64,000 nucleotides of DNA from a virus (IMGVR_UViG_638276473_000001:6798-70797); one strand, 5' to 3'. Shown: positions 1-64,000, counted from the stretch's first letter. Numbers and translations: made by a program. Notes: a model not told the origin generated them from the letters alone.

Positions 1-165
1 AATCGGCGTGCAATGCTCTGGCAGCCATTCGTGCGTAGTTGCACTCTGGTGTGGACACCCCCGGTTGATTGGCACAACTGGCCCGACGATCAACTGCCAC
101 CGGACCCGAATCCACAGACACCGGTCGAAACACCAGTGGAGGAAGGCAATCCCGATGAAACCTGA
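1..165 (+). CDS. 3' end of an upstream gene (partial, Pro/acidic tail)
   Basis: Frame 1 is open from base 1 to TGA at 163-165 (...PDDQLPPDPNPQTPVETPVEEGNPDET*) and overlaps the next start. Confidence 0.45.
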   Translation, partial: NRRAMLWQPFVRSCTLVWTPPVDWHNWPDDQLPPDPNPQTPVETPVEEGNPDET

Positions 166-289
166 TTACAACTTGGGCTTGGCACGGGGACAGATCAAGC
201 TCGTTTTCTCACCGGACACACCCCCACGAAAAGAAACGTGGTTCGACAAGTTTCTCGGTTGGTTTGGGTTGCAACGAAAGGTGAAGTGA
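155..289 (+). CDS. Small hypothetical protein (44 aa)
   Basis: GGAGGAAGG RBS before ATG 155; its stop overlaps the next ATG (TGATG). Confidence 0.6.
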   Translation: MKPDYNLGLARGQIKLVFSPDTPPRKETWFDKFLGWFGLQRKVK

Positions 290-648
290 TGGCCTACAAG
301 ATGACGGCCAAGCGCCGCGCAGCATTGCGTAAGGCGCAGTTGGCTTCTGCTCGGAAACGACGCAAGGGCGGTCGTGCGAAAAGCACCTACCGTGCCGTGA
401 AGCGTTCCAATGCGGCCAAGCGTTCCTACGCTCGCAAGCACTACAAGGGCCGTGGTGGAATCAGCCGCCAAGCCTCGGACATGTACCACAGCCGGGGCGC
501 GTATTCGCGCAACTGGCGTGGACGCAAGTACGGCAAAACGGCCAAGCGCGTCAACAAGGTTGCCACCGTCGCCGTCTTCGGTCATCCCACGAACGCGGCC
601 ATGCTCGCCGGTTCGAAGTTCCGTGGGCGCAAGCGTAAGCGCCGCTGA
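289..648 (+). CDS. Highly basic protein 1 (protamine/histone-like, putative DNA-binding core protein)
   Basis: About one third K/R, a single acidic residue; N-terminal KMTAKRRAALRKAQLASARKRR; start placed at the TGATG overlap. Confidence 0.85.
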   Translation: MAYKMTAKRRAALRKAQLASARKRRKGGRAKSTYRAVKRSNAAKRSYARKHYKGRGGISRQASDMYHSRGAYSRNWRGRKYGKTAKRVNKVATVAVFGHPTNAAMLAGSKFRGRKRKRR

Positions 649-947
649 TGGCTAAGCGGAAGATGACCGCACGCCAGCGTGCCGCACTTCGCAAGGCACA
701 GTTGGCCTCTGCGCGAAAACGCCGTCGTGGCAAGCGAATCAATCGCAAGATCAGCCGCGTCAACAAGCGCGCCGACAAGAAGATCGGCAAACAGGCACGG
801 ATCGTGCAGGGTTCGATGTACACCCACCGCACCAAGGGTGGCATCTACATGACCGGTCGTGGCGTGAAGGCGTACAAGAAGGGCGTCAACACCCACAACA
901 AGCGCGTGCGAAAAGTGAACAAGCTCAAGAAGAAACGGAAACGGTGA
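648..947 (+). CDS. Highly basic protein 2 (paralogue)
   Basis: 40 of 99 residues K/R, one Asp; KMTARQRAALRKAQLASARKRRR; TGATG coupling. Confidence 0.85.
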   Translation: MAKRKMTARQRAALRKAQLASARKRRRGKRINRKISRVNKRADKKIGKQARIVQGSMYTHRTKGGIYMTGRGVKAYKKGVNTHNKRVRKVNKLKKKRKR

Positions 948-1540
948 TGGCTCGCTCTCACAAGATGACGCCAGCACGAAAGGCTGCGCTGCGAAAGGCG
1001 CAGTTGGTCTCTGCGCGTAAGCGTCGTCGTCGCACCGTCAAAAACGAGGTCAAACGCGCTGGGAGACAAACACTTTCAGCGGCACGCGCTGGCGGGTCTG
1101 TCGCCACTCGCAAGGCCGTGAAGCGATTCAACTCACCGGCCAACAGGGCACGGCGCAGGAAAGCACTCAAGGTGGCCGCTGTTGGCGCAGGGGTCGGTAC
1201 TGCTGCGGTGCTGGGAGCCAAGGCAGCACCCATGGGTCGGCAACTGTACGCATCCCGCAACGTCAGTCGTGGACCTCGCCGGGTGTCGTCGTCCCGGCAA
1301 CCTCTGCGAACTCCCCGCGCAGTCACCGGTACCCGCACACGTGCGCTTACAATGGGACCGAAGGGCAAATCGACCATGCGGTCTCGGCGGTACCGTGAGC
1401 GCAAGCGTCAGGAACGCGTACGACGAGTGGTGGGATCGGAAATGCACAAAAAGGGGCTACGAACTGCCAGTGAAATCCGCGCGTCCCGCAACCGGAAGTA
1501 TTTCGACTCGGTTCTCGGTACAGGAACGTACACACTCTGA
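947..1540 (+). CDS. Highly basic protein 3 (paralogue)
   Basis: KMTPARKAALRKAQLVSARKRRRR plus a small-residue hydrophobic segment (VAAVGAGVGTAAVLGA); TGATG coupling. Confidence 0.85.
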   Translation: MARSHKMTPARKAALRKAQLVSARKRRRRTVKNEVKRAGRQTLSAARAGGSVATRKAVKRFNSPANRARRRKALKVAAVGAGVGTAAVLGAKAAPMGRQLYASRNVSRGPRRVSSSRQPLRTPRAVTGTRTRALTMGPKGKSTMRSRRYRERKRQERVRRVVGSEMHKKGLRTASEIRASRNRKYFDSVLGTGTYTL

Positions 1541-2175
1541 TGGCGTACAACCCGCTGCAAGCGCGTGACAGAAAAGGTCGTTGGGTTGCCAGGGCTGGCA
1601 ACGCGGCCTTCCGTGGTGGTGCAAAAGCGTTGGTGGGCACCGGAACTAAGGCGCGCCCGAAGTCGTCTTCTCGATCTGTGAGCGGTCGTGGTAGAGGTGT
1701 TTCAGGATTCAAGGCCAATTTCGTTCCTTATGCGCGCGTCAACAAGCGTTCGCAGACAGCCGGTTTCAACGCTGGCACGGTGGTCACGAAGCGTAAGAGA
1801 GTCGTCGTCGGCGCATACGTTCGCGTCGAATCTACGACTCATCGTACGACCGCCGACAAGATCGCCGGAAAAGCAGCTTCCAAGGTTTTACCCATTCATA
1901 CCCGCCGAGGGAAGGCTGCGAGAGCTTTCAAGCGCAATTTCTCGGTTAACAATCCCGCGCTACGAGCAACTGCCGGAAACGCACAGGCTCGCCTTAGCAC
2001 TTCTCGGGGCGCTGGACCCACGATTGTCATTCGCCGTGGCAAGCACAAGACACCGCAGGCGAAAAGTGCTGCGGGAATTAAGAAGTACGACACGCGAATG
2101 AGAGCTATTTCAGGTAAGAAAGCTGCCGGAGTCAAGAAGCGGCCCGCGCGGCGAAAGGCGGCAAGGCGGCGATAA
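1540..2175 (+). CDS. Highly basic protein 4
   Basis: K/R-rich 211 aa; N-terminal YNPLQARDRKGRW; TGATG coupling. Confidence 0.85.
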   Translation: MAYNPLQARDRKGRWVARAGNAAFRGGAKALVGTGTKARPKSSSRSVSGRGRGVSGFKANFVPYARVNKRSQTAGFNAGTVVTKRKRVVVGAYVRVESTTHRTTADKIAGKAASKVLPIHTRRGKAARAFKRNFSVNNPALRATAGNAQARLSTSRGAGPTIVIRRGKHKTPQAKSAAGIKKYDTRMRAISGKKAAGVKKRPARRKAARRR

Positions 2176-2178
2176 GCG

Positions 2179-2619
2179 ATGAGTACCGGACCCATCGATT
2201 CACCCACGCACGGAAACCACCTGATTCCCGTAGGGGACAGGCATGTCGAGGCAGTTTTCTACCCCGATGATCCGTTGTCAGAGGACACGAAGAAACGGTT
2301 GATTCTGGACTGCCATTCGTCCAAGAACGAACTGTGTGGATTGCTCGACGTACAACAGAGCATCTACTACATCGAAAACGTACACGAAATCGCTGAGTCG
2401 AACTTCTTTTTCGACAAGGACGAGTACCAAATTGCCATCAACGAAATCTTCGAAAACAATCCAGGGCATGCGAACCCGATTCTAGGCATTTGGCACACGC
2501 ATCCTACTAACATTCCATGGCCTTCCCCCAGAGATATACGCGGGTGGCCTGAGCCTGCTTTGCAATGGCGCTACTTCATAATCACCAATCATGAAGTGCT
2601 AGAGTGGCGTTTACTATGA
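2179..2619 (+). CDS. JAB/MPN (JAMM) metalloprotease
   Basis: Complete JAMM signature: E in NELCGLL, then WHTHP...PSPRD (E-xn-H-x-H-x7-S-x2-D). Confidence 0.9.
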   Translation: MSTGPIDSPTHGNHLIPVGDRHVEAVFYPDDPLSEDTKKRLILDCHSSKNELCGLLDVQQSIYYIENVHEIAESNFFFDKDEYQIAINEIFENNPGHANPILGIWHTHPTNIPWPSPRDIRGWPEPALQWRYFIITNHEVLEWRLL

Positions 2620-3521
2620 CCCGGCCATTGCCCCACGATGACCAGACCTCATTCGACACGCTGAGGCGACGATGGCTGACGAGATACGCACGAATTCAGA
2701 ACAAAACGGATGTGAAAGTACGCACTGCTTTGGTCGATGCCGCCGAGGATGCGTCCAACCGGTTAATTCTCGTAGGCCGAAGTTCTACATTCTCTGCGGG
2801 GGTCCGTACTGCGCAGATTCGACTTGCAATGAAGGAACTCAAGGAAGTTCATCGCGAACTCTTTGACGAGCTTCTACCGATCATCAAAGCCGGACAAAGT
2901 GAAGAAGCTGAGGCAGCCGTCGATGGACTCACCGAAACCGATAGACGTTACTTGCGCGCCGCCCTTCGTGACGCATCTTCTACGGCATACTTTGTTGAAT
3001 CTCAACGACAGGCTGCCCGCAATGGCGTCGCTCACGCGATTTCATCACTCCACAAAAGCCGTGAGCCTCTGTCAGCTAGAGTTTATCGAACACGGAGTCT
3101 GGCGAATAACTGGATACAACGTCTCGTAACGTCTTCGATTGTGAGGGGCGACAGTGCGCAGGACATCGCGAAAGCTGTCAGAGCACATATACGACCCGGC
3201 ACGCCCGGTGGGACGGCCTATGCGGCGTTGCGTTTGGGACGGACAGAGCTTAACAACGCTTTCCACGCCACTTCCATCGAAATTTCAAAGGACCGTCCAT
3301 GGGTTGAAGGCATGCGCTGGAACAACTCTCGGATTCATGAACCGGACCCGATGGAGATTTGCACGCGCCTCAACGGACAGATTTACACCGTCGAAACGGT
3401 CCCGAAAAAGCCTCACCCGCAGTGCAGGTGCTTTGTCACACCGAATCTGATCCCATTCGAGTTGTTTCTGACGCAGTTAGCAGCCGGTCAATACAGAGAG
3501 TGGACACAAAATGCAGCGTAA
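2616..3521 (+). CDS. MuF-like (SPP1 gp7-type) minor head protein
   Basis: RLGRTE motif, C-terminal C...PHPQCRC motif, located before the scaffold. Confidence 0.85.
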   Translation: MTRPLPHDDQTSFDTLRRRWLTRYARIQNKTDVKVRTALVDAAEDASNRLILVGRSSTFSAGVRTAQIRLAMKELKEVHRELFDELLPIIKAGQSEEAEAAVDGLTETDRRYLRAALRDASSTAYFVESQRQAARNGVAHAISSLHKSREPLSARVYRTRSLANNWIQRLVTSSIVRGDSAQDIAKAVRAHIRPGTPGGTAYAALRLGRTELNNAFHATSIEISKDRPWVEGMRWNNSRIHEPDPMEICTRLNGQIYTVETVPKKPHPQCRCFVTPNLIPFELFLTQLAAGQYREWTQNAA

Positions 3522-3564
3522 GAGTAATGTCGCCAGCAACCGGACACACGGAAAGGTCACTGAA

Positions 3565-4353
3565 ATGAACGCCATACCCCCAAAGCTTCTCGCGCAAATC
3601 GATCCGAAGGCGGCTGCCCTACGGGCATGGCCGATTTTCGGCGGTTCGTCTCCCACTCCCCCGGCAACGGCCACCCCTCCGGCCAATCCCGAACAGCAGC
3701 AGCCCAATCCCGCTGCAACACCGCCCGCAACGTCTCCGGCAGGCGCTCCGCAGACCGCCCAACAGCCTGGCGGGGCTGCCAGTGTGGACGTGAATCAGCT
3801 TCTCGCACAGGTCCAGTCGCTTTCGTCCCAGATTCAGCAGTTGCAGACTGAGAATCAGGGCTACAAGCAAAAGGAGACCGAGGCCGAGAACGCGAAGAAG
3901 ACGCGCGAACAGCAGTTGGAACAGACGATCCAGCAGAAGGATCAACAGATCGCCGCTGCGCAGAATCTCATCGCCCAGAAGTCGTTGGAGAACGCACTTC
4001 TCACGCACAAGGACTACCAGTGGCACGACGCCAACGACGCGTTGCTTTCACTGCGGGACGCCGAAGGCGTGAAAGTCACAGTGGACATCGACAAGCAAAT
4101 CGCCACCGTCGAGGGTCTGGACAACGCCGTCAAGGAACTGGCGACGAAAAAGCCGTGGATGCTTTCGAAAGGTCCCGAGCAGCAGCCCGATCCGAACAAC
4201 CCGCAGCAGCAGACCCCGCCAGCGGCTCCCGGTCGGCCCTCCGGCAAGCCTCCGGCTCCCCCGGCCAACCCCGACGCGGCCAAGGTCCAACAGCGTCAGG
4301 CGTTGGGCAAGAAATACTCAGCAATTCGCGGCGCACCGATTGTCGCCGGGTAG
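3565..4353 (+). CDS. Capsid scaffolding protein
   Basis: GAAAGG RBS; P/Q/A-rich low-complexity arms around a coiled-coil; upstream of decoration and capsid genes. Confidence 0.8.
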   Translation: MNAIPPKLLAQIDPKAAALRAWPIFGGSSPTPPATATPPANPEQQQPNPAATPPATSPAGAPQTAQQPGGAASVDVNQLLAQVQSLSSQIQQLQTENQGYKQKETEAENAKKTREQQLEQTIQQKDQQIAAAQNLIAQKSLENALLTHKDYQWHDANDALLSLRDAEGVKVTVDIDKQIATVEGLDNAVKELATKKPWMLSKGPEQQPDPNNPQQQTPPAAPGRPSGKPPAPPANPDAAKVQQRQALGKKYSAIRGAPIVAG

Positions 4354-4393
4354 GAATTCGGGCGTGTTCGCGTACTGATCCTGTAACCTTCGA

Positions 4394-4402
4394 TGCTAGG
4401 AT
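4394..4402 (+). promoter_or_regulatory. Extended -10 promoter (TGCTAGGAT) for capsid genes
   Basis: TGn-TAnnnT in the intergenic gap, followed by a GGAGG RBS before ATG 4433. Confidence 0.5.
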
Positions 4403-4432
4403 CAGTCGCGAACCGCCAATAGTGGAGGAAAA

Positions 4433-4906
4433 ATGAGCTTCCCGAATCTGACGACCAAGCCTCGTTGGGACAAGTACGACGGGTATGTCGGCAATTTCCG
4501 CGCTCCACTGGCCGCAGCCGTGAATCTCGCCACTCAGGCCAACCGCGTTCTGCCGGTGGGCATCAACGCTCAGGGCGCGGCGGTTCTCGGTGGCGCAGGC
4601 CAGACCGGAATCGTCGGCGTTGTCATCATCCCCGTGGGTACCGACATGAACGGCAACCTGCTCGACGGTGGGATCAACACCGGAGTCGGTGACATCTGCG
4701 ACGTGGGCAAGCACGGCGAAATCGTCAACTTCAAGACCACCGCCGCTGACGGCACACAGGGCGCACCGGCTGCCGGAACGAACTACTACGCCCATCCCAA
4801 CGGCGCAGTGGACGCGACCAAGGGCGCGGACGGCGTTTACATCGGTCACACGGTCGAAGCCGACCGCCTGATCGTCAACGTGAACGAGAAGGACGCCGCA
4901 GCGTAA
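4433..4906 (+). CDS. Capsid decoration / minor capsid protein
   Basis: 157-aa G/A/V-rich beta-type protein between scaffold and major capsid; strong RBS. Confidence 0.7.
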   Translation: MSFPNLTTKPRWDKYDGYVGNFRAPLAAAVNLATQANRVLPVGINAQGAAVLGGAGQTGIVGVVIIPVGTDMNGNLLDGGINTGVGDICDVGKHGEIVNFKTTAADGTQGAPAAGTNYYAHPNGAVDATKGADGVYIGHTVEADRLIVNVNEKDAAA

Positions 4907-4965
4907 TCGCGGCGAATTCGTACAGCAAACAGCTTCGAAATCGGAAAGTGAACGAAGGGAACGCC

Positions 4966-6240
4966 ATGACGACGGCACTCTTGGAGCGACCCAACGGAAG
5001 TGCGCGGTCGGCCAGCGACCTCGAAATCATGCCTCCGCATGATCCGCGCTTTCTCGCGCTGACGGCGTGGGGTTCTCTCGGCGGCGGTACCGCACCGGTA
5101 CGCCAAGAGGGGATCATGACCGGTGGCGATCTTGTCACCGCCACCGCCGATGGCACGGACCTCAACGCTCTGTGGAATGAGTTCGCTCTGACCACGGAGA
5201 TTTACAACGAGGAAATGGACCGACTGATCGAACTTCTGACGTTCAACGTCGAGGTTCCGGTCGAACCGGTCGTGCAGATCGGTGAGGTCACCTTCGAGGA
5301 AGCCTCCGAGCTTGGCGTGCCTCGCGGTGCCGGTCTGCCCATCGACGTGTTCCAGATGGGCTACGACCTGCGGCACTACGACAAGCGCAACGCGTACACG
5401 TGGATGTTCCTCGCGGACGCCGACGCTCGTCAGGTCGAGGCGATCCACAACGCGATTCTCTGGGCGCACAAGCGCCTCGTTTTCCGCAAGGTCATGGAAG
5501 CGTTGTTCGACAACCGCGTTCGTCGCGCGAACATCCGCAACCAGGCGTACAACGTCTACCCGCTCTACAACGGCACGGACGGCGTTGCACCGCCTCCCTT
5601 CGCGAACAACACGTTCGACGCAACGCACACGCATTACGTGCGGTCGGGCAACACCGCGCTTGATCCAGGCGATCTGGACACCCTTTACATGCTGCTGGCC
5701 GAGCACGGTTACAGCGCCGAGGGTGGCACCGAATTCCTCCTGCTGGTCAACAAGGCCGAAGCGGATGTGATTCGCACGTTCCGGCGCGGCGTCATGACCA
5801 ACGGTGTGACGGCGACCTACGACTTCATTCAGTCGCCCGGTCAGCCCGCGACCGTTCTCCCCAACGCCGAGGGTCTGCTTGGCACTCAGCCGGGAGACGT
5901 GTTCCGAGGCATCCCGATCATCGGCAAGTACGGGCACCTGCACATCGCGGAGAACACCTACATCCCCGCTGGGTACCTGTGCCTCATCGGTTCCGGTGGC
6001 CGGTTCGACCTTCGCAACCCGGTCGGCCTGCGCGCACACCAGAACCCGTCGATGCAGGGGCTTCGCATCATCCCCGGCAACTACCAGCGGTACCCGCTGA
6101 TCGACGCGTTCTACGCCTGGTCGGGCGGCACGGGCATTCGCCAGCGCGGCGGTGCTGCGATCATGCAGTTGGGTGCTCTCCCGCACAGCAACTACGTGAT
6201 CCCGCAGCAGTTCCGCAAGGGCGGCGGCTTCCTGGTGTAA
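4966..6240 (+). CDS. Major capsid protein
   Basis: 424 aa, GAAGGGA RBS, strongly biased codons, synteny, followed by a hairpin. Confidence 0.88.
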   Translation: MTTALLERPNGSARSASDLEIMPPHDPRFLALTAWGSLGGGTAPVRQEGIMTGGDLVTATADGTDLNALWNEFALTTEIYNEEMDRLIELLTFNVEVPVEPVVQIGEVTFEEASELGVPRGAGLPIDVFQMGYDLRHYDKRNAYTWMFLADADARQVEAIHNAILWAHKRLVFRKVMEALFDNRVRRANIRNQAYNVYPLYNGTDGVAPPPFANNTFDATHTHYVRSGNTALDPGDLDTLYMLLAEHGYSAEGGTEFLLLVNKAEADVIRTFRRGVMTNGVTATYDFIQSPGQPATVLPNAEGLLGTQPGDVFRGIPIIGKYGHLHIAENTYIPAGYLCLIGSGGRFDLRNPVGLRAHQNPSMQGLRIIPGNYQRYPLIDAFYAWSGGTGIRQRGGAAIMQLGALPHSNYVIPQQFRKGGGFLV

Positions 6241-6248
6241 TCTGGGAC

Positions 6249-6274
6249 GGGCCGGGGAGATTGATCCCCGGCCC
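6249..6274 (+). terminator. Stem-loop after the major capsid gene
   Basis: GGGCCGGGGA-N6-TCCCCGGCCC, perfect 10-bp stem, no U-tract. Confidence 0.6.
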
Positions 6275-6312
6275 TACCGGATCAAACTGAATTGCGTTGA
6301 AAGGCAGAGGAA

Positions 6313-7134
6313 ATGAGCTTGGTTCTGGACCCGAATCGTCCGTGGACGAAGGAGGAAAAGGAATGGGCGCGGTCGTCCGGTCGAGGCTATCTGGTCGAGA
6401 CCAACGAGCGTCGTTTTCCTGGTGGCAAGGCGAAGAACGCTCTGCCGCACGAACAGGCCGGTGAGCCACCGGAGTCCGCGCAGTTCGGCCAGCTTGGCGA
6501 AATGGCGCGTCAGGCAGCCGTTTACGACGTGGGCGGCGTTCCGTTGCCGGGTACCACGCTGGACTACGACACTGGTCGCGCGTTGCAGTTCGACGCCGAA
6601 GGCAACGGCGTAGCCGTCGAGCCGGAAATTCCGGTCAACTCCCCCGGCGCTTTCGCCACCGTCGCGTTGCGTCAGGAATCCGAGGGATTCGGTTCCTACA
6701 GCGATCAGGGCGACGACGTTGACGAAGACATCATCGATTACGTCCTCTCGTTGAAGACGAAGGATGATGTGAAGGCCGCGATTGACGAGGCCAACAAGAA
6801 GGCTCCCGCCGAGTACCGCCAGACCTATTCGTCTGGTGACGACCGGGATGCTTTGAACGACAAGCTCGCTCTCGTCTTGCAGGACACCCGTCACCCCGAG
6901 GCCGCAGCGCAGGCACGTAACCTCGCTCAGCGCACGCAGCCTCCGGCAGTGCCCGACGAAGACGATCAGTCCATGGTCGCTCAGAACGTCGGCTTCACCG
7001 ACGATTTCGCCGAGGGCGACCCGTCTCCGGCTTCCGGTGAGGGCGACGACGCCGCTTCGCAGGCTCAGAACGACGGGCCGGTCACCGACGCGGAGCCGGT
7101 CAAGGCCGAGGCGAAGAAGTCCACCAAGAAGTAG
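6313..7134 (+). CDS. Acidic virion-region protein of unknown function
   Basis: 273 aa, GAGG RBS, between capsid and connector genes. Confidence 0.75.
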   Translation: MSLVLDPNRPWTKEEKEWARSSGRGYLVETNERRFPGGKAKNALPHEQAGEPPESAQFGQLGEMARQAAVYDVGGVPLPGTTLDYDTGRALQFDAEGNGVAVEPEIPVNSPGAFATVALRQESEGFGSYSDQGDDVDEDIIDYVLSLKTKDDVKAAIDEANKKAPAEYRQTYSSGDDRDALNDKLALVLQDTRHPEAAAQARNLAQRTQPPAVPDEDDQSMVAQNVGFTDDFAEGDPSPASGEGDDAASQAQNDGPVTDAEPVKAEAKKSTKK

Positions 7135-7143
7135 GAGCGAATC

Positions 7144-7476
7144 GTGGCCGATCAGTCTGCGATTGACGCCGTAAAGCTCCAACTGGCCGACGAAGCAAAC
7201 GATCTGGGCATCACCGACATTGCAATCGGTGCGTGGCTGGACTCCGGTCTGTCCCAAACGAAAACCATCCTGGCGGGTTGGCGAGCCATTGCGGCCAAAT
7301 CCGCTGCGACGGAGGACGTTTCGGAATCGGGGTCCAGCCGCACTGTTCGTTTGCATGAGCGTGCCGTCGAAATGATTCGCGACTGGCAGGCCCGTTCTGA
7401 CGCCGAAGACAAGGCGACCGTTACCGACACACTGGGACGAGGCCGTTTCGCTTCGCATCGCGCAACGAGGGTCTAA
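7144..7476 (+). CDS. Head-to-tail adaptor (putative)
   Basis: AGGAG RBS, helical 110 aa, synteny. Confidence 0.6.
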   Translation: MADQSAIDAVKLQLADEANDLGITDIAIGAWLDSGLSQTKTILAGWRAIAAKSAATEDVSESGSSRTVRLHERAVEMIRDWQARSDAEDKATVTDTLGRGRFASHRATRV

Positions 7477-7871
7477 TGAACGCGGCTGAACTTGCGTTGC
7501 ATCGCAAGGGAACTCGCGATTTCATCAATCGAGACAAAACCTCTTTGGTTTTGTATCCGACCAATGAAACGTGGGTTGCAGGCACGAAGGTCTACAACGA
7601 CGTACCGCCCCGTCCTGCACAGGATTTCAAAGTCATCTGGCCGGGTGCCGATCAAGGCGGCAAGGTCAATACCGATGAAGGCACAGAAACCTCTCGCTAC
7701 GATTTCATTCTCGTAGGCAACTGGGATGCCGTGGTCGAAATTGGTGACCATTGGACCGAAGGCGACGACGAGAATCGCCAGACCTACGTCGTAGAATGGG
7801 TGCAGCCCTACAACGGATACGAGGTCAAGGCCGGTGGAGTTTCCCACGGAGACAGCCCCTCTCACGGATGA
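7476..7871 (+). CDS. Head-to-tail stopper (putative)
   Basis: Beta-rich 131 aa with EIGD-type motif, synteny. Confidence 0.6.
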   Translation: MNAAELALHRKGTRDFINRDKTSLVLYPTNETWVAGTKVYNDVPPRPAQDFKVIWPGADQGGKVNTDEGTETSRYDFILVGNWDAVVEIGDHWTEGDDENRQTYVVEWVQPYNGYEVKAGGVSHGDSPSHG

Positions 7872-8022
7872 GCGTTACTGCGCCAATCCTGAGTGCGGAA
7901 TCCCTTTGGAATTCCATCGTGTTCTGATTGAGCCTGGTGTTTATATGTGCCAGCGGTGCTTTCGTAATCGACGCAGAACCATCTACATCGATGAACGTCT
8001 GGCAAGTCCATGGCAAAGGTAA
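7834..8022 (+). CDS. Small zinc-ribbon protein
   Basis: CANPEC...CQRC; fills the gap between stopper and neck genes; start uncertain. Confidence 0.45.
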   Translation: MEFPTETAPLTDERYCANPECGIPLEFHRVLIEPGVYMCQRCFRNRRRTIYIDERLASPWQR

Positions 8023-8381
8023 CTTTCGAGTATGACGCTCAAGAGCTTCGCACTAACATTCGCAATCTTGATCGGCGCATGGAAAGTGCCGTCGATGCAC
8101 TCATGGATTACGAGGCAGCATACGCTACGGGCCAACTCAAGATGCGTGCCCCATGGACCGATAGGACTGGTGCAGCGAGGTCCGGTCTGCTAGCCGTTGC
8201 AAACAAACTTGGTCCCGGCTCGCATGAACTGATCATGTCTTACTCCGTTCACTACGGAATCTGGCTGGAAATAGCCAACTCTGGGCAGTACGCCGTCATT
8301 GGTCCATTCCTGCCTGTGATGGGACGTAAACTGATGCACGACCTAGAGCATTTGATCGACCGACTCGAAAGGGCACAGTAA
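8010..8381 (+). CDS. HK97 gp10-like neck/tail completion protein
   Basis: APWTDRTGAARSGL and YGIWLE motifs. Confidence 0.8.
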   Translation: MAKVTFEYDAQELRTNIRNLDRRMESAVDALMDYEAAYATGQLKMRAPWTDRTGAARSGLLAVANKLGPGSHELIMSYSVHYGIWLEIANSGQYAVIGPFLPVMGRKLMHDLEHLIDRLERAQ

Positions 8382-8806
8382 TGCACCCGTCCATTCTCTA
8401 CGATTCAATCGCGCATGATCCCGAGCTGAATGCAATGGGGATTACGCCGTCTCGGATCAAAGAGCTTGACTCAATCGACAAGCGCCCGTTCGACTCTGGG
8501 TACTTCATCGTCACGCGTTGGCTCGACCAGGACTTGCACCCAACGATCAACCGGGGTCCGCGAGACCTCATGGTCTGGTGCCATATGCCCAAGGATCGTG
8601 GCCGGAACTTCCTGCCAATCGAGCGAATCCTTGAGCGTATCAACGACATCTGGGCGAGTGTCGAAGCTCAAACGGGCACAGACGGTGTTAGAGTCACCAG
8701 TGTAAAACGTCGAGGTCAGAGCGGTAATTTGGAGGACGAGGGCTGGAAAACCCTCGCACGAAACGCCACATTCAGCGTGTTGTACGACCGAAACACCGTG
8801 CAATGA
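8381..8806 (+). CDS. Tail terminator (putative)
   Basis: 141 aa, synteny before the major tail gene. Confidence 0.6.
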   Translation: MHPSILYDSIAHDPELNAMGITPSRIKELDSIDKRPFDSGYFIVTRWLDQDLHPTINRGPRDLMVWCHMPKDRGRNFLPIERILERINDIWASVEAQTGTDGVRVTSVKRRGQSGNLEDEGWKTLARNATFSVLYDRNTVQ

Positions 8807-8847
8807 CCTAAGATCGCAACCGAGGCCCGTTCACGAAAGGCAGATCG

Positions 8848-9270
8848 ATGGCAGAGAGCAAGCCCAAGGCACCGCTGGCAGGCGACGTGCAGGCCACCCC
8901 GAAGAACGTCGGCCCTGCTGCCGACCTCTCGCCGGAGGAACAGGAAGCCGTACGCCAGTCCGACAAGCGCGACGTGTCCCCGCGCGCTGCTGGGCCGGAT
9001 ACCAGCGGAAAGCGCGTGCGATACATCCCTTACAAGGGCGGTACCCACGTCGAGCTTCGCAAGAGCGACTTCAAGCAGGCGTTCGGCGTCGATCATCCCG
9101 GCGTGCAGGCGAATTTCCGCAACAACATCTTCACGTTCGAAGTGGGCGACGGCAAGCGGAACACGCTTTCGCAGGAAGTGGCCGATCTTCTCACCGAGAA
9201 GTTCCCCACGATGTTCGAGTACCTGGACGAGTCGCCTTCGCCGGAGCCGGAACCGGCTGAAAGCAAGTAG
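8848..9270 (+). CDS. Hypothetical tail-region protein
   Basis: GAAAGG RBS, biased codons. Confidence 0.7.
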   Translation: MAESKPKAPLAGDVQATPKNVGPAADLSPEEQEAVRQSDKRDVSPRAAGPDTSGKRVRYIPYKGGTHVELRKSDFKQAFGVDHPGVQANFRNNIFTFEVGDGKRNTLSQEVADLLTEKFPTMFEYLDESPSPEPEPAESK

Positions 9271-9276
9271 CCCAAT

Positions 9277-9477
9277 GTGCCTGAAATCCGTTGCGCCAAC
9301 AAGAAGTTCGGTGTCGTCACAGAAGACGCCACCGGAATTCTTGAGGCGCTTTGCAACTCCCGTTTCTGCGGGGCGAGCAAGACGACGGTAATCAGGCATC
9401 GTTGGGACTTGAGCAAGCCAACCCACGGCGCACCGCTTCTGCCCTACGAGACAACAGAATTCAAACGACCGAAGTAG
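9277..9477 (+). CDS. Small Cys-containing protein, Mu Com-like zinc ribbon
   Basis: EIRC...KF...LEALCNSRFC...H pattern; immediately upstream of the major tail gene. Confidence 0.55.
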   Translation: MPEIRCANKKFGVVTEDATGILEALCNSRFCGASKTTVIRHRWDLSKPTHGAPLLPYETTEFKRPK

Positions 9478-9490
9478 TAGGAGAAAGAAA

Positions 9491-10336
9491 ATGACCGCAC
9501 CCGTTTCGACTGCACTTCCGTACGGCTGCAACGACGTGAAGCTGACGGAGTACATCGACGCGTCTGGTCAGGTGCTTGGGCCGACTTCGGTTGACCTGCC
9601 CTACATTCAGACGCTCAACTTCGCCGAGGCCGAGGAATTCCAAGAGCTTCGCGGTGATGACAAGCTCATCACCACGCGTGGCCGTGGTGCATCGGTCAAC
9701 TGGGACCTCGAATCCGGTGGTATGGCAACCGAAGTGTGGGCGATCCTCACCGGTGGCGATGTCATCGAGCGCGGTCTGCCTCCCTACCGCGAGGTCGAGG
9801 TCCGCAAGCGTGGAACGCAGACCCGTCCGTGGTTCCGCATCGACGGCAAGATCATTTCGGATTCAGGCGGCGACGTGCTGGTCCGAATCTATCGGTGCCG
9901 CGCGAACGACAACATTCAGGCCAACTTCGCTGACGGTGAATTCACCACCACCAGCGTCAGTGGCGTCGGCTACCCGCTGCTGGATGACACCAACGACCTG
10001 CTCTACTCGATCTTCCGACGCGAAACCAGTTCGGCCATTTCGCTGACGCCGGAGCCGAATCCGGTGCAGTCGCCGCTGAACCTCACGGTCGGCACGGTCA
10101 CCAACAACAGCGCCCAGCTTCTCTGGACGCCGGTCGTCGGTGCCACCGAGTACGGCATCTATTCCGCTGACGACGAGGACGGACCTTTCGAGGAAGGTAC
10201 CCCCGCCACCAGCGTGTCGGCCAACGTCACTCAGACCGGCCTCACCGCAGGGCCGGTGTGGTTCCAGGTGACGGCCACCGTGGGCGGCGTGGAGAGCGAT
10301 CCCTGCCCGCCGATCCTGGTCACGGTTCCCTCGTAA
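9491..10336 (+). CDS. Major tail protein with C-terminal FN3/Ig-like domain
   Basis: AGGAG RBS; LPYG...ELRGDD tail-tube motifs; C-terminal PLNLTV...LLWTPV..ATEYGIY...FQVTA. Confidence 0.88.
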   Translation: MTAPVSTALPYGCNDVKLTEYIDASGQVLGPTSVDLPYIQTLNFAEAEEFQELRGDDKLITTRGRGASVNWDLESGGMATEVWAILTGGDVIERGLPPYREVEVRKRGTQTRPWFRIDGKIISDSGGDVLVRIYRCRANDNIQANFADGEFTTTSVSGVGYPLLDDTNDLLYSIFRRETSSAISLTPEPNPVQSPLNLTVGTVTNNSAQLLWTPVVGATEYGIYSADDEDGPFEEGTPATSVSANVTQTGLTAGPVWFQVTATVGGVESDPCPPILVTVPS

Positions 10337-10343
10337 CCAAGAC

Positions 10344-10387
10344 GGGGCTACCGGGGAGCGCACGCGGCGTGTTGATCCGGTAGCCCT
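10344..10387 (+). terminator. Stem-loop after the major tail gene
   Basis: GGGGCTACCGG...CCGGTAGCCCT inverted repeat. Confidence 0.55.
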
Positions 10388-10431
10388 GATCAAAACAGAA
10401 GACATTGCACTAGGAGACCAAGGAGTCCGCA

Positions 10432-11043
10432 ATGGGTAATCACACCGGTTCGAATCGGTATGCAGTTCAAACGAAGTGGGAAAAGTCCCGCGAGTTCAAG
10501 CTGCCCTTCGACTACATCATCGGCGTAGGTCCAGCCGAAGATGAAGCGGCAGCGGATGCCGCTGAGTCAGAGGGCAAGCAGGTCGTTCAAGTTCGCCGAC
10601 TCGATATGGGCGACCTGATCAAGTGCGGAATCGCAGAGGAATTGGACTTCATGTCCAAGGCTCTCATGACCGACGACGCCAAGAAAGACAACGAGAAAGC
10701 CGCTGAGGCGGTCAATCGCGCCATCATGAAAGCGGATAACTACACCCGCATGGAGAAGATGGTCAATCTCGTTGTGCAGGCTGGTGTTATCCAGCCGCAG
10801 TTGCACATTCCCCCGCGTGACGAGGCCGCTCGTCAAAAGGGTCTGATCTACGTCGATTGGCTTCCGTGGGACGACCGCATGGAGCTTTTCGCGGTGATCT
10901 TCGAAACCGAGGGACTGTCCACGTTTCGCCCAGAACAAGAGGCTGGTGTGGGAGACATGGAACATGAGTCAGGCGTACAACTGCCTACCGACGGACCTGT
11001 GGCACTTCGATCCGACGACCCCGAAGGGGTTTTACTTCAATAG
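10432..11043 (+). CDS. Tail assembly chaperone (G-like)
   Basis: Between major tail and tape measure; AGGAG RBS. Confidence 0.8.
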   Translation: MGNHTGSNRYAVQTKWEKSREFKLPFDYIIGVGPAEDEAAADAAESEGKQVVQVRRLDMGDLIKCGIAEELDFMSKALMTDDAKKDNEKAAEAVNRAIMKADNYTRMEKMVNLVVQAGVIQPQLHIPPRDEAARQKGLIYVDWLPWDDRMELFAVIFETEGLSTFRPEQEAGVGDMEHESGVQLPTDGPVALRSDDPEGVLLQ

Positions 11044-11308
11044 AGGCGTCTACTATTTCGGTCGCAAGGTGTCGAGCGAAATGGACGAAGCCGAGCAACG
11101 CTCACGGAAAGGACGTAAGCCAGGTGCAGGTACAGACGCCCTTGCAAACGGAGCGAGACTCGGTGCTCTTGAGAGAAACATCGGCGTGAAAATCAAACGC
11201 CATCGGGAGCCGGATAAGATCGGATCGTTCGGTGGCAGTGGACAAATCGTTGATCAACCGGGCAAACAGAAAGAAGAAGGCACTGTAGTTTGGAGAGAAA
11301 CGGGGTGA
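10946..11308 (+). CDS. Tail assembly chaperone second ORF (T-like), probably reached by +1 frameshift near 10924
   Basis: Overlaps the upstream ORF in the +1 frame; frame open from about 10898; ends just before the tape measure. Confidence 0.7.
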   Translation: MWETWNMSQAYNCLPTDLWHFDPTTPKGFYFNRGVYYFGRKVSSEMDEAEQRSRKGRKPGAGTDALANGARLGALERNIGVKIKRHREPDKIGSFGGSGQIVDQPGKQKEEGTVVWRETG

Positions 11309-11313
11309 GATAG

Positions 11314-18334
<7,021 letters not shown>

Positions 18335-18338
<4 letters not shown>

Positions 18339-19978
18339 TCACTGATCGTCTGCGGTGGACGGTGATTCAGGCCAACACCAATGAAATCCTCACTCGCGAT
18401 CTGAACGTCGTGGAGCCGGAGGTCATGGTCGGCTTGAGCGAGCCGAGCCATATGGCGTTCAAACTGCCACGGATAGAACAGTATCGAAGCTCAGCCGGAA
18501 TCGAATGGAAAACGAACGGGCAACTGGTCGTTTGTGAAATCGAAATTGACGGAGAACGTAGGGTATTCGGCGCTGGAATTACAGGCCCGCCGAAGATCGA
18601 TCCGGCCAGTGGGACCATGCTGATTGAACTCACCGGACCCATGGGCTACCCCAAGGGCGAGCCGTGGCTAGAGAACTTCAACCCCATCGCTGTTGATCCC
18701 GCCGAAGTGTTTCAACGGGTTTGGAGCTACTTGCAATCATTTTCCAACGCTAACTTGGGAATTGAAGTCACTCCGGCATCAACCGGAACGCAGATGCTCC
18801 CCGGCTACGGATACGATGGGTCGATCCTGTCTCTGGACTTCTTCGCCATGTTCATTCGTGCGGTGGACCTGCCAGACGCCGGAGACGTTCTCATGGGGCT
18901 GGCACGCGATATTCCGCTCGATATGTTCGAAGAATTCTGGTGGAACGAGGATCGCACAGAACTTCATCGGCAGATTCGAATTGCCTACCCGTACGGTGGA
19001 TTACAGCAGGATCACCTTGCTTTCCGCTCCGGCGAAAACCTGATCGAAGCGGAGTTGGCCGAGGAAGCCGACATAGAACCGGTGTCAGACATCGTGATTC
19101 GGTCGTGGCTCCCCGGCAAGATGATGAGCGCACGGCTGGGCAATGCTGATCCGACACGCTATCGCAAGACAGCAATCGAGGAAGACGCACGGATCGATTC
19201 GACCGAGCGAGCAGCGGCATGGGCGAAGCGAAAGTTGCAGCGCCGCAACATCCCTATCAGCTTCTCGAAAATCCGTGTCATCCCCGATCACCCGCACGCG
19301 CCATTCGGCAGCTATGCCGTAGGTGATTCGATCTTCGTTGAATACTACGACTATCCGTGGAAAGGCGACATTCAGCAGTGGCACCGGATCACATCGATTG
19401 CCTACAACCAAGACGAGGGAATTGTTGAAATCGGCGTCAAGGTCGAAGGCGCATTCAACTACGATCCCATCGAATACAACCCCGATTGGGAAGAAGAACC
19501 TCACACCGATCCAAACCGGTTGTACAACGGCTACTTTGAGACAAGCCTGTCGGGCTGGCGATCCAACGGTGGTCAGTGGTTCCGCGTCGGCAACGTCACC
19601 TACGACACCGTTCAGAATGCGAACGCAGGTAGCGTCCGTGTCGATCTGGACGACAACGGCGCACGACTTCGCTCGTCGCGTGCATTCGTCACTGCCGGTG
19701 AAAACCTTAAGCTCATGGCAGCCGTGCGGTGGCAAGAAGTCGAGTCCACGACCGGTGCATTCCGACTCTTGGCACACACGTCATTCAACGGCACGCCGGT
19801 CTCGACCTTCACCGTCGATGAGTACGTGAACCCCACTGGGACACACGCTTTCGAACTACTGACAGCGAATTGGACTGTGCCGGAAGGGGTTAACGAAGTT
19901 GCGTTCGAATTCATTGCTACACCGGAAGTGCAGGGCGGCATGTCCTGGTGGACCTACGCGAGGGTGATTCCAGCATGA
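18335..19978 (+). CDS. Minor tail protein (hub) with C-terminal carbohydrate-binding-like domain
   Basis: Synteny; NRLYNGYFET..SGW CBM-like start near the C-terminus. Confidence 0.8.
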
Positions 19979-22900
19979 TGCCAGGCGGTCCAGCATCCTA
20001 CGGCGGCTACAAGGCAGAGTCGTCGGAAAGCCGTGCGCTGCGGTCATTTTCGGCTGATAAGTTCGACTACCGCGATCAGGCACGCAACCTGATTCAATTG
20101 AACAACGCCGTGGGCTATATCTCCGGCATGATGCGCAAGCAACAGCGCGCGATTGACGCAGCGGGACAGAACGTCATTCAGCAGTTGCAGGGCTTGGTCA
20201 CTGATCTGATCGTTATGCTGGGCGGTGGTGGAGACACCGGACTTGACTTCGGCGATCTGAAATACGTTATTCAGGCCATTGGCGCAATGTTCGGCTTCGC
20301 AGACGAACAAGGCCGAATCACGGTGCCGGTCAATATCTTCAACGCCGCATGGCATTTCTTCTCGAATTACCTCGGCGGCACAACGAACTTCCGTGAGTTG
20401 ATCGATCAGCTTATCGACAACGCAATCGCCACGGTTCTCGATCTGTTCGGCGAGGTTCCGATCCTCGGACAGGCGTTGCAGCAGTTGGCCGTGTTCATTG
20501 CGGACATCCGAGACCTGTTGCTGCCCATCGCAGAAGCGGTACAGACTCTACTAGAAGCTCTGTCCATCGAACTCGATGACATCCAAGGCATCGCAGACTT
20601 TTTCGGCCCGCTCAAGCCGATTGTCGAAGCTCTGATGGAAGCTCTCGACGGCATCGATCTTCCCGACTTCTCTGCCGCACTGCGCATGTTGATTCAGCTT
20701 GGAACACCGCTGATCAATTTGATCGCGAAGGCGATACTCGCAGTGGCGTCGTTTATCAAGATGCTCACCGGTCAGCATACGATCAACGACTTCGGAGACG
20801 CCCTGCGCGACCTCACGCTCGCTGTTGATCCGACCGCTGGCGGGGGTGACGGTCTGAGCTTCGCTGACTTCGGCCATGGCCTAATTCAGACGGTGCTTGC
20901 CGACATGCTGGGTGGCGCAGACTGGGGCGAACTACTACAGAACCTCACTGGTCAGACTGGTGGACTCGAAGAACTCGGAAACTGGTTGAAAACCAACCTG
21001 TTTGGGCCGATTCTGCCGAGCCGTCTTACGTCGATTCCTCTCGGATCGATTGCCAACTTCGGTCAAAACGCGCTGATCAATCCGAGCTTCACTGGTGCCA
21101 ACAGTGTTGCCGACCTCGGTCAGTTCACACCTGATTTGACAGACGGCCATGCTTCGCCGGGATGTGCGTCGGCAACCGCCGATGGAACATACAAGTCGCT
21201 CAAGTCGAATTTCATTGCGGTGCAAGCCGGTCAGAAGTGGAAAATCTCGGCATGGGTGAAGTACCTGAATCTCGTTGCGACAGCAGGACAAAGCGCGATT
21301 CGTCTGAATGTGTTGGCGTACAACGGAGACGTGCATGTCAGCACGACGATGGTCACCAGCCTCGTTTCTCCCACCGGCAATTCGGTGAATGGCAACGGTA
21401 ACAACAACTTCGTCCTGATTCCAGAAGCGATCTACACTGTTCCCAGTGGTGTCACTCAGATCACGATGGAACCACAGATCACTCCGGCTGCCACCAGCGG
21501 CACGATCAAGTTCGATGACGGCAACGTGGAACCCGTTGGCCTGTTGCAGATTCCGTGGGTCGAAGGTCTGCCGACGCAGTTGCAGGAAGCGTTTGCGTTC
21601 GCTCAATCAATCGTCAACCGTGTGTGGTCGGCGTTGTCTGGTCAAGAATCGCCGGTCAACGTTTTGATCAGTGAGTTGGAGGATTTGTTCAAGAACATCC
21701 CGTCCAACAACATTCAGGGCATCACAGGTGGAACGATCCGAGATACGTTCGAAGACACCGTGAATGCGCTGTGGAACGGCTTCGCTCGACTCACCGGCCA
21801 GACCGGCAAATCGATCATCGACGTTGCCAACCAAGCCGCCGATACGGTGGATACTGCCGAGACCAGTCGTGACCTCGGTGAGTGGAACAACGCGATTCTC
21901 GGTATTCGTGACGCAAACGGCTTCGGTTCTGGTACTGATCCGACAGCGAAATCGATGTATCCGATACCGGATTGGCCCGCAGCAGGCGACCCGCCAACGG
22001 TGGCTGCCACGGCGACGAACGTGCCGATTGCGTTCTGGTTTGCAGAAGAAGACGCCACCCGTGGATCGGTGCAGTGGTTCGGTAAGGGCAATGCCAACAT
22101 CACGGCTATGTACATTGACGTGTACCGAATCAATTACACGACAATGCAATTGGAGTATCTGCACAGTTCGCCGGATCAGGTGCCGAATCTGTCGGCAGGC
22201 TGGAAAAAGCTCACCTACAACATGCTCACGGCTGATCGTGTGCCAGTCGTCCACGGCGACGTGCTCGCTTTCGCATTCCGCGTGCAGGGCACGGGAACGC
22301 ATTTGGTTCAGTCCAAGCCGTTGGGAACGATGCCCAACGACACGACTCGTCACCCGTTCCGGCCATCTGCGATTCGTACCGGAGTGGGCACGTTGAATCT
22401 CGCCAGCGTTAACTACGCAGGAGATTACCCATGGGTGACAGTCGGTATCGTTGAAGGTGATGTTGCCCCACCGTATTTCGCGCCTCGTACCACTACGGTT
22501 TCTACACCGGGCGTCTTCGTTTACAACGTGCCCGACTGGGCCAATATCGTTGACGACATCATGGTTGGTACCGGTGGTGGTGGTAAGGGCGGTAACGGTG
22601 GCGACACCCGACCCGGCTACGGCGGTGGCGCTGGACAGTGGCGCGGTGAAAGTCTCGTTCGCGGAGTCGATTTCCCTGACGTGCCCAACGCGCAGATCAT
22701 TTTCGACGTGGGTACCGGTGGACAAGGCGGTGCTAAGGAACAGAACGGTTCGACCGGTACCGTCACTCGTCGCCGTGCGATCAGCGGAGGTAAGGCCGAA
22801 TTGCTGGCTCCCGCTGGTGCCGGTGCAACTCAGTACGGTTCCGGTACCGATCCTATGAGCACTGGCCGCAGTCCTGGTGACTTCGTTTGGAACGGAAAGA

Positions 22901-23061
22901 ATTACGCCGGAGGCATCGGAGGTACCGGTGGTCGTCCTGGTGCCAACGGTGGAACTCCCGGTGCCGGTGGTGGTGGTGGTTACGGCGGTATCTATACCGT
23001 GGCTTACGCTGGTGGCGACGGTGCCAACGCTGGGCTGTGGATCATTGCAAGGCAATCCTGA
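19975..23061 (+). CDS. Large minor tail protein (CBM-like and glycine-rich domains)
   Basis: About 1028 aa; NALINPSF module; G-rich C-terminus typical of actinophage minor tail proteins. Confidence 0.85.
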   Translation: MMPGGPASYGGYKAESSESRALRSFSADKFDYRDQARNLIQLNNAVGYISGMMRKQQRAIDAAGQNVIQQLQGLVTDLIVMLGGGGDTGLDFGDLKYVIQAIGAMFGFADEQGRITVPVNIFNAAWHFFSNYLGGTTNFRELIDQLIDNAIATVLDLFGEVPILGQALQQLAVFIADIRDLLLPIAEAVQTLLEALSIELDDIQGIADFFGPLKPIVEALMEALDGIDLPDFSAALRMLIQLGTPLINLIAKAILAVASFIKMLTGQHTINDFGDALRDLTLAVDPTAGGGDGLSFADFGHGLIQTVLADMLGGADWGELLQNLTGQTGGLEELGNWLKTNLFGPILPSRLTSIPLGSIANFGQNALINPSFTGANSVADLGQFTPDLTDGHASPGCASATADGTYKSLKSNFIAVQAGQKWKISAWVKYLNLVATAGQSAIRLNVLAYNGDVHVSTTMVTSLVSPTGNSVNGNGNNNFVLIPEAIYTVPSGVTQITMEPQITPAATSGTIKFDDGNVEPVGLLQIPWVEGLPTQLQEAFAFAQSIVNRVWSALSGQESPVNVLISELEDLFKNIPSNNIQGITGGTIRDTFEDTVNALWNGFARLTGQTGKSIIDVANQAADTVDTAETSRDLGEWNNAILGIRDANGFGSGTDPTAKSMYPIPDWPAAGDPPTVAATATNVPIAFWFAEEDATRGSVQWFGKGNANITAMYIDVYRINYTTMQLEYLHSSPDQVPNLSAGWKKLTYNMLTADRVPVVHGDVLAFAFRVQGTGTHLVQSKPLGTMPNDTTRHPFRPSAIRTGVGTLNLASVNYAGDYPWVTVGIVEGDVAPPYFAPRTTTVSTPGVFVYNVPDWANIVDDIMVGTGGGGKGGNGGDTRPGYGGGAGQWRGESLVRGVDFPDVPNAQIIFDVGTGGQGGAKEQNGSTGTVTRRRAISGGKAELLAPAGAGATQYGSGTDPMSTGRSPGDFVWNGKNYAGGIGGTGGRPGANGGTPGAGGGGGYGGIYTVAYAGGDGANAGLWIIARQS

Positions 23062-24101
23062 TGTGGTTCCCCGACGTTCCACTTGACACGACGCACAGGA
23101 ATTCAGCGCCGGGGTGGTTCAACCAAACTCCACCTGATCTGCCCGAGGGTGATCCTCAAACCGGTTGGTGGGAAGTCTTTTACGTCATTGCGGCTGGATT
23201 CGGAATTGGTTCTGGTCAGGCTGCCTGGTATGCAAACTTGCTGGGTCAATCAACAGGGTCCGGTAGCGGTGTCGGGGCGGTCGCTCTGCTGTTGAACGCC
23301 GTTGCCATAGCCAACGCCAGCGGTGCCGGTCTGGGAACGGTCATCACCCAACTGATAGCCACTGGGAACGGATCGGCAGCCGGTGCAGGGTTGGTCGCAG
23401 CGACGGCGCTGACTGGTGCCGGAAACGGTTCAGGATCGACAGCCGTTTCCACTCAGATGTTGGCGAACATGATCGCGGCAGCCGAAGGAACAGGAACCGC
23501 AACAGGTTTCATGACGATTCCTCCACAAACTCCGGTCACGGATCAACGGACGACGGCTGGCACCTTTACCATCAACCTGCCCTGGTGGGCGATGATCCCT
23601 GGTGTGCTGGTCGATTACATTCTGCTCGGTGGTGGTCGTGGTGGCCGTGGTGGTGGTTGGCCTCTTGCCGGTGGTGGTGGTGCGGCTGGAAACTGGGCGA
23701 CCGGAACCTTGACTTATGGGAACGAAATCCCCAACGGAACAACTCAATTGGTAATTTACATTGCGCCCCAATCCCTTGGGTCCAACGGTCACGCGACAAG
23801 TGTTCAGGACCCGAATCCTGAACCGGGACCAACTCAATTGCGTTTACCTAACGGCACCGTGCTCGTAGAAGCCACCGGGAATCCCGATACCGAATCCGGT
23901 TCTCAGAACGGGCAAACTCGATCCTCGGTGACCTACAATGGTGTGACCTATCCCGGTGGCAACGGCGGTACAGGTAACGGAGGCAGTGCTTCTGGAAACG
24001 GAGCCGGTGGCGCTGGTGGTAACGGATCGTTCTTCGGCGCTGGTAGTAAAGGCGGCAACGGTTCAGTTGGCCGGTCGAACTTGGTGATGAGACAACCGTA
24101 G
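23061..24101 (+). CDS. Glycine-rich minor tail protein
   Basis: TGATG coupling; LLGGGRGGRGGG...GGGGAAG domain paralogous to the previous gene's C-terminus. Confidence 0.8.
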   Translation: MWFPDVPLDTTHRNSAPGWFNQTPPDLPEGDPQTGWWEVFYVIAAGFGIGSGQAAWYANLLGQSTGSGSGVGAVALLLNAVAIANASGAGLGTVITQLIATGNGSAAGAGLVAATALTGAGNGSGSTAVSTQMLANMIAAAEGTGTATGFMTIPPQTPVTDQRTTAGTFTINLPWWAMIPGVLVDYILLGGGRGGRGGGWPLAGGGGAAGNWATGTLTYGNEIPNGTTQLVIYIAPQSLGSNGHATSVQDPNPEPGPTQLRLPNGTVLVEATGNPDTESGSQNGQTRSSVTYNGVTYPGGNGGTGNGGSASGNGAGGAGGNGSFFGAGSKGGNGSVGRSNLVMRQP

Positions 24102-24128
24102 GAAAACAGGCTAGGAAACGAGGAAAAA

Positions 24129-24503
24129 GTGGCTGCTTCTGACGCTTTCAAAATTGAGCAGGCTCGACAGGCTGGATTGCAAGGTGCTCTGGTGTCGATT
24201 CATTCCAGTGCGGTCAACCCCGCCAGTCCGAACACCAACGAAGTCACCGGCTCTGGCTACGCACGGCAGACGCACGTGTGGGGCACTCCGGTCATAGGCT
24301 CTGGCGGGGATGCCGGTAAAGCCGTAATGACCGGCAATCAAAAGCAATTCGTGATTCCAGCGGGGCAGACTGCATCGCATTACGCGGTGCGAAAAGCAGA
24401 TGGCACGTATCTGTGGTCGGATGCGCTGGATTCAAGCCTGACAGTGAACTCCGGCTCTGCAACTATCAACGTGACACCGGTTTACAAATACACCCATCCG
24501 TAG
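24129..24503 (+). CDS. Small minor tail protein
   Basis: SIHS...NEVTGSGYARQ...W motif of small actinophage tail proteins. Confidence 0.75.
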   Translation: MAASDAFKIEQARQAGLQGALVSIHSSAVNPASPNTNEVTGSGYARQTHVWGTPVIGSGGDAGKAVMTGNQKQFVIPAGQTASHYAVRKADGTYLWSDALDSSLTVNSGSATINVTPVYKYTHP

Positions 24504-24543
24504 TCCAGTAGGCTAGGATGGTAACGACCGGACGGAGGTTCTT

Positions 24544-25599
24544 GTGTCTCGACGTGGTGATGTAGTTTGGCTCCCCGACATTCTCAGGAGTGCCGGGTTG
24601 CCCGTACAGGTGGCCGATGGTGCGAACAATCGCGGCCATGGCGACATGGCAGACGTGTGGGGGATCGTTGATCACCACACCGGAAGTGACAACGCTAGTT
24701 GGCAGTCCATCGCTTTCCATCCCTCGCTGGGTCTGGCCTCCCAGTTGCATCTGAGCTACGGCGGTCTGTTCACCGTCTGTGGTGTCGGCATTGCCTGGCA
24801 CGCCGGAAACGGTTCGTGGCCGGGACTGGGAACGAACAACGCCAATCCCAGAACAATCGGTATCGAAGCTGCCAATGACGGTGGTGGAAAACCGGGCCGA
24901 CCGCATCGAGCGGATTGGCCTGCGGTTCAATACGATCACTACGTTGAAGGTAACGCAGCGATCCTCAAGTTCCTGAATGAACCGGTCACACATTCCATCG
25001 GACACAAGGAATGGGCCGGAGCCGCACAGGGCAAGTGGGACCCCGGTGGCATCGACATGAACCTGTTCCGCAAGGACATCGAATCCGCAATGCGCGGTGC
25101 GGTTCCGATTCTCAACGCCATCGATGAGCATGCGAAGGTCGCGAAGTGGCTGGGCAAGCGAATCACGGTGCCCGAGAAGCCAACTGCGGACGGTAAGGGA
25201 CGCTGGGCCGAATTCGAAAACGGTACGATCTACTGGTCGGCCAACACCGGAGCCTTCGCCGTCCCGAAGCATCTGCTCGAAACGTACACGGCTCTCGGTT
25301 GGGAACAGGGCGAGTTGGGTTATCCCATTGCGCCCCATGCGGTTATCCCAGACGGGGGTGACGTGCAGGCGTTCCAGAACGGCGTGCTCTACCGCAAGTA
25401 CGGCCAAGGTGGACACGTCATCAAGGGAGCCATCGGCAATCGCTATCGGCTCAACGGTTGGGAAGCTGGATTCCTCGGCTGGCCGACCAGCAGTGAAATC
25501 AAGCACGGCGGCATGATCTATCAGACGTTCGAAGGTGGACGTATTGCGTTTTCACCTGACGGCACAATCGTTTTGAACAAGGACAACGAATTCGTATGA
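24544..25599 (+). CDS. lysA: Lysin A: N-acetylmuramoyl-L-alanine amidase with LGFP repeats
   Basis: HHT, WHAG, IGIE, GHKEW..KWDPG amidase motifs; LGYP/LGWP repeats; GGAGG RBS. Confidence 0.92.
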   Translation: MSRRGDVVWLPDILRSAGLPVQVADGANNRGHGDMADVWGIVDHHTGSDNASWQSIAFHPSLGLASQLHLSYGGLFTVCGVGIAWHAGNGSWPGLGTNNANPRTIGIEAANDGGGKPGRPHRADWPAVQYDHYVEGNAAILKFLNEPVTHSIGHKEWAGAAQGKWDPGGIDMNLFRKDIESAMRGAVPILNAIDEHAKVAKWLGKRITVPEKPTADGKGRWAEFENGTIYWSANTGAFAVPKHLLETYTALGWEQGELGYPIAPHAVIPDGGDVQAFQNGVLYRKYGQGGHVIKGAIGNRYRLNGWEAGFLGWPTSSEIKHGGMIYQTFEGGRIAFSPDGTIVLNKDNEFV

Positions 25600-26678
25600 G
25601 CGAACCAGTCACTACAGTAGCCCGTCAGGTTTCCGAAGCCTGGCATCCCGCAAGGGAAGTAGGGGATGTTGACCCTCTCATTTCGGACGCGAAGACGTAT
25701 CTGAAACGCTTCTCCTACGGTCAGGCTCAGGGTCTCGGTATCACTGACACCGACGACACCTACACGCAGGGATTCGGACGCGCTCTGCAACAGTTCAAGT
25801 CGGCCACGAAGATTCTGGTTGAACTCGGACGCACGCCGGGACCGATCACTGACACCGACTCCGAATTCGATTGGGCCACAAAGAAGCAAATGAAATTGCT
25901 CCCTGACACGACGGTGCCTCCGGTGCTCGTTGACGGCAGCAAGCTCAAGCCGCTTTACATCACCATCGAAGGTCACGAATCCGACATGTGGGTCGGGCCT
26001 GCCGTTGAAATCGGACGGCGCTTGGAGCGTGAAGGTCTGGTGCAGTTGCAGCCGATTGGCTACAACAACAAGGGCATTCCGTTCAAGAGCGATACCGGCG
26101 TCACTGCGATCACTCAGATTTTCCTCGATCCGGTGAAGATGCCTCTCGGTCGCAAGTGGTTCATTTCGGGATTCTCCGAAGGCGACATCGTTGCGTCTCG
26201 GTTCCTACTTCGTCACGTTCTGAATCCCAACGGAATGTTCCACAATCGGCTCAAGGATTGGATCGGCGCACTTGAAGTCGGCGCACCGTACCGTCCGCTG
26301 GACTATATGGGACCCAAGCTGTTGGTCACCGATCCTCCCAAGCCGAACACGTCGGGAATCAGCCCCGAACGGCTTCCGGTTCTCAACAACGTCTGCTACC
26401 TCTGCCGTACCAAGGACATCTACACCGAGAATGAAAACAACTCGGTCGGCAAAAAGAAGTCCGCGATTTACGAGGTCGTCGCGAATTCCAATCCAGCCAC
26501 GCTGTTTTGGGAACTCATCGCTGCCGGGATCAATCCCACAAAGGAAGTCATCGCCATTGCAATGGCTATCGGTTCCGGCGTGATGTTCCTGGCGAACATG
26601 GACCCGCATGGCGGGTACGTGCTTGAGCCAGCACAGGACTGGGCGAGGGAACAGATTCGTGTCGCAATAGCGGCGTAG
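25596..26678 (+). CDS. lysB: Lysin B (cutinase-like serine esterase with N-terminal binding domain)
   Basis: GFSEG nucleophile elbow, DIY and PHGGY triad candidates; follows lysin A. Confidence 0.85.
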   Translation: MSEPVTTVARQVSEAWHPAREVGDVDPLISDAKTYLKRFSYGQAQGLGITDTDDTYTQGFGRALQQFKSATKILVELGRTPGPITDTDSEFDWATKKQMKLLPDTTVPPVLVDGSKLKPLYITIEGHESDMWVGPAVEIGRRLEREGLVQLQPIGYNNKGIPFKSDTGVTAITQIFLDPVKMPLGRKWFISGFSEGDIVASRFLLRHVLNPNGMFHNRLKDWIGALEVGAPYRPLDYMGPKLLVTDPPKPNTSGISPERLPVLNNVCYLCRTKDIYTENENNSVGKKKSAIYEVVANSNPATLFWELIAAGINPTKEVIAIAMAIGSGVMFLANMDPHGGYVLEPAQDWAREQIRVAIAA

Positions 26679-26703
26679 AATCTCATACGAAAGGAGCACC
26701 ATC

Positions 26704-27018
26704 ATGGCGAATGAATTTTTCGACAAGGTTCAACAGGCTGGTAAGGCAGTAGCAGGCGGCGTGGCCGGTGCGTTGGTCTCGGTGTTGTTCACCACCGTCA
26801 CCGAACCCGACGCCACGCTCAACCCCGATGCCGCTGCCGGAGCCGATCAGCTTGTGCAGCTTCCCAATACGCAGGCCGAATGGGTCTCGTTCGCGGTCGC
26901 TGTCATCGTCGGCTTCCTGCTGCCCTTCATCAAGAAGAACTTCCCCAGCGTTGCGCAGGCGAAGTTGCAGTTGGTCGAAGCGCAGCGGCGCGTTGCTGAA
27001 AACAAGCAAGTGCGCTAA
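26704..27018 (+). CDS. Holin (two transmembrane segments)
   Basis: AAGGAG RBS; two hydrophobic helices; in the lysis cassette. Confidence 0.75.
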   Translation: MANEFFDKVQQAGKAVAGGVAGALVSVLFTTVTEPDATLNPDAAAGADQLVQLPNTQAEWVSFAVAVIVGFLLPFIKKNFPSVAQAKLQLVEAQRRVAENKQVR

Positions 27019-27305
27019 TGCCGAACGAAACGCGGCTTGAACGATGGCAGAGAACCGGGGCGCTTCAACTCGTCACGGCTGCCATCGTTTTTGCCACGTG
27101 GGTTTACTTTCAGACTCAGTACACCGCCGCAGAACGACCCGTAGTTCTGAACGAGGTTCTGCTACTCGTACTCGGTTGGGTCGGTTTGAAATTCGCAATG
27201 AACAAGGGTGAGAAAACAGAGGAAAAGCGAAGCGACGAGAAGCCGGATACCGACTCGTCTTCCCCCGAGCCGGAGCCGGAAAGGTACGGTCGCCATGCTA
27301 AGTAA
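27018..27305 (+). CDS. Membrane protein (two TM), lysis cassette
   Basis: Two hydrophobic stretches and a charged tail; TAATG coupling. Confidence 0.7.
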   Translation: MPNETRLERWQRTGALQLVTAAIVFATWVYFQTQYTAAERPVVLNEVLLLVLGWVGLKFAMNKGEKTEEKRSDEKPDTDSSSPEPEPERYGRHAK

Positions 27306-27810
27306 TCTGCTCGACTTTGACGCGAGTGATTTTCTAGCCCTTATGGCTGGATTCCTACTCGCTTTGTTTGGAGAACCTGTGTGGTGCTGGGTGAGGAACA
27401 AAATGGACAACGGTCATCGTAAGATCAAGATGCCGACTGCGAAGCAGATCATTTACGTTGCGGTCGCAGCCGGATTGCTGTGGAGTCTGTGGTCTACCAA
27501 CCACATTCAGCACGAAATCACCAAGCAGTCTCGACAGGCGCTCATCACCAGCGAAGCCGTCTGTGAAGAACAGAAGCTCCGCGCGATTGAAAACCAAGCG
27601 GGACAGAAGTTGTTCTTCGATGGCGTGTTTAACGTGCCCTCAGACATCAAAGCGTTGCCTCCCGATGATCCGCGACGGCAGGCGTGGGGCGAAAACATCG
27701 TCAACGAGTACCTGAACACTTTCAAGTACACGAACAACCGTCGCGCTGAACTCGCACAGGAATTCCGTACGAATCCTCCGACTCAACCTCGTTGCGGCGT
27801 ACAGGAATAA
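27295..27810 (+). CDS. Membrane protein, lysis cassette
   Basis: Two hydrophobic segments then a soluble domain with two Cys. Confidence 0.7.
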   Translation: MLSNLLDFDASDFLALMAGFLLALFGEPVWCWVRNKMDNGHRKIKMPTAKQIIYVAVAAGLLWSLWSTNHIQHEITKQSRQALITSEAVCEEQKLRAIENQAGQKLFFDGVFNVPSDIKALPPDDPRRQAWGENIVNEYLNTFKYTNNRRAELAQEFRTNPPTQPRCGVQE

Positions 27811-27812
27811 CC

Positions 27813-28013
27813 GTGTTTTGCCGTCATCCGCATTGCGGCAAGCCGATCAAGTTGATCGAGAATGTTGACGGCGCAGCGGCGTGGGTACACGTAGAACCGG
27901 GGAAATCACCGTATCGTGAGTGCGAAGGTTCCACGATAGCAGAACCTCCGAAAACAATCGGCGAATGGCTGGCCGAATTAACGCAGCCGATCAAAAAGGA
28001 CGATCATGGTTAA
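27813..28013 (+). CDS. Small Cys/His protein
   Basis: CRHPHCGKPI...WVH...C; AGGA RBS before GTG. Confidence 0.6.
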   Translation: MFCRHPHCGKPIKLIENVDGAAAWVHVEPGKSPYRECEGSTIAEPPKTIGEWLAELTQPIKKDDHG

Positions 28014-28902
28014 TTGGGCCAAGCAAAAGGCACACGCCACAATGCTTCTCGCTTGCGTCTTCTGCCTCATGGTGGGATGCGCAACCGCAATCATCATCGG
28101 ACGCACTGCACCAGCGGACTATTGGATCATCTTCGGCGGCAACACCGACAAGGGCAACGGCCAAGGCGGTGGCATGGCGCGCGACCAGATGGTTGCAGGC
28201 GGTTGGGTGAGCTACGAGAACAGCTTCCAGGTGACATGGAACGCCGACATCGCCGCTGGCACAGTGGATCAGACGAATGCAGCAATGCCCGCTGGCAAGG
28301 ATGCCGTGTCCAAGCTTTGTGCCGGAAGGCGTTGCATTATCGCAGGATTCAGTCTGGGATCATCGCCTGCAATCCAATTGGCCGCAGAGCTAGGCATTCC
28401 CGCAGATCAATTGTGGTTGTTCGGAGCACCGCAACCCTCCACGGGTGTGTGGCACCAGCAGTACCAAGACAATCCGTTCGTACAGCCGTGGATTCAAAAC
28501 GTGGGCAAGCTCAATCCTGATCAGCTACCTCCGGCTGGTTCTCACCACGTCTATCACGCACGCGATCCGTACGGCAACGCCGCTCCGCAATGCAGCGGAC
28601 CCGGCCTGTTCGCATTGACCTTGGCAGAGCACCGCATTCTTTCTCCCGGCGAAGCATCGCACGTGTGGACGGGACCTGACGGCGTGATCAATCACGAAGG
28701 CGGCTATACCGGCCCAATTGGCTTGCCCGCCAGCGGTGCTGATCCTTCGCAGCCCTGGGCCGGGTGCTTGTTCAACGACTGGAAATCAACTCCCAGCAGC
28801 CCCGGCGACCAGACCACCGAAGGTGGGTTGCCATCGGGAGGCAATGGCCCGTCCCTGCCGAGCCTGCCCGTGAACCCTCCGTTCCCCACACCTGGCGGGT
28901 AA
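28006..28902 (+). CDS. Exported PE-PPE/cutinase-like serine hydrolase
   Basis: N-terminal hydrophobic helix, GFSLG elbow, downstream D and H candidates, Pro-rich tail. Confidence 0.72.
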   Translation: MVNWAKQKAHATMLLACVFCLMVGCATAIIIGRTAPADYWIIFGGNTDKGNGQGGGMARDQMVAGGWVSYENSFQVTWNADIAAGTVDQTNAAMPAGKDAVSKLCAGRRCIIAGFSLGSSPAIQLAAELGIPADQLWLFGAPQPSTGVWHQQYQDNPFVQPWIQNVGKLNPDQLPPAGSHHVYHARDPYGNAAPQCSGPGLFALTLAEHRILSPGEASHVWTGPDGVINHEGGYTGPIGLPASGADPSQPWAGCLFNDWKSTPSSPGDQTTEGGLPSGGNGPSLPSLPVNPPFPTPGG

Positions 28903-28911
28903 GATGAAACC

Positions 28912-29259
28912 ATGAGTAGGCCAATGCAATCGACCACACTGCGTGCCCCCATTCCCGAGCAGGACGAGGAAGGCCGCGCGATTTACCTTGCGCTGCTTGA
29001 GCGTCAAAACCTGATGCTTTGCCGTGAAAACATACGCCTAAGAGCGTGTTTGGAACGCGCGACCGGACAAGCTTGGGACTCAAGTAATTTGGCCGACCCC
29101 ACGAATGAACAACTTGACGAAATGGTCGCTCAAGACATCGCGCGTGGGCTACGGATGACGGTCGAGGACGCTCGCATTTTGGTCCAGCAGAACAAAGCAA
29201 TGGCGAATCCTACGCAGGTTGAAACGCCCGAGGATCGCGCACCCAGCCCTGATGCCTAG
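28912..29259 (+). CDS. Hypothetical protein
   Basis: 115-aa ORF; TAAGAT 6 nt upstream suggests a leaderless transcript. Confidence 0.65.
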   Translation: MSRPMQSTTLRAPIPEQDEEGRAIYLALLERQNLMLCRENIRLRACLERATGQAWDSSNLADPTNEQLDEMVAQDIARGLRMTVEDARILVQQNKAMANPTQVETPEDRAPSPDA

Positions 29260-29443
29260 CCCCGCAGGTGTCGTGTGCGATGAACTGCGTTCATCTACCG
29301 ACAATGATTCTCCTGGCCGCGCATTATGCGCAGGGCTAGGGCTGCGCGTTAAAACCATTACATTAACGTGCGCGATAAACGATCGCGTAATGCGCGCGAT
29401 TATTTCCGCGCGTACGCGCCTGGTTTGTTCGCGCGTACAGGCG

Positions 29444-29663
29444 TGCGATTCCCCGCGCGCAAACAGGCGCGATTCCCCGCGTGACACAGGCGCGATTCCA
29501 CGCGCATTCGCGTGCGATTCCCTGCGTGCGTGGGACGCGATTCCCTGCGCCTGCAAGCGCGATTCCACGTGCGCGAAGGCGCGATTCCCTGCGTGCGCGG
29601 ATGCGATTCCACGCGCGAGCGCCACGCGATTCCACGCGTGTGTGTGTCGCGCGATTCCACGCA
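29444..29663. repeat. Ten-copy tandem array, core GCGATTCC(A/C)(C/T)GCG, period 22-25 bp
   Basis: GCGATTCC starts at 29445, 29469, 29492, 29514, 29537, 29559, 29581, 29603, 29626, 29651. Confidence 0.95.
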
Positions 29664-29803
29664 CGTATGCCCGCGCGGTATCGGGCGCGCACGCGCGTAC
29701 GTTGACCCTTACTGTAAACCCAACCAAAAGCCTTATCGTAACCCCAACAGTAAGCCTTTCTGTTAGGCGACCCTAACCGATGTTTTCGACCACCTGTCGC
29801 AAA

Positions 29804-29945
29804 CCTCTGACCAGGCAAGATAGGTTCTCTAAGTAAGCCAGCAAACGCCTAAAAGCAATGGTGGGAGGCTGTTTTTCATGATCAGCGGCCTGAAAATCGG
29901 GGTGTGACCGGGATCACAAAAGAAAATTAGTTGCCTGGTCAGAGG
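29804..29945. repeat. Perfect 15-bp inverted repeat CCTCTGACCAGGCAA / TTGCCTGGTCAGAGG
   Basis: Arms at 29804-29818 and 29931-29945. Confidence 0.9.
29903..29918. promoter_or_regulatory. CRP/GlxR-type consensus site TGTGA-N6-TCACA
   Basis: TGTGACCGGGATCACA in non-coding DNA upstream of the first early-arm gene. Confidence 0.55.
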
Positions 29946-30095
29946 CACTTTTGATCATGAAATTTCCGGCCTTCTTAGGGGACCCTTGGTTGCTTTGCTG
30001 GCGAAAAAGACCAGGCTGGTTGCAGGTCGTCCCGCCGTGGGGCGACCGGGGCAGGCCAGCGAGGCCCGCTCCACCGACTGCCCGAAGGGGTTCAC

Positions 30096-30569
30096 ATGTC
30101 CACGTTCACGATGCCTGCCGCCAATACGCCCGAGTTCGATGCGCTGATGGCGCGCTGGGCTGCCAAGCCGGTCACGTTCGGCCAGTGCAATCGGCTCAAG
30201 TCGCTGTTCAAGCAGGTCGCAGACCAGGGCGGCTACGCGGGCAAGGTTCCCGCGAAGACCGCGAAGGCGTGGGATGTGCTCACCACGCGGGACGCAGACC
30301 GGCGCTGGACTGAGCTTCGCTCAGACCGGCTGGCCGACAAGATGACCATGAAAGACGCGCATGAATTGGGCGTCAAGCTCGAATCGCTGCTGACCAGCAC
30401 GGATGCGCCGGTCACGGTCACGGAGACCGCACCCAAGCCCGCGAAGACCGCGCCGAAAAAGGCCGCTGACCAGGCCGTTTCGGTCAAGTCGGGCGACGTG
30501 ATCTTGCTCGACGGCGAAGCCGTGGTCGTTTTCCGCAGCGGCAAGCGCATCTACGGCAAGCGGGCGTAG
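30096..30569 (+). CDS. Hypothetical protein, first gene of the early arm
   Basis: GAAGGGG RBS, biased codons, A/P/K linker. Confidence 0.8.
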   Translation: MSTFTMPAANTPEFDALMARWAAKPVTFGQCNRLKSLFKQVADQGGYAGKVPAKTAKAWDVLTTRDADRRWTELRSDRLADKMTMKDAHELGVKLESLLTSTDAPVTVTETAPKPAKTAPKKAADQAVSVKSGDVILLDGEAVVVFRSGKRIYGKRA

Positions 30570-30578
30570 TCCGACCAG

Positions 30579-30615
30579 CGAAAACCCGGCTCACCTTTGG
30601 TGGGTCGGGTTTTCG
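30579..30615 (+). terminator. Intrinsic terminator-like hairpin
   Basis: CGAAAACCCGGCTCACC-TTT-GGTGGGTCGGGTTTTCG. Confidence 0.75.
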
Positions 30616-30840
30616 GCATTGCGCGCGTATGGCCGCACGCGCACACGTCACACACACGTCCATGCGTGTATATGCGTATTGGTCTGGCTGGAATCTATTC
30701 CAGCGCAGCCAGACCCAATGCGTTTATAGGTGCATGCGATGAGCACACCCACAATTACACAGCGACCGTTGAACGCACGGATAACATGAGCGCAATGGCA
30801 CGTGGATGCGATGAGCACACGTAGGCACAATGCGCGACAG

Positions 30841-31086
30841 GTGGACGCCGCCCGAGTGGGGGATCATATGCGGTATACGGTGCGAATTGAAGGCATTCAA
30901 TTCGCAGAAATAATCCAATCCCAGAGGGATTGAGGCCGAAAACGGCTGCGTAGGTTGACTTGTCCCAATGCGATGCGCAGTGATATTGGCTCTAAATGCA
31001 CACAGACATTAAGCGGGCGCGTTGTAAAGACAACGGGAATGCCAACAGTTCGGCTGGGCATGCAAGTTCGATTCTTGCCGTCCAAC
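30841..31086 (+). ncRNA. tRNA-like structured RNA with ~160-nt insertion in the D-loop
   Basis: Acceptor TGGACG/CGTCCA, D-stem GCCC/GGGC, stem CGTTG/CAACG, long variable arm, T-arm GCAAG-TTCGATT-CTTGC at cloverleaf spacing. Confidence 0.65.
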
Positions 31087-31117
31087 GGAGCGTGAAATAC
31101 ACGCGAGTTAGGAAATA

Positions 31118-31372
31118 ATGGGCACCGTCCAGCACATCGAGAAAACTGATCCGATGCACCGTGAGTTGAACAAGGGACTCATGGTTCGTTGGATCAACGG
31201 TGATCTGATCGAGCGCGCAAATCACGACGTGCGCAAGTCCATCGTGCTCTACGACGACGATCAGACGTTCGTGGGCGCGTTACCGGCAGTCCTCGGTCCC
31301 GTGTTGACCGACGAATTGCAGGACAAGCTCTACAGCGTCGGCGTGCGCTACTACAGCAACGGGATCGTGTAA
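31118..31372 (+). CDS. Hypothetical protein
   Basis: AGGA RBS; coupled to the next gene. Confidence 0.7.
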   Translation: MGTVQHIEKTDPMHRELNKGLMVRWINGDLIERANHDVRKSIVLYDDDQTFVGALPAVLGPVLTDELQDKLYSVGVRYYSNGIV

Positions 31373-31587
31373 TGAAAAGCACGCTCGTACACAAGGATTC
31401 CGTTGCTGATTGCCACGTCACAACGGTTTTCATCGAACCGTGGCGCTATTTCGAGACCGCAATCAGCCGCAAAGGCAAGCCGGTCGAGGTCCGTGAATCG
31501 GGCATAATCAGCGCGGATGATGCGCTGATCGCACACAATAAGGCCGTAGAATTGGCCGAAAAGGCACTCCGATACAGGGAGCGTTGA
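31372..31587 (+). CDS. Hypothetical protein
   Basis: TAATG coupling; VTTVF...YFETAI pattern. Confidence 0.7.
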   Translation: MKSTLVHKDSVADCHVTTVFIEPWRYFETAISRKGKPVEVRESGIISADDALIAHNKAVELAEKALRYRER

Positions 31588-31589
31588 TC

Positions 31590-32297
31590 ATGAACAAGTT
31601 GGAAGCCGCGCAAAGACTGATCAACGTGGTCTGCGGCGAAACGTGGGGCGACGGCAACCTCGTCATGAACGTGGGCGTTGGATACGCGGAACCGGGCTAC
31701 CACGATGACGAGACCGTGTGGGTCCTGGGCAGTTGGTGGACGCGCGTGAAGACGCAAAACGAACTGCACTCGCAAGAAGGCGCGCTCGAAATGCACCGGC
31801 TCTCAGCGGCTTTGGAGCGAATCGGCGTCGAAGTCGAGTGGTATGACGAGTGGGAACAGTGCTCGCATTGCCATCGAATCTTCCGTACATCGGGCGATTC
31901 GTACTTCTGGAAGCAGTTCGGAGTCCTACTGCCAGACGGGGATTGGTTGTGCGGCACTTGCGCAATCGACCCCGAATTCATCGATGACGTGCTCGCACCG
32001 TTGATCGATAATCCGCACAACCGCGTATCGTTCTGTGACGCAAGCGTTTTGGAGCAGAACGGGTGGACACGGTACAACGCAGACGCGTATCAGAGCGGCT
32101 GGCATCCCGGCATGGATGCCGACCCTCGTACCGTTTTCGCTGAAATTCAGGAGCGCATGCCCGAGCACAACGTCCTGTTCTTCAAAGACGAAGCGTCCCA
32201 GTTCTACTCGGAATGGAGCGCATTCACGAAGCCCAAACCCGTTGAAGACGACGGGGATATGTACGTCGGATATGCGACAGGAGAGTACGGAGAATGA
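31590..32297 (+). CDS. Hypothetical protein with CxxC...CxxC zinc site
   Basis: CSHC...CGTC; GGGAG RBS. Confidence 0.8.
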   Translation: MNKLEAAQRLINVVCGETWGDGNLVMNVGVGYAEPGYHDDETVWVLGSWWTRVKTQNELHSQEGALEMHRLSAALERIGVEVEWYDEWEQCSHCHRIFRTSGDSYFWKQFGVLLPDGDWLCGTCAIDPEFIDDVLAPLIDNPHNRVSFCDASVLEQNGWTRYNADAYQSGWHPGMDADPRTVFAEIQERMPEHNVLFFKDEASQFYSEWSAFTKPKPVEDDGDMYVGYATGEYGE

Positions 32298-32488
32298 GCG
32301 CGCCAGCGAAGGTGATCCGCACACTGACCCGTGCGGATCGATGCGACCGATGCAGTGCAGCGGCAACCGTTGCGCTGCAACTCAAGTCCGGTGAACTGAT
32401 GTTCTGCGGGCACCATTACACGCAGCACCATCCGGTGCTGTTGACCAGCGGTGCGATCATCGTTGGTCAGGCCGGGGAGGATTCATGA
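32294..32488 (+). CDS. Small zinc-binding protein (DRCDRC...FCGHH family)
   Basis: LTRADRCDRCSA...GELMFCGHH, a motif recurrent in actinobacteria. Confidence 0.8.
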   Translation: MSAPAKVIRTLTRADRCDRCSAAATVALQLKSGELMFCGHHYTQHHPVLLTSGAIIVGQAGEDS

Positions 32489-32805
32489 GCGACCCCGACG
32501 ACATGCTGCGCGAGTTGCGCGCGTTGATTGCCGACCAGCCGGTTGGCGACGAAATCGCTGCCAAGTTCGAAGAACTCGACGCGCACTTGAGCCGTGGCGG
32601 GTTCGTCCCGCACGACTGGCAGCACCGACAGGCACCGGCCATGATTGTGGTCGATGATCCGAAACAGATTGGCGCACTTACGGATGCGCTGCTCATGCAG
32701 GAACCGCGCAAGATTCGGTTCTGGATCGACGGGGATCGCGTAAAGTTCAAGATCAACGAACACACGTGGTCACCGCCGATGGGACGGATTCAGGAGCCGT
32801 ACTGA
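32485..32805 (+). CDS. Hypothetical protein
   Basis: GGAGG RBS, ATGA overlap. Confidence 0.75.
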   Translation: MSDPDDMLRELRALIADQPVGDEIAAKFEELDAHLSRGGFVPHDWQHRQAPAMIVVDDPKQIGALTDALLMQEPRKIRFWIDGDRVKFKINEHTWSPPMGRIQEPY

Positions 32806-33080
32806 TGACAACTGCAATCGAGACGATCACGTTGGACATGATCGCGCACGAAATCGACACGGCGGCAACGAGCTTGAGCAATGCCGTCGCAACGTTCAAG
32901 CTTCACCCGAGCTATGACAGTCGGGCGAACCTGCTGGCACGTGCCAACGAGCTTTCCGGCATGTTCCACCTGGCGCTGAAACTCAACGGCTACAACGAGT
33001 TCAGCGCCGATACCCGCCAGCGCGTCCAAAAGGCGCGTGAGGCAGTCGAATCGCTGTACAAAGCGAAGCCGATCACATAG
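32805..33080 (+). CDS. Hypothetical protein
   Basis: AGGAG RBS, TGATG overlap. Confidence 0.75.
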   Translation: MTTAIETITLDMIAHEIDTAATSLSNAVATFKLHPSYDSRANLLARANELSGMFHLALKLNGYNEFSADTRQRVQKAREAVESLYKAKPIT

Positions 33081-33171
33081 CACGGAGGCCGTGTTGGGGA
33101 ACTGGGTCAAACCAACACGGCGCGACGGGTATACAACAGGGATACCCGCACGGTTGATAGGAACCGGACAA

Positions 33172-33489
33172 ATGAACGACAAGATCAAGTCCCTTCGCCC
33201 TCGTTTCGTCGGCAAAACCGAAGTGCGCGCGGACATTCAGCGCATCGGAAAGACGCGCAAGATCAAGGTCACGGTACTGACGTACTCGCCAGCCGGAGTC
33301 ACCGTCGCAGCGTGCGAGCGCCGCGCCAAGGAACTCGCGACTTCGGAGGCGATCAAGCGCGGGGCTGCCAGCGCCGATTGCACGATCCTCCACGGTGGCG
33401 AAATCAGTCACTACGCGACCGATTCGCAGGGCAAACGCCGTCCGATCAAGGTCCGGTCGCAGACGTTCTACTTCGCTGCGGTCGATTAG
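33172..33489 (+). CDS. Hypothetical basic protein
   Basis: Biased codons; flanked by hairpin clusters. Confidence 0.7.
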   Translation: MNDKIKSLRPRFVGKTEVRADIQRIGKTRKIKVTVLTYSPAGVTVAACERRAKELATSEAIKRGAASADCTILHGGEISHYATDSQGKRRPIKVRSQTFYFAAVD

Positions 33490-33667
33490 CCCGAACCCGT
33501 CAGACGCCGGGTGTAGCGTCGGAGCCGTGGCGGGGATCGAGTACCTCGTCACGGTGCGAGAACGCAGTGGATTCTCACAGTGTTCTTAAGTGGACTAGCC
33601 TAGTCGGATGCTAGGTTGGTTGTGGGTCGGAAAAACCGGCTCACATTTCACGAGAAACGGAATCGAA

Positions 33668-35152
33668 ATGACACAGGAAACCATTCCCTACCTGCACGAC
33701 AACTGCATGATCGGTGGCGCAATCGGAGGCGCGCTGTTGCTCCCCAACGGGATGACGGCGTTCACCGACAGCAACGGCATGCTGGTCGTGACCGACAGCA
33801 AGGGCGTGCTGGTCCCGCAGGCGATGATCAACGCCGAAATGCTCGCCGCCGTGGACAAGGCGCGCAAAGAGCAGCCCGGTTGGCGTCCGTCGTCCTGGTG
33901 GCACGATGGGCGGCTGGAAAACCCGCTCAAGCCGAGCCACTACAGCGGCTATCTGCCGGTGAGCCTCGTCAAGGAACGCCTGCTCAACTGGCAGGCACTC
34001 GACGGCAACGTGAAGATCGCACTCGACCTGGACGTGCGCGATCCGAACGGCGACGGTACGACCTACGTCAAGGTGCCGGTCGAATTCCCGGTGTCCATCT
34101 ACAAGGGCGTGATTCGCGAGGACAAGCTGCGCGACATCTACGAAAACTGGTGGGCCACCGGCCAACTCGATCAGGACGCGCTGAATGCCGTTGTGCTGGG
34201 CATGCACTCGGACGAATACCAGCAGCACCAACTCGATCAGACGTTCATCACGGAGACCGCGAACATCATCGGCGCTGCCGGTGGCGAACTCGGTGTGACG
34301 AGCGCGCTGATCCTGCGCGGTGGTCGTGTCGCCTCGATGGAAATTTCCATCCCCGAGGAACTGCACGACGACAAGACGGGATTCAATTTCCGACCGAATC
34401 TCGTTGTGTCCACGTCGTTCAACGGAACGTTGCCGACAAGCTGGACTCGAACGATCACCGCGACCGTCTGCGACAACACGTTGCAGTACGCGTTGTCACA
34501 GGCAGGCGAGACCGGCAAGTACAAGATTCGGCACACGAAGAACTCGCTGGTTCACATCCGAGACGCCGTGCAGGCGTTGGGATTGATCCACCAGCAGGCC
34601 GACGTGTTCACCGAGACGCTGCGGTCGTGGTCCGAGACCGAGGTCACCGAGAAGCACTTCAACGCGTGGCTGGACGCCATGTACCCGGTGCCCGAGGTCA
34701 AGACCGAGGTCATCCTGTCCGAGGCTGGCGAGAAGATCGGCGAGAAGGTCAAGACCAACTCGCAATCGCTGGTGATGAACAAGCGCGACCGTCTGATCCA
34801 GATGTGGGATTCGGACCCGCGCGTCATCGGGCCGGAGGGTCAGTGGAAGCATTCGAAGCTGGCAATCGCGCAGTTGCACAACACGTTCCAGCACCATGAG
34901 CAGATGGTCAAGGGCGTCAAGGCACTGGGCGGCAACCGGCTGCAAGCGCGTGTCGAGACGAACGCGTTCAAGGTGCTCAAGGCCGACCGCAACGGCGAGT
35001 CGGAATTCAGCAAGGCCGACCGTGCCGCGATGGAAAAGCTCGATCTGATCCTGGCGCACGACGAAGCCGCTGCGAAGGTGGCCGTGCCGGTCGGTGCTCC
35101 GACCACGAAGGCACCGGCCAAGTCCCGCGCCAAGAAGGCCGCGAGCAACTAA
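33668..35152 (+). CDS. DUF932-family (phage/plasmid-like) protein
   Basis: LVVSTSFNG...TVCDNTL...IRHTKN signature. Confidence 0.85.
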   Translation: MTQETIPYLHDNCMIGGAIGGALLLPNGMTAFTDSNGMLVVTDSKGVLVPQAMINAEMLAAVDKARKEQPGWRPSSWWHDGRLENPLKPSHYSGYLPVSLVKERLLNWQALDGNVKIALDLDVRDPNGDGTTYVKVPVEFPVSIYKGVIREDKLRDIYENWWATGQLDQDALNAVVLGMHSDEYQQHQLDQTFITETANIIGAAGGELGVTSALILRGGRVASMEISIPEELHDDKTGFNFRPNLVVSTSFNGTLPTSWTRTITATVCDNTLQYALSQAGETGKYKIRHTKNSLVHIRDAVQALGLIHQQADVFTETLRSWSETEVTEKHFNAWLDAMYPVPEVKTEVILSEAGEKIGEKVKTNSQSLVMNKRDRLIQMWDSDPRVIGPEGQWKHSKLAIAQLHNTFQHHEQMVKGVKALGGNRLQARVETNAFKVLKADRNGESEFSKADRAAMEKLDLILAHDEAAAKVAVPVGAPTTKAPAKSRAKKAASN

Positions 35153-35163
35153 CAACTGAATAC

Positions 35164-35210
35164 AACGATGGTGGCCGGGAATGCAACGAAGCTTCCCGGC
35201 CACCGTCGTT
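35164..35210 (+). terminator. Long stem-loop after the DUF932 gene
   Basis: AACGATGGTGGCCGGGAA / TTCCCGGCCACCGTCGTT, 18-bp stem with one G-U. Confidence 0.7.
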
Positions 35211-35250
35211 TCCAGACTTAAAACCAAACTCACACAGAAAGATTCAACCA

Positions 35251-35565
35251 ATGAGCAAGATTCGCACACGGTTTGCACTGGGATTCATCACGATTGGCGC
35301 TGTCGGCGCTCTGATCGCATCCCCGCCAGCGCAGGCCGATCCGGTCCAAGACATGCTGCACGACGCATCGCTGTTCTGCACGTGGGTTTACAACGACCCA
35401 ACTCCGCGTGGCGTTGCAAACGCCGTGGCAGAGTTCGTGAATCAGGGCGTGCCCGAGCAGGTCGCCGTGGACACGATCACGTTCGCCATTGCGAACGTAT
35501 GCCCGCAGTACGGTCCCCTGGTGGCCGAGACGGCGAGACTCGTTGCCCCGCAGCAGTATGTCTGA
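35251..35565 (+). CDS. Secreted DUF732-like protein
   Basis: Signal peptide ending PAQA-DP; two Cys, C-terminal VCPQY. Confidence 0.7.
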   Translation: MSKIRTRFALGFITIGAVGALIASPPAQADPVQDMLHDASLFCTWVYNDPTPRGVANAVAEFVNQGVPEQVAVDTITFAIANVCPQYGPLVAETARLVAPQQYV

Positions 35566-35833
35566 CCGTTTCCTGTACGTGTTCAACGTTCACGGTCGCA
35601 GCAACTTCCCGATTGACATGCTGCGATACGACCGTGCAACACCACACACGGAACGGGACGCAAAGCAAATCATCCCGGCGACTGGCTGCCATTCGGGAGG
35701 CACCATCGCCGGTTATGACATCGAATTGCAGTCGAATCGTGAACCGACTACGGCACGTTGGCGTTCGTTCGGTTGGGACGTGACCGACGTGCAGAAAATT
35801 CGAGTCAACATGCACGGACGGAGTGGCTGGTGA
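35558..35833 (+). CDS. Hypothetical protein
   Basis: FPIDMLRYD...PTTARWRSFGW motif. Confidence 0.75.
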   Translation: MSDRFLYVFNVHGRSNFPIDMLRYDRATPHTERDAKQIIPATGCHSGGTIAGYDIELQSNREPTTARWRSFGWDVTDVQKIRVNMHGRSGW

Positions 35834-35920
35834 AGGCGTTCCTTCGCGTAGTCTGGGCAATGGTCCGCGACATCGAATGGGAGATGGAACCCGTTCGAAT
35901 CACAGTGAAAGGCAAGCACA

Positions 35921-36160
35921 ATGGGCATCACGGTCCCCATTCCCGAGGAAGCTAAGAAAGCCCTCGGACGTGTTGACGAAATGCACAGCAATCTCAGCGC
36001 GATTCGTCAACTGCTCGAAACACTGGTGCAGCAGAACGCCGTCCTGGTGGAGGCATTCGCTGCACTGATGGACTACGAACCCGATAAGACGCAGGCACCC
36101 GGTAAGGTGATCCGGTTGCGTCGAGTCGGCGAACCACACGCGGCGTTCGAACAGCCATGA
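35921..36160 (+). CDS. Hypothetical protein
   Basis: GAAAGG RBS; coiled-coil-like. Confidence 0.6.
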   Translation: MGITVPIPEEAKKALGRVDEMHSNLSAIRQLLETLVQQNAVLVEAFAALMDYEPDKTQAPGKVIRLRRVGEPHAAFEQP

Positions 36161-36516
36161 GCAAACGCAAGTGGCCGGTGGGGAGCTTTGTGCCGTGCTC
36201 CCCCCGGCACTTGCACTGCTCACCGGCACACGCAGAATTCGTACGCAACTACCGGCTCGAAAGGCACAGGCAGGAAGTGCTTTTCGAGGTTCAGATGAAC
36301 AACGATGCCGAGCGCGAACATTGGCGTGAGAACGGAGGCGAAATCGTCACGTTCAAGTCGTGGTTGATCGCGCACAAAGGCAGTGGGCAGCAACACCAGC
36401 AGGAAGCGTACGAAAACGCACTGCGAACGGAGCCGAAATGCCAGCCCACACAACCGCTCTCGGCTTTGATCCGTGAGCAAAGCGCGACGTATATCGCAGG
36501 AAGTAGGTACGGATGA
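36157..36516 (+). CDS. Hypothetical protein
   Basis: ATGA overlaps at both ends. Confidence 0.7.
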   Translation: MSKRKWPVGSFVPCSPRHLHCSPAHAEFVRNYRLERHRQEVLFEVQMNNDAEREHWRENGGEIVTFKSWLIAHKGSGQQHQQEAYENALRTEPKCQPTQPLSALIREQSATYIAGSRYG

Positions 36517-36857
36517 GCATTCCAGAAGCCACGGGCGACTGCTACGAGGCCGCGTTGAACTACCTGATGGATCACCGCGACGAGCTACACCTACGCCTGG
36601 TGCATGCCGAGGTCGCCGGTCAGGGTCCGTTGGAGGGCATCACACTGGGCCACGCGTGGGTTGAAGACGGCGGCTGGGTCATCGACCGCAGCAACGGGCG
36701 AAATATCCGCATGCCCAAGTGGCAGTATTACGCAATCGGTAAGGTGCTGGAAATCAACAACATCCACCGGTATACGTTTCAACAAGCAGCCGAAACGTGC
36801 TTGAAATACGGGCATTACGGCCCGTGGGTGGACTCGCTGATGAATACGGCGCTGTGA
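36513..36857 (+). CDS. Small transglutaminase/papain-fold-like protein
   Basis: GDCYE...GHAWVE...VID, Cys-His-Asp order. Confidence 0.6.
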   Translation: MSIPEATGDCYEAALNYLMDHRDELHLRLVHAEVAGQGPLEGITLGHAWVEDGGWVIDRSNGRNIRMPKWQYYAIGKVLEINNIHRYTFQQAAETCLKYGHYGPWVDSLMNTAL

Positions 36858-37046
36858 AGTGGTGAGCTAGCGCGCGGGCACACGCGCGCTCTCCCTCTTT
36901 TTGATTGGGTGGGAGGTCCCAACGCGGTCCACCAGACCCATCAGATCAGCGCGTGGCGGGTGTGCATACGCAGAGGGCGGGAAATCCCAAGGGTGGGATT
37001 CCCCTTTATTTCCCGGTGCGCAGCAAACACATACGACCAGGCACGA

Positions 37047-37084
37047 TACGCTTGCACCCGGTGGACCCCTACGCTTGCACCCGG
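37047..37084. repeat. 15-bp direct repeat TACGCTTGCACCCGG x2
   Basis: Copies at 37047 and 37070 (23-bp period) in intergenic DNA. Confidence 0.85.
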
Positions 37085-37209
37085 CACTATGTAATTACAT
37101 CACAAGTGTTGAAGCTAATTAGAATGGCTACGAATTCGAAATGCTAATTTCGCATTTGGAAATGTCTCAGACTTCCCTTAAGGGAAGTAGGCCACCGAAT
37201 TGATAGGAT

Positions 37210-37482
37210 ATGCGCGTGAGTGAAATTATCCATACAGGAAAGATTCTCGCGTCTGAGCCGCGTGCCGTTCGTGTTCGCATGCCCGAGGATCAAAGTTCTG
37301 CGCACAGTGCCGTTCACGGTTCAATCGATATTCTCACGAATTCCACACTAGAAGCTCGCAAAATCATGGCCGCTTGGCCTGAAATCGCAAACGCTTTGGC
37401 TCTGAAAGTGGAGGAAGTTCTGGGCCGTGAGGACCCTGAAACGGAGGATGCCCCTAATAAGAAGGAAAGCGACGGCCAGTGA
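37210..37482 (+). CDS. Hypothetical protein
   Basis: Preceded by TGATAGGAT extended -10; GTG 37216 is an alternative leaderless start. Confidence 0.65.
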   Translation: MRVSEIIHTGKILASEPRAVRVRMPEDQSSAHSAVHGSIDILTNSTLEARKIMAAWPEIANALALKVEEVLGREDPETEDAPNKKESDGQ

Positions 37483-37817
37483 CCCGACGCATCGGCTTTG
37501 AGCCTGTCCCCGACTTCACAGACGAGGAACTGGTTCAATTCCTACAGAAGACGATCACGAATGACACCGACCATTTGGAAGAAGTGTTGATCGACTTACT
37601 AGGAACGGTCGAAGAAACGAGAGCAAATGGGCAGAATGTTGAATTCGCTTACGCCAAGCTGATGAACTGGCTCACAGGTCTGCCCAAACCTGTTAGGATT
37701 CACTTGTGCGCTGCCGCACTGTGGAAACTCCACGGACAGGAGAACGCAGAGATTCGACCTCTGCACCATGAAGAAACGGACACCGGACATGGCCCACAAA
37801 TCGAACGACCTTCTTAA
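37479..37817 (+). CDS. Hypothetical protein
   Basis: GTGA overlap, AAGGA RBS. Confidence 0.65.
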   Translation: MTRRIGFEPVPDFTDEELVQFLQKTITNDTDHLEEVLIDLLGTVEETRANGQNVEFAYAKLMNWLTGLPKPVRIHLCAAALWKLHGQENAEIRPLHHEETDTGHGPQIERPS

Positions 37818-38337
37818 CACTTGCCTCGCCCACGAATGGAAGGCACAAATCAAACCAGAGATACCGGCCTCTGGAAATCCTGACGAAATCGTGTGGAATC
37901 TCTATGCCTTGCGTGGGAAAGAAACGCTTCACGTCACATGGCTGGGCAACAGGATGCAGGGTGCCACCTACACCTACGGCGATGGCTATTGTCTCAAGCT
38001 CAACTGGCGCAACCAAGTGCTCAAGCTGGTGACCGGCAGGCCCGATCCGCGCAAGCTCCGCAGCGACGACACAGACAAGCTCATGGCCGAACGGTACGTG
38101 CCGTGGGACGCCGATACGCCCGACGAGAAAATCCTTTGCGCCGTGATCGGATGCCGAATCAGTTGGGTTCGTTCGATAGATCGCGAAATCTGCGATGCGA
38201 CAATCCCGCCAGACCGTTCGAAGAAACACCTTCGCATAATCGAAAGCCCTCCGAATTCAGGCCGAAAGGTTTTGGAATGGGCTGACTCTTTTGGCTTTCA
38301 CGCTGTCAGGCTCGATGCCATCATTGAAGTCAGCTAG
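37768..38337 (+). CDS. Hypothetical protein upstream of helicase
   Basis: 189-aa ORF; start could be 37789. Confidence 0.75.
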   Translation: MKKRTPDMAHKSNDLLNTCLAHEWKAQIKPEIPASGNPDEIVWNLYALRGKETLHVTWLGNRMQGATYTYGDGYCLKLNWRNQVLKLVTGRPDPRKLRSDDTDKLMAERYVPWDADTPDEKILCAVIGCRISWVRSIDREICDATIPPDRSKKHLRIIESPPNSGRKVLEWADSFGFHAVRLDAIIEVS

Positions 38338-38346
38338 GATCGAATC

Positions 38347-40308
38347 ATGACCAGCAGCACGGCCACTCGCACTTTGCGCATGCGGATGGGAAAGCATTCC
38401 CAAAAGCCTCTGATTTGGGTCACTTTCGCTTACGATCCCGAAGTAACCGAAATGCTCAAGGACACGGTTCAAGGCATTCGGTGGGTGCGCAAAGACGGTA
38501 TGTGGACGGCTCCGTTGGATATGGAAACCGCGCGAGACATCCGTGCCGTGTGCCGACACTTCGGAGGCACGCTCAAGATCGAGCCAGAGTTGGGTGTTTG
38601 GGCTACGAAAGAAAAACAAAGGCTCGCAAACCTTCTCAAGCCCGACGACATGGTTGGCGACCACGACAAGTTGCTTCCCTATCTCCGGCAGCACCGGCCC
38701 GAAATCGTGAAGGCGATGGCCGACAGGAAACCGTGGCAGATTCCAGGCGCAGCGTTCGTCGTTTCGCAAAAAGAAGTCGTGATCGCGGATCAACCGGGAT
38801 TGGGCAAGACTCTACAGGTGATCGCCGCGCTGTTGGAAATGCAGACCCGTGGCGCAATCCTGGTGGTAGCACCCAAGACTGCGGTCGAGGTCACCTGGCC
38901 GGATGAAATCGCACGGTGGATCGGCCCGAACGAGAACGTGTTCGTGATCAATTCCGAGGCCAAACCCGACGAGCGCAAGGCCCGAGTTCTGCGGGCGAAA
39001 GCCCTTGCGGAACAAGGCGAAAGAGTCTGGGTTCTCACTGGCTCTAGTTACATTCGCATCAAGGCCGAGTTCGATGACTACGGCAACTACCTTCGGGATG
39101 AGAAGAAACAGAAGATCGTTCGCGCCGTGGGGCACACAGTGGCAGACCTGTTTCGTATGTCGTTTTCGGCTGTGATCGTAGACGAATCGCAGGAAGTTCT
39201 TGCGTGCTCCACCGGCAACAAAAAGAAGTGGAGTGCGCAGCGAACCGGGATGGGTGCGCTTGACATCGTTCCTGGCGCACCGCGAATCGCTATCTCAGGC
39301 ACGCCTTTCCGAGGCAAAACGGAGAACATCTGGGGCACGCTCAACTGGCTGGCTCCCAAGAAATACACGTCGTACTGGAAGTGGGTTCGCAGACACTATG
39401 GCGTGGTTGACAATTGGGATTCCGGCGAAGCCCACATGGAAAAGGGCGACACGATCAGGGATGAGAAGCGATTCTTCTCCGAACTGCGCCCGATCCTCAT
39501 TCGCCGAACGCACGCCGAGCTTCGCAGGCAAGGTTTCATAACCGGCGAAAAGCTGTACGGCGGTACGCCTTTGGACCCGAACGATCCGAAATCGCCTGTG
39601 GCCGTGTGGTTGCCGCTGACTCCCAAGCAGCAAAAGCAGTACGACCAGATTCTCAAAGACGCCGTGATTACGCTCGAATCCCTGGCGGGTGAGAAGGACG
39701 AGGTTGTCGTCAACGGCTCGCTGGCTGAAATGGTGCGCCTCAAGCAGGTTGCAGGGTCGGCGCTTGGTCTGGACGTGAAGCCGGAACTGCCGTCCAACAA
39801 GATCGAGTGGATAAAGAACTTCCTTTCTGAACGAATCTCTGCCGGAACGAAAACCGTTGTGGCTAGCCAGTTCACACAGTTCCTAGAGCTTTTGAGCAGA
39901 GAGTGCGACAAGGCCGGGATTCGTCACTACCTCTACACCGGCAAGACAGTTGGCTCTGAGAGGGCACGGATCAAGCACGAATTCCAGAGCGAATCCGGTG
40001 AAATGGTGGTGCTCTTGAACACGAAATCTGGTGGCCTGTCACTGACTTTGGACGCAGCCGATGATGTAGTGGTGTGCGATCAGACGTGGATTCCTGACGA
40101 TCAGGAACAAGTGGAGAACCGTGCTTACGGTCGTGAGCGCGACCACAACGTCAACATCTGGAACTTGTGCTCTCTTGGGACAATTGACGAAGACATTGCG
40201 GTGCTAAACTTGCAACGAGAGGGCGACATTTTCGCCGTTCTCGATTCGGCCAGAGGGGTTTCCTATGTGAAGCAACTCGTTTCGATGACTCAGGACCGGG
40301 CAGCATGA
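38347..40308 (+). CDS. SNF2-family DNA helicase
   Basis: DQPGLGKT, VDESQ, SGTP, GGLSLTL, QVENRA motifs. Confidence 0.93.
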   Translation: MTSSTATRTLRMRMGKHSQKPLIWVTFAYDPEVTEMLKDTVQGIRWVRKDGMWTAPLDMETARDIRAVCRHFGGTLKIEPELGVWATKEKQRLANLLKPDDMVGDHDKLLPYLRQHRPEIVKAMADRKPWQIPGAAFVVSQKEVVIADQPGLGKTLQVIAALLEMQTRGAILVVAPKTAVEVTWPDEIARWIGPNENVFVINSEAKPDERKARVLRAKALAEQGERVWVLTGSSYIRIKAEFDDYGNYLRDEKKQKIVRAVGHTVADLFRMSFSAVIVDESQEVLACSTGNKKKWSAQRTGMGALDIVPGAPRIAISGTPFRGKTENIWGTLNWLAPKKYTSYWKWVRRHYGVVDNWDSGEAHMEKGDTIRDEKRFFSELRPILIRRTHAELRRQGFITGEKLYGGTPLDPNDPKSPVAVWLPLTPKQQKQYDQILKDAVITLESLAGEKDEVVVNGSLAEMVRLKQVAGSALGLDVKPELPSNKIEWIKNFLSERISAGTKTVVASQFTQFLELLSRECDKAGIRHYLYTGKTVGSERARIKHEFQSESGEMVVLLNTKSGGLSLTLDAADDVVVCDQTWIPDDQEQVENRAYGRERDHNVNIWNLCSLGTIDEDIAVLNLQREGDIFAVLDSARGVSYVKQLVSMTQDRAA

Positions 40309-40658
40309 GAGCACAAAAGATTCCTCCCGTCGCTTCACAGGCGAATCGCCTTGGGATTCCAGGGGTTACGAGCGGAGGGGAACGCCGCGATCCGCGACTG
40401 CCCCCGCCGAGTCAGACCCCCGACGACTACACTATCGCCTTGCACGGCAGTGAAGGGAATAGCTTAACTCCGGTGAAATTAAGCCGGTCGCAACTTGAGA
40501 CGATCTTGAAGCTTGAAGATCGAATCAATACTGCGGGAAAGACTTCCGGCTATCCTCCCGTTTTCGTGGTGTATCACGGTGGACTTAAGAACGTCGGAAG
40601 CAAACAGGACCCGATCTGGGAACCTGCCGGAAAGCCCGTACGAAACCAAAGGATTTAA
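40305..40658 (+). CDS. Hypothetical protein
   Basis: ATGA overlap. Confidence 0.6.
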   Translation: MRAQKIPPVASQANRLGIPGVTSGGERRDPRLPPPSQTPDDYTIALHGSEGNSLTPVKLSRSQLETILKLEDRINTAGKTSGYPPVFVVYHGGLKNVGSKQDPIWEPAGKPVRNQRI

Positions 40659-40659
40659 C

Positions 40660-41001
40660 GTGCTCACTGTCTACAAGTACCAACTCGATCCCGGCGCTGC
40701 GAACCGTTTCCGAACCAAGCGGTTGATGCGAGTCGTTCACGTGGCACCGAGTTACAGCGCCGAATACGAACGAGACACATCGCTGGGAGTTCCTGACGAC
40801 CGCGAAACTCGAATTCGTGCCGAAAGGATCAACGTTTGGTGCCTGGTTGACACCAGCGCCGAACAGATCAGTGATTTCGTCATCTTCGGTACCGGCCATC
40901 CGGTGACCCCCAACGTCCAACACGTCGGAACCGCCGTCATGCCAAGCGGTCTGATCTGGCACGTATTCGTCCCCTACAGCGACTTCGCCGTGGAGCAGTG
41001 A
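40660..41001 (+). CDS. Conserved phage hypothetical protein
   Basis: AAGGA RBS; VYKYQL...VWCLVD...GTGHP...HVGT...WHVF pattern. Confidence 0.75.
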   Translation: MLTVYKYQLDPGAANRFRTKRLMRVVHVAPSYSAEYERDTSLGVPDDRETRIRAERINVWCLVDTSAEQISDFVIFGTGHPVTPNVQHVGTAVMPSGLIWHVFVPYSDFAVEQ

Positions 41002-41396
41002 TGAGCGACTGGCCGATCTATCTGTGGCTTGGCGGGTTGACCGCACAGTCCATCGCTGTTGAATGGCGAAACTGGCGTACTTTTCGACCTGCCCGTGCTC
41101 TGATAACGGCAGAGACAGAGCGGAAAGTGGCTCACACTAAGGCATTCGAAAAGCTCACCGATCCAGAGGCGATTGCTGACGAATTCGAGGCCAGTGGGGA
41201 ACGAAACGCAAAGCAACTGGAAGCGTTGCAGGCCAATCGAATCACCGAGCCACGTGAAGGCGCTGGACCTCACGCCATCATCCATCGGCCACGCAAGATG
41301 AGGCCGGTCACCCCACGTCGTTGGAACCCGCCAGCGGACTACTCAGACCGCGTACGGGCCATGACAGAGAAGCGGAACAGAGGGGAGGGATATTGA
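41001..41396 (+). CDS. Hypothetical protein with N-terminal hydrophobic segment
   Basis: GGAG RBS, TGATG coupling. Confidence 0.65.
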   Translation: MSDWPIYLWLGGLTAQSIAVEWRNWRTFRPARALITAETERKVAHTKAFEKLTDPEAIADEFEASGERNAKQLEALQANRITEPREGAGPHAIIHRPRKMRPVTPRRWNPPADYSDRVRAMTEKRNRGEGY

Positions 41397-41593
41397 TGGA
41401 AAGCCGCGAAGAACCAACCGACGTTGAAGTGAAACGTGTTGAAAACGTACCTGATTCCTTCTGCGATCGTGTGCAACAGGGCGAGGAATTCAGTTGCATT
41501 CGGCTGTGGCAAGGGCAACTGCACCGGTACTGTGACGGGTGCATCGAATACGCCAAACAAAAAGTCATCGAGAAGTACCAACAGAAGCAATGA
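41396..41593 (+). CDS. Small Cys-containing protein
   Basis: GGAGG RBS; four Cys including CDGC. Confidence 0.6.
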   Translation: MESREEPTDVEVKRVENVPDSFCDRVQQGEEFSCIRLWQGQLHRYCDGCIEYAKQKVIEKYQQKQ

Positions 41594-41667
41594 CGTGGTA
41601 ATGTAGTCATTGCAAGCACCGGACACCATCGTCCGAAACAATCACCCTCACAAGGAAAGACAGAACC

Positions 41668-42201
41668 ATGACCGTCACGGACGAATCAGTAGCAGTGGAA
41701 CCGGACACCGAAGCCGTCGCGACCGAAGCGGACAACGGCAACGACTCCGGCGAACCGGACAAGGACAACCGGGATCGGGACTTCACGAAGTACCGGAAGC
41801 TCCACGAAGACCTGGCGAACTACGTCAACGAGCACTCCGGTCTCGATCCGATCACCCCGAATCAGGTCAAGGCGGTCCTGTACCTCCGGCCCGACTTCAA
41901 CAACACGCCGGAGCAGAAGGCCGAGCGCGATGCCCGCAAGGCACGCAAGGCCGAGCAGGCGGCGAAGTACAAGGGGCTGACCGACGAGCAGGTCAAGAAG
42001 GTCAAGGCCGCAGAGCGTGCGCAGGAGCAGGCTCAGCGGATGGCCGCACGTGCCGCCGAGGCACAGGCCGAGGCCGAAGCCCTGCTCGCGCAGTCGCAGT
42101 CCGGTGGTGAAGACGTGGCCGCACAGGTCGAGGCCGCGCAGTCCGAGGCCGTCGAGCCGGATCAGTCGGAGCGCCGTCCGCGCATCGGCAAGCGCCGGTA
42201 A
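41668..42201 (+). CDS. Highly expressed helical/coiled-coil protein
   Basis: AAGGA RBS, strong codon bias, followed by a hairpin. Confidence 0.8.
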   Translation: MTVTDESVAVEPDTEAVATEADNGNDSGEPDKDNRDRDFTKYRKLHEDLANYVNEHSGLDPITPNQVKAVLYLRPDFNNTPEQKAERDARKARKAEQAAKYKGLTDEQVKKVKAAERAQEQAQRMAARAAEAQAEAEALLAQSQSGGEDVAAQVEAAQSEAVEPDQSERRPRIGKRR

Positions 42202-42209
42202 GACTGGTG

Positions 42210-42240
42210 GTACCGGGGAGAACCTCCCCCTCCCCGGTAC
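42210..42240 (+). terminator. Stem-loop
   Basis: GTACCGGGGAG-N9-CTCCCCGGTAC followed by TT. Confidence 0.65.
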
Positions 42241-42458
42241 TTCCGATAACCGTTGGGTAGTTCCCCATTCCGTTTCTCCCCAACGGTTTTCAGAAGTAAC
42301 ACCCCGGAAAATAGCGACACCGATTTGAGAGGAAATCGCGTGGGAAATCAACAGGATGTTTACGACCAGTGGGTCAGTAAACAGCAAGCAATGGGCAGGC
42401 CGCACCAGCAGCCGATCATCCCCATTCCCGAGTTCTACTGCAAGCCGGAGGATTCGGA

Positions 42459-42734
42459 ATGAGCAAGCAGGAAACGCTTCTGATCACGGTCAATTGCGAC
42501 GTGAAAGGCTGTGCGAATTCAATTGCCTGCGGTAGCAATTGGAGCTACCCCGAGGAACAGGGTTGGCACTTGGATGTGCCGGTGGACACCAGGCACATGG
42601 ATTTGTGCCCCGAGTGCTACGGTGATTTGAAGGCTTTTACCGATGGCGACCCCGACGACGAACAAGACATCATGAACTTGCGTGATGTGCTTGCGGGGGA
42701 GCAACCACGTCCCGAGGACGCCAAGAATGATTGA
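42459..42734 (+). CDS. Small zinc-binding protein
   Basis: GGAGG RBS; CDVKGC...GW...DLCPEC. Confidence 0.7.
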   Translation: MSKQETLLITVNCDVKGCANSIACGSNWSYPEEQGWHLDVPVDTRHMDLCPECYGDLKAFTDGDPDDEQDIMNLRDVLAGEQPRPEDAKND

Positions 42735-43986
42735 CCTCCCTCTGATGAGGAATTCAGAGCGCAAGGACTTCAAAACCTGCCAGACCAAATGGAATTGGTC
42801 TTGGAACCATGGCCTTGTGCTCAAGATTCCCACGACAAGCGCCGCGTGGTTTGGAACCGGCTGGCATCTGGTGTGGGCCGAATACTACACACCGCCCAAG
42901 GGCAAAGACGGTTTCCACCGTGGTCGTGATCCACACGAAACGTGGGCCGAGTATTGCAAGGGCGAATACGCTGCAATCTCAAGCGGACCCTACTGGGATG
43001 AAGTTGCCGAGAAGGAATGGCACGACGCAGAAGCGTTGGGGCACATCATGATCGACAACTACCTGGCCGAGTACGGGAATCCTGCCGATCCGCACTGGGA
43101 AGTGCTGATGCCGGAGACCCGCATTCGAGCCAAAATCCCTTACAACGCAAGGCAGATCAGTTCCGAACACTACGGAATCGATCACCTTTCGCGAGGGAAG
43201 TTCATCACGGAATTGGTTGGCACCATTGACATGCCGATCCGTGACCACTCGTTCGACCCGCCACGGATTGTCGTCGTGGACCACAAGACGACGAACAAGA
43301 AAGAGAACGTCCGGTGGCTGACCAAGGACGACCAGGGCGGCAGCTACATCGCCATCGGCACTCCGTACCTACGCAAGCACGGGTTGATTCTGCCCGACGA
43401 ATCAATCTGGGGCGCAATCTGGTCCTATGCCCGTAAGGGCAAGGCTCCCGATCCGGCGACCACAGACAACGAGGGTCGCGTTCGAAACGCACCCCAAAAG
43501 AAGCACTACGCAGAGCAATTGGCTGGCATGACCATCGATGGTGTCTACTACACCGAGGAAATGCTGATGGATATGCCGATCAAATCGACGGCGAAAAAGC
43601 CACCGCTTCTGCTACCGCAACTGGCCGAAAAGGCGAATGTTCGTGTGCTGGGCGACATTTCGTCTCGGCAGCCCTCCCCGCTGTTCTGGCGTGAGCCGGT
43701 CGAACGCGGACAGGCCAACCGTGCCCGTCAGGTCGAGCGCATCGCAGACGACGCAGAGCAAATGGCCCTGATTCGCAGTGGAAACCTGGCCGTCACGAAA
43801 AACCCTGGGGAACACTGCAACTGGTGCCAGTTCAACGACCTGTGCGACCTGGACGAAAACCGGGACGAGACCGACGAATATATCAAGGCGGTCTACGACG
43901 TTCGCGATCCGTACGCAGATCACCGTGAAGGCGCACGGAATTCGAAAGAAACCGTGACCGCAAAGAAAGAAACTGGTGTGCAATGA
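42727..43986 (+). CDS. Cas4/RecB-like PD-(D/E)XK exonuclease
   Basis: N-terminal Cys (FKTC), FGTGWH, GTID...VVDHKT, C-terminal CNWCQFNDLC Fe-S motif. Confidence 0.9.
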   Translation: MIDLPLMRNSERKDFKTCQTKWNWSWNHGLVLKIPTTSAAWFGTGWHLVWAEYYTPPKGKDGFHRGRDPHETWAEYCKGEYAAISSGPYWDEVAEKEWHDAEALGHIMIDNYLAEYGNPADPHWEVLMPETRIRAKIPYNARQISSEHYGIDHLSRGKFITELVGTIDMPIRDHSFDPPRIVVVDHKTTNKKENVRWLTKDDQGGSYIAIGTPYLRKHGLILPDESIWGAIWSYARKGKAPDPATTDNEGRVRNAPQKKHYAEQLAGMTIDGVYYTEEMLMDMPIKSTAKKPPLLLPQLAEKANVRVLGDISSRQPSPLFWREPVERGQANRARQVERIADDAEQMALIRSGNLAVTKNPGEHCNWCQFNDLCDLDENRDETDEYIKAVYDVRDPYADHREGARNSKETVTAKKETGVQ

Positions 43987-44344
43987 CCTGGACGACGTTC
44001 TGGCAGCTTTTCATCCTGATTCCCTGGACCTGCATGTGGCTGGCGTTCGTGGTCAACGCGATCAAGAAGAACAGCCAGTTGGACGCCGACATCGCAACCC
44101 TACGGAAAATGCCGTGAAATCGAAAACCAAACTGGCAGAGGCCAAACGAAAGAGACCTCACCTTGGCGAACCCAAGGTGACAGTGCCACCGAATCCGAAA
44201 AAGGTTCTGTGGTGCCCGTTCTGCGACTGGCGACATAGTGATTCGTTCACTGGCAGGCGTAGACTTGGAAATCACTGCGCAGACGCGCATTACAACGAGG
44301 TGGCTTTCGACCAAGGTCAAGAACCACCCGACTTGGAGGACTGA
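43976..44344 (+). CDS. Hypothetical protein with C2H2-like motif
   Basis: CPFC...HCADAH; start uncertain. Confidence 0.55.
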   Translation: MCNDLDDVLAAFHPDSLDLHVAGVRGQRDQEEQPVGRRHRNPTENAVKSKTKLAEAKRKRPHLGEPKVTVPPNPKKVLWCPFCDWRHSDSFTGRRRLGNHCADAHYNEVAFDQGQEPPDLED

Positions 44345-44347
44345 ATC

Positions 44348-44695
44348 ATGGCCGAATCACCTGCGAACGAACTGAAAATCGTCTCGGTAACCGAATTCAA
44401 TCGGTCGTACAAGGACGATCAGTGGTACTGGACCACGTTGGCCGCGAACCAGCAGCCGGTGTCAACCGGTGGGGAGGGCTACAAGGAACTGCGGAAAGCC
44501 CTGGCGGGGTTTGCAGTTTCGCAGGGCGGGGAGTTGTCGGCCTCGTTCAGTAAGCTCGTCAAGGTGAGCGACCGCGAATACCATCTTCGCCGGTACGCCT
44601 TGGGCGCACCCGATCCGTTCGACGCGGGAGACCCGCTCGCACTCGCCACCGAAGGGTGGCAACCACCGGAAGCGCAGTCGGCTACCGCACAGTAG
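44348..44695 (+). CDS. Hypothetical protein (DUF1508-like motif)
   Basis: GGAGG RBS; QWYWTTLAANQQPVSTGGEGY. Confidence 0.7.
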   Translation: MAESPANELKIVSVTEFNRSYKDDQWYWTTLAANQQPVSTGGEGYKELRKALAGFAVSQGGELSASFSKLVKVSDREYHLRRYALGAPDPFDAGDPLALATEGWQPPEAQSATAQ

Positions 44696-44728
44696 ACCGT
44701 CTGCAATCGCACAGAAAGTAGTTACAGA

Positions 44729-45751
44729 ATGCCGATTCCGAATACCAAAAAGGTCAAGGACAACGTAAAGCATTGGAACTTCCTGCTTTACGCTGATTCC
44801 GGCGCGGGGAAGACCGTCTACGCTCTGAAAAAAGGCGGCAAACGCATCCTGGTCATGGCGATGGGTGCAGAAGACGACGGCCTCATGAGTGCGGCTCGAC
44901 TCGGCACCGAAGCCGACCAGATCGAGACGAACGAGTGGGAAGACGTGATGCAGGCCAACAACGACCTGTGGAGCGACGAGGGTCTGGCGTGGTTGCAGGA
45001 GAACTACGACATCCTCGTCATCGATTCTCTGACCGAAATGGACTCGATGATCATGCGCTACATCCTGCGCATGACACGCGAGGCCAAGATCGCCAAGGAC
45101 ACCGACCCCGATCAGCCGTGGATCGATGACTACGGCAAGCGAAACATCATCTTGGAGAAGTTCGTTCGTTCGATGAACGACCTCCCGATCAACGTCTTCT
45201 ACACGGCGCTCCCCCGTATCGCGGAGGACCCCGACAAGAAGGAATTCCTTGTGCCTGCGATTGGTGGCAACAAGCCCACCGATTTCCGGTTCGCAATGAA
45301 GATCGTTTCGCTGATGACCTCCTACGGCTACATGCGCGTCGAGGAAGTCACGCAGCCCGATCCGACCGACGCCGAACCGGAGCGCAAGAAGAAGGTCAAG
45401 CAGCGCGTGATCTACTGGGAGGACACGTCTTTCAGCAAGGGCAAGGACCGCACGGTCTCGCTCACGCCCAAGACGGTGAACTTCAACATTCAGAAGATGG
45501 CCGCGTGCATCGAAGGCAAGATCGACAACACCGGCAAGCCGAAGAATCGCACGGCGGCAGAACCGGCGAAAAAGGCAGCTGCACCGGCTGTGAAAAAGGC
45601 ACCCGCGCAGGCTAGTCCAGCGCCGGTGAAAGCGGTAGAGTCGAAGCCGGAGCCGGAGCCGACTCCCGAGCCGGAAACCAAACCGGCTGAAAACGCACCG
45701 GAAGGGGACAGCGACGACAACGCCATCGAACTCGTAACCGCAGAACCCTAA
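44729..45751 (+). CDS. AAA ATPase (Sak4/RecA-like recombination protein)
   Basis: Walker A ADSGAGKT, Walker B LVIDSLTE; between exonuclease and SSB. Confidence 0.88.
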   Translation: MPIPNTKKVKDNVKHWNFLLYADSGAGKTVYALKKGGKRILVMAMGAEDDGLMSAARLGTEADQIETNEWEDVMQANNDLWSDEGLAWLQENYDILVIDSLTEMDSMIMRYILRMTREAKIAKDTDPDQPWIDDYGKRNIILEKFVRSMNDLPINVFYTALPRIAEDPDKKEFLVPAIGGNKPTDFRFAMKIVSLMTSYGYMRVEEVTQPDPTDAEPERKKKVKQRVIYWEDTSFSKGKDRTVSLTPKTVNFNIQKMAACIEGKIDNTGKPKNRTAAEPAKKAAAPAVKKAPAQASPAPVKAVESKPEPEPTPEPETKPAENAPEGDSDDNAIELVTAEP

Positions 45752-45808
45752 GTCAACCAACAAGTTTCGGCAGAAACCTAGAAACAACTCAGACGAAAGA
45801 AGCTCAAA

Positions 45809-46546
45809 ATGCCGAAGTTCGATCTCGACATCAATGGCGTAGACGACGGAGTAGCCGAGGGCTACGAAGTGTGGAGCGGTCCCATGCCCACACCCGGCGT
45901 CTACGACGGCAAGCTCAAGGTCGCGCAGATCACCGTGATCGATCCCGAGGGACGCAACAAGTCCAAGTACGCGGGCAAGAACCGCGTCAAAATCGGAGTC
46001 GAACTCGCTGGAAACACTGGCGACAAGGCGCAGTTCAACGGTTACGTCGCCTGGGGCGGCGTGAATCTGGTGGACTCGTCCAAGCAGTTCATCAATCAGT
46101 GGTTGCTCGCTCTCACGGACGGGTCCGACGAAGAATTCCTCAAGATCAAGAAGGCGTTCTACGAAGGCGGCATCCGCGTCGATGAGAAGAAGGAGCACAT
46201 CACCGCGATTGGCCGCTGGGCCGTCGAATCGCCGAACGGTGAACTCCCGATCAAGCTGTCGCTCAAGCATCGTCAGTTCACGAAGACGCTGGACGACGGC
46301 ACGAAATCCACACGAACTCAGGTCGAAATCGCCGCGTTCCTCCGGCGCGATGGTGGATCGTCGGCTGGCGGGGCTGCCTCCGCTGACGAACCGGCTGCCG
46401 AGCCGACCGACGACGACGAGGACAACTACGACTACGGCGACGACGACGGCGACAGCGGCGAGGTCGAAGTCGATGGTGACGCAGGCGAGTTCGATGAATC
46501 GGTGCTCGACGCCGATTCCGAAGACGAGCCGGTGACAACCGGCTAG
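45809..46546 (+). CDS. Single-stranded DNA-binding protein (putative)
   Basis: PGVY motif, very acidic C-terminal tail, follows the AAA ATPase. Confidence 0.75.
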   Translation: MPKFDLDINGVDDGVAEGYEVWSGPMPTPGVYDGKLKVAQITVIDPEGRNKSKYAGKNRVKIGVELAGNTGDKAQFNGYVAWGGVNLVDSSKQFINQWLLALTDGSDEEFLKIKKAFYEGGIRVDEKKEHITAIGRWAVESPNGELPIKLSLKHRQFTKTLDDGTKSTRTQVEIAAFLRRDGGSSAGGAASADEPAAEPTDDDEDNYDYGDDDGDSGEVEVDGDAGEFDESVLDADSEDEPVTTG

Positions 46547-46572
46547 AAGACTCAGGGCAACCTGGGATGGTG

Positions 46573-46611
46573 GAAACCGGGGGAGATTCAGCCACAGTCT
46601 CCCCCGGTTTC
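46573..46611 (+). terminator. Stem-loop after SSB
   Basis: GAAACCGGGGGAGA-N11-TCTCCCCCGGTTTC, 14-bp stem. Confidence 0.7.
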
Positions 46612-46630
46612 TCAACGAAATGAGCTGGAA

Positions 46631-46720
46631 ATGCACGCTTTTTGGACGTGTATCTTCTGCGGAGCGAGTAACCATGCAAGCAGCGAGCGGTGTTTCAAGT
46701 GCCACGCAGCGCGAGGGTGA
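46631..46720 (+). CDS. 29-aa RanBP2-type zinc-finger microprotein (absent from the ORF track)
   Basis: MHAFWTCIFCGASNHASSERCFKCHAARG matches W-x-C-x2-C-x3-N-x6-C-x2-C. Confidence 0.6.
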   Translation: MHAFWTCIFCGASNHASSERCFKCHAARG

Positions 46721-46797
46721 ATGCGAATGTGGCTGCCCACAAGTTTGGACAAAGCACGGATGGCTTTGTCTCCATTGCGATTTGAACAGGAAGTGAA

Positions 46798-47136
46798 ATG
46801 AAGGTCGAAGGCACCGAAGACAGCAAGATAATCGAAGCGGTTTCTGCTGCGAAAGATTCCAAGCTCGTTTTCAACGACGCGATCAACGCCTGCACACTCA
46901 GTGACGGCGCGTTCTACCACATCAAGCCGGGGTCGTTCCACGTCCACAAGGCACGTGCGGGCAACAATCCCCAGAGCGGCCCTCCGTTCATCCGCTTCTG
47001 CGCGCTCATGGAGGGACCGGCCTCTGGCCGCGTCCATGAGGTCATGGTCGAAACGTTCCTCACGTCGCTGGTGGCCGTGTTCTACCCGGTGCCCGAGCCG
47101 ACCGAGGACGACGAGACCGACGAGACCAAGGACTGA
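46798..47136 (+). CDS. Hypothetical protein
   Basis: AGGA RBS; acidic tail. Confidence 0.7.
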   Translation: MKVEGTEDSKIIEAVSAAKDSKLVFNDAINACTLSDGAFYHIKPGSFHVHKARAGNNPQSGPPFIRFCALMEGPASGRVHEVMVETFLTSLVAVFYPVPEPTEDDETDETKD

Positions 47137-47139
47137 ACC

Positions 47140-47646
47140 GTGGCCGGTGAGTACAGCGAAGTCGCCCAATTGACTCGAATCGCAGACGCTTTGGAGTCGT
47201 TCACCAAGGACCGTCTCGATCCGAATACCGGCGAATCGCTGGGTAGTTGGGCTGACAACTTCATGGAAATGGTTCTGAATCCTCCCATGACTGTTGTCAA
47301 CAACGTGGCTGCGGCCTCCGAGGAAACCGACGACCTCGATCCAACTTTCGCCGCACTCGCCGGAGCCTGCTATTCGATGGCAGACCAGCTTGAAAACTGC
47401 CTGAACGAGCCGGATCAGTTTAAGAAAGCACAGGCTTTGCGGAACTTGGTTTCCCAAATCCGCTCTCTGGCTGACAAATACGCCGAATCTGCTGCGGCAG
47501 AAGACTACCGTCGCGTGATGCAATCGCGCATCCGCAAGGTAGAATCGAATGATGGACCTGAACCGGAGCCGGAAACGCCGGTAGTCGAGCCTGACCCGAG
47601 GTACAAGCCCAAGGGTTCGTGGAAAGGTCCGCAGGATGGTGAGTGA
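47140..47646 (+). CDS. Hypothetical protein
   Basis: AAGGA RBS. Confidence 0.7.
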   Translation: MAGEYSEVAQLTRIADALESFTKDRLDPNTGESLGSWADNFMEMVLNPPMTVVNNVAAASEETDDLDPTFAALAGACYSMADQLENCLNEPDQFKKAQALRNLVSQIRSLADKYAESAAAEDYRRVMQSRIRKVESNDGPEPEPETPVVEPDPRYKPKGSWKGPQDGE

Positions 47647-48098
47647 ATGTGAACGCTAGCAGCCTCAGTAGCTACGGAATTGCGGCTGGAATCGTAGCCG
47701 CTTGTGCCGCAACGGTTATCTGGTGGACTCCGGCCAGTACGAGCACTCAAATTCCTGAATTCAACGAGTCGAACACAAACCTGTTCCCTGACGCGCCGAA
47801 AAACGTACCGATCCCGCCAGCGAATCTCCCCAGTGCGCCGCTTCAACCGTCGCCTGCCCCTATGCCCGGTGGCTCTCCGATCCCCAGCGTCGAGGGCAAC
47901 ATGCCTCCCCGGTCAAATGGCCCGTCTGGTCGGCCATCTGCCCCGAGCCAACGCCCTGGCGGGTCTACGGTCGTGCCAACTGTTCCGACTGGACCGCCGA
48001 TCACGCCACCACCGCCGCCGTTCCCACCGCCGTCGCAGAATCCCTGTGCGGTCGGTCTGGTACTTGACCCCCTGTTGGGTGTCTGCATCCGGCTATGA
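47643..48098 (+). CDS. Proline-rich membrane-anchored protein
   Basis: N-terminal TM helix, long Pro-rich linker, C-terminal Cys pair. Confidence 0.65.
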   Translation: MNVNASSLSSYGIAAGIVAACAATVIWWTPASTSTQIPEFNESNTNLFPDAPKNVPIPPANLPSAPLQPSPAPMPGGSPIPSVEGNMPPRSNGPSGRPSAPSQRPGGSTVVPTVPTGPPITPPPPPFPPPSQNPCAVGLVLDPLLGVCIRL

Positions 48099-51000
48099 CA
48101 GTCGAAGCACCTACGAAACGGATGAAATTCGTTTCGTTTCACACGCACAACACGTTCAGTTATGCCGACGCGTTGGGGATGCCTTCTATCCACGCTGCAC
48201 GTGCCGAAGAACTGGGCATGTGGGCACTGGGAACGTCCAACCACGGCAACGTGAATGATCACGCGCAGTTCGAACGCGAGTGCAAAGAGCGTGGAATCAA
48301 ACCGATTTTCGGCTGCGAAATTTATTTCTCCCCGGTGGGTGAGGAAGACAAGACACGTCGCAAGACTCACCTGACCATCTTCGCGATGAACGAGATTGGG
48401 TATCGCAACCTGAATCGAATCATCACGCAGAGCTACGTCGATGCCTACCAGTGGCCGACTGTTTCATGGGAAAATTTGGAGGCGAATCATGAAGGAATCC
48501 TTGTCCTTTCAGGATGCGCAGATTCTCTCTTATCATGCACACTGCTGGGTGGTAAGTACCTTGGTGAGCAGAGAAGCCACGTCACAGACGATGACATGGA
48601 CAATGCCCGTAGGCAAATACAACGGTACCTTGATGTATTTGGGAACCGTTTCGCCTTGGAAGTTCAAAGATTTCCTCACTATGACCGTACACGTGCGCTC
48701 AATCCGGCCATCGCAGAACTTTCCCGAGACACCGGAGTACCGCTTGTTGCGACGGCTGACGTTCATTATCCCTTCCCTGAGCAGAACAAGCTTCAAGCGT
48801 TACTCCATGCGGCTCGTTGGAAAAGTTCTCCTGACTTCGCTGCCGAAGCGTCCTGGGAACACTCTGCGAATCTAACTTATCCCCTGTCAGACAAGGAGAT
48901 TCATGACGATCTGGTGGCAACAGGTCTGGATTCGGCTGACGCGTGGAAAGCGATCCAATACACGTCGATACTCGCTGAGCGATGCACAGTTGAACTGCCT
49001 AAAGCGAAGCCCCTACGGTTCGTCTGTGACAAGGGACTGACTGCAAAGCAACAACTTTCGCGTGAGATTGCAAAGGGTTGGAAGTACCGCGTTGCACAGC
49101 GGCCCGACATGGCAAGGCGCAAAGCTGAATACGTCAAGCGGCTGCAATACGAGTTCAAGATCATCACCGATAAGGACTTCGGAGACTACTTCCTGGTCAT
49201 CAGTGACCTTGTGAGACGGGCCAAGGACAAATCAATCGACGTTGGCCCTGCACGTGGGTCGGCTGCTGCCTCGTTGATTTCATACCTGTTGCGTATCACC
49301 GAGATTGATCCCCTTCACCCTCTGTTCAACAAGATGGTGTTCGAACGATTCATTGACCCTTTCCGTTCCGATTACCCCGACATCGATCTGGATTTCGATG
49401 ACGAAAAGCGTTGGGAGATAGAGCTTGACGCAAAGAACCTCTACGGACCCGAAAACGTCGCCAGTGTCGCGAACAACACCGGGTACCACGGCAAGAACAC
49501 GCTCAAGGATGTCGCTAGGGCTTATAAGCTTCCGCTGGAAACCTTTAAAGCAATCGCCAAGCGAACGACGGTGCGCGTCGAAACAGACGATAAGCGCAAC
49601 GATTCAATTTCAGATGTCCTCGAAAGCTATGCGACTCACCCTGAGATTGCAGGACTCATCGAGGCACATGCAGATAAGTTGGCGATGGCCGTCGCGCTCG
49701 AATCTGGAAATGGTGACGGTAATCTTCACTCGTCATCAGTACACGCTTGCGGCTTTGTAATCGCTTCTGATCCGATTCCCGATGTCTGCGCGATCTACCT
49801 GAAAGACAAGGGAAGCGGCTCGAAAAAGACCAAGGTTCAGGTGATTCCGTATGACAAGCGGGACGCTGAGAGCCTGGGCATGCTCAAGGTGGACTTCCTC
49901 GGATCGGCCACCATGGGCGCAATCGGCTTGATGCGCAAGTGGTCTCGCGTGGAATTGGAGGAACTTTACCTCTCGATCTATAAGGACTATGACCGCTGGA
50001 TTCGTGTGCAGAAGCGAATCAAAGAAAGCGGTGGCAAGCGAGTTGGCTTCACTGCCAACAGATTCGACAACATTCTCAAGCGATTCCGTAATGATGATGT
50101 TGTCGGCATCATGCAGTTCGAAGGTGGCACAACCCGCCAGGTGTGTCGAAACGTGCAGCCGGTGGATTTTGACGAGTTGGCCGCATGCACGGCGCTGAGC
50201 CGTCCCGGCCCGTACTACGGAGGCCAGTACACCGACTACGTTGCCGTGAAGAACGGCGAAAAGGATTGGGCACGAATCCATCCGAAAGGATTTGATCGGC
50301 ATGTGGCTTTCACTTTCGGCCAAATTGTTTACCAAGAGCAGATCATGTGGATACTGCGAGATTTGGCTGGATTCGACAACGCGGAGGTTCTGCGCGTACG
50401 CAAGATTATCGGGAAGAAGCTGGGGGAGTTTCAATTTGAAGCGATCAAGCAAGCCTTCATCGACGGATGCGCCCAAACCTGCGGTGTCGATCCTGATACG
50501 GCCCTACGTGTATTCGGTGCGATCCGTACGGCTGCCGGTTACGCGTTCAACATCGCTCACGCTTACAGCTACGCTCTCATCGCGTACTGGCAAATGGGCT
50601 TCAAAATGGATCACACCACAGAGTTTTTCGCCTCTACCCTTTACAAAAACGGAGACGGAAAGAAAGAGATTCCGAGACGTACTGCGGTACTTCAAGACGC
50701 GGAAGCTCACCGTATCGGCATCGGTGGCTGGGACCTGAATCTGTCCGGTGCAAACTGGCGACCCTACTACGATCACAGCGCGCATAGTCGCAACCTCGGT
50801 ACAGTCATGCCGGGTTTTCAACAGATTCCCGGCATAGCAGAGGCCACGGCCAAGGCCATATTGGACTGGCGCGACAACCTGCCGTGGCAGGACATCCCCA
50901 CCGCTGACGACTGGCACGTGTTGGGGCTGGACAACAAGAAGGGCGGTTGTCCCGGCATCGGTAAGGACACTGCCGAGAAGATAGCCGCTTTCGTTTCGAA

Positions 51001-51457
51001 ACCGGATGCGTTGGGTGTCAACCGAACTGCCACACAGCTTGGCGGGTTCCGCAAACAGCTAGCCAACGGCGACTTTGACGACACCGGCATCCCGTTGGAG
51101 GAATACGCGTTCTCCAATAAGCTTCCCGGCAACTGGACGTGCGCGTTCGTCGGGTTGGTCGGCAACATCGTTTATCGCGACGAAATCGAGACGATTCGTT
51201 CTCGAACTGGGCTGGCCGTCGATGTGATCAAGGCTCAGCTAGAGGACAGTGAAAAGACTAAGAAAGCAACGATTTTCGCCTACGATGAGTACGGCGAGAT
51301 AGCTTTACGGGTTTCAAGGTGGATGTACCCTCGGCTTGCGAGTAAGCTAGAAGCTATCAAACCGGATCACCACATCATCGTTGTGTGGGGCAAGACGTAC
51401 GAAGCAAACGCCAATTCAATTCAGGTCAAAGCCCTTTGGGTTTTGCAGCCAGACTAG
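48095..51457 (+). CDS. dnaE: DNA polymerase III alpha subunit (family C)
   Basis: PHP HTH motif, GPARGSAAAS, FERF, PDIDLDF, KVDFLG, YQEQIM, YAFNIAHAYSY. Confidence 0.96.
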   Translation: MTVEAPTKRMKFVSFHTHNTFSYADALGMPSIHAARAEELGMWALGTSNHGNVNDHAQFERECKERGIKPIFGCEIYFSPVGEEDKTRRKTHLTIFAMNEIGYRNLNRIITQSYVDAYQWPTVSWENLEANHEGILVLSGCADSLLSCTLLGGKYLGEQRSHVTDDDMDNARRQIQRYLDVFGNRFALEVQRFPHYDRTRALNPAIAELSRDTGVPLVATADVHYPFPEQNKLQALLHAARWKSSPDFAAEASWEHSANLTYPLSDKEIHDDLVATGLDSADAWKAIQYTSILAERCTVELPKAKPLRFVCDKGLTAKQQLSREIAKGWKYRVAQRPDMARRKAEYVKRLQYEFKIITDKDFGDYFLVISDLVRRAKDKSIDVGPARGSAAASLISYLLRITEIDPLHPLFNKMVFERFIDPFRSDYPDIDLDFDDEKRWEIELDAKNLYGPENVASVANNTGYHGKNTLKDVARAYKLPLETFKAIAKRTTVRVETDDKRNDSISDVLESYATHPEIAGLIEAHADKLAMAVALESGNGDGNLHSSSVHACGFVIASDPIPDVCAIYLKDKGSGSKKTKVQVIPYDKRDAESLGMLKVDFLGSATMGAIGLMRKWSRVELEELYLSIYKDYDRWIRVQKRIKESGGKRVGFTANRFDNILKRFRNDDVVGIMQFEGGTTRQVCRNVQPVDFDELAACTALSRPGPYYGGQYTDYVAVKNGEKDWARIHPKGFDRHVAFTFGQIVYQEQIMWILRDLAGFDNAEVLRVRKIIGKKLGEFQFEAIKQAFIDGCAQTCGVDPDTALRVFGAIRTAAGYAFNIAHAYSYALIAYWQMGFKMDHTTEFFASTLYKNGDGKKEIPRRTAVLQDAEAHRIGIGGWDLNLSGANWRPYYDHSAHSRNLGTVMPGFQQIPGIAEATAKAILDWRDNLPWQDIPTADDWHVLGLDNKKGGCPGIGKDTAEKIAAFVSKPDALGVNRTATQLGGFRKQLANGDFDDTGIPLEEYAFSNKLPGNWTCAFVGLVGNIVYRDEIETIRSRTGLAVDVIKAQLEDSEKTKKATIFAYDEYGEIALRVSRWMYPRLASKLEAIKPDHHIIVVWGKTYEANANSIQVKALWVLQPD

Positions 51458-51465
51458 GAGAGATT

Positions 51466-52338
51466 GTGGGCAAGAAGAAGAAGAAGAAGAAGAAGAAGGC
51501 ACCGAAGCCGGTTGCCTCTCCCATGGCGACTGCCTTGGCCGGAATGCGTGAGGCACTTCGCGATCCCGAGACGCAGAAGCGAATTGCGCAGGGATTCAAC
51601 AAGCTTCGCCCGCAGGCACAGTCGGTCATGGACGAGTTGAAGGCCAATTCCAAGGCCCAAGACGAGGCGGTGCGCAAGCTCGAAATGCCGTCCATGGAAG
51701 GTGAATTGCGTCTTCCCGACAAGTTCGTTCCGCGTGCAAGCCGACATGATTTCTACTGGATTTGCACCGCAGAGAACCGCGAATCCTCATGCGCGGTGAA
51801 AGCCTCGTACTGGCGCGAGGATTCTGTGAGTACCCAAGACATCATCGACGGGCGTCCCGGCTCTCGTAAGGGCGACTGGACCGTTGACATCATCGGCTAC
51901 AACGGTGGTGCGCTGTTCCGGCTCGACTCGGCTCACGCCAAAAGGGTTGCAGAATCGGTGCTTTCGGCGGTCGGATTCGAGGGCGAATGGCGTAAGTATT
52001 ACGCCGAACACGGCCACAGCACCGTCGAAGGCGGCGAAATGGCGTTCGTTCCGCACGACGATCCCGGCCCGACCATCCCCGAATCGCATCTGCCATCGGT
52101 CGCTGAGCAGATGACCCCAGACATCCCCACCGGAGAGCCGGGGCAGGGACCGGACCTCTTTACTCCGGCCTCTGGTGGGGGTTCAGAAGCCGAATTCCTT
52201 GGAAACACAGGGGGATTCGGTGACTCTGAGACACCGCAGGCAGCACCGAAAGAACACAAGTGCTGCGGTCACTGCGATCAGGTGCGCGACGTACACGCTC
52301 CGCACACGGACGGTTGCCCGTCCGGTTTTGATTTGTAG
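51466..52338 (+). CDS. Hypothetical protein with N-terminal poly-Lys and C-terminal Cys/His motif
   Basis: AGGAG RBS before GTG; (AAG)9; CCGHC...HAPH...C. Confidence 0.75.
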   Translation: MGKKKKKKKKKAPKPVASPMATALAGMREALRDPETQKRIAQGFNKLRPQAQSVMDELKANSKAQDEAVRKLEMPSMEGELRLPDKFVPRASRHDFYWICTAENRESSCAVKASYWREDSVSTQDIIDGRPGSRKGDWTVDIIGYNGGALFRLDSAHAKRVAESVLSAVGFEGEWRKYYAEHGHSTVEGGEMAFVPHDDPGPTIPESHLPSVAEQMTPDIPTGEPGQGPDLFTPASGGGSEAEFLGNTGGFGDSETPQAAPKEHKCCGHCDQVRDVHAPHTDGCPSGFDL

Positions 52339-52346
52339 GAGGAATC

Positions 52347-52475
52347 GTGACGAATTTCGATCACAGTCAGTGCTACGACACCAAGACGCATGAGGACTCG
52401 AAAGAGGGTCGCGACTGGTGCCGCGAGCAGGGACCGGCGTCCATGAGGGGAGACCGTGACTATGGGCGCAAATGA
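52347..52475 (+). CDS. 42-aa His/Cys microprotein (absent from the ORF track)
   Basis: AGGAGG RBS; DHSQC....H....GRDWCR. Confidence 0.6.
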   Translation: MTNFDHSQCYDTKTHEDSKEGRDWCREQGPASMRGDRDYGRK

Positions 52476-52740
52476 GAAAGTGGCAGCGACGTTCGCCGGA
52501 GCCAGCCACGAACACGTCTGCCACGCACTACGCTGCAATACGCCGGTGGAGCCGAAACTGCTGATGTGCGCCCGACATTGGCGCATGGTTCCGCAAGCCC
52601 TCAAGGATCGCGTCTGGGCCACCTACCGACCCGGCCAAGAGGAAACTAAGGACCCGTCTCACGAATACGTTCGTGCGGCGATGGCAGCCGTCAACGCTGT
52701 CGCAGACAAGGAAGGAATCAGGCATGGGTCAGTACATTAA
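52462..52740 (+). CDS. Small zinc-binding protein
   Basis: HVCHALRC...LMCARHWRMVP. Confidence 0.75.
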   Translation: MGANEKVAATFAGASHEHVCHALRCNTPVEPKLLMCARHWRMVPQALKDRVWATYRPGQEETKDPSHEYVRAAMAAVNAVADKEGIRHGSVH

Positions 52741-52963
52741 GCCCTACGCCGAAGGCGAGACCCCCAAGGGTGAATGCCTTCCCGGCCCGCACGTTCACTG
52801 CGAATTCTGCACTGAACACGTTATCTCCACTGTTCCCAGTGAGATTGACGCGCTGCGGGACATGCTCATTCACATTCGCGATGACCACAAGGAAGCGTGG
52901 TTGTCCGAGGAATGCCGCGAATACCGTGAAAACGCTTGGAAGTTCGGGGTGGAATCGCTATGA
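52724..52963 (+). CDS. Small C2H2-like protein
   Basis: AAGGA RBS; CEFC...HIRDDH. Confidence 0.65.
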   Translation: MGQYIKPYAEGETPKGECLPGPHVHCEFCTEHVISTVPSEIDALRDMLIHIRDDHKEAWLSEECREYRENAWKFGVESL

Positions 52964-53241
52964 AACTCACCGAATTCCTTGCGGGACGCGATCATTCGCA
53001 CTGCAAGCACTGCCCACACATCTTCCTCGATCCTCCGGTGAGCAATCCGCTCGCGCAGATCATGCCTCAAGTGCTGGCATCGATGGAGCACTGGAAGTTC
53101 ATCGCCACGATTCTGCACCTGGCGACGTGCCATCCCGACGAACTGTTGGCCGACACAGAGCTTCTGGCCGACATCAAGGACACCTACGATCTTGACCTGA
53201 TCAACGGTATCGACATGTGCGAGGGGATCGGTCATGGCTGA
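52960..53241 (+). CDS. Small C2H2-like protein
   Basis: CKHC...HLATCH; ATGA overlap. Confidence 0.65.
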   Translation: MKLTEFLAGRDHSHCKHCPHIFLDPPVSNPLAQIMPQVLASMEHWKFIATILHLATCHPDELLADTELLADIKDTYDLDLINGIDMCEGIGHG

Positions 53242-53470
53242 CATGCAGCCCGAGGACTGGACAGCGTTGCAGATGCTCGGTCCCAGTCCCAACCACGATC
53301 CGTTCCACAACTACGTCCGAATCGACGGCACTTTGACTCAAAAGGGCTTCGCTGCACTGAAATTCGCTGACGCAATCAGCGAGGAAGCCAGCCGTCGATT
53401 CACTGAGTATCGAGAGAAGTGGGGTGATCGTGCCTCATCTGCAACGACAGGTGCCGGGACGGACGGTTAA
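53234..53470 (+). CDS. Hypothetical protein
   Basis: GAGGGG RBS. Confidence 0.6.
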   Translation: MADMQPEDWTALQMLGPSPNHDPFHNYVRIDGTLTQKGFAALKFADAISEEASRRFTEYREKWGDRASSATTGAGTDG

Positions 53471-53681
53471 GCGGTCGCGCAACATGTGCCGCATCGTGGT
53501 CACGTTCGAAGTCGAGATACCCGAAGCGACGATCAACGCGCAACCGGGCTGGAAACGACACGCAATGCACTACTTTCGTGACCTCTACGTCGAACTCGGT
53601 TCCACCACGAAGCTGATCAACGCACTTCGCCGTCGAAAAGACATCACCATCGTCTCAGAAGACGTGCAAGTAGCGTCCTGA
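53424..53681 (+). CDS. Hypothetical protein
   Basis: Fills the gap, TGATG coupling to HNH; start may be 53484. Confidence 0.55.
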   Translation: MIVPHLQRQVPGRTVKRSRNMCRIVVTFEVEIPEATINAQPGWKRHAMHYFRDLYVELGSTTKLINALRRRKDITIVSEDVQVAS

Positions 53682-53992
53682 TGCCCAACGGGAATGATCG
53701 CGGAAACACGCGTGATCGCTACGCACGCAAGATGTTTCTGCTCGAAAAGCACGGCAGATGTATCGTGCTGGTCGAAGGTGAGTGGACCAACGTCGTGGCG
53801 TGGGTGGCTCAGTGCTGGGAATGCTCGACACTGGTCACCTACGACACGATGATCGTGGACCGAATCATTCCAAAATCCAAGGGCGGTCGCTACACTCGCG
53901 ACAACATTCAAATCCATTGCCCCACTTGTTCACACAAACAGGGCAACCGAATCAAGAGAGAAATCAGTGGACCTGACCGTAGTTGCATTTGA
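53681..53992 (+). CDS. HNH endonuclease-like protein
   Basis: CWEC...VDRIIP...GGRY..DNIQ..CPTC. Confidence 0.82.
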   Translation: MPNGNDRGNTRDRYARKMFLLEKHGRCIVLVEGEWTNVVAWVAQCWECSTLVTYDTMIVDRIIPKSKGGRYTRDNIQIHCPTCSHKQGNRIKREISGPDRSCI

Positions 53993-54689
53993 TCCCGGCG
54001 AGACAATCGGCTGGGCGGCAATGACTGTCGGCAAGACCGATCTGGTCAGGCCGGAGCGTGATCTGCATATCGCCGTGGCGAACTCATGGCGCTGGGGACA
54101 GATCGACACGCGCCACCTGGGCAGCACCAGCGCCGGAGTGGGGGTACACCGAGGCCACGACGCGTTGAATTTCGTCGGTGAAAACCTTGGCGTGGACGCG
54201 ATGATGAACCTCGTTCTGCACGACTATCCCAGTTCCGTTGTGGTCCTTGAGAAATTCGTTCTCGATCCCAAAGCAGCCAGCGGGAAATTCGACCTGCTTT
54301 CGCCTGTGCGTGTGATCAGTGCGTTCTCCTACGGATTGCACGCCGATGCGATGAGTCGAGGACCGTTCGATGATCAGGGCAATGATGTTGTCCTACGTGA
54401 CCCGTACAATCGCTTCTACCTGATCAACCGGGGAGACCCGAAACGCACGTGCCACGACGAGCGATTGACCCGATGGGGGTTTGGCAATGTCGTCACTCAC
54501 AGAACGCGTCATGCTGCTGACGCTACTCGGATCGCCTATTATTTCCTGCGTGGTTGTCGTGGTTCGACAATGGCTGCACGCGAGGCGCGTTGGCGTGCAT
54601 GGCCTTTTGCGTTCCCAGACCCGATGGCGGGAGTGGCAGTATCGAGTGGCCGCAAAAGCCGACCGCAAAAGAAGGGAGAAAGGATATGA
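53967..54689 (+). CDS. RuvC-like Holliday junction resolvase
   Basis: VAFDPGETIGWA, VVLEKF, HAADA acidic motifs. Confidence 0.8.
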   Translation: MDLTVVAFDPGETIGWAAMTVGKTDLVRPERDLHIAVANSWRWGQIDTRHLGSTSAGVGVHRGHDALNFVGENLGVDAMMNLVLHDYPSSVVVLEKFVLDPKAASGKFDLLSPVRVISAFSYGLHADAMSRGPFDDQGNDVVLRDPYNRFYLINRGDPKRTCHDERLTRWGFGNVVTHRTRHAADATRIAYYFLRGCRGSTMAAREARWRAWPFAFPDPMAGVAVSSGRKSRPQKKGERI

Positions 54690-54982
54690 GTAACGACGAC
54701 GCCGTGTACGCGAAAATTCGTGGCATGGAACAGGTTCCGTTGATGACCCTGACCGTCAACTCCGAATCCGAACTGGGCCAAGCTGTCATGGCCGTCATCT
54801 TCAACAAGGAAGGGGGTTGGGTTCGAAAGAACACCGATCCTCTGCCCGAAATCTATGTGGAATTGGCTGGAAAACGGTACCGATTCCGTTTCGATGCGAA
54901 CACCCAAATCCTCATGGATCACGACGTTTTCACGTTCGAAGTTCATGCCTACGGAGGAATCCCGAGTGACGATGACCAATGA
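54686..54982 (+). CDS. Hypothetical protein
   Basis: ATGA overlap, RBS. Confidence 0.65.
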   Translation: MSNDDAVYAKIRGMEQVPLMTLTVNSESELGQAVMAVIFNKEGGWVRKNTDPLPEIYVELAGKRYRFRFDANTQILMDHDVFTFEVHAYGGIPSDDDQ

Positions 54983-55211
54983 ATTCTATGAGGCTCAAGA
55001 CCTCATTCATAAGGTCCCGTTGTTCATTCATCGCGACCCCAAGCATCCATCTGGCCGCAAAATCAAAATCAAAGGCGATGGAATTCCCGGTGCCATGTGG
55101 TGTGCCGAAGGCGACGACTACGAAGACCTGGCGACCAAATGGATTGCCATGATTATGGGTTGGCCGGAGCATCTGGTCTACGCCTATAACGTAAATGGTG
55201 CGTCGGCCTAG
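54972..55211 (+). CDS. Hypothetical protein
   Basis: GGAGG upstream. Confidence 0.6.
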   Translation: MTNEFYEAQDLIHKVPLFIHRDPKHPSGRKIKIKGDGIPGAMWCAEGDDYEDLATKWIAMIMGWPEHLVYAYNVNGASA

Positions 55212-55231
55212 TCCAGTGCTATGCTTAGCTC

Positions 55232-55435
55232 ATGGGAATTGACGGCAAGCCGGTTATCGACGCGGGAGAGCCGCGCACCGAGCACAACAAGTTCTACGGT
55301 GAAGCTTCGCTCAAGCGTGCTGTCAAAGAGTTCCAATATCGTGAGGGATTGGCCTCGTATTCGGAGGCACTTCGCGCGCTTGTTCTGCTGGGGTTCCAAT
55401 CCCCTGGTGGCTTCGGAGGGTACGAGATTCGATGA
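55232..55435 (+). CDS. Ribbon-helix-helix DNA-binding protein (putative)
   Basis: SLKRAVKEFQ..EG..SYSEALRALV; TGCTATGCT ends 6 nt before ATG. Confidence 0.65.
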   Translation: MGIDGKPVIDAGEPRTEHNKFYGEASLKRAVKEFQYREGLASYSEALRALVLLGFQSPGGFGGYEIR

Positions 55436-55728
55436 ATGAGAAGACCGAAGCGAAGTTGGTTCGCAAGTTCGACCGCAAGCACCGGATTCGGAATTGGCTT
55501 CGGGCCGAAACGAATTGGTTCTTGCCTCTCGAAAAGCGTTACCGCAGTACCAAGATCAAGTGGGGTCGGAAGTTCGGCCTCATTCCTCCCTACGTTCCCC
55601 CAGTGATCTACCCGCGCAACGACTACCACGGTGGGTTGTCGATGGAGGAATACCGAGAAGGGTTCGGGCATGTGCCCGAAGGCTATGACATCGACAAGAT
55701 GCCCCAAGCTGACATCATTGATGGGTAA
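55432..55728 (+). CDS. Hypothetical protein
   Basis: GGAGG RBS, ATGA overlap. Confidence 0.6.
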   Translation: MNEKTEAKLVRKFDRKHRIRNWLRAETNWFLPLEKRYRSTKIKWGRKFGLIPPYVPPVIYPRNDYHGGLSMEEYREGFGHVPEGYDIDKMPQADIIDG

Positions 55729-55734
55729 CTCAAT

Positions 55735-56097
55735 GTGGCGCAATACATCATCCTCGCAATCATCATTCTCGGCGCAGTCGGAACGCAGTGGCTCGAATGG
55801 TCGAGCAACCGATACGCCGTCACGAAGCAGAAAGCTTTCGACTTTTACGTCGAAACTGGCTACAAAGCTGAGGCGTTTCGTCTTCTTAGTCGTCGTGCTG
55901 TTAAGGCCGCTGAGAAACGCCGACTGGCTCTCATACGCATGCGCGAGCGCGAAAACGGGCGGTTTCAAGCTCTATGCGCCTGCCCTGCCTGCACACGCCT
56001 AGAGACACACTTCATCGCCCTGCACAACCCCTACCGGAATGAGATAACCCGTGAGTGCATCTTCTGTTCTCACGTTTGGACACAGAAAGCGTTGTAA
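55735..56097 (+). CDS. Membrane-anchored zinc-ribbon protein
   Basis: N-terminal TM; CPAC...RECIFCSHVWTQ. Confidence 0.7.
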   Translation: MAQYIILAIIILGAVGTQWLEWSSNRYAVTKQKAFDFYVETGYKAEAFRLLSRRAVKAAEKRRLALIRMRERENGRFQALCACPACTRLETHFIALHNPYRNEITRECIFCSHVWTQKAL

Positions 56098-56801
56098 TGA
56101 CAGTAGATTTGGGACGCCGGAAGCTTCACGACCCTCGGTCGCGTGATTTCCCGGTACCGGTGCGCGGCTTGGTCCTCGGTGGACGTTCGGTCACTCACCG
56201 GATGGACAGTCCGCACCTGGATCAGTTCTACCTGAGTGCGTGCGTCGGTTTCGCCGGAGCGCAACTGCTCAACTGCCGCATCGGCAAACAGGCTCGATTC
56301 GCATGGAATGCGCGCAGCAATCGCACCGCGTATGACTACGGATACCTGAACAACGACGACGCAATCGAAAACTATTCGAACTCAACGCTTCTCGATCCCT
56401 TCGACTGGACATACCCGCCACAGGACGAGGGCAGTAGCGCGCTGGGACTGATGAAGTCGTGGATGGAACTGCGCATCATCCGGTCCTATCGTTGGGCGTT
56501 CAACTTCGAACAGTTCCTCTCGGCACTGGGCAAGCAACCGGTGCTGCTGGGCACCAACTGGTATTCGGGTATGGGAGAGCCGATCCGGCGCAACGGTCGC
56601 TGGCTGGCTGTACCCGGTGGCACGCCTCAAGGCGGGCATGAGTACCTGGCGACCGGGATTCTCGCCAACGACCGGCTGATCCGTTGCGAGCAGTCGTGGG
56701 GAGATTCCTTCTACGGCAAGACGTTCTACGTCACATACGACAACATGCGCTGGCTTCTCGATCAAGGCGGCGACGTAGCAGTACCGGAGTTGATTCGATG
56801 A
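56097..56801 (+). CDS. Papain-like (C1) cysteine peptidase
   Basis: LDQ....ACVGF (oxyanion Q and catalytic C), GGHE, QSWG. Confidence 0.8.
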   Translation: MTVDLGRRKLHDPRSRDFPVPVRGLVLGGRSVTHRMDSPHLDQFYLSACVGFAGAQLLNCRIGKQARFAWNARSNRTAYDYGYLNNDDAIENYSNSTLLDPFDWTYPPQDEGSSALGLMKSWMELRIIRSYRWAFNFEQFLSALGKQPVLLGTNWYSGMGEPIRRNGRWLAVPGGTPQGGHEYLATGILANDRLIRCEQSWGDSFYGKTFYVTYDNMRWLLDQGGDVAVPELIR

Positions 56802-57082
56802 GCACGCAATTCATCACCGTCACAACCAAAGACGTTTCGAAAGTCACCGGAAAGCCCAAGCTTTTCGCAATCAATGTGGCTCGAATCGTCACTGTCGAAC
56901 CGGCCATGTACGACATCGCCTACGACATGGACCACGCGGAGACCATCGAGGGCACGTGCATTCACGTTTTCGCCTCTGATCAGCACATCTTCGAAATCGA
57001 TTCGCGAGACCCGTTCGATCACGTCATGTTTCGCATCGGCCAAGCTGGCGGGGTCATCCAGCAGAGCGAGGTCACATCGTGA
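56798..57082 (+). CDS. Hypothetical protein
   Basis: GGAG RBS, ATGA overlap. Confidence 0.65.
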   Translation: MSTQFITVTTKDVSKVTGKPKLFAINVARIVTVEPAMYDIAYDMDHAETIEGTCIHVFASDQHIFEIDSRDPFDHVMFRIGQAGGVIQQSEVTS

Positions 57083-57360
57083 GCAACGAAGACCTCAAGG
57101 ACGCCTACGACGGCTTCGCTCCCGGTGCGGTGGTCGAGATACCCGACGAGGGTCCCAGTGCCGACGAGATTCGCGCCTACTGCGTGGAACAGGGTGCGCG
57201 CATCGCCCGTGACCGGCAAGGACTCGATCTGGCCTACGAGACCTACAAGGAAACTGACCCGGCCAAGGCCCACGAATTCGAACGTATCGACTGGCTGCGT
57301 CAAGGCGAGCAGACAGCGTTACGAAATCTGTTGGAATACTTCGGAATCAACCACAAGTAG
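57079..57360 (+). CDS. Hypothetical protein
   Basis: GAGG RBS, GTGA overlap. Confidence 0.65.
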   Translation: MSNEDLKDAYDGFAPGAVVEIPDEGPSADEIRAYCVEQGARIARDRQGLDLAYETYKETDPAKAHEFERIDWLRQGEQTALRNLLEYFGINHK

Positions 57361-57365
57361 GAACC

Positions 57366-57584
57366 ATGGCGAACACAGAGCAGAAGCCGCAGAAGTACAC
57401 GATCACTGCCGAAGTCGAATTCGACATCACGGCAACGTCGATCCCTGACGCCTACCGCAAGTTCACGGCGTGGATGACGAAGGTGTTCAACGACGCTTTC
57501 GAACAGGGCATCGACGCTCCCGAAATCGTTCCCGGTTCTTTCGAGGGACTGGCCGTGGTGAGGAACTTCGATGCCGAGGTCTGA
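57366..57584 (+). CDS. Hypothetical protein
   Basis: AGGA RBS. Confidence 0.65.
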   Translation: MANTEQKPQKYTITAEVEFDITATSIPDAYRKFTAWMTKVFNDAFEQGIDAPEIVPGSFEGLAVVRNFDAEV

Positions 57585-57915
57585 TTCCACCACAACCGTT
57601 TTCGAATGTGACTGGAACTGCGGTGAGACCGTCGAGTTCGAAAACCTCAAGACGATCCCACGCCAGTTGAATCACGCTGGCGTACCCGAAGGTTGGGAAG
57701 TGCTGCGCCATGACATGAGTGCAGTCATGACCACCAACGAGTACAAGGCACCGCCGATCATGCTGTGCCCTGGCTGTTGGGGAATCTTCAAGCTGTTGCG
57801 CGACAGCTACACCACACCGCGAGGTAGCCGACTGCGGGCGTTCATCGACGCTTACATGCAGAACGAGGAAGAAATCAACCGCATTGCGGATCAGTACAAA
57901 GGGAGTTTGCCCTGA
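57571..57915 (+). CDS. Small zinc-binding protein
   Basis: CDWNC...PEGW...LCPGC. Confidence 0.7.
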   Translation: MPRSDSTTTVFECDWNCGETVEFENLKTIPRQLNHAGVPEGWEVLRHDMSAVMTTNEYKAPPIMLCPGCWGIFKLLRDSYTTPRGSRLRAFIDAYMQNEEEINRIADQYKGSLP

Positions 57916-58439
57916 TGGGTGGAGAACAGTTCGATCCCGAAGTCTTCAAGCGTGTTTCGCCTGAAAAGGCCCACGGTGAAAGCGATCACGTCGAATCAAC
58001 AGACGTGTCCCGCACTGTGGAGGCACCCGTGGGCGTGTGGACCGACGTGCGCAAGGGACAGGTCACCGCAGAGGGATGCGTGACGCGTCCCGAGTGGCCC
58101 GGTCTACTGTTCGACGCCGACGATCCGACCAAGGTCGTCGTGTGGCACCTGAAACCAAGCGTTTTCGCCTGCGCTCGTCGCAACATTCAGCCCGAACAGG
58201 TTGTGTTCGAAGAAGGAAGCGGTGCGCCATGGTGCCCGACGTGCCTACACAAGAAGAAACAGATCATCCGCAAATCCAAGGTGAAAGGCGGTCGAAAGAA
58301 GAAACAACTTCTCGACCGTCTCAAGGCACAGAGCGAGGCGAAGAAGCCTCACATCAAAATGCCGCAGAAGAATGTCTCGGAAACCTCTACCGACTCTGAG
58401 ATAGTTTGGCGTGAGAGTGATGAAAAAGCTCGACGGTAA
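57915..58439 (+). CDS. Hypothetical protein (H..C...CPTC, basic tail)
   Basis: GGGAG RBS, TGATG coupling. Confidence 0.7.
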   Translation: MGGEQFDPEVFKRVSPEKAHGESDHVESTDVSRTVEAPVGVWTDVRKGQVTAEGCVTRPEWPGLLFDADDPTKVVVWHLKPSVFACARRNIQPEQVVFEEGSGAPWCPTCLHKKKQIIRKSKVKGGRKKKQLLDRLKAQSEAKKPHIKMPQKNVSETSTDSEIVWRESDEKARR

Positions 58440-58629
58440 AGCGCCGGAGAAGTTTTCGTTAGTCAACGGCCCGTGTGCGGGACAGACTTTCGAAGCTGTT
58501 GCGCCTAAAACGATTATCAAAGCGCAGCAGCCAGAAAAATATCCACCCCGGTATTGCGTGTACATGCGTAAGATGGGAACAACCGAATACCACCACATCG
58601 AGGGATGTTGCAGAAAGGGATTAATCTAA
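58420..58629 (+). CDS. Hypothetical protein
   Basis: LVNGPCAG motif; TAATG coupling. Confidence 0.6.
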   Translation: MKKLDGKAPEKFSLVNGPCAGQTFEAVAPKTIIKAQQPEKYPPRYCVYMRKMGTTEYHHIEGCCRKGLI

Positions 58630-58850
58630 TGAGGGCACAGCTTTTCACCGTTTTCCAGAAGACCGTCGTCAACGATCCGCACTGGGCCAAAGAGACTGGC
58701 CGCGACGTGGAGGCCGGAGACACCGCCGTCGAAATCTACACGCCGATGTTCTCCACGCTGGACGAAGCGCACGCGCGGTTCGTCTGCCGCAACGAGGACA
58801 GCCGGTACGTGTTCACCAGCCAGCCGATCTGGTACGGCGAACTGAACTAG
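58629..58850 (+). CDS. Hypothetical protein
   Basis: AAGGGA RBS. Confidence 0.6.
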   Translation: MRAQLFTVFQKTVVNDPHWAKETGRDVEAGDTAVEIYTPMFSTLDEAHARFVCRNEDSRYVFTSQPIWYGELN

Positions 58851-58860
58851 GCACGGGGAC

Positions 58861-59103
58861 ATGGCTTTCAAGTGGCGGGCAGAGTGCCTGGACTGCCCGT
58901 ACACCCCCGATCTGGACTGGGGACATACAGTGCCCACGTCGTACACCGAATCTGCCGTACGTTCTCAGGTGGACGCTTGGGCAGAGGACCATCGCAAGCG
59001 AACCGGCCACGAAATCAAGGTGGTTCAAACGACAACACTCGTTGTCAATGTCGAGAGTCTGAATCAAGAAGTGCTCGACAAGCTCTTTGCACGGAGCAAC
59101 TGA
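58861..59103 (+). CDS. Small C2H2-type protein
   Basis: CLDC...WAEDH...TGH. Confidence 0.7.
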   Translation: MAFKWRAECLDCPYTPDLDWGHTVPTSYTESAVRSQVDAWAEDHRKRTGHEIKVVQTTTLVVNVESLNQEVLDKLFARSN

Positions 59104-59474
59104 TGGGCGAAAAAGTCTTTCATCCCTTCGCACCCGAAGGATTCGAAAACGGAGGCCAAGCCTACGGAGAACGCACATTGCGTTCTGGGCGAGACACTTT
59201 CAACGAGGGCGGTTGCACTGCGGCGTTCGTGTTGCAGTACACCAACCGCGATCCGTGCCCGCGTTGTGGACGGCCCTTGGTCAAAGGCCAGTATGGGCGG
59301 TTCCATCGCGACTACGGCGACGAACTTGTCCACGACGGGTGCAGCGACTACGAACACGCCCACAGTGAGCCACGCGAACCCAGCTACCGGGTACACGGCA
59401 AGCGAAAGCCTAAGCTGTGCAGCCTGTGTCACATGGAACACGCCGGAGCGGAGGACGCGGACGAGTGTCCGTAA
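59103..59474 (+). CDS. Small zinc-binding protein
   Basis: CPRC...HDGC...CSLC..EH...C. Confidence 0.7.
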   Translation: MGEKVFHPFAPEGFENGGQAYGERTLRSGRDTFNEGGCTAAFVLQYTNRDPCPRCGRPLVKGQYGRFHRDYGDELVHDGCSDYEHAHSEPREPSYRVHGKRKPKLCSLCHMEHAGAEDADECP

Positions 59475-59668
59475 ACCTGTCATGGGCAAGTGCAAAGCAA
59501 CTCGAATTCTACCGCGAACTCTTAGACGTTTTGGGCGGCAATGGATTCGACAGAGTGACCAGAGACGGCAAACGCAGAATCGTTCTGGTCAAACCCAACG
59601 AGAAGTACCTGTGATTCACAGGCTCTATCTGCGGATTTTTCGCAGGTACACAAGCAGGCGGTGGACCA

Positions 59669-60040
59669 ATGACGGGAACGATCAACGAAAATAACTGCCG
59701 CACTTGCAATCCCAAGTGGCGCAGGTACGATCGCTGGCTGGTTCAGCGGTATTTTCCACGTTCGCATACCTACCATAAGAAGTGGAAGGTCGTCGCTCCC
59801 ATCGATCCCTGCTCGGATTACGTTGACGTGCAATACTTCTGCACGTTCGAAGAAGCCATCGCGTACGCCAACTGCTGTTGGATCAGGCGCGAACTGCTGT
59901 TCAAATTCGAGGAGTTTCTGGACGAGGTTCAGAACTCTTGGATGCCAAAAGACAAGCAGCACACCGGATTAGACACCATGATCCGCACGCTCAAATGGTG
60001 GGGCAAGTTCGATCTGGCCGACATGTTGGAGAACATCTGA
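59669..60040 (+). CDS. Hypothetical protein
   Basis: 123-aa ORF, TGATG coupling. Confidence 0.6.
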   Translation: MTGTINENNCRTCNPKWRRYDRWLVQRYFPRSHTYHKKWKVVAPIDPCSDYVDVQYFCTFEEAIAYANCCWIRRELLFKFEEFLDEVQNSWMPKDKQHTGLDTMIRTLKWWGKFDLADMLENI

Positions 60041-60180
60041 TGTACGCACACTGCACCTACTGTCCGATGGACTGCACCGACGATTCCGCTGATGTGGTCG
60101 AGTCCTGGGCCATGACTCACGAACTGGCGGGTGGCAAGCACTCGGTGAAGATCGAAGGGTACGAGGATCATGGCGATTAA
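60040..60180 (+). CDS. Small C2H2-type protein (similar to 58861)
   Basis: GGAG RBS; CTYC...WAMTH....KH. Confidence 0.6.
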   Translation: MYAHCTYCPMDCTDDSADVVESWAMTHELAGGKHSVKIEGYEDHGD

Positions 60181-60376
60181 GGTCTGTATGGACTGTTTCA
60201 ACAAGCGGTTTCCACACAAAATGCCTTCGATTTTCACGTGGGGTCGGCAATGCGCCGACTGCAAGAAGCCCTGTGCCTCAAGGGGATTGCTCGTCAAGCT
60301 CGACGTGGCACCGAACTCACGACCACCACAAGATGTAGGGGTCGTCGCCGTGGACATGCGGCACAGATTGGGATAA
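60170..60376 (+). CDS. Small Cys-rich protein
   Basis: GAGGA RBS; CMDC...CADC. Confidence 0.6.
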   Translation: MAIKVCMDCFNKRFPHKMPSIFTWGRQCADCKKPCASRGLLVKLDVAPNSRPPQDVGVVAVDMRHRLG

Positions 60377-60439
60377 CGGCAGGTCAGACGATCTGTCTGC
60401 TAGGCTGGCTGGCCTAGCCTACCGGACGGGAGCTAGGGC

Positions 60440-60700
60440 ATGGACCCTGACGAAGCGGCAGCACGGGCGAAATTCGAATTCGAAGCTCGCGCAGCGATGT
60501 ACCAAGAGGACATGCAGACCGTTACGACGTTCATGCAGAACATCGTTGATTCGATGCCGGAACAACAGGTGTTGATGGAAAGGATGCAGAACGGTGACCC
60601 GTTTGCTTTCGCTCAGTATCTTTCGATTTTCCAGCGCGATTCCGTGCTCTTTGCAGAACTCGCGTCGGTGATCCGCAAGCATGAGCATGCCCGACGCTAA
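60440..60700 (+). CDS. Hypothetical helical protein
   Basis: GGGAG RBS; preceded by TGCTAGGCT. Confidence 0.65.
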   Translation: MDPDEAAARAKFEFEARAAMYQEDMQTVTTFMQNIVDSMPEQQVLMERMQNGDPFAFAQYLSIFQRDSVLFAELASVIRKHEHARR

Positions 60701-63437
60701 TCCCCCTCGCTCACTCTCACCATTTCGCGACAGTTTCAACGCGTATCGCAAGGCGAAATGGTTTGGAACGCTGCCGCTTCCGGCTCGAAAGAAGAATCCC
60801 CCGCCAACGGGCTTCACCGGACACGCTGCACCGTTCCCCTCACCTGACGACATTCGTGGCTGGCTCGGAGAGCCAGAACGCAAGCGCGCCAACATCGCGC
60901 TACGGCTGGGCGGTGTTGATAAAGAGTATGAAGTCATCGGCATAGACGTAGACCATTACGTCAAGGGAGACAAGGAGAAACGCGGTGGAGAACAACTTCA
61001 AGCATTGGAGAACGCGCATGGCCCGCTTCCTCCTACGTGGATCAGCAGCGCACGAACTGACGGAGTATCTGGAATACGATACTACCGGGTCCCCCGTGGC
61101 CTTGCATTTCGAGGTCAGGTCTCGAAAGACATCGAGTGCATCCAAAAGGGACATCGATTCGCCGTCGTCTGGCCGAGTTATAACCCTGACTCGAAAAGCG
61201 ATTACTGGTGGTTTCCACCCGATGCAGACCTCACACCAGAAGGCCGAAAGGCGTGGCGCGTAGGTGAACTGCCGGTAGCCACGGAGCTACCGCTGTTGCC
61301 TGAAACATGGCTCAAGTTCTTGACTCGCGGCCTGATGGAAGCGGGCAAGGTCGAAATCGACATGGATTCCACTGTCGATGACATCTACGCATGGGCGTAT
61401 GAGAAATTCGGCGTGGATGAAGCGGTTTGCTTTCGAATGCGAGAGAAAGCCGACAAACATATCAAGTTGATTCGTGAGGAAGCCACGTCTCACGACAAGA
61501 TCGTCAACGCGCACATGAACATCATGTTGCTGGCGTCCGAAGGCCACAAGGGCTGGGACACAGCGATTCATGAGATAGAAGCTGCGTTCGTTGACGAAGT
61601 ACAGAAGCGCGACAAACGATCTATTGACGAACTGCGCGGAGAAGTTTTCCGCAGCCGAATCAACGGACTGCGCAAGGTCAAGGCCAAGGTGGACGCCCGC
61701 ATTGCTATTGGTGCTGAGGGCGTACCGGCCACCGACCTAGAGTGCGGGTCCACCGACGACCAGGGCGTCCCACTGCTGGGCAGTGAGGCATCCCCGCCAG
61801 ACAACAACCTGTTCGACATCCCACGAAAACAAAGCAGTCCTGCATCGGAATACAGACAAAACGATGACGGCAACGCCGATCACTTCATCGACATCTGGTC
61901 TGACGCAAACATGGGACCAGCCGTGCGTTACGTCAAGGGACTCGGTTGGATCATCTGGCACAAGGGCGATCACGACCAACGTCAACCACACTGGGAAGTG
62001 GACGAAGACGGTCGCGGAACCATGCGCCAGATGTTTCGCGCAGTGCGAGACAAGCAAGAAGGTTTCGCTGAGAACCTGAAAGTTGACTACACCAATGCTA
62101 TGCGTGCGTTCGCACAGCAGACGCCGGGTGTAAGTGCAGCAGATGTACGTGAAGCCAAGAGTGCGTGGAGCAACTGGCATAAATTCGCAACCAGTTCTGG
62201 CATGAATCGCAACGCAGACAACGCCATTGCTGCAATTGCAACACACGCCGGAATCAACCTAGACATCAACGAGATAGACGCTAGGCCAGACTTGCTTGCT
62301 GTCGCCAACGGCGTGGTTGAACTCAACCCCACTGGCGCTCGCTTGCGTGACGCTGAACCAGAAGACTATCTTACGCTCAACACTGGCGTTCCTTGGCTTC
62401 ACCCGAAAGAAATCCCCAACACAGGACAGAAGCTTTGGCAGGAATATCTAGACAAGTTCCTCCCCGATCCCAGCTACAGACGTGACGTACAAATCATCTT
62501 GGGGCACGCTCTCATCGGATCGAACCCACACAAGAAGTTGATCATCTTCAAAGGCGCTGCCAACACTGGCAAGTCTGTGATGATCACGATGATCAATGAA
62601 GTGTTGGGTGATTACGCCAAGACAACGAACCGCTCACTGTTCACGTATCACAAGCTCAATCCTGTGCTTGCTCAAGCACTGCCCAAACGTGTGGTGAGCA
62701 TCGTGGAGCTATCGCGAGACAAACGAAATCCTTTGACCGTGGATCAGATGAAGACGGCCACAGGTAACGACTACATCGAAGCAGAGCTTAAAGGCAAGAA
62801 CGCCACCATCAACCGTGTGCCGATGTTTCTGCCGATCATGGTCACCAACACCGTGCCCGAGATTGAAGGACATGACAAGGCTCTGAGAGAACGACTGCGC
62901 GTTATCTCGTTCAACGTGGTAGAGCAGAATCCCGATGACACGATTGCAGCCAGAATGCGTAGAGAATCACGCACGGCTGTACTCAATTGGTTGATCGAGG
63001 GCTACAACCTGTACTGCCAAAGCGAGCGTAAGTTCCCTGAGAATGATCGCATGCGTGCAGACACAGATGAATTCGCCTCCGATATGGACGATATTTCTCT
63101 GTTCGCCAAAGAGTGCTTGAAGCCAGCACCCAACATGGACAAGCCATCTATCAACTGGGCGCGTGATCAAGTCGAATGGTGTACATCGCGAGCGGCGGTA
63201 TGGACTCGATACGAGCAATGGCTTTTCGACAACCACATCCCAGAAAAGCACAAGCTCACGTCTCCGCAATTCACACGACGGCTCAAAGAACTTGGCTTCA
63301 ACTCACCCCAGAACAAGGTGAGGGTCAACAAACAGCTTGGATACTACTGGCTCGGTGTAAAGCTAATCGGCCACGATGTTTCAAGAGATGTCCAGCAGAT
63401 AACCGGATCGTCTAGCTGGCAGAACCCAGGAGGATGA
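60681..63437 (+). CDS. Bifunctional primase/polymerase fused to SF3 (D5/P4-type) helicase
   Basis: KNPP...NIALR...IGIDVD prim-pol motifs; NGVVEL; Walker A GAANTGKS; MVTN. Confidence 0.93.
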   Translation: MSMPDANPPRSLSPFRDSFNAYRKAKWFGTLPLPARKKNPPPTGFTGHAAPFPSPDDIRGWLGEPERKRANIALRLGGVDKEYEVIGIDVDHYVKGDKEKRGGEQLQALENAHGPLPPTWISSARTDGVSGIRYYRVPRGLAFRGQVSKDIECIQKGHRFAVVWPSYNPDSKSDYWWFPPDADLTPEGRKAWRVGELPVATELPLLPETWLKFLTRGLMEAGKVEIDMDSTVDDIYAWAYEKFGVDEAVCFRMREKADKHIKLIREEATSHDKIVNAHMNIMLLASEGHKGWDTAIHEIEAAFVDEVQKRDKRSIDELRGEVFRSRINGLRKVKAKVDARIAIGAEGVPATDLECGSTDDQGVPLLGSEASPPDNNLFDIPRKQSSPASEYRQNDDGNADHFIDIWSDANMGPAVRYVKGLGWIIWHKGDHDQRQPHWEVDEDGRGTMRQMFRAVRDKQEGFAENLKVDYTNAMRAFAQQTPGVSAADVREAKSAWSNWHKFATSSGMNRNADNAIAAIATHAGINLDINEIDARPDLLAVANGVVELNPTGARLRDAEPEDYLTLNTGVPWLHPKEIPNTGQKLWQEYLDKFLPDPSYRRDVQIILGHALIGSNPHKKLIIFKGAANTGKSVMITMINEVLGDYAKTTNRSLFTYHKLNPVLAQALPKRVVSIVELSRDKRNPLTVDQMKTATGNDYIEAELKGKNATINRVPMFLPIMVTNTVPEIEGHDKALRERLRVISFNVVEQNPDDTIAARMRRESRTAVLNWLIEGYNLYCQSERKFPENDRMRADTDEFASDMDDISLFAKECLKPAPNMDKPSINWARDQVEWCTSRAAVWTRYEQWLFDNHIPEKHKLTSPQFTRRLKELGFNSPQNKVRVNKQLGYYWLGVKLIGHDVSRDVQQITGSSSWQNPGG

Positions 63438-63438
63438 A

Positions 63439-63660
63439 ATGAAACTCGATGCAATCAAACGCGTCAATCTCGATAACGTCACGGCCATTTGTCTGAGCGG
63501 CACATGGTTCAAGGTGTGCTGCGTGAGATACAACGCCGATCTGGGCCTGGTGACGGCCAAGACACCGGACGGCAGTCAAGATCATGAGCCGACCATGGTC
63601 GTGGCACCCGAGGCCATCGAAGCTCTGTCGTGGAACGCCGTCGTCCCGATGCACCGCTGA
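63439..63660 (+). CDS. Hypothetical protein
   Basis: AGGAGG RBS. Confidence 0.65.
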   Translation: MKLDAIKRVNLDNVTAICLSGTWFKVCCVRYNADLGLVTAKTPDGSQDHEPTMVVAPEAIEALSWNAVVPMHR

Positions 63661-63670
63661 CAGCCAAAAG

Positions 63671-63942
63671 TGTCCCCTGTTGTCCCCTGTTGGAGGGGAC
63701 AGATCGACAGAAAGGGGACACCTAAAACCCCAGGTCAAAGCGAAATTGTCCCCTTGTCCCCTCTTGTCCCCTGTTTTTCATCATATTCTCTCTACACGTA
63801 AGACTTGTTAGTCCTACTAGCATCTACACCCACGGAGAAACGCAACGTGAGCCGAAAAAGAGGGGACAGGGGACAAAAACCCCGCTGACCTGCGGAAAGG
63901 ACTGTCCCCTGGCGGGTTTGCAAGCGGGGACAAGAGGGGACA
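63671..63942. repeat. Twelve GGGGACA/TGTCCCC heptamers; candidate replication origin
   Basis: TGTCCCC at 63671, 63681, 63747, 63755, 63765, 63903; GGGGACA at 63695, 63714, 63862, 63869, 63926, 63936. Confidence 0.9.
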
Positions 63943-64000
63943 AATGATCTGAGGGTCCGCGTCGGCCTTCTCGTCGGAACTCGCACGTGCGTAAGATGTA

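Follow-up and report, generated by a model that had tools for sequence, protein, structure and literature searches.

A candidate JAB/JAMM leader peptidase and matched Gly-Gly leaders on the scaffold and major capsid proteins of a Barnyard-like mycobacteriophage

Organization of the head gene module

The DNA analyzed here (the window, 64,000 nucleotides) comprises bases 6798-70797 of the complete 70,797-bp genome of a Barnyard-like mycobacteriophage that has 84% nucleotide identity to DrLupo. Coordinates are counted from the first letter of the window, and all of the genes described lie on the + strand. The head genes follow one another, with overlapping ends, in the order JAB, MuF, scaffold, minor capsid and capsid; in DrLupo the portal gene lies upstream of them. 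The JAB gene (2179..2619) encodes a JAB/JAMM (MPN+) zinc metalloprotease of 146 aa (Pfam PF14464), a candidate leader peptidase, and its 3' end overlaps by 16 nt the start of the gene for a MuF-like minor capsid protein (2604..3521, 305 aa; Pfam PF04233, 38.2 bits; PHROG head morphogenesis families). The MuF protein has no protease domain and its translation no HExxH, in contrast to Send513 and Indlulamithi, where MuF is part of a long fusion. The scaffolding protein (3511..4353; Pfam Phage_scaffold, 39.4 bits; phrog_4866, E 1.6e-62) and the major capsid protein (4948..6240; phrog_3990, E 4.4e-166; PDB 8giu, E 3.6e-185) flank a minor capsid protein (4433..4906; PDB 8giu gp22, E 5.6e-50; 8saj gp16, E 1.2e-19), which in relatives is the trimer found at the surface of the capsid and which lacks the leader motif described below. 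Upstream of JAB lies a gene for a basic conserved protein of 211 aa (1540..2175), which bears the label 'capsid maturation protease' both in phrog_12708 and in DrLupo (gp18), and the tape-measure gene lies 8.7 kb downstream of JAB.

A leader motif common to scaffold and capsid

The translated N-terminal regions of the scaffold (3511-4353) and the major capsid protein (4948-6240) both contain the motif DP[KR]xxALxAWxx[FL]GG, as residues D31-G45 of the scaffold (DPKAAALRAWPIFGG, 3601-3645) and D32-G46 of the capsid (DPRFLALTAWGSLGG, 5041-5085). Each copy is preceded by PP, and the translation agrees in all of this with the original prediction, which had noted the 15-residue motif. The two copies are identical at 8 of 15 positions and differ at two others by K/R and F/L. 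When the first 60 residues of the two proteins are aligned locally, the score is 47, a value that was matched or beaten in 6 of 5000 shuffled pairs and is the highest of the 1485 N-terminal pairs among the 55 + strand ORFs in the window (next best 43). Taken alone, the match in the window is only moderately improbable by chance; the case for a shared motif is made by relatives. In DrLupo the pattern D-P-[KR]-x-x-A-L-x-A-W-x-x-[FL]-G-G is found in both proteins.

The scaffold leader extends from ATG 3511, or from ATG 3565 (after GGAAAGG), to G45 (3645), and the mature scaffold is predicted to start at S46 (3646). For the capsid, the start codon is likely ATG 4966, with the ribosome-binding sequence GAAGGG 6 nt upstream; the leader ends at G47 (5088), and the mature protein is predicted to begin at T48 (5089). 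The mature capsid had been expected to begin GTAPVR, an end that we revise to TAPVR, because alignment with Patience (FGG|TAPVRQEG) puts the cut after G47. The phrog_4866 profile of the scaffold begins within the motif, as does the PHROG profile of the capsid, and the alignment of PDB 8giu to the window capsid starts at query residue 45.

The JAB protein and other protease candidates

The JAB ORF matches Pfam Prok-JAB (PF14464) with 37.3 bits (cut-off 25, E 2.7e-09), and a six-frame search of the whole genome with this profile returned it as the sole match (37.2 bits). Its JAMM motif is intact, as had been claimed: E51...H106-T-H108-PTNIPWP-S116-PR-D119 (H-x-H-x7-S-x2-D), with codons at 2329-2331 (E51), 2494-2496 (H106), 2500-2502 (H108), 2524-2526 (S116) and 2533-2535 (D119). 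Across 84 homologues there is no variation at E51, H106, H108 or D119, and conservation of S116 is at least 90%. The AlphaFold2 model (pLDDT 90.1, pTM 0.83) has as its top Foldseek match Pyrococcus furiosus JAMM1 (5ld9, E 1.2e-05, TM 0.58/0.66), with further matches to 5lda (JAMM1), CSN5, Cap3, Rpn11 and AMSH-LP, and on this model we confidently assign the fold to the JAMM/MPN class. In PHROG the protein matches phrog_30 (E 8e-07), whose label, 'tail protein', derives from the tail protein K of lambda, which combines MPN with NlpC/P60, and its relatives. Like protein K, the window JAB is an MPN/JAB domain within a phage structural gene cluster (phrog_30), but it is a stand-alone protein of 146 aa that lies in the head module and overlaps the MuF gene.

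Searches of the whole 70,797-bp genome for S78 (PF04586), ClpP (PF00574) and S49 (PF01343) gave no match at E<=1, whereas positive controls did match. The claim that no HK97- or ClpP-type head protease is visible thus extends from the window to the complete genome, including the part upstream of the window. Prp (PF04327) is also absent from the phage; it matched in 6 of 14 control genomes, with no match in Corynebacterium glutamicum, the sole actinobacterium among them. With S78, ClpP, S49 and Prp absent, JAB is the only protease-like gene found in the genome.

The 211-aa protein was considered as well, and we found no support for its label as a capsid maturation protease. It matches no Pfam family, and its AlphaFold2 model (pLDDT 69) gave no PDB match at E<=0.001 (TM<=0.23). 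The virion proteins listed for Patience include its homologue, gp18 (PMC4324244, in excerpt), and the 211-aa protein probably belongs to the virion or is an internal protein.

Leaders across the capsid family

The Patience-like capsid family comprises 159 phage records and 542 IMG/VR relatives. In all relatives examined, the scaffold and capsid carry similar leaders that end in hydrophobic-Gly-small residue directly before the conserved mature capsid sequence, and tblastn alignments to relatives start exactly at the leader-end position. Among 17 named phages, the two leaders of one phage resemble each other (mean local alignment 35.9 within a phage versus 24.3 across phages), and the summed within-phage score was reached in none of 20000 permutations; matched leaders are also found in metagenomic loci. 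In 56 non-redundant capsid proteins, aligned to an accuracy of about one residue, P2 is Gly in 53 and P1 is G in 24, A in 13, S in 5, E in 5, D in 3, H in 2, Q in 2, R in 1 and T in 1. Residues other than Gly occur at P1 (A, S, H, Q, N and R among them), which makes the description 'diglycine-directed' too narrow. Even phages of one host, M. smegmatis mc2 155, differ in their leaders and P1 residues (GG|T, GH|D, GG|E, GN|E, GR|E), a diversity that a phage-specific enzyme fits better than a single host enzyme.

JAB accompanies this capsid family. It lies in the portal-to-scaffold interval, between the portal and capsid genes and in the same gene order, in 12 of the 17 named phages, always with HxHx7SxxD. 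In Shrew, Triscuit and Wollypog an HMM made here finds it elsewhere in the genome (E 1e-14, 2e-14 and 7e-7), several kb from the head genes in the first two; Hager and Ajin have no better candidates than weakly JAMM-like ORFs that score 16.7 and 20.9 bits, with 14% and 40% probability in hhalign. Of 46 IMG/VR loci whose upstream flank reaches 4 kb or more, 41 have a same-strand JAB 1.7-4.8 kb upstream of the capsid gene, and PF14464 matched none of five unrelated mycobacteriophages (L5, Bxb1, TM4, Rosebush, Giles) at E<=1. The association of motif and JAB gene was a point on which the original prediction could have failed; JAB-bearing relatives were not found to be without the motif. This co-occurrence could also mean no more than that the genes descend together as a single module.

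The converse case was observed in four metagenomic relatives other than these 41, which retain leaders despite having a different peptidase in the JAB slot: a DUF6527 protein in L075 and L084 (36.8 and 40.1 bits, cut-off 23.6) and an HExxH protein of 166-170 aa in L100 and L104. In Send513 and Indlulamithi a second candidate is present, an HExxH domain fused to MuF. DUF6527/BubE is described as a Ser-His protease that acts at the C-terminal Gly of ubiquitin-like (Ubl) proteins and cuts both peptide and isopeptide bonds (bioRxiv 10.1101/2024.11.21.623953, in excerpt).

Evidence for cleavage in relatives

Two published data sets on Patience bear on leader removal. For gp21, the scaffold homologue, the N-terminal-most peptides detected by mass spectrometry are non-tryptic and start at residue 35, after a Gly (PMC4324244, in excerpt); in the sequence this residue is T35 of ...LPIFGG|TSPE. 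The cryo-EM model of the Patience capsid starts at Thr20, and that of the Adjutor capsid at Asn28 (PMC11965321, in excerpt); Thr20 follows ...FPIFGG|TAPV at the bar and equals T48 of the window capsid, and Asn28 is two residues past ...GLSGH. The excerpts of PMC4324244 and PMC11965321 do not connect the T35 end of gp21 with the T20 start of the capsid.

One statement conflicts with cleavage after Gly-Gly: the Patience capsid is said to be cut between residues 82 and 83 (PMC4324244, in excerpt). Capsid residues below 83 (Thr20, Glu26 and Asp40) are cited by number in the structural work (PMC11965321, in excerpt). The start of the model at Thr20 would likewise be expected if the N-terminus were uncut but disordered. 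Overall, removal of the leaders of both head proteins after Gly-Gly is well supported in Patience, and by analogy we infer the same cut in the window phage. Of the original proposal, in which a deubiquitinase-family enzyme may clip GG-terminated leaders, leader removal is supported and JAB is a supported candidate for the enzyme; a strict requirement for Gly-Gly is not supported, given the variable P1 of the 56 capsids.

Alternative explanations

It is very improbable that the similarity arose by chance or that translation really starts past the motif, at a codon such as ATG 5116. The window match was, after all, reached in a few of the shuffles, and a purine-rich stretch precedes ATG 5116; but DrLupo keeps the motif in both proteins, the PHROG profiles of both begin within it, matched leaders recur family-wide, and TAPVRQEGIM, encoded upstream of ATG 5116, is identical in Patience and seen in its capsid structure (PMC11965321, in excerpt). 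An uncleaved motif, acting in this phage purely as an assembly or targeting signal (for example by docking on portal, scaffold core or MuF), is also improbable, if less so. In phage 80alpha the N-terminal sequence of the scaffold is needed for assembly and its cleavage is dispensable (PMC5744158, in excerpt), and disorder could account for the Thr20 start; against this stand the non-tryptic N-terminus of Patience gp21 exactly past Gly-Gly, the first ordered capsid residue at the same bond, and the conserved small-residue pair (Gly at P2, then G/A/S), which is typical of a cleavage site.

The leaders might instead be cut by another enzyme, either a host protease (Prp-like) or an unrecognized phage protein, with JAB acting elsewhere, for instance in removing ubiquitin-like conjugates placed on virion proteins by host defense. 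We regard this as unlikely, although it deserves more weight than the two preceding alternatives. A host enzyme processes both head proteins of 80alpha, the leader-end motif is retained where JAB is replaced, and in Shrew and Triscuit JAB does not adjoin the head genes. JAB and DUF6527 are both deubiquitinase-type enzymes of bacterial Ubl systems, and 267 phage records, most of them from large enterobacterial phages, contain homologues of DUF6527; exchange of JAB for DUF6527 would also fit a deubiquitinase that counters Ubl-based host defense. Against a host protease, phages of one host strain differ greatly in leaders and P1, yet in each of them the scaffold and capsid leaders agree, and Prp is missing from both the phage and the C. 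glutamicum control. JAB, absent from the five unrelated mycobacteriophages, is present in nearly all of the capsid family. As to another phage protein, the 211-aa 'protease' has no protease-like fold, and Shrew and Triscuit have leaders but no MuF in the portal-to-capsid interval.

Comparison with known systems

The closest parallel is 80alpha, in which the host cysteine protease Prp trims the N-termini of capsid and scaffold (PMC5744158, in excerpt). In both systems a short leader with a shared motif is found on scaffold and capsid and is cut at a defined bond (here, cleavage is supported in Patience), and an HK97-type protease is absent. The enzymes differ: in 80alpha it is Prp, a host protein that also processes ribosomal protein L27, whereas here the candidate is a phage-encoded JAMM metalloprotease with a Gly-Gly or Gly-small cut.

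With the JAMM/MPN+ enzymes (archaeal JAMM1 5ld9/5lda, Rpn11, CSN5, AMSH and CBASS Cap3 9ild) the window JAB shares E...HxHx7SxxD, the Prok-JAB match and the fold, and the proposed phage cut likewise follows a C-terminal-type Gly-Gly tail. The substrates of known members are folded beta-grasp proteins or a CD-NTase C-terminus, and the modifier is released or recycled; in the phage, the 'modifier' would be a disposable leader of 27-45 residues and the useful product the downstream head protein. Canonical prohead proteases (HK97 gp4 S78, T4 gp21 S77, ClpP-like S14, lambda C S49) resemble JAB in gene position between portal and capsid and in the proposed role, trimming of scaffold and capsid at head maturation, but are unrelated to it in fold and catalytic type; they commonly excise a long delta domain or break down the scaffold, and the trimming proposed for this phage would be limited to a short leader. 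BubE/DUF6527, the serine protease of Bub operons, fills the JAB slot in two members of the same capsid family and is absent from the window. Bacteriocin double-glycine leaders are also short, with a Gly-Gly or Gly-Ala end after hydrophobic positions, and are cut at that bond by C39 peptidase domains; the C39 enzyme is a cysteine peptidase that forms one protein with an exporter, in a system that has no connection with virion assembly.

Proposed mechanism and implications

We consider it somewhat probable that JAB/JAMM clips the Gly-Gly leaders from scaffold and capsid during head assembly. JAB is proposed as the enzyme because no other protease-like gene was found, its catalytic residues do not vary and the gene accompanies the capsid family; the peptidases that take its slot in four loci also count in favor of it. 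The scaffold's N-terminal leader would be about 27-45 residues long and that of the capsid about 41, both ending ...A-L-x-A-W-x-x-[FL]-G-G. The cut would fall during head assembly, when the zinc metalloprotease would grip the extended leader tail, much as JAMM deubiquitinases hold the ...LRGG tail of ubiquitin-like proteins, and hydrolyze the bond after the last Gly, yielding a scaffold that begins SSPTPP and a capsid that begins TAPVRQEG. Against this stand the weak JAMM-like ORFs of Hager and Ajin, the second candidate in Send513 and Indlulamithi, and the fact that known JAMM enzymes read a folded ubiquitin-like domain together with its tail, whereas the substrate proposed here is a short leader. 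By analogy with 80alpha, the leader probably has a role in assembly too.

A broader reading, which we judge about evenly balanced between true and false, is that a JAMM deubiquitinase-family enzyme is the head-maturation protease of a large set of actinobacteriophages, the Patience-like capsid family, trimming matched Gly-Gly or Gly-small leaders off scaffold and capsid, and that the protease slot is swapped among unrelated peptidases, including DUF6527/BubE. If this is true, JAB would add a new type to the head-maturation proteases of phages; with the slot exchanged in this way, peptidases that read the C-terminal tails of ubiquitin-like proteins would have a second role, and possibly their origin, in virus morphogenesis.

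Organization of the head gene cluster

The source record of the window is complete (70,797 bp, the window being its bases 6798-70797), and positions 2179-6240 align over their full length, at 84% identity, with Mycobacterium phage DrLupo (genus Barnyardvirus), whose gene order places the terminase and portal directly upstream of the window. The plus strand encodes three tandem small basic proteins (238-648, 648-947 and 944-1540), a basic 211-aa protein (1540-2175), a 146-aa homologue of JAB/JAMM zinc metalloproteases (JAB; 2179-2619), a 305-aa MuF-like minor capsid protein (2604-3521), the scaffolding protein (3511-4353), a minor capsid protein (4433-4906) and the major capsid protein (from 4948 or 4966 to 6240), after which connector and tail genes follow. 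The JAB stop and MuF start overlap by 16 nt (2604-2619), and the MuF stop and first scaffold ATG by 11 nt (3511-3521), suggesting that the three genes are translationally coupled. The tandem proteins, all very basic, have a near-identical N-terminal peptide (...MT[AP].R.AALRKAQL[AV]SARKRR...) that is also found at the start of many 211-aa family homologues from other phages; the N-terminus of the window's own 211-aa copy is unlike it. This peptide looks like a modular tag carried by basic proteins that are internal or belong to the virion.

Scaffold and capsid carry matched leaders

The original prediction held that the scaffold and major capsid share an N-terminal leader motif ending in [FL]GG; both peptides lie where it had put them and are identical at 8 of 15 positions. 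When the 60 N-terminal residues of the two proteins are aligned locally, the score is 47 (reached in 6 of 5000 shuffles), which ranks first among the 1485 pairs of ORF N-termini compared within the window, ahead of 43 for the second; taken within the window alone, this sequence match is suggestive, not compelling. DrLupo retains the invariant positions of the motif in both proteins, and the PHROG profiles for the scaffold family and for the capsid family both start within it. The capsid gene probably starts at ATG 4966, which follows GAAGGG and corresponds to the DrLupo start; the scaffold might alternatively start at ATG 3565, which follows GGAAAGG. The motif is included whichever start is taken in either gene.

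We surveyed leaders in 17 named phages of Mycobacterium, Gordonia, Microbacterium, Arthrobacter and Curtobacterium. In all 17, both N-termini contain a hydrophobic stretch ending in Gly-x and followed by an acidic or Thr start, and within one phage the scaffold leader resembles the capsid leader: the leaders end in KFFAFGGDGG in both proteins of Djokovic, in PIFGGT.P in both proteins of Patience, in FL..GL.LSGHD (scaffold) and FL..GLSGHD (capsid) in Adjutor, and in LPFGGED (scaffold) and LPYGGED (capsid) in Cuke. The mean local alignment score is 35.9 for same-phage pairs versus 24.3 for cross-phage pairs, and no permutation out of 20,000 attained the same-phage sum, a figure that is not a clean probability because the 17 phages include several that are closely related. 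Matched pairs were also found in metagenomic loci.

For the capsid N-terminus, 56 non-redundant sequences were aligned, drawn from 90 with a usable leader (one truncated sequence and six in which the anchor motif is absent were excluded). The penultimate residue before the proposed cut (P2) is Gly in 53 of the 56, and the last (P1) is G in 24, A in 13, S in 5, E in 5, D in 3, H in 2, Q in 2, R in 1 and T in 1, with the register of some rows reliable only to within about one residue. The diglycine-directed site that had been proposed thus gives way, across the family, to Gly followed by a mostly small residue.

Published data from relatives fit leader removal

Patience, whose capsid is 73% identical to that of the window from residue 46 onward, has been studied by proteomics and by cryo-electron microscopy. 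By mass spectrometry, the N-terminal-most peptides of Patience gp21 begin at residue 35, after Gly, an N-terminus for which the authors of the study could account neither by trypsin nor by translation initiation (PMC4324244). By position and sequence gp21 is the homologue of the window scaffold, and it reads ...AKRVLPIFGG/T35SPE (the slash marks the proposed cut); Patience particles yielded only three gp21 spectra (PMC4324244), as expected for a scaffold. In the 2.4 Å cryo-EM study of 2025, the capsid model of Patience is described as 'trimmed to threonine-20' and that of Adjutor as trimmed to Asn28 (PMC11965321). The corresponding sequences are ...VPVFPIFGG/T20APVRQEG in Patience gp23, the capsid protein, and ...GLSGH-D-N28 in Adjutor. 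In the available text of this paper and of the 2020 structure paper (PMC7150772), we found no discussion of a capsid-processing protease or of capsid cleavage.

The 2014 proteomics paper places a cut in the Patience capsid between residues 82 and 83 (PMC4324244), which is at odds with the citation by number of Thr20, Glu26 and Asp40 in the cryo-EM paper (PMC11965321). Patience gp23 (14060-15262 of its locus) lacks Lys and Arg between R24 and R97, so that trypsin yields TAPVR and then a 73-residue peptide, and we infer that the true N-terminus would therefore be hidden from tryptic mass spectrometry. Nothing useful was found in the literature on capsid N-termini sequenced from Barnyard or from cluster D phages. 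Homology to two independent published measurements gives good support to removal of the leaders after Gly-Gly. By alignment, the new N-terminus of the window scaffold would be S46, as originally predicted, and that of the capsid T48 (TAPVRQEG), one residue past the GTAPVR that had been expected.

Candidate proteases in the genome

The JAB protein scores above the cut-off of the Prok-JAB profile (PF14464); its residues E51, H106, H108, S116 and D119 vary little or not at all among 84 homologues; its predicted fold is confident (pLDDT 90.1); and the best fold matches of the model are archaeal JAMM1, CSN5, Cap3, Rpn11 and AMSH-LP. These four features, read from sequence and model, are those expected of an active JAMM protease. 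It is the only JAB match in the complete genome, in which no match to S78, ClpP, S49 or Prp was found, in agreement with the earlier statement that no HK97-type or ClpP-type head protease is visible. Labels for the gene vary ('tail protein', 'protease', 'hypothetical'), and in some relatives GenBank carries 'protease', 'metalloprotease' or 'capsid maturation protease', which are annotators' guesses.

The 211-aa protein (1540-2175) is called 'capsid maturation protease' in the DrLupo record and capsid or head maturation protease in PHROG 12708. It matches no Pfam family, 106 homologues are without a precomputed Pfam domain, and its model, of moderate confidence (pLDDT 69), has no PDB fold match at E<=0.001; the label therefore looks unfounded. 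A Met-zincin reading of Ajin gp14 (23.3 bits, under the cut-off of 24.2) was dropped because HExxH is absent from both Ajin gp14 and Hager gp14. Send513 gp12 (2618-5188 of its locus) and Indlulamithi gp8 (3341-5281 of its locus), both long MuF-like proteins, have HExxH in their C-terminal part (THEFGHV and THEYGHV), a zincin-like domain fused to MuF, and both phages encode a JAB as well; the 305-aa MuF of the window is without such an extra domain.

JAB accompanies the capsid family and is replaced in some loci

A JAB with the pattern HxHx7SxxD lies between portal and scaffold in 12 of the 17 named phages. In two of the other five, Shrew and Triscuit, a clear JAB (33.0 and 35.4 bits, respectively) is encoded outside this interval; in Wollypog a JAB is probable (E 7e-07 with our own HMM; hhalign probability 85%, over the N-terminal half), and Ajin and Hager have weak JAMM-like ORFs and nothing stronger; five unrelated mycobacteriophages gave no PF14464 match at E<=1. 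In the best 80 of 542 IMG/VR relatives' loci, JAB is present in 54; of the 46 whose sequence reaches 4 kb or more beyond the capsid gene on its upstream side, 41 have a JAB 1.7-4.8 kb upstream of that gene and on the same strand. Sequence searches matched 61 phage records for JAB and 159 for the capsid. The co-occurrence of leaders with JAB, which the original prediction put forward as a check, holds for the most part and fails in four loci that have leaders and a different peptidase.

The whole records of five JAB-less metagenomic loci (one 94% complete, another 84%) contain no PF14464 match; one locus, L092, is too short to judge because its MuF ORF runs off the end. Two of the loci encode, between portal and MuF in the phage head module, a DUF6527 (BubE-type) protein (L075, 3775-4113, 36.8 bits; L084, 7414-7713, 40.1 bits; cut-off 23.6), and two others (L100 and L104) have in the same slot a 166-170 aa HExxH protein with weak M78/SprT-like matches. 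All four retain matched leaders, ending GG or GA. DUF6527 (BubE) has been reported to act as a Ser-His protease on both peptide and isopeptide bonds, at the C-terminal Gly of a bacterial ubiquitin-like protein (bioRxiv 10.1101/2024.11.21.623953). A peptidase exchanged in one slot while the substrate motif is kept is what would be expected if the slot encodes the leader peptidase.

Assignment of the leader peptidase

That JAB removes the leaders is the best available explanation, and we consider it somewhat likelier to be right than wrong. The co-occurrence of JAB with the capsid family could arise from co-inheritance of a module. The exchange in the slot equally suits a role for JAB and DUF6527 as deubiquitinases aimed at host defence based on ubiquitin-like proteins, a reading favored by how common DUF6527 homologues are in large enterobacterial phages (267 phage records by tblastn, most of them of large phages that infect Salmonella, Klebsiella and Escherichia; every homologue carries the annotation hypothetical). 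Removal by a host protease is possible; however, on the single host M. smegmatis mc2 155 the leaders and P1 residues of different phages are very different, and scaffold and capsid leaders are matched inside each phage, which together argue for a phage-specific enzyme.

The head-maturation proteases known from tailed phages fall into a small number of families, namely those with the HK97/T4/herpesvirus assemblin fold, the ClpP/S49-like enzymes, and Prp of the host. We found no description in the literature of a JAB, JAMM enzyme or deubiquitinase as a phage capsid-maturation or prohead protease. The dual N-terminal processing of scaffold and capsid resembles that of staphylococcal phage 80alpha, whereas here the candidate is a phage-encoded JAMM enzyme, with DUF6527 or an HExxH protein as substitute in some relatives. 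In 80alpha the scaffold leader is required for assembly and its cleavage is dispensable (PMC5744158); by analogy, the leader in the window phage may have an additional role in assembly, and the cut may not be essential.

Possible further substrates and implications

The gp24 homologue (6313-7134) is a possible third substrate. It contains, at about residue 70-75, a sequence conserved in four phages (...VYD[VK]GG/[AV]PLPGT); the 2014 paper describes the C-terminal half of Patience gp24 as absent from virions (PMC4324244), and gp24 homologues have no conserved Gly-Gly near the mid-protein point that the Patience data imply. A 298-aa ORF (28006-28902) with no PHROG family match reads ...DYWIIFGG/NTDK about 45 residues from its start, like the scaffold WPIFGG/S.

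If the assignment to JAB is correct, the JAMM enzyme would be a mechanistically different, zinc-dependent class of head-maturation protease, and two published puzzles from Patience would be explained (the odd gp21 N-terminus and the start of the capsid model at Thr20). Annotations would need correction in more than 150 sequenced phages, both for JAB and for the unrelated basic protein labeled 'capsid maturation protease'. Phage assembly would be tied to the bacterial ubiquitin-like toolkit (JAB and DUF6527), and the compact pair of protease and leader, with its phage-specific recognition, would be directly testable in M. smegmatis.
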